Shown here piece after piece: positions 1-64,000 of a stretch of 64,000 nt of DNA. Each line of letters starts with the position of its first letter. Within the stretch, counting starts at the first letter, position 1. A program made the translations under genes and the position numbers. The notes under the pieces are model-generated. The model saw only the letters and a program-made list of their open reading frames with translations. It did no database searches and was not told the origin of the DNA. Origin of the DNA: Podarcis filfolensis (taxonomy: Eukaryota); the NCBI GenBank assembly GCA_964270895.1, contig OZ185435.1; one strand, 5' to 3'.

Positions 1-486
1 CCTGAGTCTTCTTACCACGGCCATTTCTGCAAGTCTGTTGTATATAAAACATGCATTGGTGTTTGATGTGTAGTCAATCCCTACATCATCTCTTAATTTA
101 GTGCTCTTGTTTGGGGGATAGTGCATCTTTTGCAGAAAGCACTGCATTTATTTGTACCTGGGAATATTGGTTACTTTCCTCAGATATCAATCATTGTCAA
201 TGCCATTGCATTGTGGAATGTTGTCATGGGGATATCACGGACACCACTTAAGAGTTTATGACACAATTAGTGACCAGCGACTCAGTTCCTCCCAGCTCTT
301 CAATAATATTTATTAAGGTGCAACCCTATGCACATTTACTTTGATTAAGAAAAAATGAATTTGGTGGCATTTTACCTCTGAACATAAGATTCTGCTGCTG
401 GCTCTTCAGTAATAAGGGCCAAACTTTGAATCTTACTTTCAGAATATACTTTCAGAATACAGTATACAGAATATACTTTCAGAATA

Positions 487-733
487 CAGGCAACTCCCGG
501 TTTAGGTGCATCTGATATGTGCACAACTGTGCGCACACACACACACACACACACAGCGCCAAACCCGGAAGTGACCCGGAAATATCATAAAGTCGTCACT
601 AAAAGGGCGGCATGGAGGCGGGGGCAGAATGGAGTGTTTTCTGGCTTTCTCAACGGGTGTTCAATTCCATGCAATTTCATGCAAGCATGCAATGACCTGG
701 AATTCAACCTCTGCACAAACAGGGAGTTGCCTA
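487..733. mobile_element. Tc1/mariner (pogo/Tigger-like) MITE
   Basis: TA|caggcaactcccggttt at left and aaacagggagttgccta|TA at right (imperfect TIRs, TA TSD); internal (CA)n. Confidence 0.8.
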
Positions 734-1192
734 TATAGCATTGGATCCCATTTGACTGTTCTGTGGACAGAATGGCTCCTTCCATACATGGAAGGCGCTG
801 AGATCTACTGGAGACTTCCTGCTGGACGACTGGTCAGGAGCCAATTTTCACCTCTCAGGCTGCTCTGGAAAGCCCCTCAGCACTCCAGAGCAGCTTTTGG
901 GGAGGCACGGGGTGGTATAGCTGGAATGAAGAACTGGCAAAAATCACATCTGCCTCCTTTTCTTCACTGTCACTGGAAGTCTACTAAGTACAGCTCAGGA
1001 TCTGACCCATAGTTGTTTGTGAGCTGTACAGCCCTTTGTCACACATGTAGCATGGTTTTCCCCTTTTTATCTTCTTGCTTTTGAGAGATTGTTAGGCTTA
1101 TTACATTTTTTTTAAAGTGCTCCTCTGCTTTACAACACATGCACAGAAATGGGAGCAAAACCGTTCAGTATTCCTTTAAGGATTGCTGAGAC

Positions 1193-1648
1193 CAGGGCCA
1201 GATTTAGGTTTGATGAGGCCCTAAGCTACTGAAAGTAATGGGGTCCTTTATATGTCCAGCTGTCCTTTGTCAACAACAAATTGTCACTGTTTTTCGTGTT
1301 GAATATATGCTATATGGTAATTTATGGACCTAATAGGTATGTTAAGCCTTTTGCACATGTTGCCATGAAACCAGTCCATCCAGAATGTAGGCACCCTATA
1401 TATATAAATGAGCAAACCAGGGATATTTTAAGGAGCAGGCTAGCAGGCGGGGGCCATTACTTACATCATAGGAGCCTACACAACACAAAACACTGTTACT
1501 GTATGTAGGTTTTATTTTATTTGTTTTTTATCTTATATTTTGGAAATGTACATACAGTTGGTTTTTTCGTTTAAATTTTTTTGGGGCCCCCCAAGAGAGT
1601 GGGGACCTAAGCTATAGCTTGTTTAGCTTATATGTAAATCCGGCACTG
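1193..1648 (+). mobile_element. hAT-type non-autonomous element
   Basis: TIRs cagggccagattta / taaatccggcactg; perfect 8-bp TSD gctgagac (1185-1192, 1649-1656); related copy at 21471. Confidence 0.9.
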
Positions 1649-1683
1649 GCTGAGACACAAACTTGTGTCAGTTTTGTCCAGTA

Positions 1684-1909
1684 CAGTGGTACCTTGGGTT
1701 ACATACGCTTCAGGTTACAGACTCCGCTAACCCAGAAATATTACCTCAGGTTAAGAACTTTGCTTCAGGATGAGAACAGAAATTGTGCTCCAGCGGCGCG
1801 GCAGCAGCAGGAGGCCCCATTAGCTAAAGTGGTACCTCAGGTTAAGAACAGTTTCAGGTTAAGTACAGACCTCCGGAACAGATTAAGTACTTAACCCGAG
1901 GTACCACTG
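1684..1909 (+). mobile_element. Tc1/mariner MITE (cagtggtacc family)
   Basis: TA|cagtggtacc...ggtaccactg|TA; same body as 23835-24092 and 46756-46997. Confidence 0.9.
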
Positions 1910-2336
1910 TAGTTGGAAGTGCAAGAAAATAGCATTTTAAGTCACTCTGAATACCAGTTGCAGGGAATCGCAGGTAGAGAGAAAGTACTGTTGTACACAG
2001 CTTCTGCTTACACACCTTTCCAAGTGAGTCTTGTTGTCCACTGTCAGAGATCAGGGTGTTGGGCTGCTGGGCCTTTGGCCTGATTCAGCAGGGCCCTTAT
2101 GTTCTTATTGTGTGTAAAAGGCTCCAGGGTATATGACCCACTAGAAACAAAGCGGCACATGATTTAACAGGGAAGGAAACGTACAACAATACAAGTCTCC
2201 CAGTGTTGTCTAATGAAAATGGCCTTGTTAGCCTTGTATTCTGTGGCTTTTATACATATTGAATTGTTTTGGCATATCTTTAAATCATTTAGCAGAAACT
2301 ATTTTTTTAAATGATAATAAGCTTGTTATGTTTCAG

Positions 2337-2365
2337 TAGTTATGCATTCCGCAGCTCTCACGCAG
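2337..2365 (+). other. Candidate small cassette exon (NAGNAG acceptor, GC donor)
   Basis: tgtttCAGTAG acceptor, CAG|GCAAGT donor; open as SYAFRSSHA; host gene unknown. Confidence 0.4.
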
Positions 2366-3176
2366 GCAAGTATGATGATGTCAGTACACTTGCAAGTTGA
2401 GACCTTTCGAAACCAAGAGGGTGTTTTTTTATGATATTTTTAATTTGTAGATATCCTGAAATTGATTTTTGTTGAGTTGATAACAGCCGTGGAACTCCCT
2501 CAAGGAATTAGAAGGCTCATTAGAAGAGAGTTACTGAATGGTATAAATAGCTTTTTAAAACCAGCCAAGGCAAAATACCATTTGATTATTCAAAGGGGAT
2601 TTTTTTTTAAGAAGAAGACTACTAATCGGTATCAGATTCAAACTACTTCTGTAATCTGTTCCCAGTTAGAATCTAAAATGTTATTTTCATTATTCATGCA
2701 TTTAATTAGTATATGTAATGATCAAGAATGTTTGAAATCAAGGGATGTTGGGTCATGGAACAATCTAAACTAACTCCACCCCATGCTCCAAAATTAGATA
2801 TATGTTTTTTAAAAAAGTAGAATCCCTTAGCCTTATTACTGCATTGTTTGCAAGGTTCCAAGAATGAGTTTAGACCAAGTTAATGGCCTTTTAGGCTTCC
2901 TCCACGTGAATAGGAGTTCATTTTTTGATAATATGCACATTTTGGTATGCAAATCTCTAATTTCCACACGGACAAACTGACATGGAAATGCAGTAGTCTG
3001 AACTTTATTAGAAAAATGAAAACAGAGAGGGACCAAAACAGAGAGGGACCAAAAAGAGTATGGCAAGACCATACTCTTGCATGAGTGGAAAGGCGCGTGG
3101 GAGGCAGTTTCATCAAATTGCCCTGATTTTCCATCTCACTGTGCCCATTCTGTGCCCATTACATGTTGTTCTAGAG

Positions 3177-3290
3177 CAGTGGTTCCCAACCTTTTTTTGG
3201 CCATGCCCCACCTAAGCATCTCTAAAATCCTGATGCTCCCCCCCATAACGTATAATTCTTATTACGAGAAATGAGCAGTTAACACCAAAA
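3177..3290 (+). mobile_element. hAT (Charlie/Buster-like) left-end fragment
   Basis: ttctagag|cagtggttcccaacc; no matching right end found; right boundary approximate. Confidence 0.6.
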
Positions 3291-4722
3291 CGCTTTTTTA
3301 AAGTCCCACTGGTTTCAGTGGGTCTACTCTAAGCCTAACTAAGGTGAGATCCACCCCATCATTGTTATATTCACAAACAAATTTAAACCCACAAAATCAA
3401 ATGTCATAAATGTCTAGATTACAATTTAGACTACGGGTACATTAGCACTCTGCAGCTTCCTTTATTCACTTTTAGACTGGTTTCCAATTTCCAGAGTGGA
3501 CTGGAGGACATTCAGTGAACTGGACCGAATAGGCCTCAGAACCAACCTTCCATGTGTGCTGCACAAGGGTACACTGCACAAGGCAGTTTTCCAAAGACCG
3601 CAGTGCTTAGGCAGCAGGAGAAATGCAGATAATGGTTGTAGATCTGAGAGTTCATTTGCGCACACTGGAGGTCCATTGTGGTCCATAAAGAGATATTAGT
3701 CTGGTTGTCAGTAATCAACATTCATACATACTGTGAATTACCTGGTCCTTTTTTCTTTTCAGGATTGCAGGCGGGCATGGTTCTCTGTTCTTATACAGAA
3801 TCATGTTAATAAGAAAAACATTTTGTTCTTGTTATAAACAGAATAAAGTTTGATGCAATTTCTCCAAAGAAGTACACTTTGTCTGGACTTTGGCCAGATA
3901 ATTGGATGGAAGAGTCATATTACGAAGAGTGAACAGGAAACATGAAGTTCACATTCAGTCCCTACTCATTGTAATTCACTTTATGGTGACTTGCTTAATA
4001 GCAGAATATATATCATTTCTACTGCTATCCTTCATGCATTTAAACTGTAATATCTTTTCCTCAATGGCTGCTTGTCAATTTCAGCGATCTAAATTTGATT
4101 TCATAAATTAACTAGCCAATTAAGTTTAGAGTTATGATTAGAATCAGAAGCAAAAGCAAATAAATATTAATCTACCACCCTGAACTTTTTAAAATCAACA
4201 CGGGCTCCTAGAATATTGGTGGTGATATTTGGCCAGCTTAATTTTCTCTGTCCATTTAGTATTTGATAACAAAAAATGCTCGACCTCCATAACTGTTGTC
4301 TGTGGTGATTTGACACAAAAAACCTAGATTAAACCAAAGTGTCTGGGACGCATACTATGCTATATTTACTCTTCCAAAATGATCAGGTAATGTCAGACAT
4401 GCTGAAAATAAGCTGCTATTTATGTCCAGGGCCATCCAACACACAACTGAACTGTTGTCATTCATCACATCCACCTAAATTTCAGGAAATCTGTAAGTGC
4501 AGGGGAAGAATGGTTGAGCCTAAAGGACTGAGAATGGTACTTGGTTGGGGTGCATAGGAATAAGGAAGAGAGGGAAACAGGAGGCATTTATAAGAGGGAG
4601 TGGAGGGAGGTGTTCTCACACCTATGAGCCTAGAATTAAATGCAGACAGTTCAGCATTTCTGATGGGTGCATTATATGCAAGATCTTTCTAGTAGATATT
4701 TCCCTTACCTATAGAATTAACA

Positions 4723-5084
4723 GGGACGCAGGTGGTGCTGTGGGTTAAACCACAGAGCCTAGGACTTGCCAATCAGAAGGTCGGCGGTTCGAATCCCCAC
4801 GACGGGGTGAGCTCCCGTTGCTCGGTCCCTGCTCCTGCCAACCTAGCAGTTCGAAAGCACGTCAAAGTGCAAGTAGATAAATAGGTACCGCTCCGGTGGG
4901 AAGGTAAACGGCATCTCCGTGCACTGCTCTGGTTCGCCAGAAGCAGCTTAGTCATGCTGGCCACATGATCCGGATGCTGTACGCCAGCTCCCTCGGCCAA
5001 TAAAGCGAGATGAGTGCCGCAACCCCAGAGTCGGTCACAACTGGACCTAATGGTCAGGGCTCCCTTTACCTTTACCTTTACCTT
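4723..5084 (+). mobile_element. Sauria SINE (Squam1), full length
   Basis: gggacgcaggtggtgctgtgggttaaacc head with B-box-like ggttcgaatcc, typical body, (cctttac)-type tail; degenerate TSD cctat(a/g)gaatt. Confidence 0.95.
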
Positions 5085-7299
5085 CCTATGGAATTCTCTC
5101 CCTGGAAAAGGTATGTATGGCCTCATTTCCACCTGCCTTTAAAATGGAGACCTTAAAAACAGATATATGAAAAGCATCTCCATTTCACTCAGTTGTTGTG
5201 TTGCTGCTTTTAATTTGGTCCTTTTAATTAAACTTAAAGTATAGTTCTTTGTTTTGAAATTGTTCTAAGCTACCTTCTAGGCAGTACTGGAGAACTGCTG
5301 CTAGTCCCTGTAGACGGTTCTGAACGAGATGGATCAGGGGGTCTCAGTCACCCTGTACTGCTTCATGGAAGTAAAAGGTATATGGGGCTCGAGGAGGCCA
5401 GTTCACTTCTCAACTCCTCTTCCATTTTCGATAACACCCAAATTTCCATGGTTTCTGGCATCTGATGATCATTTGACTCCTATTTTGTGGATGAGGGTCC
5501 CTCTTTGCTTTTTTTTTTTAAAAAAAGGGTTGGTTTTGTACTTCTGCCAACATTGGGTTCCCCTTATGCAAGCTGGTGCTTCCATCTTCTGCCACCTTTG
5601 GGCCCCATTTCTTTTGGTACATGGACCCCAAACTCATTAGAAGGAATGATAAATATGTATGTAATACATTGTCTATTCAGTGTAGTACCTCTTTCTTTGT
5701 GAACTATCATTATTGTGGATTTCATCGCACACATTGAGTCTGTGCAGGCTGAATGAAGTAAGATTAAGTGTGCGGGTTCCCCCCCCCCCCAGTTATGCCT
5801 TCACTTTGGTTAGCCACTCTCACTATTGATCTTTGTTTATAATTCTGTATATTCTGGAACTGTCCTCGAATGCATTCACACTTTATGGAAAAATGACTCT
5901 TAAAATATTGGTGTCAATGTCATCAATTGCTGTTTTCTCTACATTTCTCTCTCTCCTTTTATTACTCAAGCATTTTAGATCTTGAAGGCATACACCACAC
6001 AGTGACATGGCATCGCAAAATCTGAACACATCAGCAAATGTCACCAAAGTGTCATCTCTTTGCATCACAACAGCAGTTCGTTTTTCAGAAATGACACTTG
6101 CACTGGATAAGGATTGGAACGGGTTATAGTTCCAGATCTTAATTACATCAGGCATAGGGTTTGGGAAGAGCATTCTTCCTCATGGGAAAGGGCGGGGGAG
6201 AGCAAAGCTAAATTTGGCCATTCAAAGCTCTATGCATCCTTGTTTTATCTAGAGATAATAGGATTAAGTTACGCTAGGGGACTTCCATGACCAAAAGTGC
6301 CTTGCTGCCTTCAGCAGGGGTCTAATAAGGATAGATATAATTGGGTAAATAGTGAATAAGAATGAAGAAGAAAACAGCATAAGCAGAATGGGTCTTACTA
6401 AATGATGACAAATTGGACTCCATCCAATCTCTGTAGACTTGGATAAAATACAGCACCCGATGCTGAATGGCAAGATTTAACATCTCTTTCCACTTGCCTA
6501 AATTTGATGCTGGTAAACAAGGCCCATTTTAAGACTGTTGAAATAGGGTTAAAGAAGCACACTAAATTAAATGCATAAAGAGAAAAACAGCATGAATCAC
6601 ACTTTCATTCCCTGACCCACATCCATTTGCAGAACTTAGCCTATTAACAGTTAAAACACTTATATTTACTTTTTCCTCTCAACTCTGAGGAAAACTAATT
6701 CATAGCATACTGCCCCAGAGGAATTATTAATTAGCTCCCTCATCGGCATAGATTGTGTAATTTGTAAAATCTATTTAAATAAAATTCCCTTATTTATTCC
6801 ATTTTGTGTCAGGTCTTTTTTTTTTTTTAAGTGTGATTAGTAAGAATTTATCAAACTGTGGTGTCAAAAAACCCAAAGCTGTCCTGTCCGTCTCTGATTT
6901 ATGTCTATCAGGATAGGCTTCCTAGAGAGAGAGAGAGCCATTTAATCCTTCTTATTTTCATGATATGCCCAAATGCCACTGATTAATGGTGCAAAGACCA
7001 GCTGATAAGGCGTAAGTGCCACTCCACTGGCAGAGCCCATGGTGTGCCCATGAAAATCTCCATGCATGTAGATAACCCACCAACAGTGGTGAGGTAACAG
7101 TGTTTGAGGGGTGTATTGAGGGTGGCTGATGAACCACAACATCTCTCCTCATTCCCTTAACATGCCCTCAAAAGCAGCCCCCATGCATGCCAACCTCAAT
7201 CCTGCAGTCACCTACTTGGGGGTAAGTCTTGCTGTGCTTCTGAGTAGACATGCATAGGGTTGCAATATATGTATTTAAATCGTTTATACCACAACTTTT

Positions 7300-8080
7300 G
7301 ATATAAAAATTTCCTTGTTTACATTTAATGTGAGACCCTGGATGAAACACCTGTGCAACTAACATGCATTCAGAACATGAATGATCAGATTTGTTGGAGG
7401 GGTTGTGGTGCTTTTGGCACATACTGGCACATGTGGTGGGTTTGTCCTCATGTGGCTACTTTCTGGGCACAAATTCTTAAACAAATTGAAATCATTATTG
7501 GCTGTCCAGTGATCTTAGATCCCAAATCTTGTCTTTGCTTTTCCCCCTCAGGATTTAATGCTGACCTGCATTTAAAACCTTTGGTAATTTTCCTTTTCGT
7601 TGCAGCTAGACTGCTTGTAACACTGGGATAGAAGGGATGTCTCTGTTATTAATGTGAAGTGTTGGTATAAGAAAGCTATGTTCTTAGCTGCCTCAGAAAA
7701 AGTAACCCTGCTAAACCAATGGCGTTTGCTGCCACTTGCAGGGCTTTTGAGACACACATGAACAAGCAACATACGAAACTACTTATCCCAATGAGCTATG
7801 ACTTTATTTGAAATTATTTATGGCAGATGTCTTTGTTTGACAGATTGGTTTGTCCCTTTAACCCTCCCCTGCTTAACAGGATGGCATTCCTCCTTATCAT
7901 TTTTTACCTTATGCCTCTCTCTCTGCATTGTACTTACTTTTGTTATCCATGAAGCCATCTGGGGGCTGGTTTTGTTTTGTTTTTATGCTTAGTGTTATTG
8001 TATTATGATTTACTAGCGTTGCTGTCCTTTTTAAGTTTTAATACTAAAAAGGTATTTTTTTAAAAAAAATCAAAATAAAA
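7300..8080 (+). mobile_element. L1 LINE 3' fragment (ORF2 C-terminus plus 3' UTR), degenerate
   Basis: TPVQL...CWRGCGAFGTYWHMWWVC = L1 ORF2 cysteine-rich motif, then T-rich UTR and A-rich tail; boundaries approximate. Confidence 0.85.
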
Positions 8081-8084
8081 AACT

Positions 8085-8502
8085 GTGTGAACTGAGGGGT
8101 GAGCCCAACAAGACAATGACAATAACCCACCAACAGCAATCAAATCAATATGGCTAACCTGATCCAAAACACCCACCCACTCCACTCACACACAAAAACA
8201 AAGATCACCACAGCCAATCACAAATAAACAACCACACCCTAGGCCAACCCCAACCTCTCTCACCACCAAAGGAATACAAGTGAACAGCACAAGAAACGCT
8301 GACACCAAACCCTACATACATACAGAAACATCGCCACCCGACCCCACCCTCACCCATCTTCCCTCCCTCCACCCCTTCTCTCTCTCTCTCTCTCTTTTCT
8401 CCTCCCCCTAATGTCTCAACAAATGAAACGGATTTGTAAAAATGTTACATGGAAAAAATATGAGAGACATTACACTTACTTCTGTAAAACAAGAAAATCT
8501 TT

Positions 8503-8506
<4 letters not shown>
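8085..8506 (+). mobile_element. L1-type 3' UTR fragment of a second family
   Basis: C/A-rich body ending ...gtaaaacaagaaaatctttaata, as recalled for lizard L1 3' ends; followed by (AT)n. Confidence 0.5.

Positions 8507-8551
<45 letters not shown>
8507..8551. repeat. (AT)n microsatellite
   Basis: Direct reading. Confidence 0.95.
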
Positions 8552-8552
<1 letters not shown>

Positions 8553-8915
8553 TGAGGGGTGGGGTTAGCCCTTCTGCTGCCAACTTTAACTGGGCCATTT
8601 TTCATTGAATTTCTCAGAAATTTGGATAGATGGACTCTCTCACCCAGGGGGTGCCTGACAGGGCAAACCATGTTCATTGTTTTCCCAGAGAATGTCTTCT
8701 ATCCTAACTAGAATGCCACTCCTGTGACTCTGTAATACACTAAGGTTGCAATTCTATAAACACTAAGTGTAAATTCTTAGTATAAGTTCTTGGAGACTAA
8801 GACAAAGTGTCTTAGTAAACACTTAGGATAAGTTCAGTGGGACATGCATAAGATTGCACTATAAGGGACTAACTCATTTGCCTGCTGTATCCTTCCCACC
8901 ACCTTTCATATGCAT

Positions 8916-9046
8916 CAGACTTTCCAAGTGTCCCTATTTTCCAGTGACGTCCCTGATTTAGAGAAGCCACCCTGGTTTGATCCCAGAGTGTCCCACTTTT
9001 CCTTAGGACATCCCTATTTTCAATTGAGAAATGTTGGGAGGGTCTG
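8916..9046. mobile_element. Non-autonomous DNA element (TIR cagac...ccaa)
   Basis: cagactttccaa / ttgggagggtctg imperfect TIRs; internal gtccctatttt repeats; no TSD seen. Confidence 0.55.
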
Positions 9047-9249
9047 GAGTTATTTGAACCCCAAGCTGTCTGAAGGCAACCCTGTATAGGGAAGTTTTTT
9101 TTTAAAAAAGGTTTGTTTGTTTGTTTGTTTGTTTGTTATATGTTAGAAGCTGCCCAGAGTGGCTGGGGCAACCAAGTAAGATGTGTTGGGTATAAATAGT
9201 AAAATTATCCTTGTGGAATGGGACGTCCCTATTTCCATTGGAAATACAT

Positions 9250-9790
9250 TAGTAGTAGTAGTAAATATTTACTTTTCCCCTGATGGGACTCAATGCAACT
9301 TACAGATAAAAACAAGAATCACTAAAAACATAGAAAAAACAATAATTAATAGACAATTAAACATATGCATCCTGTTTAAAACATAGAAATAATTACATTA
9401 AAAACAGCATGGCACCAACCCTTTCATTAAAAGCAGCCAATTCCCAAAATCCCATTGGAACAAGATGGTCTTCACCTGCCAGAAGAAGGACAACAAGAAG
9501 GGAGTCAGTCGAGCTTCTCCAGGGAGGGAGTTCCAGAATCTGGGATCATCCACCATGTCCCCACCAAGATTGTCTGTATGTGTAGTGGGACGAAGAGAAG
9601 GACCTCCCCTGAAGATCTCAAAACCCAGGCATGTTCATATGAGGGAATATGGTCTTTCAGATAGCTTAGACCTGATTCTATGATTCTATACCCAGCATTT
9701 TGAATTGGGCCCGGAAGCTGGCCAGTAGCCAGTGGAGTTGTTCTAGCAAGGCGTGTGTCACTGTGGCCAAATCAGACATCTCAAGGAACT
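9250..9790 (-). mobile_element. L2 LINE 3' fragment, old
   Basis: Minus-strand translation ...LEQLHWLLASFRAQFKML (L2 LHWLP..FR.QFK motif) followed by L2-type 3' UTR; boundaries approximate. Confidence 0.75.
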
Positions 9791-11684
9791 TGCTTTTGTG
9801 TCCAGGAGATTCCTGCTGCCAAGTCTCTCTCCCTGTTGGCAGTCCTCTTGCAAGCAAGAGACCAACTGGATCAGCCCATAATTGTGCTGTGTGTAAATAT
9901 GCAGCATCTCTTTGAGTGACTATGCTACCGTGAGCCAGAATATAAACCTCTGCCGCATTTGTAAGCTGGTTCACACATCTGAAAGTAGTGTGTGGGCAGG
10001 AAATAGGCAAAAAGGCATTGTATAAAGCTACAGGGACCAATTGAATTAAATGGGGAATAGGTTGCAACAAGCAACATATTGAAGATTCCTTTGGATAAAA
10101 AAAATAAGGATCCTCTTAACGGAGAGAACTGGGAAATGTGAGTCTGAGCACGAGCAAGTTAAAAGTATAATTAGCAGCGCTAGAGTGAAATACAGAACAT
10201 GAAGTTGCAGAGAATAGTTCAGCAAACAATACGGTATTTGTCAAATATATTTGCAGAAGACAGAAAGTAAAAGAGAAAATTAGTTCACGCAAAAATGAGA
10301 GTGGGGAATTGGAGACAGACCGATCCAGAAATAGCAGACTTCTTTCCATCTTCACTAAGTATTTTACTGGCATGTGAATCGTCCCGTTAAAGGGAACTAC
10401 TAATGGATCATCTGGTCCAACACACTGTTTAGTAAATTGCTTTGAAGATCTGGCATTAAAGATGAAAGCATGCTGTGGTTTGCCATTCCAGCCTACAAAG
10501 AAACAAATATTTACAGTTCTACGTTTTGCACTTCCCTTCTTAATTGATGTGTGATACCTTATATTTATGTGCAATTTGCCTTTGATTGCTTATGATTTTA
10601 TAGTGCCCAGTTCTGCAGTCTGTTTCATAGTGGGAGCAGGGAGGCAGGAACAGCTGGCAGATTTCCAGTCTGTGTTGCACTGCACTGGGAGCTTAAATGC
10701 TGGTGAAGAAGCAAGCCGCACATACCACAACTTTTCCTAAGAGCTGTCACAGTAGCTTAGGCATCTTAACAATGACTTTAGCCTAGGTCTCCTAGCAGTA
10801 ACACAACTGTGTACTGGCAAAAAGCTGTCACAAGAGGATATTTGGTTATTTTTAGGTGTCATTTGTCTGGTGTACACAAGAATGTGTGAATGTGATGAGC
10901 AGGGGCTTGAGGACACTCATCAGAGAGCCAGGATTGGCTGCAGCTCCTTCCTGATTGGACACCGGGGAACATACCTTGTTTTATAGCTGATTTTTCCCAT
11001 GCACCACTTGAATATTGGTGGGTGTTGGCAGGCAGCTTAAATTATTTTTCTGCCCATTGCTCCATTGTAATGTACTGCGCTAGATGCTGTACAATTTTAA
11101 ATTGCATATTTATTACTTATTTCATATATTGTATTTTATCGTATTATAATTTGAATTCCATATAATTCAAATCAGAATAAAATATAAATAATAAAATAAG
11201 CAATGCAAATTAAATTAGAAATCAATATGAATATTTAATGCTGTAGATGTGCCTGTTGTGTTAAACTTCTTAATTCTAGCCTCCCATTAACTTTGCTGCT
11301 AATCCTCTCAACTCCTTTCAAGGCTTAATAAGAATGTGAAAGGATGGAGAAATTTGCTCTTTTCTCGCCACCAGTAAAAGCGATAGTGTCTTAATTCTAG
11401 CCTCCCATCAACTTCATGAGATAAAATATATTAAAGATTCGGACTACATGAATGAAGCTTGCAGACTACTGGTGGTCCACAGACCCCAGTTTGGGAACCT
11501 CTGTTATAGCGGATGACACACAAACAAGTATGGCAACACAGGCAATCAATACACCTATGTTGGTCCAGCCTATTAGGAGTCTACTGTTACTGGATTTCTT
11601 TCAACCAGGAATAAGTGGCAGCGTCTGCCTGTTCCAGAGTGGAAATTGGGGGAGGGGATCTTTTGGAGTAATGGACATTTTAGT

Positions 11685-11870
11685 TAAGATCATAAAAAGA
11701 GCCTCCTGGATAAGGCCAGCGGTCCATCTAGTCCAGCATCCTGTTCGCCCCATGGCCAACCTGAAGCCTATGGGATGCTCACAAGCAGGACCTGTTTGCG
11801 ATAGCACCCTCCCCACCTGCTGATTGGAGGAACTGGTATTCAGAAGCACATTGCCTCTTCACAAATGGAG
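11685..11870 (-). mobile_element. CR1 LINE 3' end
   Basis: cataaaaagagcctcctggataaggcc...catctagtccagcatcctgtt, the reverse complement of a CR1 3' UTR; similar relics near 2040-2108, 33940-34110, 37580-37680, 61750-61815. Confidence 0.7.
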
Positions 11871-12261
11871 GAGGCTGAATATATAAGAATATAATATGCC
11901 AAATTTCTGTAAACTGCAGTCATTTACTATGAAAACAAATATGTGTTTAATTAGTTAACATTAAGATTAAAAATGCTGTTTCCCATGATTTTAAAGTGCC
12001 CTTTCGAATTCATTCTCTCCCACACTTCTAGTGAAAATTCCTTTTAAAAGGATCTGGGTCAGGGGCAGCAATGGGTTTACAGTTTCCTGGAGCCAGACTG
12101 GTGCTAGTGCAGCAAAAAAACAAAACCCAAAACTGGTGATTTTCTGGCCCCCAATTTCTATCCTGGCCAGGACTAGTCAGCAGGGCTGTGGATGTTGCGT
12201 TGCATCTGCCACTATGTGCCATTCAGCCTCAGTTTGGATTGATCTGTGACTTAATAGGTAG

Positions 12262-12420
12262 CAACTGCACCAGTATATACTAGAGTGCATTGCTGATCAT
12301 GCCAGGGTTGCAGGTTTGATCCCTGTATGGGGCAGCTGCATATTCCTGCATTGCAGAGGGTTGGAGTAGATGATCCTCAGGATCCCTTCCAACTCTACGA
12401 TTCTTTGATTCTACTATGAT
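12262..12420 (+). mobile_element. tRNA-head SINE with CR1-type tail
   Basis: caggtttgatccctgtatgg B-box-like region, then ttcctgcattgcag...cttccaactctacgattct tail; same family as 26558, 37136, 63630. Confidence 0.8.
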
Positions 12421-14188
12421 CTTAAATGTGGAAATCAGTCAGATATTTGCAAATTTAACCCACTCATCAATTGTGTTTGATTTTCTGTTGTTGAAAGTAT
12501 ATAATAATCTGCATCTGCAATCTTACTTTTAACTGTAGGATATATTTTCTACAAAAGATAGCCAAGTGCTGATGTGATAATAGCAAAATGTAATTCAGTG
12601 CCCAGAATTAGAAAATCGGGATCTATCTAAAAATAACACAGTATGTTATCTCTACAGGCTCACACAGTAATGTTATAACAGTTGTACACCTTTGAAAAAT
12701 TATTTGGAAAGGAATTGCATAGGAGAATTACATGCTGTAAATAGCATTGTAGCATTTTATTTGCTCTACCATTTCAAATGCATTTTAGTAGATGGTATTC
12801 CACTTGCTTATTTAGTAATTCCTGAGTTCAGCTGCATTTTATTCCAAAATCTGAAACATAGATACTTGCAATTTCACGTGCAGAAAACATATTATAAATT
12901 GGTTTGCTTCAGAATGGGACAGAATATTAGATTGCACAGTTACCTGCTGAGTAGTACACACTTGTTTTGTAATGCTGTTTTATGAGTAAGAGATTGAAAC
13001 CGAACATGTGCTTTCAATTCTATACCTTGACATTGTTGATCTGTTTTTATTGATTTCTCTCATCTGGTCAAATATGGTGGTCTCTGTGTATTTTATAAAT
13101 GATTATATAGTGGAATTTGGCAATGGAGAAGCTTTAATTATGTGTGGTTCATCCAATGCATCTTAGTTTTTCAGCAGGCTTGGGTGAAATGGTTGACTGA
13201 GTGTTTCTGCTGTTCATAATTCAGAAAGAAGTTCTCTTTGTATAGGGCAAAGCCGGAATAATCAAGGATTATAGATTATGTGTCTGTATCTCAGCCTTAC
13301 TAAAGACAGTGACTTTCCCTGCATTTGTTTCCAGATAGGTAAAGATGGTTCTATGTGATATAGACATTTTCCCCCTTAGATTTTCAAAATGTTTTATATT
13401 TTGTGTATTCCATTAAAAAACCCAATGTACTGCGATCATATTTTGATGTGAGCATTTTATAAACATGCATTAGAAGTTTGAAAGCTGTCGGTTAACAAGC
13501 ATCTCGATTCCTTCCCTTTTTCACTTTTTCCCTCTGATAATATTTCTTCTATACTATTGAGCTCTGTCTAGTGACATTGTAAGTGGGATGTACTTCCTCA
13601 CATCAGTGCCTTGTTAATGCCATTCATTAATCTAGAACCATGAGCTTGTTCAGAGATGGTTAGATATTCCATATTTTCATAGAGTTTGGGGGAAGGGTGA
13701 CAGCTTACTTTACAGCTTTTGAAACCAGACCTCATTGGCTGTCATGTCATTTTTAATCCTGATAAAAGAGCAGAGGCTGATGTGAACTTGAAGCCTGGGG
13801 ATGCAGTGCGCGGATCACACTGAAACCTTCCACAGCAGAGAGCTTTCTCATCCATTTCCTATATGCAGTAAAGACCAGGACATTTGCTCATTTTCCTTAG
13901 CTGTATTACAGTCTCTCTTGTTCATGTGTTTCAGTGAACGTCTTGTCCTCGGAGATGTATTTCCAGATGTATTTTGTAGATATCCTATAAACTCAGACAT
14001 ACCTGTGCATATTGTGAACATCACCTAAATGTTTGCTGGTGTTCACCCTGCCTGAGAGAGCAAAACCATGGAATTTGCTATTGCAAGATGTGGCATCTAC
14101 CCCATTTTACCAATGTAGATAGGCGAATCCAATTTGTCCTCTCTTAAAGCTATCAATGGCTGCTATTTCACCTTAGGATATCAATGAA

Positions 14189-14744
14189 GGAGCATCTCCA
14201 CCCCCATCATTCTGCCCAGACACTGAGGTCCAGCGCTGAGGGCCTTCTGGCAGGTCCCTCACTGTGAAAAGTGAAGTTACAGGGAACCAGGCAGAGGGCC
14301 TTCTCGGTAGTGGCACGCGCCCTGTGGAACACCCTCCCACCAGATGTCAAAGAGAACAACAACTACAGTGGTACCTCTGGATGCGAACAGGATCCGTTCT
14401 GGAGCCCCGTTCGCATCCTGAGCAGAATGCAACCCACACATGCGCGGGTCGTGATTTGTCGCTTCTGCGCATGGTGTCATTTTGAGCACATGCGCAAGCA
14501 GCGAAACCCAGAAGTAACCCGTTCCATTACTTTCGGGTCGCCACGGGAGACAACCTGAAAAGATTTAACCTGAAGCGACTTTAACCCAAGGTATGACTGT
14601 ACCAGACTTTCAGAAGACATCTGAAGGAAGCCCTGTTTAGGGAAGCTTTTAATGTTTGATGAACTACTGTATTTTAATATTTTGTTGGAAGCCGCCCGGA
14701 GTGGCTGGGGAAACCCAGCCAGATGGGCGGGGTATAAATAATAA

Positions 14745-14794
<50 letters not shown>

Positions 14795-14815
14795 CATCAT
14801 CATTATCATCATCAT
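14189..14815 (+). mobile_element. L2 3' end interrupted by a MITE, (TAT)n tail
   Basis: Collinear with the 3' part of 25547-26470 on both sides of the MITE. Confidence 0.9.
14366..14599. mobile_element. Tc1/mariner MITE nested in L2
   Basis: TA|cagtggtacct...aggtatgactg|TA; the duplicated TA restores L2 aacaacTAccagact. Confidence 0.9.
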
Positions 14816-15776
14816 CCTAGCTGAAGAGGGCTGTGATCTACTCTCCTTGCCCCACATTCCCTGAAATTGGGTCAGGGTAAGTTAGGAGAACACCCAGAAA
14901 AGTGTTCAGGGGAAGAACAGAGGGATTGTTCCATCTGGCAAGCTGGAATGCTTGTGCAGATGGAATAATTGGAAGAGCACAGTGTTGAATTCCACCCTAT
15001 GTGTCTTGTGTGCAGAGTCCAGTCCAGTCAATTGGATGTGGAGGTGCTTAGCTCATCTGAACCTGAGACTAATTAATAAATATAAAAATATTTTGTAAGC
15101 TAAAACAAGTTGTGGTGTGCTCTCTCTTGCAAATTGTCTGCTTAGATAAAACCATTGGGCCAGATGTTCAATTGATCCTTACAATTGGTGTGTTTAATGG
15201 AGCTTCAACAATTTGCATCAGCTGTGAATTATCCTGGGAAGCCCTGCATACAGGTATATTAGATTCTGAGTGAGAAATAAGTATCCGGGGAAGTTTCAAG
15301 GCTCTGAGCATCCTCTGACAGAAAGGAATATGTGTTTCAGTGCAAACAACATGGATGGATTATTAAGCACCTAAAAGAGATCATTTTAAGAGGCTAGCAT
15401 TAAGAAAGCTAGCTCATATTCAAATGAGTACCAGTTCACATTTTAAGGTGTTATATATGCACTTATAATAAAAGAGATGTAAAATAACCCAGCATTTGGA
15501 GAATTTCACATTATAAATCATAATTGCACTCACTTAGAAATCTGCTTTGCTATTGATACATGTGCACAACTTTCATTAACTCTGATAGTTTCATTTATTG
15601 ATGGCAGAGTAGATTGCGGCACTGAGTGCTGCTCTATTACCCTCCCCACTGTGATGATAGCAGTGTCGTATTGCTGCGATAATAGATGCAGCCTTATTGC
15701 TAAGCTAGGACTCTTTGAACTAGCAGAACATTTGGGGAGAGAAAGAGCAGGAGGGGTGGTGGAGGGAGATGGGGAA

Positions 15777-15972
15777 GGGCTGTGGCTGAGTGGCTGAGCA
15801 CATGTTTTTCATGCATCACACAGGGTCCTGGGTTCAATCCCTCACATCTCCTGGTTCTGTTTGGAAAGATCCTTATTTGAAACCCTGTAGTGCTGATGCC
15901 AGTCATTGCAGACGATACTGAGTTAGATAGCCTAATGTTCTGAATTAGTATAAGGCAGCTTCCAATGGTCCT
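15777..15972 (+). mobile_element. tRNA-derived SINE, degenerate
   Basis: gggctgtggctgagtgg A-box-like, gggttcaatccc B-box-like, tail ...gtataaggcagcttcc. Confidence 0.75.
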
Positions 15973-16094
15973 GTGACCGAGCAAGATGTGTCATAATACA
16001 CTGGGGCAGAAGGGTGCACCTATCTGGGGACTACGTCTGTGCTGAAAATATCTTTGGACCAAAATTTGCAAGAACATAGCCTATTACTCCAACT

Positions 16095-16188
16095 TCTGAC
16101 ACAGCAATTGACAGTATCCAGATTCTGCCTGTCTTGGAGCTAGATGTCCCTCTCTCCCTTGATGAACTGAAAAATGCCATCAACTCTC
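16095..16188 (+). mobile_element. RTE-type LINE coding relic
   Basis: Translates AIDSIQILPVLELDVPLSLDELKNAINSL, resembling the region just upstream of the KAPG motif in RTE-clade RTs. Confidence 0.45.
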
Positions 16189-16572
16189 TTTTTTTAAAAA
16201 AGTAATATTTATTAAAAGTTTAAAGATTACAAAAAGAAGAAAAAGAGTTAAACAAAGCAAAACAATACAATACAATACATGAAAAACAAAAAACACTACT
16301 TATCTTAACAAAACAAAAACAAAAACAGAAACAATTAAAAACACATCCAATATTTCCATATCTTATCTTTCATTTACTTGTTTCAACGACCTCCTCACAC
16401 CTCCCTTTTTTGTATTCTAGTTCAGTTAGCTATTTCAGCAAATCCTTTCCATCTTTCTCAGTTTTTGTCCTATAATTTATCTTAACACAATCTAACCTTA
16501 TTTTTTCCCCTTTGGTCCATTAACAATCTATTTTTACTTAATTCTTTATAACATTTCTGCTAAAGCCATATA
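16189..16572 (-). mobile_element. 5'-truncated L1-type 3' UTR insertion
   Basis: 20-bp TSD gaaaaatgccatcaactctc (16169-16188, 16573-16592); AATAAA plus A tail on minus; shares blocks with 43030-43480. Confidence 0.9.
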
Positions 16573-17352
16573 GAAAAATGCCATCAACTCTCAGGCATAT
16601 CTACTACTGCATAAGCCTGCTATGAGTAGAATTTTGCAGCCTGAGAATAACGAAATTATTTGGTATTTATCTGTTGTTTGTGAACGTATCAGGGAATTTG
16701 CCATTCCACTTTAAAAGTTCAGTATATTGGACACCATTACTGATGTACAGCAAATGAGTGTTTGATCACCCCTGTTGATGTAATCATATTGAATAAGGAC
16801 AGTCTGAAATGGTTTAATATGTGGGCCCTTTTGTTAGGATTTATCCAGAATATTACAAAGGTATGGTCTCTTTCCTGCACTGATGGACTTTACTCCCATG
16901 TACACTTCTGGTTTCAATATCCCTGGCAAAAGATCTTTTCCTGAGACTCTGGAGAGCCACTGGCAATCAGACACCATAGACAGTACTAGGCTATATGGAC
17001 AAATAGTTTGACTTGGTAGATTCCTCTGATATATCTAGTTGTGCACTGTATATATTTTGGGGTTTGGTATGTTTATGGGTTTGCTTGGTTTTTGCATGTT
17101 CAGTGCTTTATCTTTTGTACTTTTGTATTGTGTTTATTTATTTATTTGTTTTGTGACCATACAGCATTACTATATTTACCCTTACGTTATCAGTTTCCAA
17201 GCATATTTTGGGTGCAGGGGATTTTTGTTAATGATTCACCCCTTTCTCTCCTCTTTTTCAATGGGTGACACATGATGTTCCTTCTGCAGGAACATGTAGT
17301 AAGAGGTAAACATGACTCAAGCTTTATCGTAGCAAGCGAACCCATATCAATA

Positions 17353-17561
17353 CAGTGATACCTCAGTTTTTGAACGTCCCCATTGACGAATGTTTTGGTT
17401 TTCGACCGCCATAAACCCGGAAGCAAATGCTTCGGTTTTCGAACACACCTCGGAAGTCGAACAGGAAACGTGGCTTCTGTATTGAGTTTTCGGTTTTCGG
17501 AAGTTTTGAAACTTGAACGATCTTCCGGAACAGATTACGTTCGAAAACCGAGGTACCACTG
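17353..17561. mobile_element. Tc1/mariner MITE
   Basis: TA|cagtgatacctc...gaggtaccactg|TA. Confidence 0.9.
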
Positions 17562-18586
17562 TATTCTGGGGGGGGGGGGGAGATACCTTGACAATATTTA
17601 CCGAAGCTTCTGTTTCATTGCACTGTACCGGTAAAGCCATTCCCCTTGGTAGGTACTGAAGAAGTGGCTGCCCACAATGAAGATGAGGCTGTCAGGCATA
17701 ATGATCATTAAAAACCTAGCAGAGAATCCATAGGAGAGACGGGTCCCTGGAGAAATGACTTCCACACAGCTGAAATGGTATAATTAATTACAAGGCAAAG
17801 ACTCCAAAATATTCCCATGCGGATGATGATAAACAGTGTGCAGTAAAGAAGTAGAAGTGTTTTATGCTGGAGTTAAGATACTCCGCTTCTGCAGCACTGC
17901 TCTGTACACCATCGCTTAAGGTGTTTCACTGAAAAAGTGTAGCTTATCAAAGAGAAATTCCCATATGAGTAGAAAGTATTAAACTACTTTTTTGCCTGAA
18001 CCACAGTTTGCAGTAGGAACTGACTCTAAGCAGGGGGCAGCCCCATTAGAGCACCTTTCCTGGTCTTTCCATCCCCCACGATAAAAAATTATAAGAAAAT
18101 TCACTTGCTTTTGCCTTTTATCAGATGCTTTGAAAGCGTGAAAATAATACTTAAATATTTTTGTCGCAATGTTTTAAGATATGTTCAGGAGCTGAAGAGA
18201 CTACCTCATTCGTTCTTCCAACACAACAATGACTTGAGAAGCGTTTACCGGTCAGCGCCACAATCATTTTCTTTCACCCAGACAACTGCTTTAGGCTCCG
18301 GCATACAGTTGGAGGAAAGTGATTAGAAGAGACTCCCTGACAGACTAACTAGACATCATGGTGACATGACTCATGCCTTAGCACTGGAACTGGCTTTTCT
18401 TGGGCCAGGTTCAGCGTTCATTCTGGAATCTGGGCACCACTTAATTTCCCCCTCCCAAACAGGAGTCCCATTTCAGGTAAATAGTAGCCAAAATTATTTG
18501 TCCAGTTCAGGGGGTGGGGGCTTCCTTCCCCACTACCTCCTTTCTCATACTTTTTAAGAAAGGTAAGAGTAGCAGCAGGGGAGGAC

Positions 18587-18924
18587 CAGCGGCGGAGCAA
18601 GTCGATCGGGCACCTGGGGTGACGCACGTGCCCTGCGCCCAGGGGTGGGGCAAGCTAGGGCAGGATGTTCCTTGAGGCCTCTGAGGAGTCTGCCTGCCTT
18701 CTCCCACTCAGCCGCCCTACAGCTGATGGGGAGGCAGCGGGCGGAGCGTATGGGGCAGTGTGGAGCCTGCGGGCGCCCAAGCCATTGCGTCACTCCCAGG
18801 AGAGACGCATGGCTTGGGCGCGCTGCAGGCCCCGCGGTGAGTGCCGCCCAGCATTTTGTCACCCCCCTCAGTGGTGACACCCGGGGCAGCCTGTCCCCAC
18901 CGCATCCCCCTTCCTCCGACCCTG
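18587..18924 (+). mobile_element. GC-rich hAT MITE
   Basis: cagcggcggag / ctccgaccctg ends; perfect 8-bp TSD gggaggac; related copy at 52465. Confidence 0.9.
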
Positions 18925-19039
18925 GGGAGGACAACTTCTCCTCTCCTTCCTCTGCATTCTCTCCCTTTTTGCCACTCCCCCCCCCCCCTTTTGAAGATGG
19001 GAACAACATTTGCCCGCTTCCAGTCTGCAAGGACCTTAC

Positions 19040-19092
19040 CTGTTTTTCACTGGACTCAGTCTTGGAACGTTCTTAGAGTTTTTGATATCATT
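19040..19092 (-). other. Candidate 53-nt coding exon
   Basis: atgttttag acceptor, CAG|gtaagg donor; one open frame NDIKNSKNVPRLSPVKN. Confidence 0.35.
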
Positions 19093-19157
19093 CTAAAACA
19101 TAAGATGCATTGGTTTCACCACTTCCTTTTCCTTGGCTGGGGAGGGCGGGGTATAAA

Positions 19158-19208
<51 letters not shown>

Positions 19209-19450
19209 AAGGTCTCCCCTCTTATTTGAAGGGGATGGAGCTCTGCCGCACCCTCTGGTATCACATTTTAATAATGCACTGTTGATGTTTCAAAAGAACG
19301 TCATAGGGGTATATGATTATCATAACCCTTTTAAAACTCATTTTTAGCATTAAGTACCACAAGTGTAGATGAGTTCCTTATTCCAGACTTTAGGAAGAAT
19401 CTGTGTGCCAATATCTAGTTCCCATATCTTTTTAAGGGGTTCTATAGATC

Positions 19451-19612
19451 CAGTGCTTTTTCCTGGGGGGACGCATACCCGTAAACATTTTGTGAATCTT
19501 TGTACTTTTGTCCATTTAGTGTATTTATTTTTCCCAATTTGAACTATAAAATGGTGATTTTCTTGAGTAAAGATGAGAGTACCCCTAAACATTTTTTTAG
19601 AAAAAAGCACTG
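19451..19612. mobile_element. hAT MITE
   Basis: cagtgcttttt / aaaaagcactg TIRs; perfect 8-bp TSD tatagatc. Confidence 0.95.
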
Positions 19613-20779
19613 TATAGATCCATAAATTACATTAAGCATCAAGCCAATATAAGAGTTCAGTTTGGAAACTAATCATCCCCGCCCCTCTACATATTGTGCT
19701 TAATAAATGTTAAGATTGAGTTAACGGTCTCAGAGCTTGTGCTTTTACACATTCTTTTTCAATAAAACTATGAATTTGATCAAAATAAATCCAGTTTGTG
19801 TTAAGATTTGGCAAAGTTAATTTTATTTGGTTAATACATATAGGTTGATTATTGGTACAGAATTCTCATAATGTGCAGAAACCTTTTGGATTCTCAGTGT
19901 TTGAATTGCTTATCTCTCCCTTGCTGGAAAAACATCTGGGTGATGTGATACTGGGATTAATGGAGAAATAATAAGTGCAAGTCTAGGTTGCAAGGTTTTC
20001 CGTATCCAATCAGTACAATTAGTAAATAGATTTGTTATAGAGTTCAATTGGTTTGGTTTAAGAGATGTTTAGAAAATTTGATTTCAAAGTATATATACCC
20101 AGTGCTTATTTGGTTCCCCTTTGATTATTTGTAATAACAGTCTCAGTTGAAAGACATAGCCACTTCTAAGCACCAAATTCATGCAGTTCTGAATACAGGA
20201 ATTTAGTTTTTTGAAGGAACTTTTGGAAAGCTGGGGTGAATGATAGGAAAGATAGAATTAGAGCATTCCAGTCAGGAGTATGAACTTGGGGCATCTGGGA
20301 AACAGAAGACTTTGTGGTGTCATGACTTCCAAATGACATTTTAGTGGGCTAAGTGTGTGGTGTGTGTGTGTGTGTGTGTGTGTGTGTATCATCCCATTTT
20401 CAAAACTACTTGCATTCCTGTAATGCAGCAGCCACCGCTGTTCTGTACTTATGGTTTTAAAGGGAAATATACTTTCTCCTCTGAATCTGAACTCCTCAGT
20501 GCATGCTCATGAAGACACTCATATTTTGTTGTTTAGTGCAAAAGCACTGATTGTCACACAAAGGTGAGACTTGTGTACTTTCAAATGCTGCAGTCAAAGT
20601 AAATATCTTACCATTCTGTTCTGTTGTTTACCTCTCTATGCAAGAAAATATTTTAAAAATGCAATGCTTTTGTGTAAAGCAAAAGCTCATGTAAAGCTGC
20701 TGCCTTTGTTTTGTTTGTTATTATTCCTTGATACGGCTGTTAATAGAAAGGACATGGATTGAAGAGAGGACCTTCTTTT

Positions 20780-20911
20780 NNNNNNNNNNNNNNNNNNNNN
20801 NNNNNNNNNNNNNNNNNNNNNNNNNNNNNNNNNNNNNNNNNNNNNNNNNNNNNNNNNNNNNNNNNNNNNNNNNNNNNNNNNNNNNNNNNNNNNNNNNNNN
20901 NNNNNNNNNNN
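20780..20911. other. Assembly gap (N run)
   Basis: Direct reading. Confidence 1.
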
Positions 20912-21470
20912 TTTGCCATGGCAATGATGGCAGAGTCTTCATTTTTACATTGCAGACCTGCTAGATTGACCTTTCTGAGGAGAATGTCAAGACATCCCTT
21001 GATCTTAACCTGTCACTAAATTTGTTAGAATTACACTGTCCCTTAACCTTGATCTCATGTAGTTGTTGTATTCAGGATGCACATTGTGCCTTTTTAAACA
21101 TTTTTAAATAAAGTGTGTCAGTTGAAAACAACCAAAACAAAAGCCTACGTTCGAGATTAAAGTCTGTTTTGCCTTAAGATATGTGTGTGTGTGTGTGTTC
21201 TTCGCTGCTTATATTTGGAATGATAATTGCGTAGGAAATTCCATAATGTGTGCCAAATAAAACTATTCTGTCCTGAGGGATTTCCCTTTTTATTTTTCCT
21301 CAGTGAACATCACATAGTACAATAAAACACCTGAACATATACCTGGTTATGTGTTCTCATAACAAGTGCTGCTTGATTTACCTTTATTGAAAATGGCTCC
21401 TAATTGGAAATTCACATTCAATAGAAAAATAAACTATTTGGGCCCCAAGTCCTAAATGAATTTACTTGAA

Positions 21471-21764
21471 CAGGGCCAGGTTTAGGTTTGACGAGGCCCT
21501 AAGATACTGAAGGTAATGGGGCCCTTTATATGTCCAGCTGTCCTTTGTCAACAACAAATTGTCACTGTTTTTGTGTGTGTTAAATATATGCTATATGGTA
21601 GTTTATGGACCTAATAGGTATCTAAAGCCATTTGCACATAACAAAATATGTATTTTATCAAAGTAATTGTTGAACTGAAATACAATTAAGAAGTATATTA
21701 ATAGTGAATTGGGGGAGGCCAAGTGAGCTATAGCTAGTTTAGCTTATACGTAAATCTGGCACTG
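21471..21764 (+). mobile_element. hAT-type non-autonomous element, second copy
   Basis: First ~160 bp and last ~35 bp match 1193-1648; different interior; TSD not preserved. Confidence 0.85.
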
Positions 21765-22743
21765 AACGTAAGGCCTATTTATTTCAACATAACGTCATTC
21801 AAGATACTCCCTCTTAATTAACCCTCAGTTGTTCTGGCCTCGGTCATATTTATGAGTAAACCTGTTTAGGGTAGAGCTGTAAGTCTTTGGTTTTTATTAT
21901 TCAGATTTTCCTAGCTTTCTAAATGTAAATATTCCATTATCTGTGTGTACATATTTTAACAGCGGCCTGTCACCAAATTTGCCATTGGCAATCTGAGATA
22001 AAGTTACATTTACCAACAATTTGCATGCTTGTCGGAGCACAGAGTGTCAATCTGTTCCTTTGGGGGTGTCGCAAAGGGGGTGGGGGTGGGTGGGAACCTT
22101 ATTCCGCAAAGTCAGGAGGCTATCACAGTCAACAAGCATGTAGAATGAATGCAAAATGTAGTTCAACAATCAAGACACCATACTGAAATCCTAGGCTCTC
22201 CATGTGATTATAATAACAATAAAGTGACACTAGAATAGGTTCTCGTTCACCAGCCCCAAGGAAGCCTAGAATAGATCTCTCAATTGAGACCCAATCCTCT
22301 GACACAAATTAAGTGGCTTCTCATTGTGACCAGGAAGTGTGAGACACCTGTAATTTCTAAGGCTGCTTTTCCTCTAAGCAGACACTCCTAATGTACAAGA
22401 AAGCACTTTTAATGTATGAAAAAAGCTAGCACAATGTGGCTTTGTAATGGAACTGATTTTGTTAAAGACTGGGATGAAACGACTAAACTCATTTCACTGG
22501 TAATCTTAAGCAAATTCACATCTAAGCCTTAGGAAGTTAAAGGCTAGTGTGCTAACAGGCTGAATATCCTCTGTATTCACAGAATATTAAACTAAAACCA
22601 AATCTCAGATGATTCTGTATGGACCGGAACATGCCCTCTTGTTAATTAGGAACAGCGTAAGAAGCCCAAGACATTAATAAGAAGATTTGTATTAAAAATT
22701 GAAAGATTAAACTGTTATCTCTCCCTTTGATTTCTTGTAACAG

Positions 22744-22777
22744 AACAATCTTCTGTGCCTTCAATGCCTAATCTTAG
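22744..22777 (+). other. Candidate 34-nt exon
   Basis: ctctccctttgatttcttgtaacag acceptor, TAG|gtgagc donor; open as QSSVPSMPNL. Confidence 0.35.
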
Positions 22778-23834
22778 GTGAGCTTGTGAAAAGACCTTAG
22801 GTAGTAAATATTATTTTAAATCAAGGCTTTGAGCAAAAGTGCAGATAGTAAGAGCTTTAAAGTTTTAAATGATTCTAGCCCAGCTCATAATAGCTCTAGA
22901 TAGAGGATGGTGATGAGAAGAACGACTCTGAAAAATGGGATAGGAATAGTTGTGTTAGGGTGGGCTATTAAAGCCTAGCTAGTGGGGGGCAGATGCACTG
23001 CTTTGAACAAAAGGTTGAAGGTATGATTAACAGTTAGATTTCTTTTTTCTTGAAGCCAGAGTCATGCAGTTAATTTATATATAAATTCTTTTAATAATAA
23101 ATACTGTATTGCCCCAAATATAGGCCACAATTTTCCCTTCCCCCTGCCCTGCAAAAAAACAAAGGGGGGGGGAAGGCTTGTATAAAAATACAGTAATAGT
23201 TATGCAGTGCAATACTATATATCTCCTCAGAAGTAAGTTCTGTTGCAGGGGTGGAAAACTTGATTTGGCCCAAGCCCTCAGATGCCAAATGTGACAGGTG
23301 GGTGGGGCTACCCACCTGTCAGTCACCTCATGTCACTGTGATGTCATGTAGTGATTGTTGGGACTTCAAAGCACAGCAGGTCTTGCAAAGAACAGTGCTT
23401 TGTTGAGCTGCTGATCTACAGGCTTTAAGTCACTGCCAATCAGCTGGTGGGTGGTGACTTTAAGCCTACTTCCTATAGGACGTGGCTGCATGACCATGTT
23501 CTCCACTGTGAAGTTGGTCATGCATCTGATCCAGTCATGTCTCTCTCTGCCCCACACTTGTGACATATGGTGTCAGGTGTAGGGAAGGTGGGCCTGGTTT
23601 GGGGGAAATGGCGTCATGTGCCAAATTGGGACCCATGCCATGCCTGTTCAATGGGACTTACAGATGAAAGTGCAGCCTTCAGTATGTGCTGTTGTAATGT
23701 TTAAAATGGTGTTGATTTTGTACTGTGCTGTTTTTAAAATAGTATATTACTATTTATTTACTATCCACAGTAGTAGTAATATTTTATATTTACATTGCTC
23801 CCCCCAGAGTGCTCAAAATACATCATATACATTA

Positions 23835-24092
23835 CAGTGGTACCTCGTGTTACATACGCTTCAGGTTACATACGCTTCAGGTTACATACGCTTCAGGTTA
23901 CAGACTCCGCTAACCCAGAAATAGTGCTTCAGGTTAAGAACTTTGCTTCAGGATAAGAACAGAAATCGGGTTTTGGCAGCGCGGCGGCAGCAGGAGGCCC
24001 CATTAGCTAAAGTGGTGCTTCAGGTTATGAACAGTTTCAGGTTAAGAACAGACCTCCGGAACGAATTAAGTACTTAACCAGAGGTACCACTG
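23835..24092 (+). mobile_element. Tc1/mariner MITE (cagtggtacc family)
   Basis: TA TSD, TIRs, three tandem ttacatacgcttcagg units. Confidence 0.95.
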
Positions 24093-25546
24093 TATTTGAA
24101 ATACAACAACCCTGTAAATTAGGTAGGAATTGTCATCAAACACAGTTTTGTTCATTTCAGTGTTTTATGTGCCATTTTCTTGTATTTGCATTTTTGTATT
24201 ATGCTGCGCACTGTCCTGCAATCTGATGAACGGAAGCATAAAAATGGTTTTAAATAACAACGTCAACATTTCATTCACAGTATCAATATGAAATTGTGGC
24301 TGAGATAAGATTTGAAGCAGGTTACTCCAGGGCTGTTGAAGTCCAACTCCCATTAGCCCCAGCCAGCATGATGGGAGTTGTAGTCCAGAGAGCCACAAGT
24401 TCCCCAGTTCCCATAATTGTTTGCAGTGGCATGTTATTACTATAATATGTTGCATAGGATTTTTTTGTCACATTTTCTGTAAGCTGCCTCAGATTTCAGA
24501 CACAAGATACAACTGTTTAGGAAAAAACATATTTACGTTACTTAACAATTAATCCACTATAAATATACCGCATTTTGTGTTGTTGTATAAAGTGTTTTAA
24601 GAGATAAATATTCCTTATCTCTTGGTTGTTAGATTACCTTTTCTACCATAGGAGCCAACTCCTAGGGGCTGAGGTCTCTTTGTTATATGAGGGGGCTGCC
24701 CCCCCCATTGATGGGCGTTGCAGGCGCCGCATCTTGTAATCGATTATGTGGGGCGGGGCTTACCATTCCCCCCTTCAATATTCTATTCAAGTTGGCGTCC
24801 ATGTTTCCTACTATATCCATTCTAGTTTGCCGTCTCTTGCTTATGGGGTATGTGTTTGTGGATGTTTGTGTGTGTGCATGCCTGAAGTTTATTTCTCATA
24901 TTTACATTTCAGTAGCTCTCTGTAGAAGCAGCTCAGTAATGAGAGTACCTTGGCAGCCCTTATATCACCATATCTATCAGGTATTACTTGATAAAAAAAA
25001 CTACAGAATCGTGTGAGTCTGTAAGAGATATTTTAAGCACTGGTAACGAGAATTTAATAAGCTAGCAAATAGGCCAGGTGAGTTTATTAATGCGAGGTTA
25101 TTGGCCTTGAGATTAGTTTGTAGTATTAATTAAAGATGGATCAGTCTATTTCCAGGCTGTGTCCCTTTCAAATGTGTTTATTCGTAAATTCATTCTGTTT
25201 TTGCAATAATTTGGGGGGGGAAGAAAAAAAGTCAACTCTGCATGAAATTTGCCTTTAAATGTGTAAGCATGTTTTTGGAACAGATTTTCTCACAATACAC
25301 CCACTTTTCCCTAAATTTATGCATTTCTAAACATATTTTATCTAAATATATACGTTTTAAATGCATTTCAAAGGTAAAAACTGCACCACAAAATTCAGAG
25401 CAGTGCTGAATCTAAAATATAATGACATTTTCATCTACAGATTAGTTTGGGAATTGTAGAAAGGGTCAGTGTGTATTTGCAAAGCACAAATTATTATCAC
25501 AAATGTAGTATTAACTGCCATGAAAATCCTCTTAGTCACAATATAT

Positions 25547-26422
25547 GTGGCGGTGAAGGTCCTGTGCGAGTACCTGGAGGCGGTTGGAGGATGGATGGCG
25601 GCTAACAGATTAAGACAGAAGTGCTCTTTTGGGGAGACAGGGGGCGGGCAGATGTGGGGCACTCCCTGGTCCTGAATGGGGCAACTGTGCCCCTGAAGGA
25701 GCAGGTGCGCAGCCTGGGAGTCCTTTTGGACTCATAGCTGACCATGGAGGCGCCGGTCAATTCTGTGTCCAGGGCAGCTGTTTACCAGCTCCATCTGGTA
25801 CACAGGCTGAGACCCTATCTGCCAGTGGACTGTCTCGCCAGAGTGGTGCATGCTCTAGTTATCTCTCGCTTGGACTACTGCATTGCGCTCTATGTGGGGC
25901 TACCTTTGAAGGTGACCCGGAAACTACAGCTAATTCAGAATGCGGCAGCCAGACTGGTGACTGGGGGCGGCCGCTGAGACCACATAACACCGGTCTTGAA
26001 AGCCCTACATTGGCTCCCAGTACATTTCTGAGCACAATTCAAAGTGTTGGTGCTGACCTTTAAAGCCCTAAATGGCCTCAGCCCAGTATACCTGAAGGAG
26101 CGTCTCCACCCCCATCATTCAGCCTGAACACTTGAGGTCCAGCACCAAGGGCCTTCTGGCGGTTCCCTCACTGCGAGAAGTGAGGTTACAGGGAACCAGG
26201 CAGAGGGCCTTCTCGGTAGTGGCGCCCGCCCTGTGGAACACCCTCCCATCAGATGTCAAGGAAATAAACAACTATCCGACTTTTAGAAGACATCTGAAGG
26301 CAGCCCTGTCTAGGGAAGTTTTTAATGTTTGAAGTTTTATTCTGTTCTGTTGAAAGCCGTCCAGAGTGGCTGGGGAGACCCTGCCGGATGGGCAGGGTAG
26401 AAATAAATTATTTATTTATTAA

Positions 26423-26470
<48 letters not shown>
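25547..26470 (+). mobile_element. L2 LINE, 5'-truncated (RT C-terminal part, 3' UTR, (TAT)n tail)
   Basis: SRLDYCIALYVGLPLKVTRKLQLIQNAAARLVTG...HITPVL..LHWLPV, classic L2 motifs, with in-frame stops. Confidence 0.95.
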
Positions 26471-26537
26471 CTCTTGTATCTCCAGTATCCCTCCTTCATT
26501 TAGAGGCTTAGGCCTTCTGAATAACTGTACTCTAGTG

Positions 26538-26851
26538 CAGTGCTACTCAAAGTGCATCATAGAATCATGGAGTTGGAAGGGACTCTGAGGATCATCTAGT
26601 CCAACCCCCTGCAATGCAGAAATATGTAACTGTCCCATATGGGGATCGAACCTGCAACCTTGGCATTATCTGAACCGTGCTCTAACCAACTGAGCAGCAG
26701 TCCACAGACTGGTGTCGGTCCACAAGCCCAGCTGCTGGCCTACAGCCCAGGTTTGGTGTGATGCTTCAGAGACCAAATGTGGTACCGGTTCCTGGCACAA
26801 GGGGGAGGCGGATTGCCGGTCCACAACATCAGATTGTTTGAGAAGCGCATG
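26538..26851 (+). mobile_element. hAT (Charlie/MER5-like) MITE interrupted by a SINE
   Basis: ctctagtg|cagtgctactcaaagtg left end, tttgagaagcgcatg right end; TSD decayed. Confidence 0.65.
26558..26695 (-). mobile_element. tRNA-head SINE with CR1-type tail
   Basis: Reverse complement of the 63630-63785 family (gctcagttggttagagc...caggttcgatcccc). Confidence 0.85.
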
Positions 26852-28236
26852 ATGTCAGTGGGCAGAGTGTTAAGACCGCCTACCTCTGTTTTGATTTGTT
26901 CTCAAATGGACACACTGAGAGGTAATACTGAATCAATCTGTAATGAGCTTTTATTTCCGGAATGAAACCAGTTTCTCCATAAATACATTTCAGGGGTTAA
27001 ATATATGCAATAGGTGCTAGCTCGTGTGCGGACTACGTAAAAATACAAGTGTCTCCATTGATTCTAGAATAACAATGTTGTGTGTACACAGCCTGAAACT
27101 GGCAGTCACAGGTTAATGGCTGAAGCATATGCAGATTCCACTCCAAATATCTAGGAAGTGCTTCACATTATTAAGGGAAGCTATTAGTTCTTTTACTTAA
27201 ATTACTGCAGATAATAGGCTGACCAGAATTTTAGTTAGTTAATACATACTGCCAAGAAGAAACTCTTAAAGTATCTTATTGTATTATATTTCCTAACTGA
27301 ATATTGTTCCTAAGACGGCTTATCTTGAATCTTACAGTGTGTTAATTTCCTACCATAGCAGTGCCAGCACTAGAAAAAAAATATATTGGGGAGGGCACAG
27401 AAGGGCAACGCGCATTTTTGTGGGGTGGGGGCAGATATATGGAAATATGTGATTGGTCCCTAAAATGCATATTTTTTCACCCAACAGGATAATTTGTGAT
27501 AAAGAGAATGGTTATCAGTTTCAAATAAACCTCCAGCTTCCAATCACATTTTTCCCCCCTGTGAAACTCAAACTGTGAAGTCTCTAGAAAATGCTGAAGG
27601 AAACCTACTGATAACTCCTGATGGAAAGTAACAGCAATTTAAGTTGTTAAATGTCAGTTTTCTAGCAAAGTGGAATTCATTTATTTCATTCCCTCAAACC
27701 TACAAACACTTGGTTATCACATAGTTTGAGCTAAAATTAATTAATCAAATCACCCTAACTTAAAATGTGTGAGGTCAGAATGGTTTGTCAACACTCTTTA
27801 ATAAGTTCCTGGGTGTGGGATAGTAAAATCCACAACCTGTTTCATATTTATATGAGAAATTAATGCTGTAGGTTTTTTTTTATGTTGAACATACACCACT
27901 GAGCATGCATCAAAATAAATTTTGATTCAGTGTTGACCTTCAATAATAATATGCAGCTCAATTACTCCCACTTATATGTGGAAATTACAGTATCTGCAGA
28001 AGTTTTCTAACTCAGGCAGGATTTCTATTCATTGTTAATTTTAGAAGTAGATATAGAAATCTACTGTGATTCTTACCCTCTGACAATATGTCCAAACTTT
28101 TTAAAAATTCTGTAGCTAGTAATTTACTTTTCAATTGTAGAATGTTTATTACCTTTTAGTCTTCACAGCTGTTTGTTTAAATGAACAAATGAGAACAAGG
28201 CACATTTAATTTTGTCTTCTTTAGTTCTCAGAAAAT

Positions 28237-28237
28237 A

Positions 28238-28280
<43 letters not shown>
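28237..28280. repeat. (AAAG)11 microsatellite
   Basis: Direct reading. Confidence 0.95.
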
Positions 28281-28609
28281 CATGTCTGAACTGGTTATCA
28301 TAGCTTATTTCACTAAAATACGCCACTTTCATTAAACCAAGAACAAAAATTCACATAACATAATGTTTTGTTTCATTTTTTGCTGAGAAACAAACTATGA
28401 TCCCCACTGCAGACATACAGCTAAGCCAAGAATCATGGTTTGTTGCTCTTGCTGGCTGGTTGGGTGGAGCAAATGAACTCCATTATGGAGCACTTCTTTG
28501 GGGAGAGCATTCCACAAACAGGGAGCTGTGCAGCATTATGTACACCATCTTGAGCTCTTGGGATAAAAAGATGGAACATAAATGCAGTAAATTGTGGTCC
28601 AGCAACATT

Positions 28610-29109
28610 TTAAACAATGAAGCCAAGTGGAGGAGGCGACCATGACAAAAATCAAGGAACAGGTAGTAGAGGGAAGGCAAGCAAGGGATGAGGCAGGCAA
28701 GGAAGGGGCAGGAGAGGCCAAGGCGGAAGAGGAAATTGCTTCCCCACTGCTGCTTTACACAGCGGGGTCACCATGGCTGCTGTGTAAAGTGGCAGTGGGG
28801 CAGCAGCTTGAAGTTCTCCTATAGCCTTGCTGCTCTCTGGATCCGTGGCGAGTGGGCTTTCTGCTTTCATACAGAGGCTATGAGAGCAGCAAGCCTATTG
28901 GACAAGGCTGCCCAGAGGGAGGCACCTAGAGGAGGAGGAAGAGAATCCATTGCCCTCCTGCTGACACCACTTTACACAGTGATGATTCCATAACCCTGCC
29001 ATGTAAAGCAGCAGTGGGGCAGCGCCTTCCTCTTCCTCCTTGGTGCCACTTCTCTCGGGTGCTGCCCGAGGCAGCTGCCTCAACCTGTGTCATTGTTTGG
29101 CCAGCTCTG
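28610..29109. mobile_element. Probable hAT-type non-autonomous element with internal inverted repeats
   Basis: Right end gcagctgcctca...ggccagctctg resembles lizard hAT ends as recalled; left end decayed; boundaries approximate. Confidence 0.5.
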
Positions 29110-29212
29110 GACTCAACCCTATCAAATGATATGCTTGTGTTGTTGTTTCAATTTTACACGCTTGAAATTATCCAGTCCTGCTTCTTTCTGTGGGGCGGGG
29201 AAAACAGTAGCA

Positions 29213-29469
29213 CAGGGTAGGCAACCTAAGGCCCGTGGGCTGGATGTGGCCCAATCGCCTTCTCAATCCGGCCCCCGGCGGTCCAGGAATCAGCGTGTTT
29301 TTACATAAGCAGAATGTGTGCTTTTATTTAAAATGCATCTCTGGGTTATTTGTGGGGCATAGGAATTCGTTCATTCCCCCCCCCCCCAAAAAAAAAATAT
29401 AGTCCGGCCCACCACATGGTCTGAGGGATGGTGGACCAGCCCATGGCTGAAAAGGGTTGCTGACCCCTG
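29213..29469 (+). mobile_element. hAT (Charlie/Buster-like) MITE
   Basis: cagggtaggcaacc / ggttgctgacccctg TIRs; near-TSD (c)agtagca / agtagcta. Confidence 0.85.
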
Positions 29470-30283
29470 AGTAGCTATTCCCTTTGCGTTACTTCTTTTT
29501 TACTGGGAGACAGATATCACTTAGCTTTAGTAATTAGTAATTCACAGAATAAAAATGGAATGCAAATATGTCATGGGGGGATGTTATTATGGAGGCTTCA
29601 GCCACCACTTGAAGTAATCTAGCAAAGTATGGGTGGAAAGTCTAGGTCCTTCCAAAGGCTGCCAACAGATAAACATGCAAGTCTTCACCCAAGATCAAAA
29701 TCTCTGGGAATGTTTGTTGTTTTAAGTGTGTGCTAGTAGACAGATTCCTTGGTTTTCATTCCTCTTACCTATGTGAAATATATGGTCAAATATAATAAAA
29801 AAGTAAGTTTTCTTTCTTCAAATTAAAACTGAATGACCAACTATTTGCAGAAAGGTGGTATTTTGCTTATCTATGGGTTTCAAAGAGAAAATACTTCTGT
29901 AACTGACATTAAAGAAGCCTTAGTCTGTGCTTAAGTTGACCCAAATGATGAGGCACATAACTGTCCAAAGCTGCTCTATTGACTACAGCAATTGCATACA
30001 TGAACACATTGGGATTTTTGACTATTTCTTCCCTAAACAGTGCTTTATTTGAGTTTAGAAATCATCTGACATGATTATGGGTTGGTTGATTAACCATTAA
30101 AATGCCAGCCACTGAATTTCTTGGCTACTTGAAGATGAACACTTTCTCCTATAAGCTGTTCTCAAGGGCTGTGACAGGGTGAAATTTTTTAGATAAGGCA
30201 AGACTAATGTCAAAGTACAATGCATGTGCAAAATCGCATCATGTGCATCTAACAAGTTACACAGTTGGCCTTTTGCCGTACAG

Positions 30284-30304
30284 AAAAGAGCAGATAATTC
30301 TAGG
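30284..30304 (+). other. Candidate 21-nt microexon
   Basis: ctaac branch point, ccttttgccgtacag acceptor, AGG|gtaagt donor; KRADNSR or KEQIILG. Confidence 0.45.
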
Positions 30305-32885
30305 GTAAGTTTACTGTACGAAAAAGGTTAAGGCCAGCTGAAGTCCATTGAATAGCAATCCCATTCACGGGCTAATTCCATTATTCTTGGTGAGATTCAG
30401 TGGACTGTGAGAGACTTTTGAAGCATATTGGGTATCTTACCTCTAAAGCTGAAAACACAGTAGCATTCAAGTATTAGGTACAGAAGGATGTCTGTGTGTA
30501 TTTCTATCAGAATGTGTGTGTTTTTCTTCAAAAAAAATTTAAGTATGGCTAGTATTGAAACTTTTCTATTTCCGTAATGTAAGAAAAGTTTTCAGACATC
30601 CCGAAATCTCTGTGATGGATATGGATGTCATCTTTCGCACAGGGAAGGGGCACCTTCTATTATCCATCACCCAGCATTGTTGGAGACACAGTACTTACAA
30701 AAATTGTGGGCAGTGCTGCAATAAACAAGAAGTTGAAAATTTAAATAATTTTCTGTGTAAATAAGTATGTAAATCCTGTGTACAGTTAGGTACCACGCTA
30801 GTGGCAATGTGATTTTGTTCCTTGTGATTCATTTTCGTCTTCAGAGTAATTCTGATTATATCAGTACATGTTTCCTGCCCATTTTAATTGTTCCTATTAT
30901 AATATTATTCATAGGTTTCAACAACTTCACTTGGCTCATTACTAAAGCAAGATTTTCCTTGGCTTAGTGCTTCTGTTTTATTTGTGTCTGGCGAATAAAG
31001 CCATGCTTTCTGCATTTTTCAAGGTGCTTCTATATTCTTGAGATATCTGTGGGGCACTTAACCTACATTAGACCTAAGAGGTCTGAGGGTTCTTCAGAAG
31101 ACAAAGAATTTCATGCTACTGTCCTGGAGGATGTGTCAAGGGCAATACAGACAAAAGACTGATGTCTCCTTTAACAGCTTGATAAGTATCTCAGGATATT
31201 CAGCAGGAATCACTACAGTTCTACAAAGTACTCATTCAGCATAATATGGCTGGATATGTGCACTGTATATGACAATGGCAAAGACTTATCTTTGCCCTGA
31301 GGGCTAAGTGCTGTAACACTTCACAAGTGGTAGCCTTGATAGAAGGGAAGATTGAGAGATGCCCATGGACTAAAATGCAACATTGTGTGTGTTAAGGAAT
31401 TAAACTTGGATCTGTAGTCATGTTGATTTTATTTTACGTTTCAAAGGTCTATTTATTTACAGCAGCAAATTCTCTTGTAAAAGAAAGCTAAATCATTCTT
31501 GTATTGACCATTTTTTTCATGTTGTTCTATTGAGGCCTCTTCCCAACTGAGTTCCTTATTGAATTGTATTTCTATGAGGGTATTGTAGGTTAGCAGCACA
31601 TTTTATAGTACACAAAAGATGTGCCTTCTGAATTTTCAATGCCTTTCATATTGTTCCCCATAGAAAAAACATCTCTGAAATACTGAATAAATCAAAATAG
31701 AAACATTTGGCTCTTGACTTGCTGCCAACATTATTTTTCTCTAAGTTAACATTTGTTGGAGTAGTCTGTCTAGCCTACCTTTATCTATTTGATTAATATA
31801 TACGAAAAGGCCTTTTGGAACCCTCTATTGCATTTTTGGCTAAAAAGCAAAGGAATTCATACTGCATTTATCTTTAAACTGAAAGCATATTAGTGCAGGA
31901 TTTAAAGCAATCGAGATACACATATGTACACACACTAAACTTAAACGCTGTTTTCTGTGATTCAAGGACTCTGTTTGACAGTGTCTTAGAATCAAATCTA
32001 TAAGCCTGTAGCATGTAATTGTTTAAATAAGGATTTCAGCTGAAACTGGTATGACACTGAGTACAGATTTTGTTCAGATATTTGTAGATTTTAAGTGACA
32101 GGGAAAGCTGTATATTAACCTGATTTGAATCAGGTTCCAGTTATTTTTATATCCTGTCCTTGAAGTATTCATTCTTTGAAATGGTCTACATACAATGTGC
32201 AGCTCAATTTGATGCAGTTAGATAGGTGCATCTCTGGAAGTGAGAAATTTCTCTGCCAAATCATAATACTTGTTTATCCAGCAGATAACTGCTTAGGCTA
32301 GGGTATATAACTACTTTGCCAGTGCAACAGTTTAAAACATGATAGCATGTGCCAGTGTTGTAAATGGGAATACAAATGTTTCAAGTTCAGGTGCAAAGGA
32401 CTACTGTAGAATACATTATTTGTTCTGGGGGAAACACAATTTTGAATTGTGAGTTATGTAAGCGCCACCCCAACACTTCTGCAGGATCTTTGTTACATCC
32501 AGCAGTGCCAGATTAAACCCTGTGGAAGCCCCTAGGCAGTTCAAATCAGGGGGGGGGGCTCGCAAATTATCTCCTAATACGTATTTGTAATTTTCTTTCA
32601 AGATCAAATCAATATTATTTTGATCTGTTGACATGGAGCTCCTAAAAGGTGTGGGTCCCACCACAGATTGTTGAACTGTGGTTAGAAATGCCTCCTTCCT
32701 TCTGGAGTACGAATTCCCACTGCTGCGCATGAACTACAGTTAGCTGTTACATCATCAGCACTAGCACTAACCACGGGCTGCATGCTGTTTGTATATACAG
32801 ACAAGCATCCTGTTATTCTGTGACCAGAAGGGTTTGAAAATCTTCCATCTCGTAGGCAAGGATTCAGATAAGTTAGCACTATTAC

Positions 32886-33033
32886 CAGTGCTCCCTCCCC
32901 TAAAAAAATGTTTAGGGGTACTCTCATTTTGACACAAGAAAATTTTATAGTTCAAATCGGGGGAAATAAATACAGTAAATGGGCAAAAGTAAAAAGATTC
33001 ACCAAATGTTTAGGGGTAAAAAAAAAAGCACTG
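32886..33033. mobile_element. hAT MITE, same family as 19451-19612, opposite orientation
   Basis: cagtgct / agcactg ends; perfect 8-bp TSD actattac. Confidence 0.9.
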
Positions 33034-36000
33034 ACTATTACTATATTTGCTTTGTTCAGCCTGTATTTCTCCAAAAAAGAAAAATGGGAAAATGTTTATT
33101 ATATTCTGATCTGATCATATACATATTTACTCAGACCTAGTTCCCACGGAGTTCAATGGGAGACTTCCTACATAGGAAGTTTTCTGACAGTGCAGTCTTG
33201 TGCATGTTTACTCAGAGGTAAGTCCTGCTGTGTTCAATGATGCTTACTTTTAGGAAATTGTGCACAGGGATGCAGCTTTGTAACGTTAAGATGCCATATA
33301 AGAAAGTGCTATTGCTATGTAATATACTAGAGAAGCCTTTCTACTGACTTCACAAGACATTTTCCCCCAAGCTGAAATGGTAAAATAATGAAGGCCTTTG
33401 GTGAATTAAACAGCTTGTTAGTCATGAAGAATCAGTGGATTGAGTTCTCCAGAGGTTCAATGTACAAGGTAGAAGCAATGAGATTGGAAAAGTAAAACTC
33501 CTAGTTGCTGAATATATATTAAGATATTCTTCAAATTTAATATTGGAAATAAGTTACATTTTGGCAGCTTACTAATTTATTAACTTTAACTTCAGTGATC
33601 CTGGCCAGAATTTAGCCATGACAGTAATTAAGGAAATTGTTCTGAATAAAGAGCTACATTGAGTAGTATGCTAGAAGGTGAAATACTCCTGTCATTTACT
33701 CCTTTGTGCCTCTACTGTGTGCCTCTAAGCTATGTAGTTGCTATCATGTTTTTTTCACTTTACTTTAATCTTATTATTAAAAATTTTAAGGTTAAAAGTC
33801 TTGCATCCAAATTGCTTTCTTCCTCCAAGAATGGATCTAGTATAATTAAATGGAGACCATACTGGACATATTCTGAATGTTCAAAAGCTTTCTTGATCTT
33901 TAAAACTCTCCCTAGATTTACGTACTTCTAGGAAGAGCCTCGCTGAATCACAACAAAAGTCCATCTAGTCCCACATCCTCTCTGAATGAAAAGCAGGGCA
34001 TGAAGTCAACAACCTCCCTGCTGCTTGTCTTCAACATCCAGCATCTAGTGGTAGAATGCCTCTCTATGTGGAGGTTCTATCTAGCTGATATGGCTAATAA
34101 ACATGGCTAGATCTTTCCCAGAGACGTTAGTAAGTTATGGTTTCTGATGAGGTATCGGTGGACCTGCATGGGTATAAATGCAGCTTCAGCTGATGTTTGG
34201 TTAATGGCTTTTATTTGGTCTGCATCGATGCGTGGGCTACATCAGTTCTAGCCACCGCACCATAGTGGTTCTCAGTGATGGCTCACCACTCAATCACTCC
34301 ACATAACAGATGTATAGCTAACCAATTCGACAATATTCTCTGTAAACTCAGCCATATGATTACTAGGGGTTGGCCTGTGGGGGGTGGGGGTGGGGAAACC
34401 ACAGTACTGTCATTATAGAGATCCTAGCCTCTAAGGATGGCCATCTGTCATGGATGCTTTAGCTGAGATTCCTGCATTGCAGAGGGTTGGACTAGATGGC
34501 CCTTGGGTCCCTTCCAGCTAGGATAAGAGCAGGCTGCACACCTGCTGCTGCACTCAAGGACTCTTCGCACTCACTGTTCATTGCCATTGACACCTCAACA
34601 GTACTAATCATCCATTGGGGAGGGAAGAAATGGCTTCTGGATTGAATTCTCAGTCCCAGGTGACCAACAATGGATTGAAAGATTGCAGTGAACGTGCTTC
34701 CGCTTTGAGCTTATTTACACATTACAGTCATAGTGAGTGAGACAGAAGCCAGCCACTCTCCCATGTTTCCAAGGCCGAAGACCACCAGCCACCTTCCCTC
34801 TCAACAGGGAGAGAAGGCTAGAGATACTTGAAGCACTTGCTTGTCCCTTTTCTTTGACAATGGGAGATTTTTGCTTTATGTTGATGAAACTCCTTCCAAG
34901 TGGGAAAGGGGGACTGCTGATATGGCTCTAGGCTAGGTTTTTCAGGAGCAAAGTGCTGATTTACACATTTTAAAAATCTGATAATGAAGGAAGGAATAGC
35001 ATAGGAATGAGGCATCAATGGGGAGATCAGACGTTTAGCAAGAGATTTGCTTGTTTGCTAAACAAATTAAGTAGTTGCCACACTCAGAGGTTTTACATGC
35101 CATGAGCCAAACACAATCCTTTTTTAGTGAAGTGCATTCAGCTGTGAAACATCTAATAATAAATTATCAAATGATGAGGCAGCCAGTGATGAATCCCAAG
35201 TGTTAAAAGCTAAATATTGTTGTAAAAGGAAATTTTATAGTTATACCATGTCTTTTGTAGAAGTCTGGTGATCAAAATGAAAAATTTGGTGTATGCAGTA
35301 ATTTGAACCAGAATTAGAAAAGTCCAGAATACTTCTGCAGTGTTGGCAAACTGCTGTTAGGTGGATGTTTCTGCTGCTAACAACTTTTAGTAAAAGTGTG
35401 TTTTTTTCTGGTGAAGCCTTTGACATCCAATAGCTGAGCTACTGTGATGACACTGAATGTACATGAACACCCCCAAGTATGCAGAGCGGAGCTATCATAG
35501 CTTTCAGTCTCTATTCTGTGAGGGAAGGGAAGATTGTCAGTTCAGCTGGGACTAAACTCTTATACAGATCGAAGAGCTGGTAGCATTGCGGAGGAAATAG
35601 AACTAGAAGAAGAAGTTAATAAAGGAGGCAGACTTGAGTTCACATTAATTTGAACCAACTGGCCAATTATTTAATTAGAGGCTTTTCATCTAGCGGCATG
35701 TGCTTTCTATTTCCAATGTCTCCACTGGTAAGGGGTTACACAGTTTTACTCAGGTACAGAAATATTTCAATTTGTAGTTAAATCTCCAAAGCTGTAGCTC
35801 ATTCTGTTAATGTGCTTTACTCAAATGAAAGTTACAACTGAAAGTTCAAATATATGTGGTGTAACAGATTATGGGGACGCTGAGGACATCTGTCCCATTC
35901 TGTGAACAGGCCTTGGAACAGATGTCTCAAATTTCTTCAAATTCAGAACATGCTGTCCTTTTTTTTAAAGAGATGAACAGCATCTCTTCTCCTTGTCATC

Positions 36001-36040
36001 AACCACCAAAGTATTTTCTTTAATACATAATATGTAAATT

Positions 36041-36508
36041 NNNNNNNNNNNNNNNNNNNNNNNNNNNNNNNNNNNNNNNNNNNNNNNNNNNNNNNNNNNN
36101 NNNNNNNNNNNNNNNNNNNNNNNNNNNNNNNNNNNNNNNNNNNNNNNNNNNNNNNNNNNNNNNNNNNNNNNNNNNNNNNNNNNNNNNNNNNNNNNNNNNN
36201 NNNNNNNNNNNNNNNNNNNNNNNNNNNNNNNNNNNNNNNNNNNNNNNNNNNNNNNNNNNNNNNNNNNNNNNNNNNNNNNNNNNNNNNNNNNNNNNNNNNN
36301 NNNNNNNNNNNNNNNNNNNNNNNNNNNNNNNNNNNNNNNNNNNNNNNNNNNNNNNNNNNNNNNNNNNNNNNNNNNNNNNNNNNNNNNNNNNNNNNNNNNN
36401 NNNNNNNNNNNNNNNNNNNNNNNNNNNNNNNNNNNNNNNNNNNNNNNNNNNNNNNNNNNNNNNNNNNNNNNNNNNNNNNNNNNNNNNNNNNNNNNNNNNN
36501 NNNNNNNN
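36041..36508. other. Assembly gap (N run)
   Basis: Direct reading. Confidence 1.
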
Positions 36509-37135
36509 AGAAGGTATACCCTCCGCTTTTCATTATGAAGAAGCAGGGGAATTTCCCTTTTCAGCTCTTTCTTCTGTTTGGCATTTAACCCTAGAAATGT
36601 CAGATGTAATTATCTCAACTAACATGGAAGATACAAGGGTTAAAAGGAACCTGATTTTTTTTTTTTTTTTGTAGTTGTAGTTCAGGAATCTGTTTTTGCA
36701 AAAATTGCCATTAGTCCTCCTTGATGTGTTAGTTTTGTGTTTATTCACTGTCCCAGACAACGATGTTTTACATCTGATGCAAGCTTAGATAATAAATTAT
36801 TGTGATTATGATTATTATTCATGGTTATTATTATTATTATTTCAGGATCCTGCAATTTATTTTCCAAGTGTACTCTTGTGACTTGACTTAGCGTAAACCT
36901 TTTGACTCTAAAGTCACTCTTGCTGGGGTCAGTGAGGTTTACTTCTGAGTAATTGTGCAAAAAAATTGCAGGCTTAGGGCTGAATCACACATGAATGTGT
37001 ATTATTTTTACGATTGCTGCAACAATCAGAAGATTAACAGACCTGAATTAGCAGAATTTTCAAAATACTTCAAATATATTGAGTTAGATCCACACCCTGG
37101 TCTCAGCCATTTTTTTCTTTTAAGAATTATTAACC

Positions 37136-37273
37136 TTGTTCAGCTGGTAGAACATGAGATTCTTAGCATTAGGGTCGTGGGATTGATCCCCATGTTGGGC
37201 AAAAAGATTCCTGCATTGCAGGGTGGTTGGACTAGGTGACCTTCATGGCGCCTTCCAACTCTACAAGTCTATG
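37136..37273 (+). mobile_element. tRNA-head SINE with CR1-type tail
   Basis: ttcagctggtagaacatg head, gattgatcccc, ttcctgcattgcaggg...cttccaactctac tail. Confidence 0.75.
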
Positions 37274-37971
37274 ACTCCGTCATCTCCCCTAACTCTCCTT
37301 GTCCTTTGTTGGTCTGTTAAGGCAGGAGAGAGAAAGCTTGAAATCACCACAATCTGTTAGAACAGTATGGGAAACCAATGAGCTTCCACATGTTTTGGAA
37401 CTCCAACTCTCATCAGTCCCAGCCAGCATGACCAAAGGTCATGGATGATGGAGTTGTAGCCCAACAAATATCTGAAGAGGCTCAGGTTCCCCATCTCTTT
37501 CACATCTGTCATCCACTACCTCCACTGTCAGAGGCAGCAGTTGTGGGAAATTGCAGGTGGGTTGAGTGCATATTCTGCTTATAGGCTTCCTGTGGGTATC
37601 TGGTTGTCCACTGTGAAAACAGGTTGTTGGATTAGGTGGAACTTTGGTCTCATCTAGCAGGGGTTTTCTTATCTTGGGATCTATGTGATCTCCCCCTTCC
37701 TTTTGTGAATAATGTGCATGTTATTCTGTCTCCAGACCTGGCCATTAATTTCTTAACACATCTTAATAACTGCAAATATGCAACTACGTCAATTAATTAT
37801 ACTAAGAGAGCAACATGAAGAAAAAAAGAACAAACCTTTCCAGAACCACATTTTCTCACAAGAGATTGAGCTTGATAGCTGGAACAGCAGGGACACCCAT
37901 ATGACAACTATTGACATGGGCTTATGGCATGGGCAGTTTCTGAAATCGCAAGATATCAAAGTATATTATAC

Positions 37972-38418
37972 CAGTGTTTCCCAAAGTGGGCGATATTGCT
38001 CTCTGGAATGATCCAGGGGAGTGGTACTAGTCTCAGGTGCAGTGGGGGGGGGACATTGAATAAAAATAAGGGGGTGATGGAAGCATAAAGAAAGAAGAAA
38101 AAATTGAAAAAACGTTTGTACATGTTGAATCTGTTGTGTAATGACGCTTACTGCCAGGTCGGTCACAGTTGTGGGATGGTCACGATAACTCCCTTGGATC
38201 TGGCAGTTGTGCTGGAGGAGAGGGGTTTTCCTAGTCTTGGGAGAACTCTTTTCAGCTTCCTCCAGTCCCAGGAAGTGGATCACAGCTTGCCAGCCTATTT
38301 GGCCAATGGCAGATGGGCTGTGACACCCACTTAAAGAAGGTAGATTTCGGGGGGGGGGCGATGCTGAGGTTTTTTTCTGAAAAGGGGGCGGTAGCCTAAA
38401 TAATTTTGGGAACCTCAG
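37972..38418 (+). mobile_element. hAT (Charlie/Buster-like) non-autonomous element
   Basis: cagtgtttcccaaa / tttgggaacctcag; TSD tattatac / tattagac (7 of 8). Confidence 0.8.
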
Positions 38419-39124
38419 TATTAGACTATTGAAAGTGTTAGGTAGACTCTTTAAACAACTTTTAAATGGTTATTAATTAAGGGTCTTTTGCTTAATTTTC
38501 CTTACTAAGTTACTGTAATATTGCTGGGGACGGGACATTTATAATGGTTGGGCAGGCTGGATCTGGATCTGGTCATGGGCTCACTGCCCTAGGTGTAGCC
38601 AATACTTTGCGAGATCAACCAATTGTCAGTATAAAGCAGCTTCCTATGAAACAAGCAGAGCATGAAACAGAGTTATAGCCAAGAAGATGGAAATAAATGT
38701 TCGCAATGTTGTACAGGGATAAGTAGCATGACTTGGCGACAAATTGAATATGGGATACAAGGAAAAGGAAGGAATAACAGATAATAAAGCCAGGGCTTCA
38801 TAGCTGATGCCTGGTCAATAAGATGCTTGTATCGATGATACAAACCGTAATTGAAACACAGGAGACTGGGGAGCTAAAATGAAGATTTCACTTGTATTTA
38901 ATTTTTCAGTGGCAATAAGATGTCGAGCTCAAAATATCAGAGATGTGGGAGTAGTTTGGTGGGACTTCTCGGTTGGGGAGGTAGAATGTCATTAGCGTTT
39001 AGGTGGTACTGAAAGCCATGAAATTTCCCTTTTTGTGGTGAAACAGGGCTGGGGAACCTGTTGCTCTCCAGAGCTCCCCTCATCCCTGGCAACTGGGCAT
39101 GCTGGTTGGGGCTGATTGACAACT

Positions 39125-39470
39125 GGCATGTGAAAAGAGGAGACTGAGAGGAGATTTGACAGCCATCTTCAAATATTTAAAGGGCTGCCACATGGAAGAT
39201 GGAGGAAGCTTGCTTTCTCCTGCTCTGGAAGGTAGGACTGAACCATTGGCTTCAAGTTACAGTAAAGGAGATTCCAACCAAACATAAGGAAGATCTTTCT
39301 TATAGTAAGAGCTTTTCAACAGTGGAATGGAGTCCCTCAGGAGGTTGTGGACTCTCCTTCCTTGGAGGTGTTCAAGCAGAGGTTGGATGGCCATCTCTCA
39401 TGGATGCTTTAGTTGTTATTCCTGCATTGCAGGGGGTTGGACTCTGGGTTCCAACTCTGATCCTACGATT
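39125..39470 (+). mobile_element. CR1 LINE 3' fragment
   Basis: KRRLRGDLTAIFKYLKG motif and CR1 3' UTR; shorter tail-only copy near 34430-34520. Confidence 0.9.
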
Positions 39471-39979
39471 TGCGGCATAGCCCTTTTTATATAATATTTT
39501 TATATTTTCTGAAAACAGAGAAATTTGTTTTCATTTGTGTTCAAATTACCACCGTAGAACACAGTGAAGTTGTTTCCCCCCTGTGTGTTTCACAGCTGTT
39601 ACCCCCCCCCCCGCTCCCCGTCACTGTTTGTTTCTGTTTGTGCACACCCCAGGGGGCAATGACCCAGACAAGGGTGTCTTTACCCTGTGTTCACACTGTG
39701 TTCACACTTAGCTGAAGGCAAGTTAAGAAGGGCTTGAAGATTTCAATCTATGTGAAGAAGTAGTTTGAGAAGCAATTTTGCAACAATTTTGTGCATGTCC
39801 AATTGATGCACAACTGCCGACGTGTGGGTCCTTTTGGACCCGGACAGGGCAGAACGGGGGTGGGGCAGAACATAGAGGGTTTATTCACGCTCTGCCGACG
39901 TGTGCAGGGTCAGGAATGGAACCACCATGCGAAATTGTCACCGCCTGTAGTAGTATCCAATAAGAAAGTACATGATATA

Positions 39980-40059
39980 CAGGGCGAATCCTTTAAAAGA
40001 GGCCCCGTGAATACAGAGTACACATGTTCCACGGGGCCTCTTTTAAAAGACTCACCCTG
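39980..40059. mobile_element. 80-bp palindromic Tc1/mariner MITE
   Basis: TA TSD; ~32-bp inverted arms around a short spacer. Confidence 0.9.
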
Positions 40060-40760
40060 TATATGTGTTTTGGATAATGTCCTGTAAACATGTATTAGAA
40101 ACCCAGCACTGAAAAGGCAGTGAGTACACAGTAAACAGGAGTGTGATCACAGCCTTATTTAATACATCTGCAATTTACAGCTTGGCCATAGGCCATATAA
40201 TAACATTTGGTAAAATATAATGAAATAAAATACAACATGCTGAGTGACAACAAAGAAAATTCAGTGATGATACAACACTTGCCAGTTAAACCTATTGGCT
40301 TGGATTCTGAGTTGCTATATTCCAAGAATGGAAGGCTTCTTTCCATTCATTGAGGAGATTCCAGTGCAGCAGAGATGCTAGTGGAATTGGTTGAGGGGGC
40401 ACAGGCAATTTTTGTTAATTCCTCATGCTCTTTTGAGGTCTTTCCAGAGCCAGATGTTCTAGAAGCACCCACCATCCTCTGGGACAGACTTTTGTGGGAG
40501 GCAAAGGAGGCTGTACAGGAAAAAAGGAACCAGCAAAGATTCCCTTTCTCCCCCTTCCAAGTAAGAGAACTTTCATGGGAATTTAGGATCCATGCTATTA
40601 AATCCACTCAAATTAACCCTGTCTTTCAGGCAATGAATCAGGTGATCTAAACCAATTTCTGAGTTTGGGGGAAGCAGGTCCAGTAGAAACAGAATTTCTG
40701 TAAATCAATCATAACTGATAACCCAGATAACACACTATCTAAATATTCTTCCTTAAAAGA

Positions 40761-41088
40761 AGGTAAAGAGACCCCTGACTGTTAAGTCCAGTTACGGATG
40801 ACTCTGGGGTTGTGGCGCTCATCTTGCTTTACTGGCCGAGGGAGCCGGCGTTTCTCCGCAGACAACTTCCGGATCATGTGGCCAGCATGACTAAGTCGCT
40901 TCTGATGAACCAGAGCAGCACACAGAAACGCCGTTTACCTTCCTGCTGGAGTGGTACCTATTTATCTTGCACTTGCACTTGATGTGCTTTCAAACTGCTA
41001 GGTTGGCAGGGACCGATCGCGGGGATTCGAACCACTGACCTTCTGATCGGCAAGCCCTAGGCTCTGTGGTTTAGACGACAGTGCCACC
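40761..41088 (-). mobile_element. Sauria SINE (Squam1) with internal deletion
   Basis: Reverse complement matches 4723-5084 but lacks about 25 nt after the B box. Confidence 0.9.
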
Positions 41089-41348
41089 TAGAAGATGTTA
41101 TATTACAAGAGACTAAAAATAACTTCCACATTCCTTGAGCCACCCAAGTACAAATTTTGATTTGCACAATTTTTAAATTATTTGGAACTTTGAAAGTTCT
41201 GCAAAGACCCTGCATAATGAGCAGAGGGTTGCCTCATGTAAAGAACTCTCCAAATGATGATATACTTTGAAAAAACAATAGTATTGGCAAATTGCAGGCT
41301 GCTGGATTTGAGACACATGCTAATATATCTGAAACTCCTTATATTGCT

Positions 41349-43480
41349 GACTTCCGGGTTAGCGCCATCGGTGAAATGGTGGAGTTCCTCCGGTCGGAGG
41401 AACTGGCTCCATGGAAACTGGGTCTACCCGCCACGGCGAAGGTGGGGACCCGCTAGAAATCCCAGGTGGAAGAAGCCTGGGAACGTGGGGTTCGGCAGAG
41501 CACCAGGAGCGCCTCCCCTACTCGCGGGGGACCCCTTTTTGGGACTCCAGAGTGAAGTGGGGTGATCGGCGCGGTGCTGCGAACTGACTGCTATTTTCAC
41601 GGAGGGAAGCCGCATTGCCATTGCCGGAGAGCGCTGACTTTTTCCTGTCGACAATTGGACTCTAAACAAGTACCCGTGAGTAGAAACGGAAAATTGGATC
41701 AAGAAATATCTTAATTTGGCACCGAAGCGGGAAGGTTCAAAACAGGAAGTCCGCCTTCCGCTTTTTGTAAATAGATTGAAGCAAAAATCTTGTAAGCTAA
41801 TAGCCTGGAAAGTCGCTTTACAAAGGTCGAAATTTCCTTCATTTATAACCATTAAAACCCCCTTGGAAGCAGGAGAAAAGGGGGGGAAACGAAATTGTTC
41901 AAGCCTGCTGGAGAGGGAGTAAAGGAGAATAAGTTTCCACCGTCTCAAACCTGGGAACGGGGTGTCAGAGACAGAAATTATCGGAGACGTCCATTGACTG
42001 TGAATGGAATGTTGTGACAGATAGTAAGAAAAAAGAGAAACAAATTGATTTTAATGTTGCCGGTTGCATTTTAAAGAAACAAAATATTCAAAAATTGAAA
42101 GTAACTTTCTTTTGTTGGACATGATTTAAAAAAGATGGACACAAATAGAAATTGTCTCCTCTAGAGGGAGCTTGTCAAATTGTTGCTGCAGTTCACTTGG
42201 AGATTTCACAGCTGCGAGATTAACATTGTGGGACCAGACTGTGACCTTGAATAAAAATGTGTTTGGAAGAAGTCCTGGTGCTTGCTTTTTGCAAGACAAG
42301 TGCTTTGTTGGAGCAGTTGCATGAGAAGGTGGATTTGATGAACGAGAAGTTGGATTTGATGACTGTTGTAAACAGTGAATGTGGGCAAGTAGGGAATATT
42401 GACATAGAAATCATACAGGGACCAATTCAGGAAACTGGTTCGACTGGGCAAATGCAAGGGCAGACAATAATGAAAGAAGCTACGGTGCTATCTCAAGCAA
42501 CACAAATGGAGAGACCCAAGGCCCTGCAGGAGCATAAGCTGCTGTTTTGGAAGAATGAACTTGAACTAGGCCAGAGGGAGTTGGGAGCTGAGGAGGCTCT
42601 CAACTTTGGAGAGATTTTGAAATATGCTGTTGAAGATCTTTTGGATTATATTGATGACTGTGGAGAGTGGGACTGTGGGGAATGGGCTGGTCTGATGCGG
42701 GGAGATGGACATGAGTATGGGTGGAAATTCCCCAGAGACCTACTCCCTAAGGAGAAAGGAAAGAAACTAAGAAAGAGACCAACAAAAGACAAGGAAAAGT
42801 GCAAAAATAAACAAGAAGAAAAAGATCTGCAGAAGGGGCATGGAAGAGACTTAAGAGCCTCGGATATCAGACTACCAGGTTGATGGACTAGATGGAATGG
42901 ATAGCAAGGACTGACATAACCCGAGACCAGAAAGAAGGGACGTTGGATGAAAATTGGAAGAGTCTGTAAAGAAAAATTTTTATTTTGGGAATTAGTGTAA
43001 AATTAATGAATATTAGGGAGAATGTTGGAATGAAATTGTCTGGCTTTAGCAGAAATGATATAAGGATAAATAAGTATTAAGTTTTTTTAAGTTTTAAGGT
43101 ATTTTATGGTATTTTATGGTAAGATAAGGTCAAGGTATTTTTATGGTAAGATAAGGTTAAATAAAGTAAGGCAAATTGAATAACAGAATATGGTGAAAGA
43201 TGGATAGGATATATAGAGTTAATTAATTGGTTATAAGCTAAAATATAGAAAGGATTTGCTGAAACAATGATTGAATCAGGATACAAGAAGAGGGAGGTGT
43301 GAGGAAGTCGGGGAAATAGGCAGATGAAAGATAGGATTTGGAATGACTGATTTGTTTTTAACGATTTTTATTTTTCTGTATTTTGTATCTTTTTGTCTTC
43401 TTTTTCTTTCTTTTTTTCTTTTTCATATTTTTGTATTTCCTCTGAAATTTTAATAAATATTATTAAAAAAAGAAAAAAAA
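41349..43480 (+). mobile_element. Full-length non-autonomous L1-dependent retroelement
   Basis: Perfect 18-bp TSD gaaactccttatattgct (41331-41348, 43481-43498); starts gacttccgg with a CpG-rich 5' region; AATAAA at 43452 and A tail; no EN/RT coding capacity. Confidence 0.9.
42257..42883 (+). CDS. 208-aa ORF inside the retroelement, unknown function
   Basis: ATG-initiated and uninterrupted; short heptad-like segment, acidic Trp/Gly middle, Lys-rich C-terminus; expression unproven. Confidence 0.5.
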   Translation: MCLEEVLVLAFCKTSALLEQLHEKVDLMNEKLDLMTVVNSECGQVGNIDIEIIQGPIQETGSTGQMQGQTIMKEATVLSQATQMERPKALQEHKLLFWKNELELGQRELGAEEALNFGEILKYAVEDLLDYIDDCGEWDCGEWAGLMRGDGHEYGWKFPRDLLPKEKGKKLRKRPTKDKEKCKNKQEEKDLQKGHGRDLRASDIRLPG

Positions 43481-46400
43481 GAAACTCCTTATATTGCTAA
43501 CTAATTCTTAAGCCTGATCTAACTTAATTGCATTTACTATCATAAAATCCATTGGAGCACCTGCTTGGGGCAAATCCACACCATACATTTAAAACATGTG
43601 ATTCCCGCCCCCCCAACTCCCGAAAATAATCCTGGGAACTATAGCATCCCCCCTTCCTGAGTACAATTAACAAACAACAATTCTCAGAGTTCTTTTGGAG
43701 AAGCCATGGGCTTTAAATGTAGGCTGAATGTGCTTTACCTGGCTGGTGTGTTATTAGCACTTCTATATTCTGGCCTTGTCTCATTGTCTAATATATTTCT
43801 TAAGACTGCCAGTTCTTACCTGTGCTGACCTTTATTGTACAAAATTATAGTCCTAAAATTCAGTGGTTTGGGTCCAGACATGCCCTTCTCATAGATTTGC
43901 ATCAGGGGCTCCAAGCTTAGGCCCCTGCATGAGGAACAGACATTTTCACCTGTGCTGCAGCAACCACCTTCACCACCTTCCACACTCTTCTCTAGGGTCT
44001 CTCAGCCCTCGAGAACAGGTTTTTTGGGGGGAGGGGGAACAGGCCAAAGGAGGAGTAACACAAATGAGTTTCCATCTGCCCCCATTGCCAGTTGGAGTCT
44101 CCCAAGAGTGGAATTCTGCTTATGGGAAATCTGGATCTAACTCATTACTTTTAGCATCTCTCTCTCTCTCTCTGTCTCTCTCTCTCTCTCTGTGTGTGTG
44201 TGTTTGCACTCTTTATGTATATTTCATCTCCAAAGTAGGTCCTATTATGATATAAATATGGCTTTCTGCAATATTTTCATTAGATTTCTCAGCAATATTT
44301 ACCATTTCCAAAGTTAAATTTTCCAAAGATAAAGGAAAAATGGGGACTGTGGGGGTTGCTTCTGCTTTTTTTTTTTAAATTCCAGAGGAGTACAGCACCC
44401 TAAATGTCACAAACCACTTTCCTGTTTCATGGCTACCCACTCTCAGATGTGATACGAGCCCTCCTCAATAGTTGCTGCAGGCAAGGTCTCATCACATTAA
44501 GAGGATGAACTACTACAAGACTCCATTTCACTCTGCTGCACTGGAAGCAAAGCAGTTTATTTGATGGGACAGTTGTGAACCTCAAACCAATTTCCAATTT
44601 GTGTCTTCCTGCTCTTCCCCTCCATTCAAGACTGGCCGCATGTCTTTTATTATTAAATTAGGTCGGTATGGCATTACTGCAGACTGCTAGACCTTGGATA
44701 GGATCCAAATTGAGCTGGTCAGTGAAACTCCCTCTTCTGTTTGTTTGTTTGTTTGTTTGTTCCTTCTTTCCTCTTAGAAGGTCTTTCAAAAATCCTCTCC
44801 CTATTCTGAAGGGGAAAGGAGGTCTCCACATGCCTACTCTGGATTCGGCAAACATGCAGATAATAAAAAGGAAATGGAATGGCAAAAACGGTGACTTCTG
44901 CCCACTGCCAAACATCCCCTTCCACTGCATGATAATTCCAACTCCAAAATTTCCTTTAAAAATACATGAACATATCACACTGTGTCGTGTTGGTTGCTGT
45001 GCATTAACTGAGAGAAAAATGAATTCCATTCACACATTATAAAGCTTACTTAACAGGTTATTGGAGAAATCATTGGCTGTCAGCCTGACCTACTTGCCAG
45101 GGTTGTTGTGAGCACAATCTGGGGTAACTCCATAGTAATTTTTATTATATAGTATCAGTGTACATGGGTGTGTGTGATAACGTTATGCCCCAAACTCTTT
45201 GCAATGCTTAATTTCAATGTGCTGGGGAAGTGGGGGGAAGAGAGGAGTCAAGGTTACAAACAGTGATCAGATGCAATTGCAGTTATGTAGGCTTTGTTTC
45301 TGTTGGCATTGAGTCTTGATGGAGCTGTTCAGTTTTATTTCCCCAGCTACTTCCATCTTCCAGAATACTAGTACTACACCTATCCCTCAAAGCTGAAATA
45401 AAGATTTCACAACATCCAAATGATACATGCATGGCTTTCACAATCATGCATTGCTCCATACACAGAAATTAAAAATGCTAAACTCTTATCAGTTATAAAT
45501 GCAGACCTGAATTGTTACTGCACATCACACGGGCAACTTGCTTAATTGTATAGAATCTTGTGCGACAAGTCACCGCTTACATTTTCAGAACCACTCTTTC
45601 AGCTCTGTTGCTTGTTCAGGATATTTACCTGCATCTTTGAGCATCTTAAGGTATTCTGGAAGATGTGTAAATAAGCCATACATCATAAAAAGACACCACC
45701 GTCTCTGCTGCTCCTCATTCTAAGGAAATCAAACCCTGGGTAAGCACCCTGAACCTCCAGAATATCACACCGCTTGGAGATTAGGGTGGCATGCATCAAT
45801 GCTTTATCACAAACATCACTTGAGTGTTCTATTCATGATGATTTGCTGTGACTGGTGCCCTGTGTGCCTGCTCATTCCCCCATCCAATGATCTCTCCAAT
45901 AACCAGGCCAACACCAAGGCCCCTGCTACCCCTTCTTTTATCTTAAAACGGACAGAGGAGCACTTCAGACAGAGGACTGTTCTATGACAGCCCTTCAAAT
46001 AGAGGGCTATCCTCTGTAAAGTAGAACATCTGGCCACTCCACTTTTGATTCATGTCAGAAGTCTATGAGTTTCTGGTTCATGAAACCACACACCTGACAA
46101 GCATCTCTATAGACACTATGAAATGTATCCCTGAGAGAAGATGCTGAGTCAGAGTGAAATGGTTTCCTTCAACAATATTAAATATCAGAAGAGTAGTCCC
46201 GCTTTTTTTCTTTGCTTGAAGTTCCCTGCATCCTCTCTTAAAAGTGCTTTATCTGAGATAAAAAATGAAATAAACACTAAATATGAACACTGAAATAGTT
46301 ATACTTAAATATCCCAAATACTGAAATAAATACTAAATAAAAATTATTCATCTGGTCTTTCCTACTTTTCTATTTTTAAAACGTTCCAACAATAGGCCTA

Positions 46401-46755
46401 TGTTAAAAGCTGTAGTTAAGCTCAGATATCATTCATGTGATCTTTGCGTTCTACTGATTCATTCCTTTACTTATTTGTTAGTTTTCACTCTGTTCTCACG
46501 AGGCCTAAATTCAAGGTTGATGAACCAGGGAAATGCTCATTTCTTAGAGAGCTGTTGTAGAATTAATGCCCACACTCTTAATGGCAGGGTAGACGATACA
46601 CATTATGATACATTCTTGTGTGGATATACACAATGTGTCAGTGATCCATCATTCACTTTTACGGTCTCATGCAAAAATAAACATGCAGTATTGTAATTTA
46701 ACAAGCCTAAGCAGATTTTCCTTATTCGAGTTCCCACACCAGATGAAGTGCAGAT

Positions 46756-46997
46756 TAGTGGTACCTCGGGTTAAGAACTTAATTCGTTCTGGAGGTCCGT
46801 TCTTAACCTGAAACTGTTCTTAACCTGAGGTACCACTTTAGCTAATGGGGCCTCCCGCTGCTGCCGCGCCTCCAGAGCCCGATTTCTGTTCTCATCCTGA
46901 AGCAAAGTTCTTAACTCGAGGTACTATTTCTGGGTTAGCAGAGTCTGTAACCTGAAGTGTCTGGAACCTGAAGCATCTGTAACCTGAGGTACCACTG
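46756..46997 (-). mobile_element. Tc1/mariner MITE (cagtggtacc family)
   Basis: Reverse complement matches 1684-1909; one end slightly damaged. Confidence 0.9.
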
Positions 46998-47649
46998 TAT
47001 TGGTGAAAGAGCAGTTTCAATAGGGACACTGGTTTTATGGAAGGGTTTTCACAGAGAGGCTGAACTGGCACTTACTTTGCAAAGAACTTTTTTTTTTAGG
47101 CCTTTCTCATCTGTTTTAACCTGTTGAACTGTTTTAGTCTTCTTCTTTTAATTCTCTGCTTCTTGAGTTTTGTTCTACATTGTATTTTATTGTTATTCTT
47201 TTATCATTATAGTGCTTTGACGCTTAACTTTTGAAAATGCCCTAACCTTCCCTGAGGGCCTTTTGTTATAGGGTGGGTTATGAATGCTGTCGATAAAGTA
47301 AAATGAATCCCTAAAATGTACAGAAAGTATTTTGTGGGTGCCTACGATTGATTGCACTGAAAATCCCTTTGCTAATGATGCCCGGAACAGACTTGGTTTT
47401 CTAAGGACAACGTTTTTCAAAACTGTAGATGAACAGTAATTAAGAAGTAATAAAAGTTAGGGGAACTGAGAGATGAAAATTGCAAAACCACAAAAAATAC
47501 AAGGGATGGGAAATAAAATAAAATAAAAAGCCTCCCAAGTAGTCATCATGGTAAAGGTTTTGGATGGGGGGGGGGTTCTGTTCAGCCATCTTTCTCCCTT
47601 CTTTCCCTTCTATTTTCTGCCTTCTATTCCCCACAGAATGCAGACTTAC

Positions 47650-47724
47650 CTTGGTAACTGAGTGTATTACTCATTTCATAGCTGGTTCTGTAAACAGCTT
47701 TCCACTTGTTCTGAGTCATGGCCA
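47650..47724 (-). other. Candidate 75-nt symmetric coding exon
   Basis: TACTAAC branch point, gttctgtttctttgtggccag acceptor, AAG|gtaagt donor; single open frame AMTQNKWKAVYRTSYEMSNTLSYQ. Confidence 0.45.
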
Positions 47725-47864
47725 CTGGCCACAAAGAAACAGAACATGTTAGTATCACACCAGGTTTTTGTTTTCCTTCTACACTTGCCACTCCCCGCCC
47801 CCAATCTGAAATCGATTCCGAATTGTGTACTTGCTATAAATATAGAAGCTGACTATTGTACTGT

Positions 47865-47869
<5 letters not shown>

Positions 47870-47951
<82 letters not shown>
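47870..47951. repeat. (TG)n(TA)n compound microsatellite
   Basis: Direct reading. Confidence 0.95.
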
Positions 47952-47954
<3 letters not shown>

Positions 47955-48131
47955 CCTTGTTCTGTGTTTAGTTTGAATAATTACCAAACAAATTGCAATT
48001 AGAACTCCAGGACATGACCTCATGCCGATTTATTCCTTCCTCTCCTCCTGTATTTAATACATTTCAGATACTGAAAATACCAAATCTTTGTCCTTTTTTA
48101 TTTTGATACTTATCAGTAATGGAAACATTCC

Positions 48132-48327
48132 NNNNNNNNNNNNNNNNNNNNNNNNNNNNNNNNNNNNNNNNNNNNNNNNNNNNNNNNNNNNNNNNNNNNN
48201 NNNNNNNNNNNNNNNNNNNNNNNNNNNNNNNNNNNNNNNNNNNNNNNNNNNNNNNNNNNNNNNNNNNNNNNNNNNNNNNNNNNNNNNNNNNNNNNNNNNN
48301 NNNNNNNNNNNNNNNNNNNNNNNNNNN
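48132..48327. other. Assembly gap (N run)
   Basis: Direct reading. Confidence 1.
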
Positions 48328-48848
48328 CAAGGAGCTTTCTTTAAAAAAAAAAAAAAAAGGCAGCAAGCTTTCCCCCTGTTTTATTAACTTATTCCTGGCT
48401 TCAACAAGACATACTTTGTTGATGAGCAAAAGGTTGAATTAGCTTTTTATTTTCCAGGTAAACTTATCTATTCCCTGAGAAAGAAGTGTAGGCATTGCTA
48501 CAAAGGGGAAAAAATGGGATCTTTCCAAACCCTGCAATTCTAGTAAAGGTCTCTGTAAACATCAAGCTAGGAAAGAGGAACAGGGGAGTAGTAGACAGGA
48601 AATGAGAAAATAAAATGCAAACATAAAATTGGAACAAGGCAAAAAGTGAGATGACGCGAATCTACGCTCGGAAAATCTATTGCAGGTCTCAGGGAAAACT
48701 GGCATTACGAACAGCTCTGGTAGAAGGAAGATATATCAGAGCTCTTTATGTTACTGTCTAGGGCAGCCTCTTTTTATTAACCTCTTGGTTAATGTGCTCT
48801 CTCTGTCCATCGATTTCAGACTGAAAAAGACTGAGTTCTTGCTTTTAC

Positions 48849-48887
48849 CTTTGTGTTTCACCTCTACGGTGTTTGGTCTGGCGTACA
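48849..48887 (-). other. Candidate 39-nt exon
   Basis: ttctttcccttt actgttttcaag-type pyrimidine-rich acceptor, AAG|gtaaaa donor; open as VRQTKHRRGETQ or YARPNTVEVKHK. Confidence 0.35.
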
Positions 48888-49497
48888 CTTGAAAACAGTA
48901 AAGGGAAAGAACTCGAGGTGAACCGTTCATTGGTGGCGAGACCTATGATCTGCTTTTATGTTGTCTTAAGCACAGCACTTGATATTAGTAAGTTCACTCA
49001 ACGCAGCACGTTTCCAGCATATGTACAGTGATTTAGTTGCCTTTTAGCTCATTTCTAGTCCATTAAACCAGGGCCTAGAAAATCGGTTTATCCATTCTAA
49101 AAGTTTGGCTCAAGCAGCCATATGTATTTGCTCACTGTGCTAAATCATGATGCCACCTGCTGTGTTCAGCAACACAGTAAATGCTATTTAAGACTGTAAT
49201 ACTTGCAAGAGCAGTTTCTGCTAGGGCATTATCCACACAGAAACCACTGCTTTCAAATACATGCATTCAAGTATATGGGAAGAAGGACTTTGTGTGTATA
49301 TAACATTTTGAAGCAACCCTCATTTTATGAATATTATGCTTAATAGTTCATTTATAATGCTGTACAATGTAGTTCTGCTTTCTTGGAAAATCAAATTATG
49401 ATCCCCTATGTTCTGTGTGGAATATATAGTATTGAGCTCCTTTGGAAGGAAGAGCAGGACATAATTTAAGAAAATAAAACAAAATAAATAAAATGGA

Positions 49498-49604
49498 TGT
49501 TGTTTAGTTGTATAGTCGTGTCCGACTCTTCGTGACCCCATGGACCAGAGCACGCCAGGCACTCCTGTCTTCCACCGCCTCCCGCAGTTTGGTCAAACTC
49601 ATGC
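49498..49604 (-). mobile_element. BovB (RTE) LINE extreme 3' end
   Basis: MSLTKLREAVEDRSAWRALVHGVTKSRTRL and caa-type tail. Confidence 0.9.
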
Positions 49605-51984
49605 GTACAACTCTGCGGTGAGTTGGGGCAGTTCTTGAAAACTGAGCTGCTCCAAAAAGTGCCATGGAGATTGTAGGAATAGCTCCCGTTGCATGCATGA
49701 ACACATCTCAAGTGTCCCCGGGTTGCTGGAGCTAGTGGTTAATGGCAGGCGTGTATGATAAGGTATCATTGGGGAAAGAATACAGAATGATACCGTGTGA
49801 TTTGGCTCTGTAATGAACGCAGTCTGGCAATTAGAAAATGGAAGCATTGGCTCATTTTTCCTGTTTGGACAAAGGAATATGAGAATTAGTTGTGTCAGAA
49901 AGACTTTAGAATATATTGTCGTACATGTCACCACTGTTTCAGTGCATATTGATGCACTAACAGCAGCAGAAGAGTGGGAAATACCATGACATAATAGTTC
50001 TGTATGCTTTTATCTTATATAAGTAAACCTCGCTGAAGCCTCCCAGTCCATTTCATGGTGGGATTTCCCACCCGCCCTGTGTATTGTTTTGATCCTGCCT
50101 GAAGGTGAGCAACTGGGACCTGGCTATGGAATAATCAGTTGCTGTATTCAGCCCCAGGGAGGAATTTTCCTGCAGACAAATTGGGCCAGTCTGCAGGCCT
50201 CACCTGTTTCATAGCAATCGTCACAGCTTCTTGGTGGATAAGGCGGTATCCTTGGCCTATTGGGTACCCTGCCAAAGGGGTCCAGGAAGGGGTGCCTTTA
50301 TCCGGGAGCCCATCCGGGGGCTGAAGGCCACAGCACCCCTCCAAATTGGCAGTCCTAGTGGGATTGCCCTGATTTGATGAATGCCACAGGGTGACCTTAA
50401 GCCCAGGGTTGATGCAGCCTATTAATCAATCAGCAGTCAGGTCGGTTGATTCCAGATACATACCCAATGCCTTTCCCAAAGCCTACATATGACATATTAT
50501 GACAAGCTGCGACCATTTCAGGTGCGTCCAACTGATGTGTGACCACCGATGTGCAGGGCCTCTTGGACCTGAAAGAGGGAGGAACAGGGGCAGGGTGGAG
50601 TCATAATGGGGCAGGGTGGGCTTATGGGTCTCTGCCAATGCACACTTTGACCCAGAATGCAAACCCCACAGCATTGGGGAGTTGCCTGTATTTTACACCC
50701 CCACCATGTTTCTCACTGCCTTTCTGCAAAAGAAGTTTCCAATCCAGAAATAGCTGGTGGGTTTCTGATTAATCTACATTAATCACCATTTTTGATCCCT
50801 TTCACTAGTTTCTGAGCTCTGCCTGATCTTGGCTAGTATAGCCATGCTGCTAAGGTTGAAATGTAGTGTGCACCTACTAGGGAGTAAGTCCCATTGGATT
50901 CAGTAGGTTTTGCTTCTTAGTTGGCAGGCATAGGAAGGGTCAGTGGGCTGCATCTGTGCAAGGTGTGGTTGCACCTAGCAAATGTAACTGGAAACGCAAA
51001 AAGAAATGGTTTTGAGGAAATATTCTCAGAGGTTTTGTAGGACGTTAGAAAAGAGAACATTATTGTATAAAGAGACATGGGCAGATCAGATTATGTCTGG
51101 TCTGTGTCAGTTTTTGCATATGCTAATTCATTATACCATCCCATCCCATTTCTACATTAATCTGCATATAAACAACAACACATGGACATTCATATTTAAA
51201 TCCATATTTGTGAATGGGTTTTCGCACAAAATATGCCTTTCTAAATTTATTTTATTTCAAAGTACACATTTATAAAGACACTACATCCTAAAATATGCAT
51301 TTTAAACACAAAATGTTCTTGAGCCAAGAACTGCAAAGAAAAAATTAGAGTAGTGTGAAATCCAAAGGATAATTACATTCCAATACACAAACTAGTCAGG
51401 GAGGTGTGAATTGGGTCAGTTTGCACTGGAATCCATAAAATAATGAATTTCTCAAACTTGCTTATGTGTAAATGCAATTATATGTAGATACTTCTGTAAG
51501 CCTGCAACTCAGTCCTAAGCATGGAGGCAAGTGCCACTGGGTACAATGGAACTTACTCTGAAGTCACTCCGCATAGAATTGAGACCTACTTTGTATTCAA
51601 ATGATCTGAACCGCTTCCACCCAAAAGAAAACAGTTCCATGCTGCAAGTTGACATGCTTATATTTATGCAAGTGCATTGGAAGCAAATAAGATCCATACT
51701 TATCCTTACCTACAGAGGCATTAAATAGCTGGTGAGCTCAGGAGGAGAGGGGAAATCAGCATTTCCTGCAGCCTAAAGTGGGATTAGGAGTCCTGTTTCT
51801 TTTGTATTTTTGTCTGTCACTTTGTGACGTCTGGATGGCTGGCAGCACTGGCCCAGATGTTGGTATCAGGGTGGGGGGAATACATTAGAAAGTGGGAAAT
51901 TGCTGAATGACATGCAGCGGAGGGAGAGGAAGAGGAGGAACGAGCTCAGAGGATGGTGAAAGAGAGGAGTAAGGATTTGATACA

Positions 51985-52110
51985 AGCAGGGATAGGGAAC
52001 CTGTGGCCCTCCATATGTTGTTGGACTTCAGCTCCCATCTTCCCTGACCTTTAGCCATCCTGGCTGAGGCTGATGGGAGTTGTGGTCCAACAGCATCTGG
52101 AGAGCCACAC
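51985..52110. mobile_element. Palindromic hAT MITE (URR1-like)
   Basis: gggaacctgtggccctcc...ctcccatc...gatgggagttgt...ggagagccaca; further copies near 24326-24415, 37366-37495, 61625-61760. Confidence 0.7.
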
Positions 52111-52464
52111 ATTCATCATCCTTGGTGGAAGAGAGGAAAGGAAATAGCATGGAAAACAGAGTGAACTAAGGGAGGGAGAAGCAGCCTGGTCACAGGCACT
52201 AGGAAGGGGAAGGAGCTCGATTTCATGCATCCTCCAGATGCCCACCCCACCCCGTCAAACTGGCAGGTAAAAATATAACTCTGAAGTCCTTTACTCCCAC
52301 TTCTCTTAAGTCAAATTCACTTCTGTACCAAAATGCTGTTTCAGCTCCAGACATAATTCTTGGGCTTTTGATGAGAGTGCCATCACTCTTGAGTAACACC
52401 CAGGATATTTCTTTGTATTTCGAACCTATGCATGTGTTATGGGGGGGAACCCACCTGTGGTACT

Positions 52465-52760
52465 CAGCAGTGGAGGAAGCCGCTTGGGCGCCTGGGGTGG
52501 GGCGCACCACAGAGCCTCCGGAGTCTGCCTGCCTCCTCCCATTCAGCTGCCCTACAGCTGGGGGGGGGGAGGCAGTGGGTGGACCGTTTGGGCAGCGCGG
52601 AGCCTTCGCAAGCCCAAGCCACCATGTCTCTCCCAGGAGAAACGCGTGGTTCGGGTGCACTGCAGGCCCCGCAGTGAGTGCCACATGCCATTCTGTCACC
52701 CCCCTCAGTGGTGACTCCCGGGGCGCTCCGCACCCACCACACCCCCTTTCTCTGCCCCTG
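52465..52760 (+). mobile_element. GC-rich hAT MITE, second copy
   Basis: Homologous to 18587-18924; TSD gtggtact / atggtact (7 of 8). Confidence 0.85.
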
Positions 52761-52876
52761 ATGGTACTTCCCTTCTGTGATTCAGATACTTCAAAATACA
52801 ATGTACTATGTGTGCCTATTTCCCCTGTTCAAAAACTGACTATTCAAAAACTCCCTGCCAGTAGAAAAAAATAGTA

Positions 52877-53125
52877 TAGCTGTACCTTGGAAGTCAAACA
52901 GAATCTGTTCCAGAAGTCCGTTCAACTTCCAAAACGTTCAGAAACCAAAGTGTGGCTTCTGATTGGCTGCATGAAGCTCCTGCAGCCAATCGGAAGCCAC
53001 GGAAGCCCCATTGGGTGTTTGGGTTCCAAAGAACATTCGCAGACTGGAACACTCACTTTCAGTTTGCGGCATTCAGGAGCTGAAACATTTGACTTGCAAG
53101 GCGTTCGGGATCCAAGGTATGACTG
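52877..53125. mobile_element. Tc1/mariner MITE
   Basis: ta|tagctgtaccttgga...tccaaggtatgactg; decayed TA TSD. Confidence 0.8.
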
Positions 53126-55618
53126 TGTAGGAAGGGCACAGAAAAAGTTCAGGCCTCACTGTTTTGTTAGTTTTCTACATGCAGGAAAGCTGTGACAATG
53201 CTTTCTAAGAACATGGGTTTTTAAACACACCTTCATACTACTTCTCCACATTTAATTTTTCTGGAACACACATGTATGGGACAATTTCACTGAAATGGTG
53301 ATCTAGGGGAAGGTCACTTCCCCTTGCAACCATGCCTCTGTTGGGGGGCAAAAACTGTGGAGGGCAGACGGGAACCCAGGAAGGGTGGAGAAAACTCAGG
53401 GATTTTCCTAGGTTTGTTTGCAATGGTTGTACCACTCTGTACAATGCCATTCCTCTTTATGGCACTGAGTGGCAAAATTCAGTAGGTACACAAAGAGGCT
53501 TGATCATGTTATGCGCAAAAGCAGTTTTTATGTACGACCTCAGGACACACTTTTCAAATTAGAGGGTGGGCTCACTCCCTAGTCCATATGAATAAAGAAC
53601 AAGTACACTTCCAATCCGGCTGGTCCATCATACCAAGTCCTTTTCAGGCAAAAGGGTGCTTTTGAGTCACAGTGCTGGAAAAGCACCCAAAGCAGCAGAG
53701 GGACATCCTCTCTTGGCAACAAGATCTTTTGGTGGAGGTGGTGCTTTTTAATGCGGAAGAACAGCATTCATACAAGTAGTCTGCCACCTGCATTTTGAAA
53801 TCATAATGTAACACATTTTTTCCTGCATATGTGAAATATGTTTATTATAATACTCATTCTGCACTTGTCAGAACTCGGTCATTTAGTGTGGCAGCACCTA
53901 CACTCTAGAACTCCCAGCCTATTGAGATCAAGAAGGCGCCTTCAATGTATTCTTTTTGGTGCCCAGTGAAAGCATTCTTGTATCTCCAGGCCTACCAAAA
54001 TGCCTAGAAAGTTGAGGCAATTTTAATCTGTTTTACTATTTTAGGGTTTGTATGTTTTAAAATACTGTTGTAAATCTTTATTTTATTGTTTATCTGTTTG
54101 TAAATCTATTTGAGGGTTTTGTTTTTGCACTCAAATGGCATTTAACTTTTATGAAATAAATAAATAAATGTTTCAGTCTGATATAAAGCATGTTTCCTTA
54201 GAAGTTAGTTTCACTGACTTTAGTGGTATTTACTTCTTGAGAAGTCTGCTTAGGATTGTACTCTAGAGTTGGTACACTGTTGATTTAATAAAGATACCCT
54301 AGGACACAAGAGAGAGATATGGAAAGCAGAATGTAAACCATAGTATCACTGCCCGGTCTCATCCACACCATACATTTAAAGCTCACTGCTTCTGTTCAAG
54401 AGTCTTGTGAACTGTAGTTTACCTCTAAACAGAACTACATTTCCCAGAACCTTTAACAAATAACCCAGGATTTTTAAGGGGAAGCCATGTACTTTAAGTG
54501 TGTGTGTCTGTATGTGACCCAGTAGTGTTTTGTGGGTTAAATTTTTGTAAAGCATGTTCCAGTACATATTTGTACACAGCAGTTACACTTTTCATATATT
54601 TCTTTTTTACAAACAGGAATCCTGTGAATTTTAAGAACAGAAGCTGCAGGAATACTTTAATTTGTGGTGATCCTGCTCTTAAGGCAAGAGATATATAATC
54701 TCTGCTTCACTCTAAATATTTGTCATTTGTTTTGCACCAAGTGTCTTGTGATCTTTTGTCTGGTCTCCCTGGTACTAAAACTGTAGAACCCATTTCAATC
54801 ATACATGTTCAGCATGATCAGGCATCCTCAGAAAGGTCAGTGCTTTAATATCCAACTCCCACAATAGGAAATTTTAATTGCATGTGGCAGCCATTTCTTC
54901 CTCCCTCACAAATTCTTTCTCCCTCCCCATACATCTCTCCTTCAATATACAAATACTTTGTTCAAAAAGTGGTTCTAATTTCTTCCTTTTAAAAGTTCAC
55001 CTTGGAGGTTTATATTGATGTATGTTTTATGTTTTCAGCCACAATAAGAATTAGAACAGGTTCAATGCAAGTCCCTAGCAATGCAGTCCTTAGTAAGAAG
55101 AAATTTAAAAAATGATACAGCTCCTCTTTGTAGGAGAAATATACGTGTTATTGCATACTTTCAACCCAGCTGCACAGAATACAAGTGACAAATATTTTGA
55201 TATTGTTGAAGCGATGGCAAGTATTGCAAATGCATTTATCATATCAAATGTGAATATGGGGCTCTAGAAATCATGGAATTCAATAGAGGCATTTCTCCTG
55301 TTATAGTATATCTACTCTTCTATTCAGCGTATCAACTCAGTGAAAGCTGTTTGCATAGATACCCTCCATACACTATCTGGAATTTAAAACCATCCAAGGG
55401 CTTCATGCCACAGCAGGTCATCAGACTATTAAAACCTTAATCCTAGTGAAGCCTAACATATAAATTAAAATAACCTATCCCTCTGGTTGACTTTCACTGT
55501 GCTAGCATTGCATGAAACATCAAACCACTTCCAACCAGTAGTTTTATCCGCACAGTAGACTTTACCGACAGATCTTCCTCTGCTTAGCTACTGTCGCAAT
55601 GTCAGGACTAAGCTAAGC

Positions 55619-56832
55619 CAGTGGTTCCCAATTAGCTAATTACTGAGGACTCTCTATTTTTCAAAAGCCAAGCCACGGACCCCCTCCTTTGAAAAATTCG
55701 ATAGTTCTACAGTAGTTGCCTCTGCAAAGCAATTTTTTGAACAAAATGTGGGGTATCCCCTAATAAGCAAAGGATTTTAGGTATACTAAAAAAACAACAA
55801 CCAGACAAGGGCTCAGCAATATCTGGTTTTCAACATCGTTATATATCAGCAGCTAAACATTGCAATATTCCGATATATCACAATGTTTGACATTGGAGAT
55901 CAGGCATGGGGATGAGGGAAGGAGCAGTTGTGGAGATCGGATGGGTGGGGAGAGGAAAGGAAGTGGCGTTACCTCCACCTCATGGTCTGAGTGAGAGGGG
56001 ATGGGGATCAAGCCGCAGTCAGTCAGCGGGGCAGCCAGTGAAGATGCGGTTGCACTGTGGCTGCTGCAGCTTTCCTGCTGACTAAGAAAAGCTGCTCTGC
56101 CTCGGTGCCAGGGGAAGGTAGTGCCCTGGTGCCTTGAAGTGAGGGCAATCAGCTGCCCCGTCCTCTGCCAGGGGAAGGCTGCGCCTTCAATGAGCTGCCC
56201 TGTTTTCCTTCAGTGTGAGGCATAGATGCCAGGTGCAGGGGGCTCCATCCCCCACAACATTCCCCATGAAGAGGCCTCAACTCTCTGCCACAGCACAGCT
56301 GGAGCTGGGTGTGAGGGAGCTGACTGCTCCCTCATACATGCAACCCACTGCTGCTGCCACCACTGCTTCCCCTCCCCTCTGCCCCCGGGTCAGACCTGAC
56401 CTGAGAGAGGAGCTGCCGCCCGGAGCCAGGCTCCAATGAGGGAGCCTGGGCGGGGGGAGACACCAGGTCGCGCCCTCTCGCAAAAATGCACCCAGGTGTG
56501 GGATGTCAGCACACATCGTGGGCATGCTGATGTCAGACACATGCAATCTTCTTGTGATATTGGCAGTGTCTGGAAATGGGCTGCCCTGCTTTCCCTTGTG
56601 CAAGGAGCAAAATCATTATCAAAATCATTATCACAGTGTGGTTTCAAAACTGATTTTGGCCAATATATTGAAAAATTGCACAGTGTTAAAACAGATAATA
56701 AAATCTGTGATATTACCATGCAAAAATGACCAAAAAATAGTTGGGGGTGGGGGCAAGAGATGGGGCCACGTACCCCCTGGGTGTGTTCCGTGGACCCCCA
56801 GGGGTCCCCACACCCCTAATTGGGAACCATTG
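55619..56832. mobile_element. Composite hAT element (outer Charlie-like shell, inner insert ~55807-56700)
   Basis: cagtggttcccaatt / aattgggaaccattg TIRs; TSD agctaagc / cactaagc (6 of 8). Confidence 0.7.
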
Positions 56833-57499
56833 CACTAAGCAATTCACCTCCATCTATGGTGATATCATTGGCTTTGGGTGGGGGGAGACGAGACATGGAT
56901 TAGCATTGTTCATTGTATACACTGTGCAACAGTCCAGTGAAAAGAGAATAAACAGCTGACTAAGAATGAGTTTCAGGAAAACTGGCTTTAATATTATTGC
57001 TGTGTAATTTTGTTATTTGATGAGACTTTGATTTTGAAAATATTCATTTGAAGCCCAACAAATGTTTTGCAAAGCAGGATCTTTGCAGCATTTGACATTT
57101 GTTTGACTTCAAGCCACTAGATCAAACTTTTCTGGAGTAGCAACTTATTTTCTGGGGTAAAATGCTCACCATGTTATTGGATTAATATTACTGTTCCAAA
57201 TAAATCACGTTGGATTAAAAGCACTGCCCTCTTTGCCTTGCTACTTTATAGATCCCTGAGGTAAAAAAGAAGTTTTGATTTCTGATTAACTTTCATTATA
57301 ATCTGAACATCAGCAAGTATTGAAGAATTTGAAGAGAGAGAGGAGAGGGAGCTCAGTTAGATGAACTACATAATGAGCAAGAAGTTTTTCAAGACATTGT
57401 GTTGTTGGACAAAGTGTTAGATGATCAGTTTATAAGCTTTTGTGTAACACACCTCTCAGGTGTTCAGATTGGCAGAGGGGTTCTATTGGTTGTTTCACC

Positions 57500-57775
57500 G
57501 CCCTCAGTAGCTCGGGGTGGTGGTATCCCAGGAGAGGCAACAGCTATGGTGGAACTCCCTTCACACAGAAGTGTGGGTGGCATCTTCATTATACAGCTTC
57601 TGGCAATGCTGAAGACACCTCTTTACCCTGGCTTTTGACACTTTAAATATATATTTTAGGACTCACCTTATTTATGTGGTTATAAATGGTTTAAAACTGT
57701 TTTTAGCATCATCTTTTAATTGTTTTAACCAGCCCTGGGACCTTAGGGCAAACTTTGGGTTAACAACAACAACAG
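57500..57775 (+). mobile_element. Old L2 3' end
   Basis: ctatggtggaactccct...gctgaagacacctctttaccctggc and (caa)n tail; similar relic near 53880-54170. Confidence 0.55.
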
Positions 57776-58113
57776 ATTCATGGGCTAGTTACCTTGGACT
57801 GGAATCCCTGTTTCCACACTGGCCTTCCCTTTTAGCTTGAATGAAGCAGCCCAGGACTCTTCTTTGCATAAGACAGTTTCACAAGAAATTTCCCTTTTAT
57901 TTACGCTTTCTTCAGCCTTGCAAACTGGCAACCCCCAAAGCCTTAATCACATGATGTTCCTGTTGGTCAGCTGACCATTAACTCAGCTGGCTTCACAATC
58001 AAAATTGTACCATGTACCTACTTCAGAAGATTCTTTGAAGTATAAGGACCACTACTCTTTTCTTTCCATTTACCATTTACTAAGATCTGTATCCAGCGCC
58101 ATCCATACCTTGT

Positions 58114-58353
58114 GAGCCAGTGTGGTGTAGTGCTTAAGCACGGTAGACTTGTAATCTGGTGAACCGGGTTTGCGTCTCCGCTCCTCCACATGCAGCTGCT
58201 GGGTGACCTTGGGCCAGTCACACTTCTCTGTAGTCTCTCAGCCCCACTCACCTCACAGAGTGTTTGTTGTGGAGGAGGAAGGGAAAGGAGAATGTTAGCT
58301 GCTTTGAGACTTCTTCAGGTAGTGATAAAGCGGGATATCAAATCCAAACTCTT
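58114..58353 (+). mobile_element. Squam3-type tRNA SINE with L2-like tail
   Basis: gagccagtgtggtgtagtgcttaag...ctgggtgaccttgggccagtcac...gcgggatatcaaatccaaactc. Confidence 0.85.
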
Positions 58354-60078
58354 TTTGCCATCCTTTGGGTTCTTTTTTTTTCTGGATCACCCTCCTCGTT
58401 ACAATTATAACATTTTTCATATCTTTTATCTTCCATTTTCTGCATTTGTCCAGACCGCTGTGGGACCCATTCTGTTCCCTAATTTCAGTTGCTATTGTTG
58501 GTTGATTCCCTAGTTCATGCAGTTCCTGATTCTTTTTAATTGTCTATATATTACATATTCATTATTTCCAGAAATCTTGTTACAGAGAGTGCAGAGCAAA
58601 AACAGCTTTCTGGCCATTTAAATTGTTCTCTATTTCACTGATGACATTTATTGGTTTTCCAAACAGAGCTAGGTTATCTAAAGCTAAAATACACTCCATA
58701 TCACTTTGTATTTACATAGCAGGCCCAGGTCACTGTTGCTATTTTTTCTACAATAATTAGCAATGCTGAGCTCCATTTATTGGAGAAATTGTGGGTTGCT
58801 ATAGTGACATTTTAGCAGTGATAAAACAGTAGGTGGGCCCTAAAGCCTCAAAGCCAATTCTCACTAAGGTACTTTTATGATGTTGTTGCATATTGAGAAC
58901 AACAAAGTTTGAGAGGGCTTTCTAATTCAATGGGATGCCATTTAAAAAGTTTATTAAATAACCAAACCAACCTTTAATAGTGATGTGTTCTAAATAGGTA
59001 ATTGCTTTATGTAGATTCTTTGTAGCACAGCATATTTGTCACTATCTGTTGTTTAGTCTGATGCAGTTTTAATAAACATTGTCCAGTGTAGGTAGTACAC
59101 ACAGCTTGGAATAAGCAGGTTCCCTCTATTCTCAGTTCATCTCTCCTGTGTTCCACCTGCTTTGTGAGAAGTGCAACTCTCTGGCCTGCACATGGAAATT
59201 TATTTTGTACTTCTGTTCTGCCAAGGGGCAGAGGTTCGTTTTGGATTTGGACAAGGCAACAAAGCACACTGGGTCTGTTCTTTAACAAATATTACCAAGT
59301 GGTACTAAAGAACAAAGCAAAGCTTGCATCCTTTCCTTGGGCTGCCGGGAACCCCCTGAATGGCAGTGGACATGACTCCTAACAGCTGGTGTTCAGCACC
59401 TTGCTGGCTGTAGGTCTGCACTGGAGTTCAGATAACAGATGTGTTCTTGGGACTTATATTACATAATCACCTTTGGTATTTGGGTTGTACATCAGCAGCC
59501 TTGACAGTGTTTATATATTCTTACAAGACTGGAGAAGTGCTTCATGCATGGCAAGCGGCCAACCTAGATAACTCTGAGACGAGCAGATACTTCTACCAGA
59601 TGCCACTATGGGACTGTGCTAAGGCTAATCTAGAGATTAGAATTCCCACATGGTACCATTTCAGGGTATAATATATTTCACAGAAGACCAAGGAAGAAGC
59701 GGGATTAACTTCTTAAAGGCTGCAGTAGCCACAGGATCTCTGGGCATTCAAGCGGTATTGCTATATAACACCTGAGACGCCTCAGAATCTGCAATCTGCC
59801 AATACATTTCCCTAGTACCGTACCTGATGCATTCCCTGCCATGTTGGACAGGTGAGGTTGGTTGGGAGACAGTCAGCTCCTTAGGCCCAGGAGAAGGTTT
59901 GTGTGAGTATCCTGGCTCAGGCTCTGTGGGCCCTGGTGCTGTGGGGTCTGGTCCAGAAGACCCTCACCAACCAGCAGTGGATTTAATGATCCTCTGGTCA
60001 TCAGCCTGGCTCTTCAGTTAATGACTCTAAAGCCTCTAACTCTGCGTCTTTATCCCGACTTGAGGGTCATCACACAAA

Positions 60079-60440
60079 GAGTCTTGTAGCACCTTAATAC
60101 CTATCAAATTTGTTGCAGCATAAGTTTTTGTGGGCTACAGTTCATTGAATCAGGTGCACAGAATGTCATCCTGAACTAGCAGATACCCGGTTACAAGGAT
60201 TCAGAGAAAGAAAATAGCATTGTCCATAGGATAGAGGAAAATTAAATGCAACATCAAAGCTTAGATGTATGTAGAATGATTACAGTGACCATTCATAAAA
60301 TGGTGCCGATAAGCATCCTGACACTGGTTAATTCATTATCATCAATTGTGGGATTAAAAAAACCCCACAATCTCTATCCAAACTACAGGTGAGAGAATTT
60401 AAATTATTGATTAGTATCAATTAGGCAGTTAGTTTACTTT
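60079..60440 (-). mobile_element. Penelope-like element relic
   Basis: gagtcttgtagcacctta...gcagcataag...gtgggctacag terminal block; minus-strand LINNLNSLTCSLDRDCGVF resembling the PLE C-terminal GLNRD.GF motif. Confidence 0.6.
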
Positions 60441-63400
60441 GGTGCAAAAAGAGACAACTTACTTGATGGGGTGCTATCCACATCGAGCTTGGCCTGTCTT
60501 TAGTAGGGGTAAAATACCTTAGCAATTTTTGACTGCTACATATATATATTGGTGGCAGGCATTGTGCTCAAATTAATGCTTAGCTCCAGTTATAATATAA
60601 TTATGTCTTAACAGTAGAAAATTCTAATTAAGATGATCTGTTTGCCAAGGAAAAGTTTAGTATATCAGCAAATCTATTTATCATGAGCGAGTGGTTTTCC
60701 CACTGATTGGAGCCTGAATTATGAGGGGAGCATCACAGATGCAGGCTGCATTGGGCAAAGAACACAAGCACACATTTAAATCATGTATATCTTTCTTTTA
60801 ACTGATGTAATTGTGAAATATGTTCTTTTTGCATTCATAATTAGGGAGTGGAACAGATGGTGAAGGCTTAGTTTAAAATAATCTGTCATTAAAATAGCCT
60901 AGCCTACTGGTAATCCTTCATTCTAACTGGAGTTTAGGTCAGAGTAACAGGATTTTTTTGTAGTGTTGACATACAGTGGAAGGAATTAGGGACTTCATGG
61001 ATACTGTGTAACATATGAGGGTGTTCCTTAGAAGGACACTGTAGTAAAATTTCAAGGTATTTTCCTCCTTATAATCCAAAAAATACCTCAAAAATTGCAA
61101 TGACAAAATTTCCTTGGCAAAATGACCCCTTCAACACACTACGATAAACACTGAAGCCCTGATCCAGAGACCTTCACTGCAGTGGGCAAGGGTGCTGGGA
61201 ATTTTAGCTCTGTAAGGGGCAAATGACAGTTCCTAAGATGATTTTAGGAAACCATGTGGTTTGAAAGTGTGGTGTGTACTTCACCCCAGCAGCATTAGTC
61301 ACATGCAAAAGATTATTATGGAACGCTATGTACACTTTTAGAAAGGGAATAGGAAAACTGTTTTCAGTACCTAAACATGGTGGAAGATTTAGGGTAGACA
61401 AAAGGAAGTACCTCTACACATGACATATGGTTAAACTCTTAAATTCATTACCACAGGATGTGGGGATGGCTATAAACTTAGACAGCTTTGAAAGGGAATT
61501 AGAGATAAGGCTGTCAGTAGCTTTAGCCAAGCTACATTCTCCAGCATCAGAATGCTAGTCTGTGAGGAACAACAGTGGCAATAAAGCTATTGTGGCCATA
61601 TCCTGATTGAGGACTTCCCATAGGCCAGGAATGGGAACTTGTGGCCTGCCAGATATTGTTGAACTCCAGTTCCTATCAGCTCCAGCCTGCATAGCCAGTG
61701 GTCAGGGATGATGGGAATTGCAGGCCAGCAACATATGTTCACGTGTTCTCCACTCCTGTCATAGGCATCTGGTTGACCAGTGTTGGTAACAGGATGCTGG
61801 GCTAGGTGGACCTTATGTTCTTACAGATGCAGGTACTTCACCATCTTCAAGATCGAAAGCTTCTTTCCTCGACTGTCTAATAGGTATCAAAGGGGGTGTA
61901 GCTGAGAAGTTGGTTAATAGTTCATCAGTATATTAGTGCTCTGTACAGACGTGCTCAAGGTGACATGCAAAAGACAAAAAGAAAGAGCGGGCCATGCCAA
62001 AATAAATGGAAACACTAGAACCTCTGGAACCTCTGTGGTAGAGCAACAAGCACGACCAATAGCATTTTACACATCTGCCTTGCACATTATTCTAATTCAC
62101 ATAACATAAATTATAATTACTAGCATCATTATTTAGATATGCCACAGCTTCTCTTTACATCTGAAAATAATTTGCCTCCTGTCGACCATATAGACTTACT
62201 GAGATCTGACAAGGAAAATCTCCCATCATTGCTGTCTGACTCGCTTAGAGCTGTTTTCAGGAATAAGAAAACTGTCTCTGTTAATCAGATACTTGCATGC
62301 CTTAAAAGCATCTATTTTAGTAGTGTTTCCTCTCAGATTCCCCCCCCCTCAAACTGCTTTAGAAAAAAAAAAGATTTCAGCATGGTATTATGATAAATCT
62401 TCTTGAGGAGGGGCACGCATTAACATTTGTGTCGGTACTTTTTCATCTTAATCCAACCTTGTTTAATAATCAGAAAATTCTACATAGTGGGTAAGAAGAT
62501 GTAATTAACTCTTTGACCCCAGAATCTTAATTGGCGCCTGTTGAAAACAGTGGGGCAGTTTGAAAAAAAGTAGCCTGTGGTGATTGAAACAGCATAATGC
62601 ATAATGGTTTTCTCAAATCAAAATAAGAAAGTGCTGGGGGAACTCAGCTTTAATCACATGTTGTACATAGTTGGTAGGTGGAAGAGATCACAAAATAGGC
62701 CTCCCTCACCCCCAAACTGTAATGTTCAAACTTTGCCTATAAGAAATCCACACTTTCTGTCTTCAGAAATTTGTGCCGGAGAGTTATAGCCCCACACTTT
62801 CTAGTAAAGGGTGGTCCTCAACGTCATTGTAGATGACTAAAGTATAATTTACATCTTGATGAGACTAGCTCATAATAACAGGGCACCATGTAAATCCTTA
62901 GCATTACTCACAGCTTCTGCTACTGCTAAAGGTAGAAATGATCAATGATCATACAACAAATGTTACAATTTTGGTTTTTTTAAAAAATGGCATCTGTACT
63001 GGGCTGTGTATAAGATATTGAATCAGAGGTAAAATGCCCAGCATATAATGCTCTAATGAAAAACTCAATGAGCTATATTTCCCCCCCTCAAGAAGGTATA
63101 CTTCAAACATGTTGGGTGTTGGATATCCAGGATTTAAAGAAATTTAGCAACGTTGCCTCTTTTTTGCTCATATTGTTTTTTAGCTTGTCTGTCCCCGCTT
63201 TCCATGTTTTCCTATGCTGAGTTATGTTATCCAAGAAAATTCAGTGCCTCACTGATGAAGAGGGTCCATTGTAATAAGAGATCTAATGGATAGAAATTTG
63301 GACTCTGATAAAAAGCCTGTGGCGGCATGTCAAAAATATAATCACAATTGTTACCAATATTTGCTAGCTGTGCAAATATTGCATGTACATTTCTCCCACC

Positions 63401-63448
63401 CAGAACACCTTTATATCCATCAAATAAGATTGTCAATAAACATGAAGA

Positions 63449-63586
63449 GTGCAATTCTCAACCTGTGGGTTCCCAGATGTTGTTGGACTACAACTCCCAT
63501 CATCCCTGAGCTCTGGCCTTGCTGGCTAGGGATAATGGGAGTTGTAGTCCAACAACATCTGGGGACCCATAGGTTGAGAACCGCTG
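63449..63586. mobile_element. Palindromic hAT MITE (URR1-like)
   Basis: ttctcaacct...ccagatgttgttggactacaactccc...gggagttgtagtccaacaacatctgg...aggttgagaa inverted arms. Confidence 0.85.
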
Positions 63587-63629
63587 GAAGCTATTACTCT
63601 TTTTGTAAGTATTTCCATCATCACCATTA

Positions 63630-63785
63630 GATATTGCTCAGTTGGTTAGAGCATGGTGCTAATAATGCCAAGGTTGCAGGTTTGGTCCCTGTATGGGGCA
63701 GCAGCATATTCCTGCATAGCAGGGGGTTGGACTAGATGATCCTCAGGGTCCCTTCCACCGCTACAATTCTATGATTTCTATGATC
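63630..63785 (+). mobile_element. tRNA-head SINE with CR1-type tail
   Basis: gctcagttggttagagcatgg A-box-like, caggtttggtccc B-box-like, ttctatga tail. Confidence 0.85.
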
Positions 63786-63789
63786 CCAT

Positions 63790-63921
63790 CAGGGCTTTTT
63801 TCAGCTGGAACTCGCTGGAACTCAGGTTTGACACCTCTCATGGGGGCACCATTGCCATTCTAAGAGGCGGGAGGTGTTTGTGGTGAGTTCCAGCACCTCT
63901 TTGTCTAGAAAAGTGGCACTG
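63790..63921. mobile_element. hAT MITE
   Basis: cagggctttttt / aaaagtggcactg ends; TSD not preserved. Confidence 0.65.
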
Positions 63922-64000
63922 CCAATAAATGGCAATTTATCTACAATATTAATGGTTCAAACACTTTCTCTGCTTCAGCCTCCTGTTTGTCTTCTACATT

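Follow-up and report, generated by a model that had tools for sequence, protein, structure and literature searches.

A HAL1-like LINE-1 derivative of Podarcis filfolensis with a reduced ORF1 and a conserved C-terminal peptide

The stretch of Podarcis filfolensis DNA analysed here (64,000 nucleotides of contig OZ185435.1, assembly GCA_964270895.1; hereafter the window) carries on its plus strand a complete retroelement flanked by a target site duplication (TSD) and derived from LINE-1 (L1), whose features are as follows.

41331-41348, plus strand: 5' copy of the TSD, 18 bp, GAAACTCCTTATATTGCT
41349-43480, plus strand: full element, 2,132 bp, TSD-flanked
41349-42256, plus strand: L1-derived 5'UTR and leader, starting GACTTCCGG, with a putative internal promoter
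42257-42883, plus strand: 208-aa ORF, a reduced ORF1, with ATG start; intact in 23 of 30 DNA-selected copies
42257-42385, plus strand: N-terminal helix (aa 1-43), under purifying selection; its homologue is the beginning of the coiled coil in the parent ORF1 (MSSEEALVLALSKINESLEQL)
42613-42614, plus strand: site of a 42-codon in-frame RRM deletion (beta3-alpha2-beta4), present in all lineages and falling between FRLGR and IFKDIPK of the parent
42614-42826, plus strand: eroded ORF1 CTD, WKFPRDLLPKEKGKKLRKR as against WEFPQGLSFSFKGRKIKIR in the parent
42851-42883, plus strand: terminal peptide LRASDIRLPG and stop, in frame from (S/P)RASDRRSPD of the parent ORF1
42879-42969, plus strand: ORF2 remnant covering ~30 terminal codons of L1 ORF2, interrupted by a TAG; ORF1 deletion junction at ~42878/42879
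42970-43480, plus strand: L1-derived 3'UTR, with AATAAA at 43452 and an A-rich tail
43481-43498, plus strand: 3' copy of the TSD, 18 bp, GAAACTCCTTATATTGCT

The first-pass annotation had described a retroelement with L1-like ends lacking endonuclease and reverse transcriptase (RT), and this outline holds in its details. The TSD is exact and its sequence occurs exactly twice in the 64-kb window; the 5' region is indeed CpG-rich (55% GC in the first 440 nt, with a CpG observed/expected ratio of 0.90 against 0.34 in the 2-kb left flank) and contains the small hairpins reported there (cctccggtcggagg at 41387; cccagg/cctggg at 41461/41476); the AATAAA signal precedes an A-rich tail; and neither endonuclease nor RT is found in the element. 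Moreover, the stop-containing frame at 42877-42969, likened there to the last residues of squamate L1 ORF2, translates as described and shares homology with the end of ORF2 in resident L1s. Folding of the first 150 nt gives an energy of -68.8 kcal/mol (z -2.9 relative to 60 shuffles). The 208-aa ORF, whose stop and the beginning of the ORF2 remnant overlap, was overlooked in the annotation, which had pictured a parasite keeping the L1 promoter and 3' end around a replaced interior; a model of LINE ends without a protein gives way to an ORF of 189-225 aa that is conserved in all lineages of the family. An antisense frame, also of 208 aa (41424-42050), was considered and rejected, being neither conserved among copies nor assigned to any Pfam family. 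Immediately to the left of the insertion, at ~40740-41090, lies a short repeat of very high copy number, which resembles a Sauria SINE.

A DNA search of the element's own genome (1.5 Gb) returned 6,409 candidates, and 38 of the 40 that were scored, the window copy included, match over nearly the full length at 93-100% identity, in agreement with the earlier suggestion of a young, full-length, multi-copy RT-less family bearing an L1 promoter region and 3' end. Exact flanking repeats occur at all of the 30 loci fetched, with a length of at least 11 nt in 27 of them and of 8-10 nt in the other three. A pattern covering the last nine codons of the ORF plus its stop has 2,677 exact matches in the genome, against 0 for the reversed control; a pattern for the equivalent spot in the parent ORF1 has 73, a ratio that is only rough because the two patterns differ in tightness. 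Protein searches with four queries gave at least 150 matches each, mostly without stops, and most of the 60 loci fetched from them share a common plan of 2.0-2.2 kb, of which the leader takes up ~0.8-1.0 kb and the 3' part 0.4-0.7 kb, on either side of an ORF of 189-225 aa. The subfamilies are young, with ORFs 96-99% identical within each. Four lineages (A, B, C and D) can be distinguished, with D nested within A and containing near-identical young copies. Lineages C and D were recovered with a profile that included the conserved C-terminal tail, an ascertainment bias lowered only by four copies met by chance in fetched flanks, with queries lacking the tail; all four carry it, which makes a small control. 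At 42881-42891, lineages A and B have an ATG that shares letters with the ORF stop (as TGATG or TAATG), after which come a single codon and TAG; this arrangement comes from the ORF2 end by descent and is not maintained in lineage D.

The named homologues of the protein come from Podarcis lilfordi, where they are listed as hypothetical proteins (71, 59 and 33% identity), and a profile search of 1.84 billion representatives found only seven proteins, four of them family members and three with L1 ORF1 sequence. The element is one copy of an abundant, recently active HAL1-like clade of 2.0-2.2 kb, and several 'hypothetical proteins' of Podarcis are thereby explained as transposon ORFs.

To trace the origin of this clade, 46 L1 loci were fetched for comparison. 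A profile of 59 element proteins matches the ORF1s of one related L1 group in six cases out of six (E 4e-19 to 1e-16); 12 of 13 other L1 ORF1s lie at E 0.012 or worse, the thirteenth being absent from the matches listed. The closest parent family has an ORF1 starting MADGKEK (loci L123-L136) and belongs to clade 1, for which a lizard 5' consensus of GACTTCCGGTGN8ATGGCG is given in a vertebrate L1 review (PMC5381506). Both ends of the element align with L1s of the same genome, namely with the 5'UTR, ORF2 end and 3'UTR of the MADGKEK family. The alignment runs through the leader (72% identity between element nt 1-904 and the parent 5'UTR/leader), through parts of the ORF in frame and, from 42879, through the last ORF2 codons and the 3'UTR; the shared blocks, which include the ORF1 start helix, the CTD and RASDRRSPD, are 62-81% identical in DNA. 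In contrast to the element, the parent is ~6.5 kb long and autonomous in design, and its version of the tail motif is internal and variable.

These comparisons show an origin from one L1 family by three deletions, which took from ORF1 its first ~47 residues, 42 within the RRM and ~53 at its end, after which the ORF joins the ORF2 end. The 18 representative proteins compared with the parent agree throughout: all begin with the Met that precedes the coiled coil, share the 42-aa RRM gap and end at one point, behind the RASD motif. In a tree, a 100/99 branch separates these 18 element proteins from 15 parent ORF1s, at a place where long branches meet; the shared junctions also point to a single origin. 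The interior, previously thought to have been replaced, is instead collinear with the parent 5'UTR and ORF1 and encodes an internally deleted ORF1 protein that is under selection. Splicing was rejected as the source of the two large deletions, whose junctions lack GT..AG ends, and an initial idea that the tail came from an out-of-frame ORF2 end was rejected after the closer parent family had been found.

The model of the parent ORF1 (mean pLDDT 68) matches human ORF1p (2YKP, E 2e-10) and comprises a disordered stretch (1-48), a coiled coil (50-172), an RRM (175-265), a CTD (269-330) and a disordered tail. Given this position of the RRM, the 42-aa gap removes beta3, alpha2 and most of beta4. 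Further losses differ among lineages: A and D lack another part of the RRM, the window element's own lineage missing a further stretch of its first half, and part of the basic CTD is missing from B and C, most of the basic CTD residues being gone in some lineages. The AlphaFold model of the element protein has a mean pLDDT of 40 and was not used for a fold search; after the first helix the protein is predicted to be largely disordered. No Pfam family scored above the cut-off for the element protein and four homologues, and the ESM Atlas gave no usable match to the element protein. A PF02994 search of the genome was without a match, its controls being likewise silent.

HAL1 (half-L1) of mammals, reportedly described by Smit in 1999 and by Bao and Jurka in 2010, encodes an ORF1p that is said in the primary HAL1 paper to evolve faster than L1 ORF1p. 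In the accounts cited here, HAL1 is a non-autonomous L1 derivative that encodes only ORF1p and arose several times in mammals (PMC5753468, PMC13756887, PMC4859970, PMC8535693, PMC4161310), and its coding capacity was kept for 29-44 Myr in the guinea pig (PMC3627910). The lizard element resembles it in its L1 5'UTR and 3' end, its single long-kept, selected ORF homologous to ORF1, the absence of ORF2 coding capacity, and its amplification with A tails and TSDs (PMC5753468, PMC3627910, PMC8535693). It departs from HAL1 in that ORF1p is not complete: the protein amounts to about half an ORF1p, with the 42-aa RRM deletion, truncation at both termini and an eroded CTD. Therefore, it is classed as HAL1-like and not as a member of HAL1, which the descriptions cited place in mammals; the lizard elements have an independent origin from a lizard L1. 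The first-pass annotation had seen in it the best candidate for an undescribed system, a suggestion that does not survive, since a HAL1-like element is of a known kind. What is unusual in comparison with HAL1 is the loss of half the RRM together with the conserved C-terminal peptide, on whose ten residues selection is concentrated.

HAL1, HeT-A (Jockey clade) and Ag-Sponge (CR1 clade) have been grouped by Kojima as ORF1-present bipartite LINEs, and such elements, which have only an ORF1-type protein, are thought to multimerise with helper proteins (PMC5786205). HeT-A and Ag-Sponge belong to other LINE clades than the element described here. The Gag protein of HeT-A keeps its nucleic-acid-binding knuckles. 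A literature search over titles and the starts of abstracts, with subscription papers outside its scope, revealed neither a squamate HAL1 nor an arrest peptide in a non-LTR element, and in the text of the vertebrate L1 review (PMC5381506) the terms 'HAL1' and 'non-autonomous' do not occur. A Repbase or Dfam entry for the family may exist, which would leave the protein anatomy uncovered; novelty is judged here from the literature alone. A HAL1-like radiation of thousands of copies is now placed in a lizard genome.

Selection on the ORF was examined in a set of 77 proteins, made up of 59 intact ORFs of loci L001-L070, from which L058 was taken out for its frameshifted tail, and of 19 from L103-L122, the frameshifted L122 being left out; L044-L047 are four copies of one duplicated passenger. 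The tree of these proteins has a length of 9.9 substitutions per site, and protein identity between lineages is 20-48%. As an alternative, the element could be an isolated case of an L1 with an internal deletion, or a decaying passenger with an ORF left open by chance. Collinearity with the parent L1 speaks for such a reading, and the interior does align with L1; the deletion, however, is not one-off, having founded a large clade. Copy number and frame conservation refute this alternative, to which we assign a negligible probability: there are thousands of copies with individual TSDs, in four lineages with shared junctions, whose frames have been kept over ~10 substitutions per site of tree. 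Moreover, the 30 DNA-selected copies show one distinct indel in the 627-nt ORF against 64 in the 1,485 nt outside it, of which 21 fall in one T-rich tract.

Conservation is unevenly distributed along the protein. For the whole ORF, dN/dS is 0.65 (58 sequences), and bootstrap intervals include 1 in two of four comparisons. Residues 1-35 have a dN/dS of 0.13-0.63 in 13 of 13 comparisons, with an identity of only 29-50% between lineages in the N-terminal helix, and residues 36-190 drift at ~0.4-1.4. The tail follows the consensus LRASD-[ILV]-R-x-P-[G/D]-stop and varies mainly at silent sites. Its identity between lineages is 0.81, as against 0.13-0.58 in the other 20 alignment windows; among the parents, the alignment window holding the same motif has the lowest identity of all 21 (0.69). 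The last ten columns accumulated 2.0 amino-acid changes per column against a mean of 6.9, with none at R, A, D and R in the 77 proteins, along with 5.3 extra silent changes per column. The pN/pS of the tail is 0.13-0.34 between lineages, and its dN/dS is 0.01-0.41 in 11 of 13 comparisons; the two outliers, both with very low dS, are 1.34 in B1-B3 (dS 0.08) and 0.64 within A1. These data show that constraint at the level of the protein is centred on the terminal peptide, with a weaker share falling on the N-terminal helix. The clade can be read as a natural deletion series, in which two constrained pieces, the helix and a ten-residue tail at the stop, survive after about ten substitutions per site of protein evolution.

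That the drift of residues 36-190 has nevertheless preserved the frame and a length of 189-225 aa might mean that translation alone matters, through mRNA stability, escape from decay or a place on ribosomes near nascent ORF2p, the tail being kept as an RNA signal. We regard this as quite improbable: of six regions, the tail has the highest rate of silent change (5.3 per column) and the lowest rate of replacement, the N-terminal helix is constrained too, and no stable RNA fold was found around the stop in seven copies (z -1.5 to +1.3).

Since the element has TSDs and A tails and no ORF2, and intact 1,247-aa ORF2 frames of a related L1 family exist in the genome, it is very probably transcribed from its L1 promoter and copied by TPRT through L1 ORF2p acting in trans. 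It is also likely, to a somewhat lesser degree, that the ORF is translated from the very RNA that gets copied. Selection presumably keeps a transposon ORF when the ORF helps its own RNA; as the product here retains no complete RNA-binding fold, the ribosome offers the simplest link between protein and RNA. A tentative model can be built on this, in which the nascent chain serves as a tether by a combination of pausing at termination and docking to a helper; as a whole, it has in our opinion somewhat less than an even chance of being correct. At the stop codon, the conserved ten-residue end would delay release of the chain, the paused chain would hold the protein on its own mRNA, so that it could act only in cis, and the N-terminal helix would join the coiled coil of helper ORF1p, the element RNA being thereby hitched to the L1 machinery.

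The tail displays residue-specific, codon-independent conservation within tunnel length of the stop, as is expected of an arrest peptide, and it resembles none of the arrest peptides with which it was compared. There are precedents for the parts of the model: XBP1u joins an arrest peptide to an upstream targeting segment, and TnaC arrests at a stop (PMC10501990). With its HR2 segment, XBP1u has the same layout as the element protein, that is, an N-terminal docking segment, a spacer and a C-terminal peptide acting on its own mRNA (PMC10501990); it has no sequence relation to the element, and pausing is shown for XBP1u but only proposed here. As to docking, a complex predicted from the N-terminal 62 aa and two parent coiled coils scored 0.45 against 0.00 for the best control, a value in the weak range, obtained without the alignments made in this analysis and with a relative of the true partner, which may show likeness only. 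The runs agree in at least 90% of contacts, with a partner pLDDT of at least 61. Of 78 solved pairs, 51 attained the mark used, as did 2 of 108 mismatched ones, and the passes at 0.60 or less comprise only 5 of the 78 solved pairs and all four passing mismatches. The prediction thus weakly suggests that the helix may dock into helper ORF1p.

Several observations count against the tether. The whole-ORF dN/dS is only 0.65, the tail dN/dS rises to 1.34 and 0.64 in its two outliers, the N-terminal helix is only 29-50% identical between lineages, and most tails also fit a C-degron. ORF1 proteins that are truncated yet have a coiled coil can act on L1 in trans as inhibitors (PMC5605252), which speaks against a helping role, and the seven upstream ATGs leave no evident route to initiation at the ORF; the parent L1 leader has several upstream ATGs too. 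The leader also contains a donor-like GTGAGT (41677-41682) and an acceptor-like CTAG (42162-42165), conserved in derivatives and parents, and a hypothetical intron between them would take out five of the seven upstream ATGs. The intervening stretch is retained in the full-length copies examined, and no joint of these two sites is among the joints listed. Contigs of runs guessed to be RNA cover the element and are no evidence on expression either way; in one sample, which may be the assembly's own source, contigs span both junctions without a differing letter, and no empty-site joint is listed.

The inhibitory effect of truncated ORF1p through its coiled coil (PMC5605252) is also the starting point of another explanation, according to which the tail is a self-destruct C-degron (terminal R-x-x-G) that removes a coiled-coil fragment that would otherwise poison helper ORF1p, the ORF being needed for its translation or for a brief action. 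In 69 of the 77 proteins the C-terminus is R-x-P-G, which fits a known C-degron, R-x-x-G within 0-3 residues of the C-terminus, and most of the protein is predicted to lack a fold (mean pLDDT 40); in the account cited, APPBP2 binds R-x-x-G at or near the C-terminus and KLHDC2/3/10 take Gly-ending degrons (PMC10614623). Nevertheless, R-[ST]-P-D is the ending of the other eight proteins, which are those of lineage D, where near-identical young copies occur, together with two copies of lineage A; the upstream L-R-A-S-D, which a degron motif does not require, is as fixed as R-x-x-G itself; and the sparing of a helper would presumably benefit all copies alike, so that selection per lineage would be weak. 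This explanation is in our view unlikely.

We consider it similarly unlikely that the released protein uses its tail as a short motif for binding helper ORF1p, ORF2p or a host factor and serves as a small adaptor in L1 RNP condensates, as has been proposed for the HAL1 and HeT-A proteins. In favour of this, the source of the motif is the parent's disordered ORF1 tail, in which a similar one occurs twice, and two derivative-specific hydrophobic changes, S/P to L at -10 and R to I/L/V at -5, are nearly fixed in the four lineages. However, a released protein that has no RRM and, in B and C, no longer has the basic CTD stretch would show no evident means of preferring its own RNA, and the motif stands directly before the stop in 77 of 77 proteins, a position that an internal motif would not need.

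Returning to the nascent-chain tether, its most specific form, in which the terminal peptide stalls the ribosome and the helix inserts into helper ORF1p trimers, so that the RNA overcomes the cis preference of L1 without an RNA-binding domain, is doubtful, less probable than the tether in general. If true, it would be the protein-based equivalent of the docking on ribosomes that is attributed to Alu. The clade as such bears on two open questions, namely how non-autonomous elements cope with the cis preference of L1 and why ORF1-only elements keep their ORF.

Some of the loci fetched show the family in other contexts. At L044-L047 (contigs C16, C3, C9 and C7), a 5'-truncated family copy lies within a dispersed repeat of >7.5 kb found on four chromosomes; the host repeat is 99.2-99.5% identical among them, and the family copy is a passenger in another young mobile element, of unassigned type. 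At L036:1592-5053, a family copy is inserted in a different element of ~1.3 kb, starting CGACTTCCTGTTTCCGG...AAAATGGCGG, which ends with AATAAA and an A tail, has a 16-bp TSD, is unmatched in the other fetched loci and is possibly a second RT-less L1 derivative. In L123, from oriented position 6161 to ~8100, a frameshifted family copy is nested in a parent L1, and its ORF is visibly nearer to the parent ORF1 than the ORFs of other copies are. Finally, a large share of the top L1 hits falls on the 43-Mb contig C19, an L1 richness that might be that of a repeat-rich sex chromosome.
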